DNA of 24,373 bases, taken from an uncultured Thermoanaerobaculia bacterium (GTDB lineage: Bacteria; Acidobacteriota; Thermoanaerobaculia; Thermoanaerobaculales; Sulfomarinibacteraceae). Each line of letters begins with the position of its first letter. Position 1 is the first letter of the stretch. Below, piece after piece: positions 1 through 24,373 of this stretch. The notes under the pieces were generated by a model. That model was not told the DNA's origin. It saw only the letters and a program-made list of their open reading frames with translations, and did no database searches. The position numbers were made by a program, and so were the translations under genes. The stretch is from positions 1-24,373 of the forward strand of contig CAZKKP010000010.1 in NCBI GenBank assembly GCA_964553295.1. The letters are read 5' to 3'.

Positions 1-1
1 G

Positions 2-295
2 GGCGGCGAAACGCCCGCGCCAGCGCTCGTGTCATGGAAAGCGCAGCTTCAGCTTCTCAACCTCTCGGATCTCGCTCGCGACGTGGATGTCTCGGTTCCG
101 ACGGCCAAGAGCTGGCTGGCGATTCTCGAGGCGAGCTTCCAGGTTTTCCTCCTTCGTCCGTACCAAACGAACCTCACCAAGCGGGCGGTCAAGACCCCGA
201 AGCTCTACTTCCCCGACACCGGTTTGGCCTCGTATCTGACCGAGTGGTCGACCCCCGAGACGCTCGGCGCCGGGGCCCTTGCCAGCTCGTTCTGA
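2..295 (+). pseudogene. Fragment of an AAA+ ATPase / DUF4143-family protein, truncated at the 3' end
   Basis: QLLNLSDLARDVDVS-PTAKSWLAILEAS and YQTNLTKRAVKTPKLYFPDTGL are typical of the C-terminal half of this family. It stops at F-TGA (293-295) where homologues continue with F-E-T; removing one T (ttc-T-gag-acg) restores FET, but similarity then ends at the vapB promoter. The frame is open to the window edge. Confidence 0.75.
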
Positions 296-300
296 GACGG

Positions 301-326
301 AGAATCTGATATTCTGATCTTCGGAG
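301..326 (+). promoter_or_regulatory. Candidate promoter/operator and RBS of the AbrB-PIN operon
   Basis: Extended -10 TGaTATTCT (307-315) overlaps the inverted repeat AGAAT-ctgat-ATTCT (301-315) and two TCTGAT copies; GGAG at 323-326 precedes ATG 335. AbrB antitoxins usually autorepress at such sites. Confidence 0.45.
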
Positions 327-334
327 AGTCTGGC

Positions 335-628
335 ATGAGTCGCATGACAAGCCGTGTGGGTAAGCGGGGGACCATCGTGGTTCCGGCTTCGCTGCGGGCG
401 CGGTACGGGATGGAGGAGGGCTCGCTCGTGATCGCGGAGCAGCGAGAGGACGGGATTCTCCTCAGGCCGGCGGTGGCCTTTCCGGTGGAGGTCTACTCTG
501 TCGAGCGGCAAGCCGAGTTCCTGCTGACCAACGCCGTTGACGAGAAAGACTACAACGAGGTCGTCGCCAGGGTGCGGGAGATGGGCGTCGACCCCGCGTC
601 CATCCCGCACCGCCCGCCCGACAAGTGA
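335..628 (+). CDS. vapB: AbrB/MazE/SpoVT-family antitoxin (VapB-like), 97 aa
   Basis: N-terminal RVGKRGTIVVPASLRARYGMEEGSLV...EDGILLRP is a swapped-hairpin AbrB signature; the gene lies directly upstream of a PIN gene. Confidence 0.9.
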   Translation: MSRMTSRVGKRGTIVVPASLRARYGMEEGSLVIAEQREDGILLRPAVAFPVEVYSVERQAEFLLTNAVDEKDYNEVVARVREMGVDPASIPHRPPDK

Positions 629-631
629 TAC

Positions 632-1033
632 GTGGATCGGGTGTTTCTCGACGCCAACGTCCTCTTCTCGGCAGCCTACAGGGAGGGCGCCGGGCTGATG
701 AGGCTGTGGGGACTGGACCGCGTTCAGCTGGTGACGTCGGGATACGCCGCCGAGGAAGCGCGGCGGAACCTGGCCGACGACGGGCAGCGATCCCGCCTCG
801 CCGACATTCTCCGGATGACCGAGGTGGTCTCCGAGGCCGATCCCAGATCCGTGGACGACGAGACTCGCCTGCCGGAAAAGGACCGGCCGATTCTGCGAGC
901 CGCGGTGCAGGCCCGGTCGACCCATCTCATCACCGGGGACGTGACCCACTTCGGGCCGTTCTTCGGTGATCACCTTCAGGGCGTGCTGGTGCTCTCGCCC
1001 GGTGACTACCTACGATCACGCACGACCGGGTGA
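632..1033 (+). CDS. vapC: PIN-domain ribonuclease toxin (VapC-like), 133 aa
   Basis: RVFLDANVLFSA, AEEARRNL, EKDRPIL and LITGDVTHF supply the acidic PIN tetrad; GTG start 3 nt after the antitoxin stop. Confidence 0.92.
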   Translation: MDRVFLDANVLFSAAYREGAGLMRLWGLDRVQLVTSGYAAEEARRNLADDGQRSRLADILRMTEVVSEADPRSVDDETRLPEKDRPILRAAVQARSTHLITGDVTHFGPFFGDHLQGVLVLSPGDYLRSRTTG

Positions 1034-1357
1034 GCGCGGGTAATTCGTCGAACGGCAATTCGTCGGACGAATTGCGGTGGCGCGTCGGACGCGCCAAGCC
1101 CGGCACGCCGGCCGGACTCGTCGAAGCGAAGAGTCGCCTCGAGGCCTCGCGGGCCCGGTGTCTGGCTCCGCTGCCATCGTCTCCCGGGACGCACGGGGAA
1201 GCCGGCCGCCGATTCCGCTCACGCTGAGCGCCAGGGCCCGGTCGAAGCTCGACGGGAGATCCCGGCCGCGTTCGAAACCGCGTTCCGTGATCAGCATCAG
1301 GATCCGCCGGGCCTCGCCGATGTCGGCGTTGGTCCCATCGCGTTCGAGGCGGCTCAT
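1016..1357 (-). pseudogene. menT1: MenT1 (Rv0078A)-like nucleotidyltransferase toxin remnant with a large in-frame internal deletion; recognisable similarity only at about 1223-1357
   Basis: Starts 4 nt after the MenA1-like stop. MSRLE is followed almost at once by ADIGEARRILMLITERGFERGRDL, which resembles the extreme C-terminal helix of MenT1 (approximately DIQDARKAIELITLRGFHRDRDL, recalled from memory). The catalytic GG-x-A...R-x-T-x-D-x-D segment is absent. The rest of the ORF looks like read-through. Confidence 0.7.
1041..1095. repeat. Cluster of palindromes sharing a CGTCG(G/A)ACG core
   Basis: GCAATTCGTC-g-GACGAATTGC (1055-1075), GGCGCGTC-g-GACGCGCC (1079-1095) and a degenerate copy TAATTCGTCGAACG (1041-1054). 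Confidence 0.7.
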
Positions 1358-1361
1358 CGAC

Positions 1362-1574
1362 TCACGAGACCCGCGGCCACGATTTCGGAATGCCGTCGGC
1401 GTCTCCGGTCTCGGCGCCCGGACGAGACATGAGCCAGTCCCGGAGCAGGGCCTCGAGCTCTGCGGCTGAAGCCTCTGGGTGCATTCGGCGGAGGCGCTCC
1501 GTCATCAGCCCGACCCCTGCCTCGAAGAGGTCGAATGCGGTACGGAGACGCCGTGCTTCTGGTGACAGGATCAC
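1362..1574 (-). CDS. menA1: MenA1 (Rv0078B)-like antitoxin, 70 aa
   Basis: ARRLRTAFDLFEAG..LM..RLRR..PEAS..ELEALLRDWLMSRPGAETGDADG follows the MenA1 pattern (recalled as AQKLRLALDMYEVG...EIEAAIDAWRMTRPGAEEGDSAG); the size matches and it is upstream of a MenT1-like remnant. Confidence 0.78.
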   Translation of the reverse strand: MILSPEARRLRTAFDLFEAGVGLMTERLRRMHPEASAAELEALLRDWLMSRPGAETGDADGIPKSWPRVS

Positions 1575-1580
1575 ACCCCG

Positions 1581-1586
1581 ATTGTA
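1581..1586 (-). promoter_or_regulatory. -10 element TACAAT, positioned for a leaderless menA1 transcript
   Basis: Minus strand reads TACAAT-N6-GTG(1574) with no Shine-Dalgarno. A TTGACA at 1612-1607 is 20 nt away, too far for a canonical -35. Confidence 0.5.
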
Positions 1587-1871
1587 CCCGGCGAGCCCTG
1601 GCCGCGTGTCAACCGATGGATCAAAAAGGGGTGCGGGAGCAAAAGTGTGCCACGGTCACGGCGACACCAAGCGGCGATCGTCCGCGAGGTTGCGGTCGAA
1701 GGCGGCTATTGGTGCGCCGCCTCGTCGCCTTCCGGCCCCTTGCGCGTCAGGCGGCCGCACGGTTGGGCCGGCTGATGAACCACCCCGAGCCGGCAGGCAC
1801 GCCTGCGCCGCGGCCGCCGAGTCACCGGTTTGACAGCTCTGCGGCATGCGGGGCAGGCGCGGGAGAGGCGC

Positions 1872-4217
1872 TCAAGGCCGGCCTGCCGAGCCCACGGCTT
1901 GCGCCCGGTCGAGCCCGGCGAGGGCGGCGTCGAGCCCGGCGACGGTGCTGCTGCCCTCGCCGGATGCGGTGACGGCGATGCGGCGGGCGCGCTCGAGGTC
2001 GGCCCGGGCCTCGTCGAGCCGCCCCTGGGCGAGCCGGGCCTCGCCGACGGTGGTGAGCGGCGCGACGAGGTTCGGGCTGTCGGCGCCGTAGGCGGCTTCG
2101 CGGATGGCGAGAGCCCGGGAGGCGATCGCCTCCGCCTCGCCGTGCTGCCCGCGCAGGGCGGCGATGTGGGCGAGCCAGGCGAGGGCGGAGGTCAGCTCCG
2201 GGTGGTCGGGGCCGAGGGCGCGCTCGTAGATCGCGATCGCCTCGCGGTAGCGGGCCTCGGCGCGGTCGAGGTCGCCGCGCTCCCGGTCGATGCCGGCCAG
2301 GTTGCCGAGGGCGGTCGCGACCCGCGGGTGGTCGTCGCCGTAGACCTTCCGGCGCAGCTCGAGGGACTCGCGGTAGAGCGCCTCGGCGCGGTCGAGATCA
2401 CCCATCTTCTTGTAGGTGAGCCCGAGGTTGTTGAGGGCGGTGGCGATCCGGGGGTGCTCCGGGCCGAGCAGCCGGCGCCGCATCTCGAGGACCCGCTCGC
2501 CGACGGCGGCAGCCTCGTCGAGCTCACCGGCGTTCTTCAGGGCGATGGAGAGGTTGTTGAGAGTGGTGGCGACCCGGGGATGGTCGAGTCCCCATGCCGC
2601 CTCCCGGACAGCGAGCGCCCTGCGGCAGACGGGGAGCGCCTCGAGGGCCCGGCCCTGGGCGTCGATGACGACGCACATCTCGTTGAGGATGTCGCCGACC
2701 AGCGGCGAGGCGGGCTCGAGCCGGCGCTCGCCGAGCTCGAGAGCCTGGCCCAGGATCGCCTCGGCCTCCGAGAGCTCGCCCCGGTTGAGAGCGATCCTGG
2801 CGCACGAGCTCAGGCCCTGGACGGCGTGGCCCGGGTCGAGGTCCGGCGTCGCCGCGACCAGCCGGTGGATCGGGCCGGCGACCTCGGCCCCGCGCTCGAG
2901 GTCGGCGAGGTGGACGCAGAGGTCCGCCAGCCGGGTCCGGGCCTGGATCTCGGTCTCGGCGCTGCGTTCGGGGAGGGCGAGAACCCGCTCGAGCGCGCTC
3001 TCGAGCAGGGGCAGCGCCCGGTCATAGAGGCCGAGCCGCGCGGTGACCTCGCCCATGATGCCGAGCAGCCGCGCCTGGGTCGCCGGTCGGTCGACGAGCT
3101 CGGAGCGGATGCGCTCGGCGCCGCGGTCGAGGAGCTCGCGGGCCGAGACCTCCTCGCCGGGGGAGCGGTCCGGGTCGGAGACCTCGAAGACGCCGACCAT
3201 GAAGTCCGCGATCTCCTGCGCCTCGGCCTCGCGCGCCTCGGCGAGGTCGCGCTCTCGCTTCAGGTCGCTGGTGTACTTCACCCAGCCGCCCACTGCGACG
3301 GCTGCCAGGGCGACCAGCGCCAGCGCCGCCACCGCCATGGCCGCCGTGGTCAGCGGGTTCTTCCGCGCCTTGCGCAGCATCCGCTCCCGGAGGCCGAGGG
3401 GCCGGGCCTCGACCGGCTCGCCGTCGAGGAAGCGGCCGAGGTCGTCGGCGAGGGCGCGGGCCGAGGGGTAACGCCGGTCCGGGTCCTTCTCGAGACAGGT
3501 CGCCACCACCGTCTCGAGGTCCCGCGGCACCGATGGCGCATGTCGACGCAGCGGCGCCGGCTCGTCGGACAGCAGGCTCACCAGCAGGCTCGCGTTGCTG
3601 TCGCCGGCGAACGGCCGCTTCCCGGAGAGGAGCTCGTAGAGGATCACCCCGAGGCTGAAGACGTCGGTGCGCCGGTCGATCCCGGCGACATCGCCGCGCG
3701 CCTGCTCCGGCGACAGGTATCCGGGGGTGCCGAGGATCTGCCCGGTAAGGGTGAGGCCGGGCACCTCCTGCTCGCGGGCGATGCCGAAGTCCAGGACGTA
3801 GGGCCGCAGTCGGCCGTCCCCGTCCTCGCCGACCAGGATGTTGCCCGGCTTGAGGTCGCGGTGGACCAGGCCGGCGGCGTGGGCCGCGTGCACTGCCTCG
3901 GCGACCTGGCGGACCAGCACCACCTTCTGCTCGAGACCGAGCCCCTCGGCCGCGACGTCGAGCTGCCGGCCCTCGACGTACTGCATGGCGATGAAGGGCC
4001 GACCGTCCTCGCCGGTGCCGGCCTCGTACACCTTGCACACCCCGGGATGGTCGATGCGGGCCTGGGCGCGGGCCTCGCGGAACAGTCGCTCGACCAGCTC
4101 GGGATCCTCGTGGCGCAGGTACTTCAGCGCGACGAAGCGCTCGAGCTCGGGGTCCCAGGCCTTGAAGACCTCGCCCATGCCCCCCGCACCGACCTGAACC
4201 GCCGTGTCGTGCTTCAC
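1872..4217 (-). CDS. Membrane Hanks-type Ser/Thr protein kinase with C-terminal TPR repeats, about 781 aa
   Basis: GAGGMGEV, VALK, HRDLKPGN, DFG and YLSPEQ motifs; one TM segment (TAAMAVAALALVALAAVAVGGW); several 42-aa TPR units (HPRVATTLNNL, HPRIATALNNLG, HPRVATALGNLA). GTG 4217 chosen because GGAGGT lies upstream. Confidence 0.93.
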   Translation of the reverse strand: MKHDTAVQVGAGGMGEVFKAWDPELERFVALKYLRHEDPELVERLFREARAQARIDHPGVCKVYEAGTGEDGRPFIAMQYVEGRQLDVAAEGLGLEQKVVLVRQVAEAVHAAHAAGLVHRDLKPGNILVGEDGDGRLRPYVLDFGIAREQEVPGLTLTGQILGTPGYLSPEQARGDVAGIDRRTDVFSLGVILYELLSGKRPFAGDSNASLLVSLLSDEPAPLRRHAPSVPRDLETVVATCLEKDPDRRYPSARALADDLGRFLDGEPVEARPLGLRERMLRKARKNPLTTAAMAVAALALVALAAVAVGGWVKYTSDLKRERDLAEAREAEAQEIADFMVGVFEVSDPDRSPGEEVSARELLDRGAERIRSELVDRPATQARLLGIMGEVTARLGLYDRALPLLESALERVLALPERSAETEIQARTRLADLCVHLADLERGAEVAGPIHRLVAATPDLDPGHAVQGLSSCARIALNRGELSEAEAILGQALELGERRLEPASPLVGDILNEMCVVIDAQGRALEALPVCRRALAVREAAWGLDHPRVATTLNNLSIALKNAGELDEAAAVGERVLEMRRRLLGPEHPRIATALNNLGLTYKKMGDLDRAEALYRESLELRRKVYGDDHPRVATALGNLAGIDRERGDLDRAEARYREAIAIYERALGPDHPELTSALAWLAHIAALRGQHGEAEAIASRALAIREAAYGADSPNLVAPLTTVGEARLAQGRLDEARADLERARRIAVTASGEGSSTVAGLDAALAGLDRAQAVGSAGRP

Positions 4218-4258
4218 CGGTCCGCCACCTCCAGTTTGTCGGCGCAGAACGCAACTCA

Positions 4259-4366
4259 AGTCTAACCCGAGACCCGAGAAGAACCCCTCCAGGGCGCCCA
4301 ACGAGACGTGAGGGGCCGATCGTCTACGCGGATTTCGCGCCAGCGAAATCCGACACCCACTACAAT
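4259..4366. promoter_or_regulatory. Divergent promoter region with a perfect inverted repeat
   Basis: TAGACT on the minus strand (4264-4259) faces the kinase; TACAAT on the plus strand (4361-4366) faces the voltage-sensor gene; CGGATTTCGC-gcca-GCGAAATCCG at 4329-4352. Confidence 0.5.
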
Positions 4367-4388
4367 CCCTCTGGGAGACCTCTCGCCA

Positions 4389-5870
4389 ATGGGCCTGATC
4401 TCAGCATGGAAGCGCCGTTTCGGCCGCCTGACCGCCCGGCTGGCCTGGGACCTGTTCATGGTCTGGGTGGCGCTGGTCAACCTCGGCCTGATCGCCTTCG
4501 ACCTCACCTATCTCTGGCTGCGGCCCCACTACGTCCACTGGGTGCCGGTGGTGGCCCGGGTCTACGACCCGGTCAAGGGGATCGAGCCCCATCCCCTCAC
4601 CGAGCAGCTTCGGGTGGAGCTGGAGGCGGTCCAGAAGTTGGTCGAGCTGGCCCCGGCTTCCGCCGAGCTCGAGCACCGCCTGGTCGACCTTCGCCGCCTG
4701 ACCGAGCGGATGCTGGTCGAGAACCCCTTCGACCGCGCCGGCCTGGGGCGCAGCTTCGAAGCGCTGAGGACCGCCATCGCCCGGGAGACCGGCCACCGCA
4801 GCGCCGATCTCGCCAGCCCCGGGGTCGCTGCGGCGGCGGCCGCCGAGCTGTGGCCCGACTCGGCGGCCGATGTGCGGGAGCGCCTGACCCGGCTCGGTCC
4901 GGCCTTCGAGCGCGCCCTGACCGAGAACTACTACCGGGAGTTCGACCGCGCCGGTCGACTCGAGGACCACTTCTGGCTCCTCGACCTGCCGTTCCTGGCG
5001 CTGTTCTGGACCGAGTTCGCGGTGCGCTGGACCCTCGCCATTCGCCGCGGCGCCCACGCCCGCTGGTTCTTCTTCCCGATCTTCAACTGGTACGACGTGC
5101 TCGGGCTGCTGCCGGTGGGCTGGCTGCGCCAGTTCCGGCTGCTCCGGCTGGTGGCCATCTACATGCGGCTGCGGCAGAGCGAGCTCTCCGCCGTCGGCAA
5201 GGACTACGTCACTCGCACCGTCGCCTACATCTCAAACATCATCACCGAGGAGGTCTCCGACCGGGTCGCGGTCCGCATCCTCGACGAGTACGCCGAGGAG
5301 ATCGCCGACGGCACGCACGCGAGGATCGCCCGCGCGGCGGTCCTGCCGCGGCAACGTGACATCGCCCGCGCCCTGGCCGACCAGATTGCCCAGCTGCTGA
5401 CCGACGAGGCCACTCTCGACCACTTCCGCCGGCTCCTCCGGCTCAACCTCGAGACCGCCATCGCCGAGTCGGAGTCGCTGCGGTCGGTACCGCTGCCCAA
5501 CGCGGTAGTGCGGCCGATCGTCCGCGTGGTCGGCGAGGTGCTGCTCGAGACGACGCTGGAGACCGTCCGTGCCACCCTCGACACCGAGGAGGGTCGGGCC
5601 GCCGTGGAGAGCGTCGCCGACGCCGCGCTGGAGCAGCTCCTCACCGGGCCCTGGCTGGGCCAGGTCGAGGCCCTGGCCCGCGACATCTCGCTCGACGTCA
5701 TCGAGCAGATGAAGGCCACCGTGGCCGTGCGCAAGTGGGCCCTGCCCAAGGACCACCCCAAGAGCCAGCGCCCCGCCTCCCTCACCGAGGTCCTCGACGG
5801 CATCGCCGGCGAGGATCCGAACGCGAAGCGAACGGGTGCAGTCGAGGAGCGCGTCAGCCGTCGAGGGTGA
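4389..5870 (+). CDS. Ion-transporter-like membrane protein: voltage-sensor domain S1-S4 plus a helical cytoplasmic tail, no pore domain, about 493 aa
   Basis: S1 LAWDLFMVWVALVNLGLIAFDL; about 150-aa loop; S2 FLALFWTEFAVRW (FxxExxxR); S3 FNWYDVLGLLP (NxxD...P); S4 LRQFRLLRLV (RxxRxxR). The downstream sequence is amphipathic with no S5/S6 or selectivity filter. Confidence 0.8.
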   Translation: MGLISAWKRRFGRLTARLAWDLFMVWVALVNLGLIAFDLTYLWLRPHYVHWVPVVARVYDPVKGIEPHPLTEQLRVELEAVQKLVELAPASAELEHRLVDLRRLTERMLVENPFDRAGLGRSFEALRTAIARETGHRSADLASPGVAAAAAAELWPDSAADVRERLTRLGPAFERALTENYYREFDRAGRLEDHFWLLDLPFLALFWTEFAVRWTLAIRRGAHARWFFFPIFNWYDVLGLLPVGWLRQFRLLRLVAIYMRLRQSELSAVGKDYVTRTVAYISNIITEEVSDRVAVRILDEYAEEIADGTHARIARAAVLPRQRDIARALADQIAQLLTDEATLDHFRRLLRLNLETAIAESESLRSVPLPNAVVRPIVRVVGEVLLETTLETVRATLDTEEGRAAVESVADAALEQLLTGPWLGQVEALARDISLDVIEQMKATVAVRKWALPKDHPKSQRPASLTEVLDGIAGEDPNAKRTGAVEERVSRRG

Positions 5871-7434
5871 AGTAGACGGTGGTGCCGTGATCGGGCTGCG
5901 ACTCGACCCAGACCCGTCCGCCATGTCGCTCGACGATGCGGTGGACGATCGCCAGCCCGACACCGCTGCCGCCATACTCGTCGGCCCGGTGTAATCGCTC
6001 GAACAGCTGGAAGACCCGCTCTGCGTGTCGCATGTCGAAGCCCACTCCGTTGTCGCGCACGAAATAGACCACGCCGGCTTCGGCGCCCCCGGGCCGGCTC
6101 TCGCCCAGAGTGCCGACCTCGATCCGGGCCGGCTGCCGTATGCGACTGAACTTGAAGGCGTTGCCCAGGAGGTTGTCGACGCACAGCCGGAGCAGCGTCG
6201 GGTCGCCACTGGCCTCGATCCGCTCCGCTACCCGCAGCTCGAGCTGCCGGCCGGGCTCGAGCAGGCAGAGCTGCGCCGCCGCTTCCCGGGCATAGCGCGC
6301 GAGGTCGACCGGGCAGCTGGTCATCACGGTCCGGGAGGCTCGCGAGACCATCAGCAGGTCGTCGATCAGGCGCTCCATCCGCTCACCGGCGCGCAGCACC
6401 CGCTCGAGGTAGTCGGTTGCCACCTCGCCAAGCTGGGCGCCGTACTCCTCGAGCAGGGCGCCCCCGAAGCCCCGAATGGCCCTGAGCGGCGTCTGCAGAT
6501 CGTGAGAGACGGTGTGGCCGAATGCCTCGAGATCGCGATTTGACGCCTCGAGCCGGCGGTTGAGCTCGCGCAGTGCCTCCTCGGCCTGCCGCCGGTCGGT
6601 GATGTCCCGAACCACCCACACCACCAACGACCGCCCTCTCGGATCGACGTGCAACGTGGCCCTCACCGCCCACCAGCGCGTTCGCCCCGAGTCGTCGGCG
6701 AGCTCGAGATCGTCGTTGACAGCGCCACCGATGCCGCGCACCCGGTCGTCGATAACCTGCAGACGCTCCGCCACCGCTGGCCCGAAAAGCTGGTCCGCGG
6801 TCTTGCCGAGGGTGATCGTCGGCGGCTGCCCGACCAGCGCCGCTGCGGCCTCGTTGACCTGCACCCAGCGCCCGCGAAAGTCGGTCGCGAAGACCGCCTC
6901 GGGAACGGCGTTGACCAGCGTGAAGAAGTGGTCCCGTGCTTCCGCGAGCTCCCGCTCGAGACGACGCCTCTCGGTCACGTCCCGCGCCACACCCGCCGTC
7001 CCGGCGATGTCTCCACGGCTGTCGTACAGCGGGACCTTGATCGTCTCGATCCAGGTCCGCCCTTCGGCGAGCAACCCGGCGAGCTGCTCTTCCACGCGGC
7101 GGACCTTCCCGGTGGCCATCACGAGCTGGTCATCGTGGACGTAGCCCCGGGCCAGGTCCTCCGGCCAGATGTCGAAGTCGGTCTTTCCTATCAAGATGTC
7201 CCGGTTCACGCCGCACGACTGAAGGAACGGCTCGTTGACCTCCAGGAAACGGCCTTCGCGGTCCTTGAGCCAGGCGATCTCCGGAAGGCTGTCGAGGAGC
7301 GAGCGCAGTGCTGTTTCCGTCGCTGCACGATCGCTCATCTCAGAGGCGGCCTCCGCCGACCCGCCGCGTCGAGGCGCCGTCGCGTCGAGGTCGGAGTTGG
7401 ACCCGTCGAGGGTGGGGCTTCCGGGGACAGCCAC
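5854..7434 (-). CDS. Cytoplasmic PAS-PAS sensor histidine kinase, 526 aa from GTG 7434 or 494 aa from ATG 7338
   Basis: Two PAS/PAC units (IAWLKDREGRFLEVN...IETIKVPLYDSRGDIAG; VFATDFRGRWVQVN), H-box VSHDLQTPL, N-box VDNLLGNAFKF, VRDNGVGFD, GSGVGLAIV. No TM segment. The 731-aa ORF call extends this gene antisense into the next one. Confidence 0.92.
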   Translation of the reverse strand: MAVPGSPTLDGSNSDLDATAPRRGGSAEAASEMSDRAATETALRSLLDSLPEIAWLKDREGRFLEVNEPFLQSCGVNRDILIGKTDFDIWPEDLARGYVHDDQLVMATGKVRRVEEQLAGLLAEGRTWIETIKVPLYDSRGDIAGTAGVARDVTERRRLERELAEARDHFFTLVNAVPEAVFATDFRGRWVQVNEAAAALVGQPPTITLGKTADQLFGPAVAERLQVIDDRVRGIGGAVNDDLELADDSGRTRWWAVRATLHVDPRGRSLVVWVVRDITDRRQAEEALRELNRRLEASNRDLEAFGHTVSHDLQTPLRAIRGFGGALLEEYGAQLGEVATDYLERVLRAGERMERLIDDLLMVSRASRTVMTSCPVDLARYAREAAAQLCLLEPGRQLELRVAERIEASGDPTLLRLCVDNLLGNAFKFSRIRQPARIEVGTLGESRPGGAEAGVVYFVRDNGVGFDMRHAERVFQLFERLHRADEYGGSGVGLAIVHRIVERHGGRVWVESQPDHGTTVYFTLDG

Positions 7435-7440
7435 AGGGCG

Positions 7441-7508
7441 ATTGTACCCGATGGGAACACGCAGCTGGGTGAGAGCTCTGCGCTTCTGTCGGCCGGGCGA
7501 GCTAGACT
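7441..7508. promoter_or_regulatory. Back-to-back -10 elements for the two divergent histidine kinase genes
   Basis: Minus strand TACAAT (7446-7441)-N6-GTG(7434, in frame with the kinase); plus strand TAGACT (7503-7508)-N8-ATG(7517). Confidence 0.5.
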
Positions 7509-7516
7509 GCCGGTCG

Positions 7517-9367
7517 ATGGTCAGCGCCGTTGACGCTCCGGAGATCGCAATCCTCCTCGTCGAGGACGCGGACGACGATGTCGCGCTGATCATCCGCGAG
7601 CTGGGCCGTAGCTCGCTGCGCTGTGCGATCCACCATGCAGCTACCGTTGACGCGGCTGCGGCGGCCATCTCCGCCCAACCTCCCGCTCTGGTGCTGTCGG
7701 ACTTCCGACTGCCGCCGAACGACGGCTTCGACCTGCTTCGCGCCGTCCAGGCGCTCGACCCGGAGCTGCCGGTGGTCTTCGTGTCCGGCGCGGTCGGCGA
7801 GGACGTGGCCGCCGAGCTCATGCGCTGTGGCGCCCGCGACGTCGTCAGCAAGCGGAACCTCGCCCGCCTGCCGCTCACCGTCCAGAGAGTGCTCGACGAG
7901 GCCGCCACACGCCGCGAGCACCACCGGGCGCAGCAGGCTCTGCGGGAATCCGAAGCCCGGATCAGAGCCCTGTTGACCACCTTGCCGGTGGGGGTCTTCC
8001 GCGTCGGGCCGGACGGTCGGATCGAGTCGGCCAACCCGTTTCTCTGCATGATGGTCGGGGCTTCAGACGAGAGTGAGATGCTCGGCAGGCACTGGCGCGA
8101 CTTCGTCGTCGAGCAACCTCGAGAAGATCTGCCGCCCGGAGGACTGGGAGCAGACGTCGTCGAGCTGGAGCTTGCGATCCGCCGTCTCGATCAGACCGAG
8201 TTCTGGGGACACGCGCGAGTTCGCGTCAGTCCGGGTAGGGACGGGGCGCCGCACGTCGACGGCACCCTCGCCGACGAGACCGCTCGTCACAGCGTCCAGG
8301 ATGCGCTGCGTCGCGGAAAGGAGGAGTGGGAGCGGACATTCGACGCGGTGCACGAGCTGATCATGCTGACGGACCCGGTCCACGTCGTCGAGCGGGTCAA
8401 CCGGGCCGTCGCCCAGAGGCTGGGTTGCCATCCTCGAGAGATCGTCGGTCAGACCTGGGCCGAGATCGTTGCGCAGCGACTCCCCCCGGTGGACCTCCGG
8501 CAGCTGATCGAGGCGGTGCGCTCGGGAAAGCCGGTCGAGTTCGACGTCGCCAGCGAGCAGCTGGGGGGAGACTTCAGGTTCAGCGCCACGCCGCGAGTGG
8601 ACCATGCCGGCGCGATCATCGGCATGATCCTGGTCGGACGCGACGTCACCACGCAGCGGCAGGTGGCGGAGCTGCTGCAGCGCCAGGCGGTCGTCGACCA
8701 GGCCGAGCACATCTTCAGGATTTTCAGGCACGAGGCCGGCAACGCCCTGAACACCCTCAAGACAACCCTGAGCGTCTTCAGGCAGGGTTTCGTGTCCTTC
8801 GACGACGCCAAGCGCGAGACCTACTTCGGTCGCTGCTTCGAGAGCCTCCGCATCGCCGAGCAGCTGCTCGCCGCTCTTCGCTCGTACCAGACTCTCGACC
8901 GAGTGACGCTCAGCGAGGTCGACGTCGCCGCCCTCCTCGAATCACGTGCCGACATGCTCTTCGCAACGGCTCGCGAACGGGGCGTTACCTGCGAGCTGCA
9001 CTGTCCCGACGCGCCCCAGGTGATCGCGGCCGATGCGGACGCGCTGGTCAGGGTGCTGCTCAACGTCGTCGACAACGCCCTGGCTGCCACGCAGGACAGG
9101 GACGCGCCGCGCATCGACATCGATCTGCACCTCGCGAGCGCTCACACCACGATCTCGATCACCGACAACGGCGCCGGCATTCCCTCCGACGTGTTGCCGA
9201 GGATCTTCCAGCCCCTCTTCACGACCCGGGCCGAGGGCACCGGGATGGGCCTTGCGATCGTCCAGAAGCTGATGCTGCGGATGAACGGAGTGGCGGAGGT
9301 CCGCAGCGTCGTCGACCAGGGCACGGTCGTCGAGCTGCGCTTCCCGGCGGCGGGCCCGGCCTCATGA
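7517..9367 (+). CDS. Hybrid receiver-PAS-PAS histidine kinase, 616 aa
   Basis: REC domain (ILLVEDADDD, VLSDFRLP, VVFVSG), two PAS domains, H-box FRHEAGNALN, N-box LLNVVDNA, ITDNGAGI, IFQPLFTT, GTGMGLAIV. No TM segment. Confidence 0.92.
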   Translation: MVSAVDAPEIAILLVEDADDDVALIIRELGRSSLRCAIHHAATVDAAAAAISAQPPALVLSDFRLPPNDGFDLLRAVQALDPELPVVFVSGAVGEDVAAELMRCGARDVVSKRNLARLPLTVQRVLDEAATRREHHRAQQALRESEARIRALLTTLPVGVFRVGPDGRIESANPFLCMMVGASDESEMLGRHWRDFVVEQPREDLPPGGLGADVVELELAIRRLDQTEFWGHARVRVSPGRDGAPHVDGTLADETARHSVQDALRRGKEEWERTFDAVHELIMLTDPVHVVERVNRAVAQRLGCHPREIVGQTWAEIVAQRLPPVDLRQLIEAVRSGKPVEFDVASEQLGGDFRFSATPRVDHAGAIIGMILVGRDVTTQRQVAELLQRQAVVDQAEHIFRIFRHEAGNALNTLKTTLSVFRQGFVSFDDAKRETYFGRCFESLRIAEQLLAALRSYQTLDRVTLSEVDVAALLESRADMLFATARERGVTCELHCPDAPQVIAADADALVRVLLNVVDNALAATQDRDAPRIDIDLHLASAHTTISITDNGAGIPSDVLPRIFQPLFTTRAEGTGMGLAIVQKLMLRMNGVAEVRSVVDQGTVVELRFPAAGPAS

Positions 9368-11040
9368 GCACGTCCCGGTTCCCCGGGCTGGCGCGAACCG
9401 TGGATCCACTCCTGGGAACCGTGGTCGGCGGCAGGTTCCTCCTCGAAGCGCGGCTGGGCGCCGGGAGCATCGGCACGGTCTACCGCGCGCGGCATCTCCT
9501 CATCGGCCGCGAGGTCGCCATCAAGGTCATGAGCCTCCCTTCTTCCCGTCGCGAGCGCTACCGGGCGTGGTTCCTGCGCGAGGCGCGTGCCGTGAACCGG
9601 GTCAACCACTGTCACGTCGCCGAGATCTACGACCTTGGGGAAACCCCGGATGGCGCGGTCTTCCTCGTGATGGAGCTGCTGGAGGGTGATCGCCTCTCCG
9701 ACCGCCTGCGCGCCGGGCCGGTTCGGCAAGACCTCGCCCTGAGCATCCTCGAGCAGGCGGCAGCAGCACTCGGACGCGCCCACGATCTCGGTGTCGTCCA
9801 CCGGGACCTGAAGCCGGACCATGTCTTCCTCGTGGAACGCGGCGGCCGCCGTGACTTCGTCAAGCTGGTCGACTTCGGCCTGGCCTGGCTCAGCCACGAG
9901 AACCGGATCGCGGCCCGCGGCCAGGTACTCGGAACGCCGACGTACCTGTCTCCCGAGCAGGCTCGAGGCGAGGACGGTGGACCTTCCTCCGACCTCTACT
10001 CCCTGGGGGTCGTGCTGTTCGAAATGCTCACCGGCCGGCCGCCGTTCACCACGGACGACCCGGTCGAGCTGCTCGAATGCCACAGGTCGGCACAGCCGCC
10101 GGATCCCCGCCGGTTGAGGTCGGATCTCGCCGACGATGTGTGCCAGGTGGCACTTCGACTGCTGGAGAAGCAGCCCGAACGACGTTTTCGGGATGCGCAC
10201 CACCTGCACGACGAGCTCAAGATCACCCAGCGCCGGCTGGGCGCAGGGGAGGTGTGCCCGCTCACGCCCATCGACGGTTCGCCGGCAATCGGTGGCGAGC
10301 GATCCCATCGTGTTCCGGTCTCGTGGGCCTACCGCGTCGCCCTGCTCGCGTGCAGTGTCGCGGCGGCCTACCCGGATGGTGGGCCACCCGGTGCGGTGAC
10401 CACCGCCGTGGAGGAGATGTGGCGGCTGGTTGCCGAGCTGGCCCGGGTGGAGGGAGAGCTCGAGGTGTCGGAACGATGGAATGACAACCTCCGTGCTCGG
10501 GGCCGCGAGACCGGATCTCGTCTTGGCCGAGAGATCGAGGACCTGTCGCGGCTGAGCTCGCGCCTCGAGCGAGAGCAGGAGTCGGCCGCCCTTGCCGCGG
10601 AGGAGCTTCGCTCGGCTCGGCAGGCCGCGTCGAGCGCGCTGGACCTCGCCCGTCACGAGGCGCGGGCCAGCGAGGCCGCCGGGCACTCCGAGGCGATGCG
10701 CCGCGCCCTGGAGACGGCGGGCGCCGCCGCCGCTCGTGAGCAATGGCTGCGCGAAGAGATCGACCGGCTCGCGGCGGACTGTGCCAGACGCGAGCAGGTC
10801 GTCGCCCAGGCCGCTCGGCAGGCGGCGAGGCTCCGCAGCCAGCTCGAGCGCCAGGCCACCCAGGTCGAAGGGGAGCTGGCGAGCGGGCAGAGCCGTGCTG
10901 CCGGCCTGATCGCTGCGCGATCCAGCCTGCTCGAGCGGATTCAAGGCTGCGAGCGTCTGCTGCGTGAGCATCTGGTCCGGCGGCCGGAGGGTCGCTTGCT
11001 GCTCGACGAGCTCGACGCTGCCGGAAGCGGAGATCCTTGA
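9364..11040 (+). CDS. Cytoplasmic Hanks-type Ser/Thr kinase with a long C-terminal coiled-coil region, 558 aa
   Basis: GAGSIGTV, VAIK, HRDLKPDH, DFG and YLSPEQ motifs; heptad-rich E/R/A tail; ATGA overlap with the upstream histidine kinase. The 904-aa ORF call includes an out-of-frame 5' part. Confidence 0.9.
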   Translation: MSTSRFPGLARTVDPLLGTVVGGRFLLEARLGAGSIGTVYRARHLLIGREVAIKVMSLPSSRRERYRAWFLREARAVNRVNHCHVAEIYDLGETPDGAVFLVMELLEGDRLSDRLRAGPVRQDLALSILEQAAAALGRAHDLGVVHRDLKPDHVFLVERGGRRDFVKLVDFGLAWLSHENRIAARGQVLGTPTYLSPEQARGEDGGPSSDLYSLGVVLFEMLTGRPPFTTDDPVELLECHRSAQPPDPRRLRSDLADDVCQVALRLLEKQPERRFRDAHHLHDELKITQRRLGAGEVCPLTPIDGSPAIGGERSHRVPVSWAYRVALLACSVAAAYPDGGPPGAVTTAVEEMWRLVAELARVEGELEVSERWNDNLRARGRETGSRLGREIEDLSRLSSRLEREQESAALAAEELRSARQAASSALDLARHEARASEAAGHSEAMRRALETAGAAAAREQWLREEIDRLAADCARREQVVAQAARQAARLRSQLERQATQVEGELASGQSRAAGLIAARSSLLERIQGCERLLREHLVRRPEGRLLLDELDAAGSGDP

Positions 11041-11152
11041 CCTTGTCTGCACGTCGGATCCGTCGTCACCGATAGCGCCAGACAGGGCTGCCACACGTGG
11101 CGTCTCTCCAGCTCGCCAACCACCGGCCTCGCACTGACCGAAAGCGAGCGAC

Positions 11153-11169
11153 CTGGCAGCACACCTGCT
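11153..11169 (+). promoter_or_regulatory. Candidate sigma-54 (-24/-12) promoter upstream of the activator gene
   Basis: CTGGCAGCACACCTGCT; GG at 11155-56 and GC at 11167-68 give the correct 10-nt spacing; about 80 nt upstream of ATG 11250. Confidence 0.5.
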
Positions 11170-11249
11170 CCACGCCGATGACGACGGCGTGCGCGGGCCG
11201 ATCGCGAACGACGTATGATGGAGGCTCAGCGTGCCGAGGTGCGCCGGGG

Positions 11250-12632
<1,383 letters not shown>

Positions 12633-12639
12633 CCCGCTG

Positions 12640-12665
12640 CAATCTGTTCTGAACCACTCAGATTG
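12640..12665. promoter_or_regulatory. Inverted repeat, candidate upstream activator site
   Basis: CAATCTG-N12-CAGATTG, with an internal GTTC-t-GAAC and TGA(A/C)CC half-sites, about 80-100 bp upstream of the -24 box. Confidence 0.4.
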
Positions 12666-12742
12666 ACCCATTGGAACTCCTCCGTCCTCGGACCGAGAAG
12701 CCATCTCTCGGCGCCGGGTTCACTTCGACCGATCATGGCCGG

Positions 12743-12759
12743 CTGGCACGGGCCGTGCT
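12743..12759 (+). promoter_or_regulatory. Sigma-54 (-24/-12) promoter of the Roadblock/V4R operon
   Basis: CTGGCACGGGCCGTGCT differs from the TGGCACG-N4-TTGC(A/T) consensus at one position, has exact spacing, and lies 27 nt before GTG 12786. Confidence 0.7.
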
Positions 12760-12785
12760 CGTCCATCGGGTGTGGCGAGGCTCTC

Positions 12786-13361
12786 GTGAACCCGAAGTCG
12801 CTCCCTATCGTCGTCCTGGTGGACGATGACCATGCCTTTCTGCTGAGCCTGGCCGCCGGTCTCGACGTTCTCACCGAGGAGGTCGAGTTCCGGGTCGCGA
12901 CCGGAGGTCGACAGGCAGCGGCACTGCTCCGGGATCGGCCGGTGGCGGTCCTCGTAACCGACCTGAACATGCCGGAGATGGACGGCTGGGCTGTCCTCGA
13001 GATCGCGCTGACGGCTCGCCCGCAACCCGCGGCGATCGTCATCACGGCAGACTTCTCGACCGACACCGGCGAACGTCTCGCCCGCTTCCAGCCGGTGGCG
13101 GTCATCGAGAAGCCCGTCGACCTTCACCAGCTGATCATGCTGATCCGCAGTGCACTGCGAGGCCCGGTCGCCCCTGACGGCTGCGAGGACAGCGACGCCG
13201 AGCAGCCCCGCACGAGGTGCGTGACCCGTCGCATCTCGGCGGCGCTCGAGCGGTGTGTGTCGCAGCTCGAGCACGTGCTTCGGAACGCCAGACATCCGGC
13301 GTCCGCATCTGCAGCGTCGCCCGCCGGGGCGACGATCGGACCAAGGAGACACCAATGGTGA
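12786..13361 (+). CDS. Receiver-domain protein with a short C-terminal extension, 191 aa
   Basis: VVLVDDD, LVTDLNMPEMDG, VITA and IEKPVD motifs; no recognisable output domain. Confidence 0.88.
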   Translation: MNPKSLPIVVLVDDDHAFLLSLAAGLDVLTEEVEFRVATGGRQAAALLRDRPVAVLVTDLNMPEMDGWAVLEIALTARPQPAAIVITADFSTDTGERLARFQPVAVIEKPVDLHQLIMLIRSALRGPVAPDGCEDSDAEQPRTRCVTRRISAALERCVSQLEHVLRNARHPASASAASPAGATIGPRRHQW

Positions 13362-14122
13362 GCACTCGCCGGAAGAGCGTCATCCCACCCGCCCAGGTCG
13401 AGGGCCTTCGAGGCACCCTCGCCATGACCAACGTCTTCGACCTCTTCCAGTTCCTCAACTCGAGCCGAAAGACCGGGCAGCTTCTGGTCGACGCCGACTC
13501 CGAGCAGCTCGAGGGCCGGGCGTACTTCTCCACCGGAGCGCTGGTCCACGTCACGGCCGGCACGGCGTCCGGCATCGACGCCCTGGTCACGATGTGCGGC
13601 TGGGAGCAGGGAACCTTCGCTTTCTACGACGACGTCCTGTCACCGCAGGTGACGATCAACATGCCGATGCAGCACGCGCTGATGGAGGCCGTGCGCATCC
13701 ACGACGAACGTCGACGCGCCGAGCAGTCGAGCGGTCGACCAGAGCAAGGAGGAGAGACCATGAATCGTGCGCGAAGCTCCACCGACGTCCTCGAGGACTT
13801 CCTCAAGGTTCCGGGCGTCCTGTCCGCCGTCGTCATCGGCCGCGACGGCTTCCTCATCGAGTCGGCCGGCGCTTCCTCGGCGGTGATCGTCGAGACCCTC
13901 GGCGCCGCCCTCGCACACGCGGTCAACGGCGTCGAGGAGATGGGCAACGAGCTCCAGGTCAACAAGTTCCAGGACCTCTTCGTGGAGTACGGACGGGCCG
14001 TGATCATGTGCCGCCCGGTCGGAGACGCGGTCATCGCGGTCGTCGCGCCGGACGCGTCGAAGCTGGGCATCATCCGCCACAAGGTCAAGCCGCTCGTCGA
14101 AGAGCTCGCTGCCCACTTCTGA
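13355..14122 (+). CDS. DUF4388 (PatA_N) domain fused in frame to a Roadblock/LC7 (MglB-like) domain, 255 aa
   Basis: AAGGAG RBS at 13343; LRGTLAMTNVFDLFQFLNSSRKTGQLLV...GRAYFSTGALVHVTAG...WEQGTFAF is DUF4388-like; VPGVLSAVVIGRDGFLIE...LFVEYGRAVIM...KLGIIRH is Roadblock-like. No stop codon separates them. Confidence 0.87.
   Translation: MVSTRRKSVIPPAQVEGLRGTLAMTNVFDLFQFLNSSRKTGQLLVDADSEQLEGRAYFSTGALVHVTAGTASGIDALVTMCGWEQGTFAFYDDVLSPQVTINMPMQHALMEAVRIHDERRRAEQSSGRPEQGGETMNRARSSTDVLEDFLKVPGVLSAVVIGRDGFLIESAGASSAVIVETLGAALAHAVNGVEEMGNELQVNKFQDLFVEYGRAVIMCRPVGDAVIAVVAPDASKLGIIRHKVKPLVEELAAHF
13760..14122 (+). CDS. Probable separately translated Roadblock/LC7 protein from an internal start, 120 aa
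   Basis: Strong AAGGAGG (13746-13752) precedes the in-frame ATG 13760 exactly at the domain boundary. Confidence 0.6.
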   Translation: MNRARSSTDVLEDFLKVPGVLSAVVIGRDGFLIESAGASSAVIVETLGAALAHAVNGVEEMGNELQVNKFQDLFVEYGRAVIMCRPVGDAVIAVVAPDASKLGIIRHKVKPLVEELAAHF

Positions 14123-14139
14123 TGGCAAGGAGGTCAGAG

Positions 14140-14655
14140 ATGCAACTCGAGCTCAAACACACCTTCGACGAGTCCACCTTCCGCCATTCCTTGAACGGTC
14201 ACGAGTTCGTTCTCCACTGCCACCACTACATGACGCTCGCGACCAAGATGGCCGAGGACTTCGCCGACCTCGGTGGGCCGAAAATCCTGCGCGAGGTCGC
14301 AGAGGACACCATCCGGCCGGTCCTCGACAGCTACTTCCGCGACCACTCCGTCAGTGCCCCCGCTGACCGCCTCGACATTGCCGGGCAGTACTTCACCGCC
14401 ATGGGACTGGGTCTCATGGACATCAAGGGCGACGCCAGCGGCGGCGAGGTCAAGCTCCCCCACAGCCACGTCGACGAGGGGTGGCTGAAGAAATTCGGCG
14501 CCCATGATGCGCCGGTCAACCACTTCACCTGCGGCTTCGCCGCGGCGGTGTTCGCCGCCGCCTTCGACAAGCCGGCGCGGGCCTACCAGGTCGTCGAGAA
14601 GGCGTCCCTGGTGATGGGGGCCCCGGCTACCGTTCTCGCCGTGACGGCGAGCTGA
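14140..14655 (+). CDS. V4R (4VR)-fold protein with an HCHHY motif, 171 aa
   Basis: AAGGAGGT RBS; FVLHCHHY, AMGLG, HSHVDEGW, VNHFTCGFAAAVF, and E-x-S-x-x-x-G at the position of the V4R E-x-x-C-x-x-x-G motif. Confidence 0.78.
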   Translation: MQLELKHTFDESTFRHSLNGHEFVLHCHHYMTLATKMAEDFADLGGPKILREVAEDTIRPVLDSYFRDHSVSAPADRLDIAGQYFTAMGLGLMDIKGDASGGEVKLPHSHVDEGWLKKFGAHDAPVNHFTCGFAAAVFAAAFDKPARAYQVVEKASLVMGAPATVLAVTAS

Positions 14656-14668
14656 CAGGGGGTGAAGC

Positions 14669-15250
14669 ATGACTGTGATGCGTGACCAGGTCGTCAAAAA
14701 CCTCGTCGAGATCGAGGTCAAGGCGAACGAGGACGGGCTGATGCCCGCCTTCAACGTGCTTGTCAACCAGCTGCCTTCGGCGTTCTGGAACACCCTGGCG
14801 GAGCGGTTCATGGCCGTGACGCCGCCCGACCGCAAGGCGGAGATGGAGCGTGCCCTGGTGAACTGCGCCTACGAGTGCGGCTACCACACCGGTTACGGCA
14901 TCATCACCTCGCCCGAGTTCCAGGCGGTGGTGATGCCCCAGGTGACCGAGGGCGCCAAGGACGTCCTGCGCGGCGCCTATGCGGTGTTCACCGCCTGGGG
15001 ATGGGCGAAGTCCGGGATCGTCCAGGTCAAGGACGGCGAGCGCATGGTCGTCCGCGCCGTCGACTACTACGAGGCGGACAGCGGCGGCGAGGGCAAACGC
15101 GCCTTCATGATCCGTGGTGTCAGCCAGGCGTTCATGGAGCTCGCCTTCGCCGATCCCTACCCGAACGGCATGAACACCTTCCAGTGCGAGCAGACCGCAG
15201 GGATCGAGACCGGCGACTCCTACGGCGAGTTCGTCGTGACCCGCATGTAA
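14669..15250 (+). CDS. Second V4R (4VR)-fold protein, 193 aa
   Basis: CAYECGYHTG, AWGWA, VDYYEA, FMIRGVSQAFM and QCEQTAGIETGDSYGEFVV match the V4R C-terminal pattern. Confidence 0.75.
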   Translation: MTVMRDQVVKNLVEIEVKANEDGLMPAFNVLVNQLPSAFWNTLAERFMAVTPPDRKAEMERALVNCAYECGYHTGYGIITSPEFQAVVMPQVTEGAKDVLRGAYAVFTAWGWAKSGIVQVKDGERMVVRAVDYYEADSGGEGKRAFMIRGVSQAFMELAFADPYPNGMNTFQCEQTAGIETGDSYGEFVVTRM

Positions 15251-15271
15251 GGTTCGACTCACTGTCCCTCG

Positions 15272-15297
15272 CAGGGCCCGGGCAACCGGGCCCTGTT
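15272..15297 (+). terminator. Strong intergenic hairpin (attenuating terminator or mRNA stabiliser)
   Basis: CAGGGCCCGG-GCAA-CCGGGCCCTG: a perfect 10-bp stem with a GNRA loop, followed by only TT. Confidence 0.6.
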
Positions 15298-15319
15298 GGA
15301 GAGGGACACGATCGACGCC

Positions 15320-16462
15320 ATGAGCTTCGTCTATCTCAACCATGCCGCAACGTCCTTCCCGAAGCCGCCCGAGGTCCTCGATGCGGTGGCTGCGGCGTTG
15401 GCCGCGCCGCCCGCCGACCCGGGCCGCGGCGGGCTGGACTCGGACACGGTCGAGATCTGCCGGCGGAGGATCGCCGAGCTGTTCGGGCTGCGCCGCCCGG
15501 AAGCCGTGTCGATCCAGCCCTCGGCGACGCACGCACTCAACGCGGCGATCCTCGGGCTGCTCGAAGACGGGGGCCACGCGGTGACCACGCCGCTCGAGCA
15601 CACCTCGGTGCTCCGCCCGCTGCACCACCTCGCGGCGCATCACGAGGTCGCCTGCGACTTCGTCGAGCCTCGCGCAGACGGCCGCCTCGAGCCCCTCGAC
15701 ATCGCCCGCGCGGTCATCCCGTCGACCCGTCTCGTCGTGGTCTGTCACGCCGCCAACTCGACCGGCGTGGTGCAGCCGGTCGAGGAGATCGCGGACGCCG
15801 TCGCCGGCGCCGGCGTTGCCCTGCTCGTCGATGCCTCTCAGACCGCCGGCGTGGTCGGTCTTCGAATGAACGATCTTGCCGGACGGGTTCTGGTCGCCGT
15901 CGCCGGTCACAAGAGCCTGTTGGGACCAGCCGGTACCGGCGCACTGCTGCTCGCCGATGACGATCTGCCGCAGACCGTCTTCGGCGGAACCGGGGTTCGC
16001 AGCGAGAGTCTGGACCACCCCGCCGAGCTGCCGCTGCGCCACGAGGCAGGCACACCCAACCTGCCGGCCATCGCGGGCCTGAGCGCCGGCCTGGAGGTTG
16101 TCCGCGCCCGGGGGATCGACGAAGAGGCGGCGAAACGGAACCGACTGGTGCACCGTCTGCGTCAGCGCCTTGCCGCCATCCCAGAGGTCCGGCTCGCGCC
16201 TCTCGCCCGGGACGACGGGCGGGCGGGGGTCGTCGCATTCAACGTGGCGAACTGGCGCTCGGAGGATCTTGCGTTCGCGCTGCACAGCGCCTTCTCCATC
16301 GTCACCAGGGGAGGGCTGCACTGCGCGCCACTGGCCCATCGCTTCCTGGGTCTGTTCCCCGAGGGAACGCTCCGCGCCAGCTTCGGCTGGTCGAGCACCG
16401 AGGACGATGCGGACGCCCTGGCGGATGCGGTCGCCCGGATCGTGCGAGGGGGCCACCCATGA
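15320..16462 (+). CDS. Class V aminotransferase, cysteine desulfurase-like PLP enzyme, 380 aa
   Basis: YLNHAATSFPKP, LEHTSV, HAANSTG, VDASQTAG, PLP lysine in AGHKSLLGPAG, HEAGTPN, catalytic cysteine in RGGLHCAP, and LRASFG. Confidence 0.92.
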   Translation: MSFVYLNHAATSFPKPPEVLDAVAAALAAPPADPGRGGLDSDTVEICRRRIAELFGLRRPEAVSIQPSATHALNAAILGLLEDGGHAVTTPLEHTSVLRPLHHLAAHHEVACDFVEPRADGRLEPLDIARAVIPSTRLVVVCHAANSTGVVQPVEEIADAVAGAGVALLVDASQTAGVVGLRMNDLAGRVLVAVAGHKSLLGPAGTGALLLADDDLPQTVFGGTGVRSESLDHPAELPLRHEAGTPNLPAIAGLSAGLEVVRARGIDEEAAKRNRLVHRLRQRLAAIPEVRLAPLARDDGRAGVVAFNVANWRSEDLAFALHSAFSIVTRGGLHCAPLAHRFLGLFPEGTLRASFGWSSTEDDADALADAVARIVRGGHP

Positions 16463-16758
16463 TCCAACAGGTGGCTGAGGTGAAGGAGGTCGAAACCTGC
16501 CTGGACAGCTCGAGGATGTGCGAGCTCATCCTGACCGGTCCGGCAGACGTGGCGCTCGTCGAGAGGCTCGGCGCCGTGACACAGCTCCAGTTCTTCCCCC
16601 ACTTCCCGCGTCCCCTGTTTCGTGGTGATCGCCCCCGGGCCTACGTGGTCCAGGGGGTGATCGGATCCGCGACACTCCGCGTCACGTTGTCGCCAGAGGC
16701 TGACCCTTCAGCCCTGGATTCGCTCACACGGTGCATCGAGGGGCACTGCGATGACTGA
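16459..16758 (+). CDS. Small Cys-containing hypothetical protein, 99 aa
   Basis: ATGA overlap with the desulfurase and an 8-nt overlap with the next gene; motifs ETCLDSS, FFPHFPRPLF and VVQGVIG; four cysteines. Confidence 0.75.
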   Translation: MIQQVAEVKEVETCLDSSRMCELILTGPADVALVERLGAVTQLQFFPHFPRPLFRGDRPRAYVVQGVIGSATLRVTLSPEADPSALDSLTRCIEGHCDD

Positions 16759-17656
16759 CCTGGCTGCGACGGTTGACAGCCCCATCCTGCCGACAGCGGA
16801 GTGCTTCGACTTCGAGCTGCTGCTCGTGCAGGCTGCCGCCGAACGACGCACCGGGCGGATCGTGATCGAACGCGACGGTGGTGAGTTCGGCCAGGTCTTC
16901 ATTCACGGCGGCCGGGTGGCCTGGGCCACCTGCGTCGACCAGGGCGAGAACCTGGGCACCTTCCTGGCACGGCTCGGCCACCTCCGCGACGAGCAGCTCG
17001 CCGAGCTGCGCCAGGAGCACTCGCGACGCAAGGGCGCCTGCAAGCTCGGCGAGCTGCTCGTCGAGAGCGGTGTCATCACACGAACGCGCCTGCGCAGCTG
17101 CCTCAAGCTGCACCTTCGGATGGCCATCGCCCGCCTCCTGCAGATCCCGCGCCTGACAGCCGTGCTGGTCGCGGATCCGAGGAGCTCCAACGAGAGCATG
17201 AGCTTCCCCCTCTACCAGCTGGTCCCCTCGTGGTGGCAACTGCAGGCGCCGCCGGGCGCCGGCGGCCAGGCCGACGACGCCTGTGCCCAGGCAGCCTGCC
17301 TCGGGAGCCTGAACGACGTTCCGGGGTTCCTCGGCGCCCTGGTGCTCGACTCCGACGGCGAGGCCATCGCGCAGTGCGGCTTCACAGGCGCCGCGGCCGA
17401 CCACGCGCCGAGGGTCGCCTGCTGGATCGGCGCCCTCCTCGGGGATGACGTCGAGCTCCCCGGCGGCGCGGAGTCCGGGTTCGTCGAGGGCGAATGGGGC
17501 ACCCTGGTCGCGCGCCGTATCGAGGGTGCAGACGGCCTCTCGGTGGCGGTTCTCCTCGGACCCGAAGGCAAGCCGGGAACTGCCCTGCACCGGCTGTCCT
17601 CCATCACCCCGGCGCTACTCAGCGCCTTCAGCGAGGCACAGGAAGGAGCGAGCTGA
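16751..17656 (+). CDS. DUF4388-like domain with MshEN-like repeats and a degenerate Roadblock-like C-terminal domain, 301 aa
   Basis: RTGRIVIE...GQVFIHGGRVAWA; LGTFLARLGHL and KLGELLVESGVIT; VPGFLGALVLDSDGEAIA...FVEGEWGTLVARR. Confidence 0.72.
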   Translation: MTDLAATVDSPILPTAECFDFELLLVQAAAERRTGRIVIERDGGEFGQVFIHGGRVAWATCVDQGENLGTFLARLGHLRDEQLAELRQEHSRRKGACKLGELLVESGVITRTRLRSCLKLHLRMAIARLLQIPRLTAVLVADPRSSNESMSFPLYQLVPSWWQLQAPPGAGGQADDACAQAACLGSLNDVPGFLGALVLDSDGEAIAQCGFTGAAADHAPRVACWIGALLGDDVELPGGAESGFVEGEWGTLVARRIEGADGLSVAVLLGPEGKPGTALHRLSSITPALLSAFSEAQEGAS

Positions 17657-17657
17657 A

Positions 17658-18470
17658 ATGTCCCACAACATCGCGCTGGTGAGCTCGAAAGGCGGCGCCG
17701 GGAAGACCACGACAGCCCTGAACCTGGCGGTCGCTCTGGCCGAGCGTGGTCGGCGGACGCTGATCGTCGACCTGGATCCTCAGGGGGCGATCGGGCTCGC
17801 TCTCGCCCGCGGCGACGGAGATTGGCCCGGCCTCGCGGAGCATCTCGCGGAGAACCTCCCCGTGGCGGATCTCATCCTCGACACGAAGCTCCCGAGCCTG
17901 TCGATCCTCCCCCGCGGCCGCCTTGACGCCTCTGACAACGTTCAGTTCGAGGCTGCGCTGGCTGCGCCTGGTGTGCTCCGAGGTGTGCTCGAAGGCGCAT
18001 CTGACGCCTTCGACTTCGTGCTCCTCGACACGCCTTCAGGCCTCGGCAGCATCCCACGGTGCGCACTGTCGGTCGCCCGCTTCGCGCTCGTTCCGCTGCA
18101 GGCGGAGCCACTCGCCCTCCGTTCGCTGTCCCAGGTTCTTCGCGTGTTGGCCCACGTTCGCAGCGAGGAGAACCCCGAGCTCGAGCTGCTGGGAATCCTG
18201 CCCACCATGGTGCAGCTCGACAACGAGACGTCGTTCGGCGTGCTGGGAACGGCCTGGGCGCATCTCTCCGGCGTCCTGGAGACGGTAATCCCACGCTCGG
18301 ACGCTTTCGGCCGGGCAAGCTCGATCGGTCTTCCGGTGGGCTTCCTGGCAGGTCGGACCCCGCCAGAGGCCCGCCGATTCGAGATACTGGCCGACGAGAT
18401 CGAAGCGAACATCGCCACCCTGCTCGGAATCGGAGGTACCGATGACAAGGCCCAACGTGAGCTCATTTGA
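17658..18470 (+). CDS. Orphan ParA/MinD-family ATPase, 270 aa
   Basis: Deviant Walker A KGGAGKTT, IVDLDPQG, LLDTPSGLG, VPLQAEPLAL, GILPTM and ETVIPR; AAGGAG RBS. No ParB in the window. Confidence 0.93.
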   Translation: MSHNIALVSSKGGAGKTTTALNLAVALAERGRRTLIVDLDPQGAIGLALARGDGDWPGLAEHLAENLPVADLILDTKLPSLSILPRGRLDASDNVQFEAALAAPGVLRGVLEGASDAFDFVLLDTPSGLGSIPRCALSVARFALVPLQAEPLALRSLSQVLRVLAHVRSEENPELELLGILPTMVQLDNETSFGVLGTAWAHLSGVLETVIPRSDAFGRASSIGLPVGFLAGRTPPEARRFEILADEIEANIATLLGIGGTDDKAQRELI

Positions 18471-19002
18471 CCTCGAGGTCGCAGCGGGCCTTTCGCGCAT
18501 CCTGCGGGAGCGCCGGCCTACGACCGACCCACTCCCGACCTCGCCCGCGGCACGGTTCAGCCGGCACGCCCCGGTCCAGGCCGCGCCCCCGGCGATCGAA
18601 CCGGCCGACGGTCAGGATCCCGAGCTCGAGCTGGTCAAACTTGACAGCTGGGAAGTGTTCCTCGCCTGGAGCCTCGAGCTCACCAGGTCCCGTGCAGGTT
18701 TCGTCGTCGACTCCCAGGGCTTCGTGATTGCGAGCCGAGGCAACGTACCGAAGGACGGGTTTGACGGCATCGGGGCCGAGCTGTGCTACGCGATGGACCA
18801 GCTCGACAAGATCAGTCCCGAGTCCGGCCACCTCAGAGTGCTCGAGCTCGGGTTCACCGGCAGCCGCATCACGGGCATCAAGATCGCGGGTGAGGCACTG
18901 GGCCCCCTGGTCATCGGGTTCTTGGGGTCGCGCCCACTCACCGACGAGCTTCGCGACTCCATCGTCCGTCAGCTGGACTTGAACCGGGAACGGATGTCAT
19001 AG
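18442..19002 (+). CDS. Hypothetical protein with a Pro-rich linker and a Roadblock-like C-terminal domain, 186 aa
   Basis: GGAGGT precedes ATG 18442; overlaps the ParA-family gene by 29 nt; RAGFVVDSQGFVIASRG resembles the Roadblock beta-hairpin 'VVDxDGxxI'. Confidence 0.65.
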   Translation: MTRPNVSSFDLEVAAGLSRILRERRPTTDPLPTSPAARFSRHAPVQAAPPAIEPADGQDPELELVKLDSWEVFLAWSLELTRSRAGFVVDSQGFVIASRGNVPKDGFDGIGAELCYAMDQLDKISPESGHLRVLELGFTGSRITGIKIAGEALGPLVIGFLGSRPLTDELRDSIVRQLDLNRERMS

Positions 19003-20652
19003 ACCGGACTCCTCAGCAGGCGTCCACCGCGGTGTCGGCGGCGGGGCGCGGTCCAGGGTAGCGAGGCCGGCGGCCTGGGAGAGCCAGGCCCTGACCGGCG
19101 TCGGGCAGCGGCCCTCCAGAAGCAGGCGGTCCGGCCCGCGGGCCTCGAGCACGAGGCAGGCCGGCGGCGGCTCCTTGAGGTGGAAGGCGGCGTGTGAATC
19201 CTCGAGAGCAAGCAGGTGGCCTCGCCCGTGCGCCTCGATCACCAGGCCCGAACTCGGATGGTGAAGGTCGAAGGATGTGAGGACTCGGACAGCGGGTCCC
19301 GGCAGGCGCTCCCGCCGCTCCAGCGTCAGCGCCTCGCCGAGGCCGTGGCGCAGGATGTACGCCCCGCGGATGTTGTCGGGCACCGCTGCGATCAGCAGCT
19401 CGTGCTCGCCCGCGACCTCGGCGGCGGCCGCCACCACGGCACGCGCCAGCTCGCCGGCGTGCTGCCAGGCGCCGTTCGCCCACCACAGCAATGCCGCGCC
19501 GACGACAAGCGCGCCGCAGGACGCCATGCGCCAAGCCCGGGCGGTTCTCGCCAGAGAGGTCAGCACCGCCGCCATCCCGACCGCTGCGAACGCCGAGGGC
19601 AGGTAGAGGAAGCGGTCGCTCTCGGTGGTCAGAAGGCGGGTCGGCAGGTGCAGCACCGGCAGCAGGGCGAGGCCCGCCGAGACGGCCGCCACCGCCACGA
19701 CGGGTCGCACGTCGGGGCGACGGCGCAGACCGAGCCACATGGCCACGCCCAAGACCGCCAGGGGGATGACCGTCAGCAGGGCCACGAGCCACGGCTCGTC
19801 GCGCACCGGCCAGTGGGTCGCCGCCAGCCGGGCCGGCCACTCGGCCCCCGCCAGCTTGACCAGGTGCACCGCCGCCAGCCGGGCCGACCGCGCCGCCTCC
19901 GGGGCCGCCGACAGCGGCCCCCGCCACGGGTGGTCGAGGACGAGCAACCGCACCGCGAGGTAGACCACGGTGAGGGCCAGATGAGGCCATGCGGTCCGCA
20001 CCGCGACCAGGAGGCCATCGAGGCCGGTCGGCCCCTCCGGCCGGCGACCCGGGCGGAGCACGACCAGCAGCGCCGGCGTCACGATCGCCGACTCCTTGCT
20101 CGCCAGGGCCAGGCCGTAGGCCGCCGCGGAGAGCGCCGCCAGCCAGAGTCGAGGCCGGTCGAGATGGGCCGCCCACGTCAGCAGCGCGAGGAGGACGAAG
20201 AGCGCGGCGTAGAGGTCGGTGCGGCCCGAGATCCAGGTCACCGACTCGGCGTGGCAGGGCGCCACCAGGAAGAGCCCCCCCGCCAGCCAGCCGATGCGGC
20301 GGGGGGGGTCGCCACCCGCCGCCGCCCCGCCGACCCGGCGCGCGAGGCTCGCCGCGAGTAACCCGACCAGCACTCCGTTGAGCGCGTGGACGAGCACGTT
20401 GTGCAGGTGGAACGGCACGGGGCTCGGGCCCCACACCGCGAGGTCGAGGGCCAGGGACAGGGACACCAGGGGCCGCAGGAACTCGCCCCCCCCCGACCAC
20501 AGGCCGAAGGGGCCCGCTGCCAGAATCCTCGCGACGTGGACGAAGTCGTCGGACAGGAAGCCGACGCCCAGCGCCCGCGCGTACACGGCGAGGGCCACCG
20601 GGACCGCCACAGCCAGACCGAGCGCCGGACCGAGCCGGTACCGCTGATCCAC
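18997..20652 (-). CDS. Multi-TM GT-C-fold glycosyltransferase (TMTC/PMT-like), 551 aa
   Basis: First-loop FLSDD, FLRPL, PFHLHNVLVHALN, HAESVTWISGRTDL, LASKESA and SDRFLYLPS; many hydrophobic helices; no TPR tail. Confidence 0.8.
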   Translation of the reverse strand: MDQRYRLGPALGLAVAVPVALAVYARALGVGFLSDDFVHVARILAAGPFGLWSGGGEFLRPLVSLSLALDLAVWGPSPVPFHLHNVLVHALNGVLVGLLAASLARRVGGAAAGGDPPRRIGWLAGGLFLVAPCHAESVTWISGRTDLYAALFVLLALLTWAAHLDRPRLWLAALSAAAYGLALASKESAIVTPALLVVLRPGRRPEGPTGLDGLLVAVRTAWPHLALTVVYLAVRLLVLDHPWRGPLSAAPEAARSARLAAVHLVKLAGAEWPARLAATHWPVRDEPWLVALLTVIPLAVLGVAMWLGLRRRPDVRPVVAVAAVSAGLALLPVLHLPTRLLTTESDRFLYLPSAFAAVGMAAVLTSLARTARAWRMASCGALVVGAALLWWANGAWQHAGELARAVVAAAAEVAGEHELLIAAVPDNIRGAYILRHGLGEALTLERRERLPGPAVRVLTSFDLHHPSSGLVIEAHGRGHLLALEDSHAAFHLKEPPPACLVLEARGPDRLLLEGRCPTPVRAWLSQAAGLATLDRAPPPTPRWTPAEESGL

Positions 20653-20722
20653 GAGCCATGGTAACCGCGACCGCGGGCGGTCTGCGGCGGCCGCCCGGGT
20701 CGCTGGGGGTCGGCTGATCGCG

Positions 20723-22675
<1,953 letters not shown>

Positions 22676-22854
22676 GGTCACTCTCCTTCGCAGGGGATAC
22701 GCCCGGAACCCGGGCGTGGTTTCCGGTGAGTGTCGCAGAACCCGCAAGAGCCGGCAACCGGAGGCCTCATCCGGTCCCCGCCCCTGCTCCCACCCCTGAC
22801 GCTGCCCCTGGCTTCGGGCGGAGGCTCTTGCACCCGGCGTCGGCATCCGGCCCG

Positions 22855-22903
22855 TGCTAGGCTGAGCCGGAGGCCCCATCCGAGGCAGGCCCGTTGCGGA
22901 GGA
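22855..22903 (+). promoter_or_regulatory. Extended -10 element and RBS of the methyltransferase operon
   Basis: TGcTAGGCT (22855-22863); GGAGGA just upstream of GTG 22908. Confidence 0.45.
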
Positions 22904-22907
22904 CACC

Positions 22908-24089
22908 GTGAGCCCGATCGTCACTCCCGAAAGCGGCGGCGTCGACCGGCGGCACGAGCTGCTGCCGGAGGCGCTCTGGCCGGTGTTCGGCGACGACTTC
23001 GTCGCCGCCTGCGACCTCCACGAGGAGCACGTGGTGCGGCTCGCCTCGGCGGTCCTGGCGGAGAGCGGGCTCGCCGGCGCCCTGTGCGAGCCGGTCACCG
23101 TAGGCGAGCTGGCGGCGAGGACCGGGCTCGTGCCCGAACGAGCCGCCGGCACACTGGACTGGCTGCTGCGGCTGCTGGCCGGGCACGGACGCCTCCGCCG
23201 GGAGGGATCGGGCGCGGCGGCCCGCTTCAGTGTCGACGGCTCGGCGCCGGCAACCGACGCCGCCTCCCTCGAGGAGGCGCAGCGCGAGCTCGACCCGGCT
23301 TCGCTGCCCACCTACCGGGTCTTCGCGGCCGCCGCCGCGGCCTACCCGGCCTTTCTACGCGGCGAGACTACCGGCGAGGCCGCTCTCTTCGCCCCCGACC
23401 GCCTCGGGCTGTGGACCGACTACTTCTGCAACACAAATCCGCTGTACGGCGTCAACAATACCGTCGCCGCCGAGGCGGTGCTCGAGCTGGTCTCCGCCGG
23501 CCCCGGCGACGTGCTCGAGCTGGGCGGCGGCCTGGGCAGCGCCGCCGAGGCCCTGCTCGAGCGGCTCGGCATTCGGCGGGCGCCGACGAGCTACCGGTTC
23601 ACCGAGCTGGCGCCCTTCTTCCTCAACCGCGCCCGGCGTGCCCTCTCCGGCCGCTTCCCCGGCCTCCTGAGCTTCGCCGTCCTCGACATGGACCGCCCCT
23701 TCGCCGAGCAGGGCGTGGCGCCCGCGAGCCGCGACCTGGTGTTCGCCGTCAACACCGTGCACGTCGCCCGCGACCTCGGCTTCACCCTGGCGGAGATCCG
23801 CCGGACCCTGCGGCCGGGCGGCCGGCTCGTCTTCGGTGAGTGCCTTCGCCCCTTCGACGGACGGGCAGTGCACACCGAGCTGGTCTTTCAGCTCCTGGAG
23901 AGCTTCCGCTCGCCGGTGCTCGACCCGCCGCTACGGCCCAACGGAGGCTTCCTGACCCCGGAGCAGTGGCTCGGCCTGCTCGACCGCGCCGGCTTCGTCG
24001 AGCTCGAGCTCTACCCCGACCTGCGCCGGATCCGCAACGTCTACCCGTCCTTCGTGGTCGGCGCCCTCGCCGGCCGGCGGCCGCGGTGA
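22908..24089 (+). CDS. Stand-alone SAM-dependent methyltransferase resembling PKS/FAS C-methyltransferase domains, 393 aa
   Basis: VLELGGGLG, YRFTELAPFF, LDMDRPFAEQG, DLVFAVNTVHVARDL and LRPGGRLV; the N-terminal helical subdomain (LLRGE-like, WxxYF, YxxNN) resembles PKS MT domains. Confidence 0.87.
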   Translation: MSPIVTPESGGVDRRHELLPEALWPVFGDDFVAACDLHEEHVVRLASAVLAESGLAGALCEPVTVGELAARTGLVPERAAGTLDWLLRLLAGHGRLRREGSGAAARFSVDGSAPATDAASLEEAQRELDPASLPTYRVFAAAAAAYPAFLRGETTGEAALFAPDRLGLWTDYFCNTNPLYGVNNTVAAEAVLELVSAGPGDVLELGGGLGSAAEALLERLGIRRAPTSYRFTELAPFFLNRARRALSGRFPGLLSFAVLDMDRPFAEQGVAPASRDLVFAVNTVHVARDLGFTLAEIRRTLRPGGRLVFGECLRPFDGRAVHTELVFQLLESFRSPVLDPPLRPNGGFLTPEQWLGLLDRAGFVELELYPDLRRIRNVYPSFVVGALAGRRPR

Positions 24090-24373
24090 GCGAGGGACCG
24101 CTGCGCCAAAGGGTCGAGGTCCGGCACGACTGGCCAGCCTTCCGAGGCCACTTCGACGGCCGCCCCATCCTGCCCGGGATCGCCCATCTCGCCCTGATCC
24201 GGCAGGTGCTCTGTGACGACGGCGACGCCGCCGCCGAGATCACGGCCGTGACCCAGATTCGCTTTCGCCAGGTGGTCGAGCCCGGCGACACCCTCGAGCT
24301 CGTCGCCGACCGACGGCCGGCCGGCGAGGTCTTCTTCGAGCTCTTCCGGGAAGGACGGGTGGCCAGCCGGGGG
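24086..24373 (+). CDS. ApeI/FabA/FabZ-like hotdog-fold 3-hydroxyacyl-ACP dehydratase, running off the window end
   Basis: Not in the ORF track. Hand translation gives MSEGPLRQRVEVRHDWPAFRGHFDGRPILPGIAHLALIRQ...IRFRQVVEPGDTLEL, containing the F-x-GHF-x-x-x-PILPG and RF-x-x-x-V-x-PG motifs; GTGA overlap with the methyltransferase stop. Confidence 0.88.
   Translation, partial: MSEGPLRQRVEVRHDWPAFRGHFDGRPILPGIAHLALIRQVLCDDGDAAAEITAVTQIRFRQVVEPGDTLELVADRRPAGEVFFELFREGRVASRG

Follow-up and report, generated by a model that had tools for sequence, protein, structure and literature searches.

A pore-less voltage-sensor domain joined to a cytoplasmic helical domain in a widespread family of bacterial proteins

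A gene of an uncultured Thermoanaerobaculia bacterium encodes a protein whose four transmembrane helices are homologous to the voltage-sensor domains (VSDs) of ion channels and retain the whole voltage-sensing apparatus, with no pore attached to it. The gene lies in a stretch of 24,373 nucleotides, hereafter the window, and its product belongs to a family that is widespread, bacterial and unstudied, and that contains two domains without a curated family. We lean, with caution, towards regarding the protein as a stand-alone voltage sensor that would report the membrane potential, that is, the status of the proton-motive force, rather than conduct ions. The broader proposal, namely that bacteria own autonomous voltage sensors in which pore-independent VSDs read the membrane potential out into a cytoplasmic helical module, stands in our judgement at even chances. 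To our knowledge, pore-less voltage sensors, such as Hv1, the voltage-sensing phosphatases and TMEM266, are regarded as eukaryotic inventions. According to a 2023 review, prokaryotes possess neither Hv channels nor pore-less VSDs, all of their VSDs being joined to pores (PMC10377628). Full-text searches of the open-access literature retrieved no paper on a prokaryotic pore-less VSD or on this family.

The open reading frame spans positions 4308 to 5870 of the forward strand of the window, and the ATG at 4389, with a GGGAG 11 nucleotides upstream, is the start that agrees with the N-termini of the homologues (Table 1). An in-frame GTG at 4308 was considered as an alternative start and is less likely, as the homologue N-termini align with the methionine at 4389. 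The GC pattern by codon position is that of a coding gene, with a GC3 of 0.92.

Table 1. Features of the pore-less voltage-sensor gene and of its two neighbours, in window coordinates
Feature	Residues	Position	Strand	Basis and remarks
Ser/Thr protein kinase with TPR repeats		1872..4301	-	Divergent neighbour; Pfam (Pkinase+TPR)
CDS of the pore-less voltage-sensor protein		4389..5870	+	Complete, 493 aa + stop
S1	17-44	4437..4520	+	Hydropathy; AF2 helix 16-51; aligns to canonical-channel S1
S1-S2 insert (~150 aa)	45-194	4521..4970	+	Folded helical bundle, AF2 pLDDT 96-98
S2	195-218	4971..5042	+	D199-x6-F206-xx-E209-xxx-R213 (in full F206-W-T-E209-F-A-V-R213); in register with canonical-channel S2
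S3	226-243	5064..5117	+	W226, P230, N233-W234-Y235-D236-VLGLL-P242
S4	244-263	5118..5177	+	R247-QF-R250-LL-R253, S256, R260; AF2 helix 244-263; canonical S4 alignment
Cytoplasmic all-helical domain (~185 aa)	264-447	5178..5729	+	AF2; six long helices
First post-S4 helix	273-306	5205..5306	+	AF2 pLDDT ~90-96; I-x-E287-E288-(V/I)-S290-D291-R-V293
C-terminal motif V-x-V-(K/R)-K-W-x-L-P	445-453	5721..5747	+	Conserved
Variable tail, predicted disordered	454-493	5748..5867	+	pLDDT 34-47 at ~aa 470-493, <50 at aa 480-493
PAS-PAS-HisKA-HATPase histidine kinase		5854..8049	-	Convergent neighbour; Pfam; 17 nt overlap with the 3' end of the CDS

Hydropathy reveals only four segments of transmembrane grade, at about residues 17-44, 195-218, 226-243 and 244-263, and these agree with the helices of the AF2 model (16-51, 195-220, 228-240 and 244-263). 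Every motif that had been read as an S1-S4 signature, namely S2 FxxExxxR, S3 NxxD...P and S4 RxxRxxR, is present, and the pattern is not due to chance, the charge-transfer centre and the S4 arginines being conserved at 80-100% in 148 diverse family members, the sample on which all conservation counts are based. In S1, D21 is found in 121 of the 148 sequences, N31 in 142, F37 in 135 and D38 in 136. In S2, the outer acidic residue D199 (146 D, 100% acidic) and F202 (146) are followed by the two elements of the charge-transfer centre, that is, the aromatic plug F206 (132 F and 16 Y, 100% aromatic) and the inner acidic residue E209 (129 E and 17 D, 99% acidic), and by R213 (120). S3 is marked by W226 (137), W234 (138), Y235 (144), D236 (142 D and 6 E) and P242 (146), and is separated from S4 by a minimal link of about 3 residues. 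Basic residues recur at every third position of S4, with R247 conserved in 119/148 members (80%), R250 in 146/148 (99%) and R253 in all 148 (100%); the fourth periodic position is occupied by a small residue, S256 (S in 93, P in 16 and A in 13 of 148), and R260 follows in 133/148. Basic residues also cluster before S1 (K8, R9, R10, R13 and R17) and after S2 (R219, R220 and R225), and by the positive-inside rule both the N-terminus and the S2-S3 loop would be cytoplasmic, in an N-in topology.

The relationship to channel voltage sensors, proposed at the outset from these motifs, is borne out by profile-profile comparison (hhalign) with 16 canonical Ion_trans six-transmembrane (6TM) channels from related genomes, and by the structural matches described below. 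Specifically, S2-S4 align with the canonical channels at 93.8% probability (E 1.8e-7), and S1-S3, once the columns of the insert are deleted, at 96.4% (E 1.4e-9), 30 column-shuffled controls of the latter comparison reaching at most 1.7%. Moreover, 60 natural short forms of the family align from S1 through S4 in one alignment (95.7%, E 1e-8). In the alignments to the canonical-channel profile S1-S4 are in register, with a 12-residue gap required at the S3-S4 link. Single-model searches recover little: Pfam leaves Ion_trans (PF00520) unmatched by the protein and returns only a sub-threshold Tmem26, NCBIfam just a sub-threshold MurR/RpiR, and a marginal Ion_trans match (E 0.0067) appears in only 2 of 46 family members. 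Sequence searches of the PDB, with the single sequence or a 25-sequence profile, gave nothing meaningful, and PADLOC matched neither the window protein nor two short forms. Prokaryotic 6TM channels such as KvAP and NavAb/BacNav thus share with the window protein, in the S1-S4 half of Ion_trans, the same four-helix bundle, the inferred N-in topology and the same D-x6-F-xx-E-xxx-R (S2), N-xx-D-x5-P (S3) and R-xx-R-xx-R (S4) motifs. They differ in possessing an S4-S5 linker, S5, P-loop and S6, whereas the window protein has none of these, scores without significance against the Ion_trans HMM, carries an S3-S4 link about 12 residues shorter, and adds a 150-aa S1-S2 domain and a new 185-aa cytoplasmic helical domain.

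Structure prediction points in the same direction. Based on 148 sequences, the AF2 model reaches a pLDDT of 91.4 and a pTM of 0.71; an earlier model from 25 close sequences was poor over S3-S4 (pLDDT <50 at residues 227-289). When the AF2 model was compared by VIA-align with 48,161 chains, the 11 highest-ranked chains, and roughly two thirds of the first 50, belonged to the voltage-gated-channel superfamily, all of these matches starting at residues 11-15 and ending at residues 263-275. The sensors of Kv, HCN, KvAP and Ci-VSP superpose with Z 7.2-9.1; examples are Slo2.2 (Z 8.8, 4.5 A over 110 residues), Kv1.2 (Z 7.8, 4.4 A over 106 residues), the Ci-VSP VSD (4g7v; Z 7.4, 3.5 A over 104 residues) and KvAP (Z 7.4, 3.3 A over 103 residues, with superpositions ranging up to 4.0 A and about 107 residues). 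Z values of 7-9 are moderate for a helical protein, and the note supplied with the tool warns that helical bundles can score so by chance; for this reason the case for the fold depends on how far VSDs are over-represented among the matches and on the register of the sequence alignments. The anticipated structural match to voltage-sensor domains is present by VIA-align, on both channel and Ci-VSP sensors, but not by Foldseek, which gave no match against the PDB at E <= 0.001. Foldseek against the Swiss-Prot models returned weak matches of long-helix type only, and structure matches in the AFDB clusters and the ESM Atlas were family members only.

No pore follows the sensor, as had been claimed. 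A search for S5-P-S6 by hydropathy and in the AF2 model revealed neither a fifth or sixth transmembrane segment nor a P-loop, and the post-S4 helices, as read from the sequence, are charged and amphipathic. In addition, an Ion_trans (PF00520) search of the six frames of the contig returned nothing, while a real channel of the same genome scores 3.8e-31. Since a pore is found in no frame and the architecture is common to more than 400 clusters of homologues, the gene is not truncated. Three outcomes that the earlier note had held to be incompatible with its reading, namely six transmembrane helices with a pore loop, a frameshifted pore and the lack of any structural match to voltage-sensor domains, were looked for, and none of them was found.

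The sensor carries two further domains, predicted to lie on opposite faces of the membrane. What had been taken for an unusually large S1-S2 loop is indeed about 150 residues long, but the word loop does not hold, as the segment is confidently modelled as a helical bundle; by the positive-inside rule it would be periplasmic. It displays the conserved motifs YDPVxGIEPHPLT, ENPF and NYxR, and its residues 68-180 resemble helical bundles by VIA-align (SipD, Z 7.8, rmsd 2.9 A over 101 residues; talin R7R8, Z 7.0). The insert has no counterpart in the family's short forms, which are about 335-350 residues long. On the other side, the roughly 230 residues described after S4 do form helices, up to about residue 447, and then give way to a disordered tail. 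The motif of the first post-S4 helix is the most conserved soluble motif of the family (E287 in 121, E288 in 136, S290 in 120, D291 in 125 and V293 in 139 of 148), and this helix would be the element coupling the sensor to the cytoplasmic domain. Residues 264-493 correspond to no curated family in Pfam or NCBIfam, and VIA-align of the cytoplasmic domain finds generic long-helix or coiled-coil matches only, e.g., Rad50 and the cytoplasmic domains of chemoreceptors. Foldseek matches to DUF445/UPF0754 are weak (YjiN, probability 0.75; UPF0754, probability 0.90; TM ~0.2); a search of this genome with PF04286 (DUF445) found nothing, and hhalign against a very small DUF445 profile, of four proteins, gave 1% probability. 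ESM Atlas feature searches with the C-terminal domain and with the periplasmic insert scored 0.76-0.78, under the useful range. At the end of the helices, W450 of the C-terminal motif is invariant among 25 close members, 90% or more of which also keep V445, V447, K449 and P453, and the VxVKxW consensus is kept in diverse sets; the tail beyond it (residues 454-493) is unalignable among homologues.

In total, the protein matches 414 clusters, formed at 50% identity, which fall into two pore-less architectures, fragments and fusion variants aside. Members occur in Acidobacteriota, Cyanobacteriota, Spirochaetota, Bacteroidota and Acinetobacter; the homologue of Acinetobacter bereziniae (L123:5749-6798) is a short form, and in Acinetobacter the gene lies immediately upstream of minCD. 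Of 18 genomes from the taxonomic family of the window's bacterium, 17 carry one copy of the gene. Within this taxonomic family a local synteny is observed, with genes for a DEAD/DUF3516 helicase, an aminotransferase, DinB and DUF4199; the neighbours in other phyla are unrelated, and no operon partner recurs across phyla in the neighbourhood comparison. The divergent Ser/Thr kinase and the convergent histidine kinase of the window are arranged as the earlier note had it. Neither kinase is conserved beside the homologues in relatives, and their presence is therefore uninformative about the effector.

For the protein we infer voltage dependence, S4 movement and an output. With the N-terminus and the S2-S3 loop predicted to be cytoplasmic, depolarisation would move S4 outward, as in canonical sensors. 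This movement would be passed, via the short post-S4 linker, to the acidic helix (E287, E288 and D291) and to the six-helix domain, which may then change its conformation or its binding to a putative partner. In the long forms, the periplasmic helical bundle would cap the outer face of the sensor and may tune it. Two eukaryotic systems offer points of comparison. Ci-VSP likewise couples a VSD to a cytoplasmic effector without a pore; its effector is a PTEN-like phosphatase, whereas the cytoplasmic part of the window protein is all-helical, with no catalytic domain recognised by Pfam or NCBIfam. TMEM266 (HVRP1), a vertebrate non-conducting VSD protein with no known effector (PMC13095418), is similar in combining a stand-alone VSD with post-S4 helices, a likeness by description only; it is not bacterial, and differs from the window protein in the periplasmic insert and the cytoplasmic domain of the latter. 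Against the sensor reading stand the unmatched Ion_trans model, the negative Foldseek search of the PDB and the chance-reachable VIA-align scores. Likewise, the cytoplasmic domain has neither a recognisable effector domain nor a conserved partner, and a short S3 with a minimal S3-S4 link is unusual for a sensor.

Moreover, a missing partner gene is no less compatible with an activity that the protein exerts alone, such as conduction, than with signalling. The protein may possibly conduct ions itself, its VSD working as a voltage-gated channel for protons or small ions like Hv1, or passing omega (gating-pore) currents, and its cytoplasmic helices serving regulation or oligomerisation; we consider this rather unlikely. 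A stand-alone gene for a pore-less VSD, with no conserved partner, would suit such a channel. Hv1 has R-R-R-N at the corresponding positions of S4, and the eukaryotic Hv1/HVCN1 and the bacterial window protein are alike in being pore-less VSDs whose S4 has three periodic arginines and then a small polar residue (here S256), with a short S3-S4 link and helices after S4. A large S1-S2 loop also has a precedent in molluscan AcHv3, a proton channel whose S1-S2 loop is very large and whose intracellular domains are large as well (PMC10377628). The hallmarks of Hv1, however, are absent. The S1 aspartates that had been put forward as Hv1-like selectivity residues, D21 and D38, fall in the alignment on the acidic residues that ordinary channels from related genomes have at the inner and outer ends of S1, and the polar residue in mid-S1 is Asn (N31) in place of the Asp responsible for proton selectivity in Hv1, the equivalence to Hv1 D112 being drawn from spacing and not from a direct Hv1 alignment. 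The invariant S4 Trp of Hv1 (signature RxWRxxR, PMC10377628) is likewise absent, the window protein having F at position 249 and the family mostly L or F (L in 77, F in 55 and W in 9 of 148). In addition, S4 of Hv1 runs directly into its coiled coil, while the model of the window protein shows a 9-residue break at residues 264-272, and, like non-conducting sensors, the window protein keeps its aromatic plug, F206, together with both countercharges. Of the two functions between which the earlier note had left the choice, a membrane-potential sensor is favoured over an Hv1-like conductor.

An improbable alternative is that the VSD-like fold no longer senses voltage, and that its helices anchor the periplasmic bundle and transmit signals from ligands, lipids or mechanical force to the cytoplasmic helices. 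Such a non-voltage relay is provided by the S1-S4-like domains of TRP channels, and the insert, folded, endowed with conserved motifs and resembling four-helix-bundle domains, would suit this role, as would the weak whole-chain similarity to chemoreceptors detected by Foldseek. Two observations argue in the opposite direction. That is, the short forms retain the arginines and the charge-transfer centre without the periplasmic domain, and the near-total conservation of R250, R253, F206, E209 and D236 fits selection for charge translocation rather than for a mere anchor.

Similarly improbable is that the protein represents a detachable sensor subunit, which would dock in the membrane on the pore or transporter product of another gene, such as a 2TM RCK-type K+ channel, and confer voltage dependence in trans. 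VSD and pore modules are separable in other systems, the Ci-VSP sensor having been fused to the Kcv pore and co-assembly with Kir2.1 having been reported as well (PMC3581695, PMC13755035). A K+ channel gene (Ion_trans_2 + TrkA_N + TrkA_C) does lie about 1.7-3.9 kb upstream at 2 of 10 related loci (L046:3143-4282 and L050:413-1483), but the two genes are never direct neighbours, the K+ channel gene is missing from the other 8 loci and from the window, and in no cross-phylum comparison does a membrane-protein neighbour recur. Finally, an origin of the gene by truncation or frameshift of a 6TM channel gene, for which nothing speaks beyond the missing pore, can be practically discarded: hundreds of full-length homologues have the same ends, Ion_trans-like sequence occurs in no frame of the contig, the codon-position GC is of coding type, and the downstream DNA is occupied by the convergent kinase gene, inside which the voltage-sensor gene ends.

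Were the stand-alone sensor reading true, autonomous bacterial VSDs would overturn the view that all prokaryotic VSDs are attached to a pore (PMC10377628), and would favour the idea of a VSD that existed on its own before it was fused to pores, or in parallel with that fusion. The culturable Acinetobacter homologues would then make the genetics of membrane-potential sensing tractable. If the family senses voltage, it would provide a dedicated bacterial sensor of the membrane potential, of relevance to the way in which bacteria monitor the proton-motive force; it would also bear on the modular origin of voltage-gated channels, and offer a compact new scaffold to study or engineer the coupling of voltage to a soluble domain.

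The best DNA match to the gene among public sequencing runs is a stromatolite metagenome, probably its sample of origin, and no RNA dataset carrying the gene was listed among these runs.

The protein encoded at 4389-5870 is a homologue of voltage-sensor domains (VSDs) in which the charge-transfer apparatus is intact and the pore is absent. The open frame 4308..5870 (+) is the sole long frame at the site with a coding-type GC pattern (GC3 0.92) and, because its homologues start at the methionine whose codon is at 4389, is assigned a product of 493 aa; that ATG is preceded by a GGGAG at a distance of 11 nt. Hydropathy gives only four transmembrane-grade segments (about aa 17-44, 195-218, 226-243 and 244-263), and the motifs described in the earlier note are present in S2 (F206-WT-E209-FAV-R213), S3 (N233-WY-D236-VLGLL-P242) and S4 (R247-QF-R250-LL-R253), as are the separation of about 150 aa between S1 and S2 and the 230 aa that follow S4. 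Among 148 family members with 20-60% identity to the query, the S4 arginines are kept in 148 (R253), 146 (R250), 119 (R247) and 133 (R260) cases. In the charge-transfer centre, F206 is Phe in 132 and Tyr in 16, E209 is Glu in 129 and Asp in 17, and D236 is Asp in 142 and Glu in 6; D199 (146), N31 (142), D38 (136) and D21 (121) are conserved as well, and the S2 spacing D199-x6-F206-xx-E209-xxx-R213 is canonical. Judging from these alignment counts, strong selection maintains the sensing residues across the 148 members.

The absence of a pore, also claimed in the earlier note, is borne out by both hydropathy and the AF2 model, in which the fifth and sixth hydrophobic segments are missing; what follows S4 is a set of charged, amphipathic helices. 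In all six frames of the contig the Ion_trans model finds no match, and the real channel of the same genome scores 3.8e-31. The downstream DNA is occupied by a convergent kinase gene, and full-length homologues share the same C-terminal end point. The gene is complete and is no channel fragment.

Curated HMM libraries give no significant match to the protein, and sequence and profile searches of the PDB with it were empty. Homology emerges from profile-profile comparison with 16 canonical Ion_trans channels of this genome and its relatives. Specifically, the 148-member profile matches channel S2-S4 (93.8% probability, E 1.8e-7), and the alignment keeps F206/E209/R213, D236/P242 and R250/R253 in register. 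With the insert columns taken out, S1-S3 matches at 96.4% (E 1.4e-9), against at most 1.7% for 30 column-shuffled controls, and 60 aligned natural short forms match S1 through S4 in a single piece (95.7%, E 1e-8).

AF2 modelled S3-S4 poorly when given 25 close sequences; from 148 diverse sequences it produced a model with pLDDT 91.4 and pTM 0.71. Foldseek returned zero PDB matches with this model. When VIA-align was run exhaustively against 48,161 chains, the 11 top-ranking rows were all voltage-gated-channel-superfamily proteins, as were about two thirds of the first 50; each of them covers model residues from about 11-15 to 263-275. These include HCN3 (Z 9.1), Slo2.2 (Z 8.8; 4.5 A/110), Kv1.2 (Z 7.8; 4.4 A/106), the isolated Ci-VSP sensor (Z 7.4; 3.5 A/104) and KvAP (Z 7.4, 3.3 A/103, and Z 7.2); since helical bundles can give Z values of this size, the enrichment of sensors was weighed together with the sequence register, and not Z alone.

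In the AF2 model, aa 45-194 form a helical bundle (pLDDT 96-98) closed by a small two-stranded sheet and resembling generic four-/five-helix bundles (SipD, Z 7.8; talin R7R8, Z 7.0). By the positive-inside rule this bundle would be periplasmic. Short forms, about 335-350 aa long, lack it and connect S1 to S2 by a loop of about 35 aa. S4 is followed by a 9-residue break and a 34-residue helix carrying the most conserved soluble motif of the family (E287 in 121, E288 in 136, S290 in 120, D291 in 125 and V293 in 139 of the 148), then by five more helices to about aa 447, a conserved VxV(K/R)KWxLP motif and a disordered tail. No curated family matched this cytoplasmic domain; DUF445/UPF0754, a Foldseek lead for its identity, gained no support from follow-up comparisons, one of them against a very small DUF445 profile. 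The 182-aa UniProt entry A0A3T1DXF9 matches the cytoplasmic domain only (aa 279-450), and therefore the domain may occur alone too. A further, incomplete copy is present in one related genome; this 136-aa open frame matches aa 352-487 only and may represent either a gene fragment or an error of assembly.

With the VSD in canonical orientation, as we infer, S4 would shift with membrane potential and the shift would be relayed through the acidic post-S4 helix to the cytoplasmic helical domain, while the periplasmic bundle might tune the long forms. Alternatively, the VSD itself could conduct protons as Hv1 does; this would fit an S4 of three arginines and then a small residue, a short link between S3 and S4, and the lack of any partner gene. 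This alternative is weakened by the comparison with Hv1, which has a selectivity Asp mid-S1 and an S4 Trp, whereas this family has Asn mid-S1 and no such Trp. Moreover, D21 and D38, formerly proposed as Hv1-like selectivity aspartates, align with S1 acidic residues of ordinary channels.

Pore-less VSD proteins are already known as a kind. According to a 2023 review (PMC10377628), however, all known prokaryotic VSDs come with a pore domain, and Hv-type channels are absent from bacteria and archaea; bacterial pore-less sensors are also absent from recent VSD reviews (PMC13661669, PMC13095418), and no description of this family was found in the open-access full-text literature. On these grounds, the sensor is a new, prokaryotic kind of pore-less VSD protein with two uncharacterised accessory domains.

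A 90%-identity collection yields 419 matches, the closest at 62% identity, and clustering at 50% identity gives 414 matching clusters, of which 293 reach E <= 1e-10. One of the 419 is named 'ion transporter' by NCBI, a generic label already on some database entries; the automatic UniProt names 'Uridine phosphorylase' and 'Preprotein translocase subunit SecA' are evidently wrong (AFDB cluster representatives concerned: A0A2M8HMG8, J0P4E4, K9VLJ5). Close relatives belong to Thermoanaerobaculia / Candidatus Sulfomarinibacteraceae (Acidobacteriota), the gene being single-copy in 17 of 18 genomes of the host's taxonomic family and not found in 12 sister-family genomes. Short forms occur in Acinetobacter bereziniae, A. 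guillouiae, A. nematophilus, Chitinophagaceae and Wenzhouxiangella, and Atlas clusters add Cyanobacteriota and Spirochaetota.

A dense signalling cluster (5854-12632) adjoins the gene in the window and is not kept beside its homologues. Inside the taxonomic family, the genes in local synteny are a DEAD/DUF3516 helicase, an aminotransferase, DinB and DUF4199, and kinases are not among them; outside it the neighbours are unrelated. Accordingly, the kinase neighbours, also pointed out in the earlier note, carry no functional weight.

Coordinates of the sensor gene's neighbours and of other features in the window and in related loci
Locus	Coordinates	Strand	Feature	Remark
Window	1872-4301	-	Pkinase+TPR gene	divergent neighbour
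Window	5854-8049	-	PAS-PAS-HisKA-HATPase gene (PAS-PAS histidine kinase)	convergent; 3' ends overlap by 17 nt; start of signalling cluster
Window	7235-9367	+	REC-PAS histidine kinase	signalling cluster
Window	8326-11040	+	Ser/Thr kinase	signalling cluster
Window	11097-12632	+	REC sigma-54 activator	signalling cluster
Window	18997-20652	-	long ORF	overlapping
Window	19216-20361	+	long ORF	overlapping
G010:C10	4322-4723		partial copy	related genome
L123	5749-6798; 6940-7659; 7702-8538	same strand	short form; minC; minD	order repeated in L117-L122, L124, L125
L046	3143-4282		2TM RCK K+ channel	never adjoining sensor gene
L050	413-1483		2TM RCK K+ channel	never adjoining sensor gene
L126	444-1967		P0222, TIR fused to S1-S4	
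L126	2045-2836		LSDAT_prok (SLOG-type nucleotide sensor)	next after P0222
L126	3299-3850		SLATT/DUF4231 2TM effector	next after P0222

The short form of Acinetobacter and of one related Pseudomonadota MAG is the gene immediately upstream of minC-minD. This arrangement is specific to the lineage, with no counterpart seen in other phyla, and deserves attention because Min proteins depend on membrane potential for their localisation. Two of 10 related loci encode, upstream of the sensor gene at a distance of about 1.7-3.9 kb, a 2TM K+ channel with RCK domains (Ion_trans_2 + TrkA_N + TrkA_C) that the window lacks. The divergent member P0222, probably of cyanobacterial source, fuses an N-terminal TIR domain (TIR_2 at 2.4e-28, also ThsB-like PADLOC models) to S1-S4 and ends shortly after S4; its locus resembles a module for conflict or defence, and the VSD-like domain could be the module's membrane sensor. 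Finally, window positions 19001-21000, coinciding with long overlapping ORFs on both strands, have an odd composition (GC 0.74-0.75, AT skew +0.21 to +0.25), far above the remaining window.

Follow-up and report, generated by a model that had tools for sequence, protein, structure and literature searches.

A class II-like cysteine desulfurase and a small single-cysteine protein travel with predicted V4R-fold proteins as a four-gene bacterial module

Introduction

Where does the sulfur go from a cysteine desulfurase-like enzyme that is encoded within a row of signalling genes? This question is raised by a locus in a 24,373-nt stretch of DNA (hereafter the window; GC content ~70%) from an uncultured Thermoanaerobaculia bacterium, in which the gene for such an enzyme (CSD) overlaps that of a 99-residue protein (p99). 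Class II cysteine desulfurases are described as needing a specific acceptor, e.g. SufE, SufU or CsdE (PMC8300815). The original prediction, made from the sequence of the window, proposed p99 with its four cysteines as a possible new sulfur acceptor and V4R or Roadblock proteins as possible targets of the pair. Here we analyze the two proteins, their predicted interaction and the genomic company they keep.

Results

Gene organization of the locus

The plus strand of the window carries a single closely packed gene row between 11.2 and 19.0 kb, for which overlapping frames were chosen by third-position GC content and homology:

11250–12632, plus strand: NtrC-type sigma-54 activator
12780–13361, plus strand: receiver protein
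13352–14122, plus strand: PATAN (DUF4388)–Roadblock fusion (Pfam; DUF4388 72 bits, Robl_LC7 44 bits)
14119–14655, plus strand: p178, first V4R-like module protein, with invariant motifs and without a Pfam match by sequence
14669–15250, plus strand: p193, second V4R-fold module protein, by predicted structure (AF2)
15320–16462, plus strand: CSD, class II cysteine desulfurase-like PLP enzyme (PF00266, 212.9 bits)
16459–16758, plus strand: p99, small protein with one invariant cysteine, of an unnamed family; ATGA overlap with the CSD stop
16751–17656, plus strand: second PATAN protein (Pfam)
17655–18470, plus strand: ParA/MinD-like ATPase (Pfam)
18442–19002, plus strand: p186, part of the downstream context in the type A layout described below

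The region 15320–16758 holds both genes as predicted, the stop codon of CSD and the start codon of p99 (ATG at 16459) sharing an ATGA overlap. A GAGGGGG sequence lies 6–12 nt upstream of the p99 start, and the end of p99 (16758) overlaps the ATG of the following gene (16751) by 8 nt. No isc/suf scaffold or tRNA-thiolation gene was found in the 24-kb window, in agreement with the absence noted originally. Elsewhere in the window, kinases, a peptidase, a methyltransferase and a MazE-like gene are encoded.

CSD carries the hallmarks of a class II cysteine desulfurase

From the ATG at 15320 the CSD frame encodes 380 residues, ending with the TGA at 16460–16462. An alternative TTG start at 15296 yields 388 residues, and all residue numbers given here follow this longer form. 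CSD matched Aminotran_5 (PF00266) over profile positions 1–371 of 371 with 212.9 bits (cut-off 21.5), and its best relatives of solved structure were SufS-type desulfurases, aligned end to end (5b7s, E = 2e-39; 1t3i, E = 2e-34). Both the PLP lysine within GHK (K206, aligned to the SufS lysine) and the catalytic cysteine within RGGLHCAP (C343) are intact, as had been stated. Alignment of 26 enzymes from copies of the module described below revealed H102, N154, D179, Q182, H205, K206, R338 and R360 to be invariant, as are G340, L341, C343, A344 and P345 of the catalytic loop. The R-G-G-L-H-C-A-P loop of CSD fits the consensus of class II cysteine desulfurases, RxGxHCA (PMC8300815). With a dN/dS of ~0.20 relative to a 73%-identical relative, the catalytic apparatus of CSD is, as judged from these alignments, intact and under selection.

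The nearest NCBIfam model was TIGR01977 (am_tr_V_EF2568; 336.3 bits, below the cut-off of 377), followed by the SclA selenocysteine lyase (NF040779; 254.7 bits, below the cut-off of 525), and the scores for SufS (TIGR01979; 174.3, cut-off 475.1) and CsdA (TIGR03392; 83, cut-off 493.6) stayed below their cut-offs as well. These scores place CSD beside the TIGR01977 and SclA groups, but outside both. A short N-terminus and the class II loop are shared with SclA (EF2568, Enterococcus faecalis) and TIGR01977, whereas the position aligned to H100 of SclA is occupied by T in CSD and by N in the module consensus.

p99 represents a family with a single invariant cysteine

A GC3 of 0.80 and a dN/dS of ~0.19 relative to a 73%-identical homologue identify p99 as a real gene. 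A word-based search for its kin returned one relative; an exhaustive profile search (E up to 0.001) yielded 175 cluster representatives, those listed being 59–185 residues long, mostly ~100, and none of them carrying another domain. Likewise, a length-unrestricted search gave no fused form among its best 150 matches, of which the longest measured 185 residues.

The family is variable, with a mean column identity of 24% across 128 aligned sequences, in which invariance is confined to C14 and G66, with P52 close to it. C14 is present in every locus-encoded copy covering that position. The copy in the window contains C14, C21, C92 and C96, the latter three being lineage-specific, with C96 already absent from the 73%-identical relative; the emphasis on four cysteines was thus an overstatement, C14 alone being conserved. 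Three elements make up the family signature: the (E/D)-x-C-(L/F)-D hairpin, then L-x-Y-F-P-x-F-P-R-P-y-F-R, and finally Q-G-V-x-G.

The AlphaFold (AF2) model of p99 (pLDDT 92.7) displays the order strand–strand–helix–four strands–helix, a generic two-layer α/β sandwich with C14 at the tip of the first β-hairpin. Neither p99 nor any of the 128 family members matched a Pfam or NCBIfam family at E up to 1, no sequence match to the SufE/CsdE family (PF02657) was obtained, and a profile search of PDB sequences gave chance-level rows only. The Foldseek comparison called for in the original prediction gave no PDB match at E <0.001. A wide VIA fold search returned generic two-layer sandwiches, the best being a TBP-like half-barrel with a Z of 7.2, within the chance range; SufE/CsdE, SufU and TusA were not among the best PDB matches, an absence from the listing that excludes no fold. 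In the ESM Atlas, the nearest models were other unnamed proteins of ~95 residues, followed at greater distance by a domain within archaeal PAPS-reductase-plus-ferredoxin proteins (TM 0.63–0.67) and a ThiF-family protein (TM 0.59). These model comparisons (TM 0.59–0.67) provide a lead that the p99 fold may recur in sulfur-transfer enzymes.

Predicted docking of p99 next to the catalytic loop of CSD

Co-folding of CSD and p99 gave a score of 0.73 (three runs) vs 0.00 for the best of three controls, where the calibration of the score is only rough owing to the custom alignments used; 58 of 80 solved complexes attained the mark, as did 2 of 110 mismatched pairs. The runs share at least 73% of contacts, with a partner pLDDT of at least 85. 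On the side of CSD, the interface comprises residues 321–334, the strand leading into the C343 loop, and residues 381–388, and on the side of p99 residues 43–53 and 63–76. The p99 interface positions are the most conserved of the family (2.48 vs 1.54 bits per column), and the co-fold supports a binding mode in which p99 would contact CSD via its most conserved motif. The conserved E12–C14–D16 hairpin is located outside the confidently placed contacts, which in the model would fit a separate chemical site.

The same geometry could be read differently. ISD11, frataxin/CyaY and IscX regulate or stabilise class I enzymes, and p99 might similarly be a non-catalytic subunit, either a regulator or stabiliser or an adaptor between CSD and the V4R proteins, with C14 serving as a structural residue or metal ligand. 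A docking surface away from C14, a generic sandwich fold without a clear relative (best PDB match TBP-like, Z 7.2) and the lack of likeness to known acceptors would all agree with such a role. We nevertheless consider it unlikely, as one invariant cysteine on an exposed hairpin within a family of 24% mean column identity is the pattern expected of a chemical role, and as class II enzymes need an acceptor whereas the known acceptor families are not encoded nearby.

The pair belongs to a portable four-gene module

For the comparison of genomic contexts we used 27 loci from species-representative genomes, based on a 20-sequence p99 alignment, plus metagenome contigs and relatives of the source genome. 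The 27 loci span Acidobacteriota, Myxococcota, Chloroflexota, Planctomycetota and Armatimonadota. Homologues of p99 do neighbour the desulfurase, a point that the original prediction had left to be checked: in 24 of the 27 loci, p99 is positioned directly 3' of CSD. Of the remaining three loci, one is a contig end (L040), one has p99 moved ahead of the other genes of the operon (L026), and one holds a decayed orphan p99 that is interrupted by an in-frame stop and flanked by repeats (L030). Next to p99, both p178 and p193 are found in 25 of the 27 loci, and p178 adjoins p193 in every locus with sufficient flank.

Two gene orders were observed. The type A order, (NtrC–REC)–PATAN/Roadblock–p178–p193–CSD–p99–(PATAN)–ParA–p186, is that of this window and of Thermoanaerobaculia/Holophagae MAGs and is partially present in some Polyangia and Anaerolineae; its downstream genes (second PATAN, ParA and p186) are kept in Thermoanaerobaculia-type loci only. 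The type B order, CSD–p99–(conserved 60-residue helical protein)–p178–p193, is devoid of Roadblock, PATAN and ParA genes and occurs in Myxococcota, Planctomycetota, Paludibaculum fermentans, Chthonomonadales and others. Four type B loci have a chemoreceptor gene immediately upstream, and the 60-residue helical protein joins the four-gene module in many lineages.

The core is a portable four-gene module, consisting of CSD, p99, p178 and p193, that is found in at least five phyla. Its constant companions are p178 and p193, the Roadblock, PATAN and ParA genes being optional, and the PATAN–Roadblock fusion at 13352–14122 is a type A upstream context gene outside the core. Because Roadblock, PATAN and ParA genes are all missing from many module copies, the signalling operon named in the original prediction holds as one of several output contexts but not as the defining one, and Roadblock proteins are unlikely targets.

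The genes are also distributed together. Among 60 related genomes, p99 and p193 each occur in the same four (G005, G018, G038 and G050) and in no others, which, along with the joint travel of the four genes in at least five phyla, ties the pair to V4R-type proteins as had been proposed. An apparent frameshift in the G005 enzyme was dismissed, as it corresponds to a run of N and the gene is not broken. In 250 genomes evenly sampled from the phylum, p193 was detected in two: G157 contains all four module genes together, and G204 contains p178–p193–p99 together, with the nearest CSD-like gene (40% identity) on another contig. A quick tree grouped 23 of the 26 module enzymes in a single clade (SH-aLRT 99) and did not separate the remaining, most distant three (L016, L045 and L046) from paralogues of their own genomes.

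With many Aminotran_5 paralogues available, an extra copy could land anywhere, and CSD and p99 might in principle be housekeeping genes or unrelated passengers of the operon, the outcome that the original prediction had itself named as refuting it. This is very improbable given that one set of four genes is maintained, in two arrangements, across at least five phyla, that p99 and p193 co-occur perfectly in the 60 relatives, that most module enzymes group in a single well-supported clade of the quick tree and that the sole orphan p99 copy (L030) is decayed. The synteny contradicts the passenger reading, and we therefore treat CSD and p99 as genuine members of the module.

The constant companions resemble ligand-sensor domains

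The AF2 model of p193 (pLDDT 85) superposes on the whole sensor domain (XylR_N plus V4R) of the phenol sensors DmpR (Z 16.8) and PoxR (Z 16.7) over 167–168 residues, 167 in the case of DmpR, and to a lesser extent on the V4R protein MJ1460 (Z 11.1) and on Bet3 (Z 10.8; Bet3/TRAPPC3 ~10–11); Foldseek matched MopR with an E of 2e-07. The model thereby predicts a V4R / DmpR–PoxR sensor-domain fold for p193 over its whole domain. Proteins with DmpR/PoxR-, V4R- and Bet3-type folds form dimers that bind ligands and contain a structural zinc site (PMC10933270). Of the module proteins, p193 shows the strongest conservation, with 50–94% identity across phyla and a dN/dS of 0.08, and it contains an invariant C70 within E-C-G-Y-H-T-G-x-G-I. 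Its C-terminal motif C-x-Q-x-x-G-I-E-x-G-D-x-x-G-E-F is located where V4R domains carry the zinc cysteines.

For p178, invariant motifs comprise R-H, V-L-H-C-H-H and S-H-V-D-E-G-W-x-K-K-W. Its profile showed a weak co-linear match to that of p193 (hhalign probability 16%, E = 0.0016), and its nearest protein-language-model clusters carry V4R, DUF5943 or XylR_N (score 0.97), so that, on this weak profile match and these neighbours, p178 is a probable member of the V4R fold. Neither protein matched a Pfam or NCBIfam family, and the Pfam V4R model (PF02830) in particular detected neither the p193 alignment members (E up to 10) nor those of the p178 alignment (E up to 1). Profile searches of PDB sequences with either protein gave chance-level rows only.

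p178 and p193 thus differ from V4R proteins in being missed by Pfam V4R and in having the usual zinc cysteines mostly replaced, as well as in their new invariant His/Cys motifs and their own desulfurase. Unlike the sigma-54 activators DmpR, PoxR and MopR, they are stand-alone proteins without an AAA+ or DNA-binding output. V4R genes often adjoin Roadblock genes in archaea, and p178 and p193 do so in this window. With just two invariant cysteines between them, p178 and p193 fall short of the number that a classical four-cysteine cluster requires; their sequences suggest that the invariant His/Cys residues may form a metal–sulfur or persulfide site.

CSD is an extra copy within its genome

The source genome encodes at least eight other Aminotran_5 paralogues. 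One of these adjoins SelD (contig C276), and the single NifU_N gene of the genome adjoins another (contig C559), indicating that CSD is an extra, dedicated copy. No SufE-family gene was found in the source genome (93% complete).

The selenium connection has to be weighed here, as CSD could alternatively act as an SclA-like selenocysteine lyase, or as a C–S lyase making or destroying a small-molecule V4R ligand such as sulfide, alanine or a thiol. SclA is the second-best NCBIfam model of CSD (254.7 bits), an in-frame TGA within SelD marks the source genome as a selenium user, and V4R/PoxR-type domains bind small molecules (PMC10933270). In addition, the specificity for sulfur or selenium is indistinguishable by sequence alone (bioRxiv 10.1101/2020.02.07.939272). 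The SclA score is, however, far under the cut-off of 525, SelD is already paired with its own Aminotran_5 neighbour on contig C276, and the two module genomes G157 (94% complete) and G204 (98% complete) are without SelD above cut-off. The lyase role is weakened by the latter two observations. Unlike SclA, moreover, the module lacks a SelD or molybdenum hydroxylase context and is present as well in genomes that yielded no SelD. A freely released product would in turn leave no role for the ever-present one-cysteine partner predicted to dock on CSD. Taken together, we regard a lyase function as rather improbable.

Discussion

The best-supported reading is that CSD is a dedicated class II (SufS/CsdA-type) desulfurase and p99 its private partner. 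As in SufS/CsdA-type pairs, the enzyme combines the RxGxHCA loop with all SufS-type active-site residues, and its partner is small, adjacent, translationally coupled and equipped with one conserved cysteine, with a predicted docking site by the catalytic loop. CSD differs from SufS and CsdA in its shorter length (380 residues) and in scoring under the SufS, CsdA and TIGR01977 cut-offs. p99 differs from SufE, CsdE and SufU in having no detectable sequence likeness to them and no clear structural relative. In contrast to known desulfurase–acceptor systems, a SufBCD, TcdA or IscU partner is missing, and the conserved neighbours are V4R-fold proteins instead.

In the mechanism that we propose, the PLP enzyme would move sulfur from L-cysteine to the catalytic C343 as a persulfide. 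p99 would dock beside the catalytic loop via its conserved FPxFPRPxF/QG surface, the invariant C14 at the tip of the β-hairpin would receive the sulfur, and p99 would then hand it on to the p178/p193 pair. There, the HCHH and H-x-D motifs of p178 and the E-C-G-Y-H motif of p193 may hold a sulfur-containing or metal–sulfur group. The loaded V4R pair would constitute the sensory element, feeding into PATAN–Roadblock–ParA in this locus and into chemoreceptors elsewhere. The transfer of persulfide, the roles of C14 as acceptor and of the V4R pair as target, and the identity of the group bound there are the parts of this scheme that we infer.

That p99 is a dedicated persulfide acceptor of CSD serving the V4R pair appears to us an evenly balanced prospect. 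The acceptor reading follows from the acceptor dependence of class II enzymes, from the lack of a detected SufE-family gene and from the single invariant cysteine of p99, and the synteny points to the V4R pair as the likely sulfur recipient. Counting against it are the lack of detectable likeness of p99 to SufE, CsdE, SufU and TusA, the position of C14 outside the confidently placed interface and the G204 module without an adjacent CSD, as well as the presence of just two invariant cysteines in p178/p193 and the weak basis for the V4R fold of p178. The original proposal of a new acceptor therefore survives insofar as p99 is a plausible partner of CSD, given the adjacency in 24 of 27 loci, the invariant C14 and the co-fold score of 0.73 vs 0.00, but no longer on its four-cysteine basis.

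A further-reaching reading, which we put forward tentatively and regard as possible rather than probable, is that of a V4R-fold heterodimer carrying a sulfur-derived group, installed by a private desulfurase via p99, and plugged into different outputs. The group could be a persulfide/polysulfide or a His/Cys-ligated iron–sulfur centre at the invariant His/Cys sites, the outputs would include PATAN–Roadblock–ParA switches, chemoreceptors and sigma-54 activators, and p99 would represent a new sulfur-carrier protein family. An analogy is offered by the molybdenum cofactor sulfurase (ABA3/MOCOS), in which a NifS-like domain delivers sulfur to a cofactor that is bound by a partner domain. The module may similarly couple a dedicated NifS-like enzyme to a ligand-binding module that possibly receives persulfide sulfur; unlike ABA3/MOCOS, it has no MOSC domain and its proteins are separate rather than fused.

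Our literature search found no paper linking V4R with cysteine desulfurase, persulfide, NifS or iron–sulfur, and none describing the four-gene module. The data point to a sulfur-dependent sensory module for which we found no description in the literature, and we infer a desulfurase–acceptor pair in which both the family of the partner and the type of client are new. To our knowledge, SufE, SufU and CsdE are the only acceptor families named for class II desulfurases. If p99 were a fourth, it would define a branch of sulfur trafficking that ends outside iron–sulfur housekeeping and tRNA modification, its end point being a protein pair of ligand-sensor fold wired to signalling genes. Experiments may be feasible in Paludibaculum fermentans (L045), since this carrier is a named strain whose genome is recorded in NCBI RefSeq. 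The scheme would further provide a testable cofactor hypothesis for V4R/Bet3-fold proteins, the ligands of which are mostly unknown beyond the phenol sensors, and would explain why the module is found beside such different outputs.

A fifth module member in type B loci

In type B layouts, in which the cysteine desulfurase-like gene (CSD) and p99 precede the V4R-like p178 and the V4R-fold p193, the module has a fifth member, a conserved helical protein of ~60 residues (14 loci). It was located as follows:

L014, 373–552: ~60-aa helical protein
L032–L046, p99–p178 interval: ~60-aa helical protein
L059 and L060, upstream of p178: ~60-aa helical protein

No Pfam family matched this protein, and we detected no counterpart of it within the window.

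Departures from the usual arrangement

p99 or a desulfurase also occurred outside the usual arrangement:

L059 (genome G204, contig C83), 6301–9205: REC-PATAN, 60-aa protein, p178, p193 and p99 in a row
L030 (Anaerolineae MAG), 961–1257: orphan p99 copy
L021 (Anaerolineae MAG), 19342–20244, − strand: second desulfurase-like gene, 38% identical to the window's CSD

No desulfurase adjoined the row in L059, whose carrier genome (35% GC) belongs to the same phylum as the window's genome and has its closest CSD-like gene (40% identity) on contig C101. The orphan p99 of L030, with an in-frame stop inside, repeats upstream and neither a desulfurase nor a V4R gene nearby, is probably a decayed remnant. 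The second desulfurase-like gene of L021 lies ~9 kb downstream of the module. A p193 homologue with 73% identity to that of the window (P0258) is labelled as deriving from a Methanoregulaceae archaeon MAG; the gene was either transferred or misbinned.

Selenium and sulfur genes of the source genome

The window's own genome encodes a SelD (contig C466) that is probably a selenoprotein, because its gene contains an in-frame TGA. A second SelD match (C276) adjoins another paralogue of the CSD family Aminotran_5, and a NifU_N scaffold gene (C559) adjoins yet another. A search of this genome for a SufE-family gene returned none.

Signalling genes adjoining the module

Window, 16751–17656: second PATAN (DUF4388) protein, weak NF053729 match at residues 98–120

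The match to NF053729, an MshEN-type cyclic-di-GMP-binding motif, reached 28.6 bits, under the cut-off of 38. In several loci from Planctomycetota and Myxococcota, the gene immediately upstream of the desulfurase encodes a methyl-accepting chemotaxis protein:

L032, 4755–6176: methyl-accepting chemotaxis protein gene
L035, 7087–8850: methyl-accepting chemotaxis protein gene
L041, 7323–8816: methyl-accepting chemotaxis protein gene
L039, 2–598: methyl-accepting chemotaxis protein gene

In those loci a different signalling output is therefore coupled to the module.
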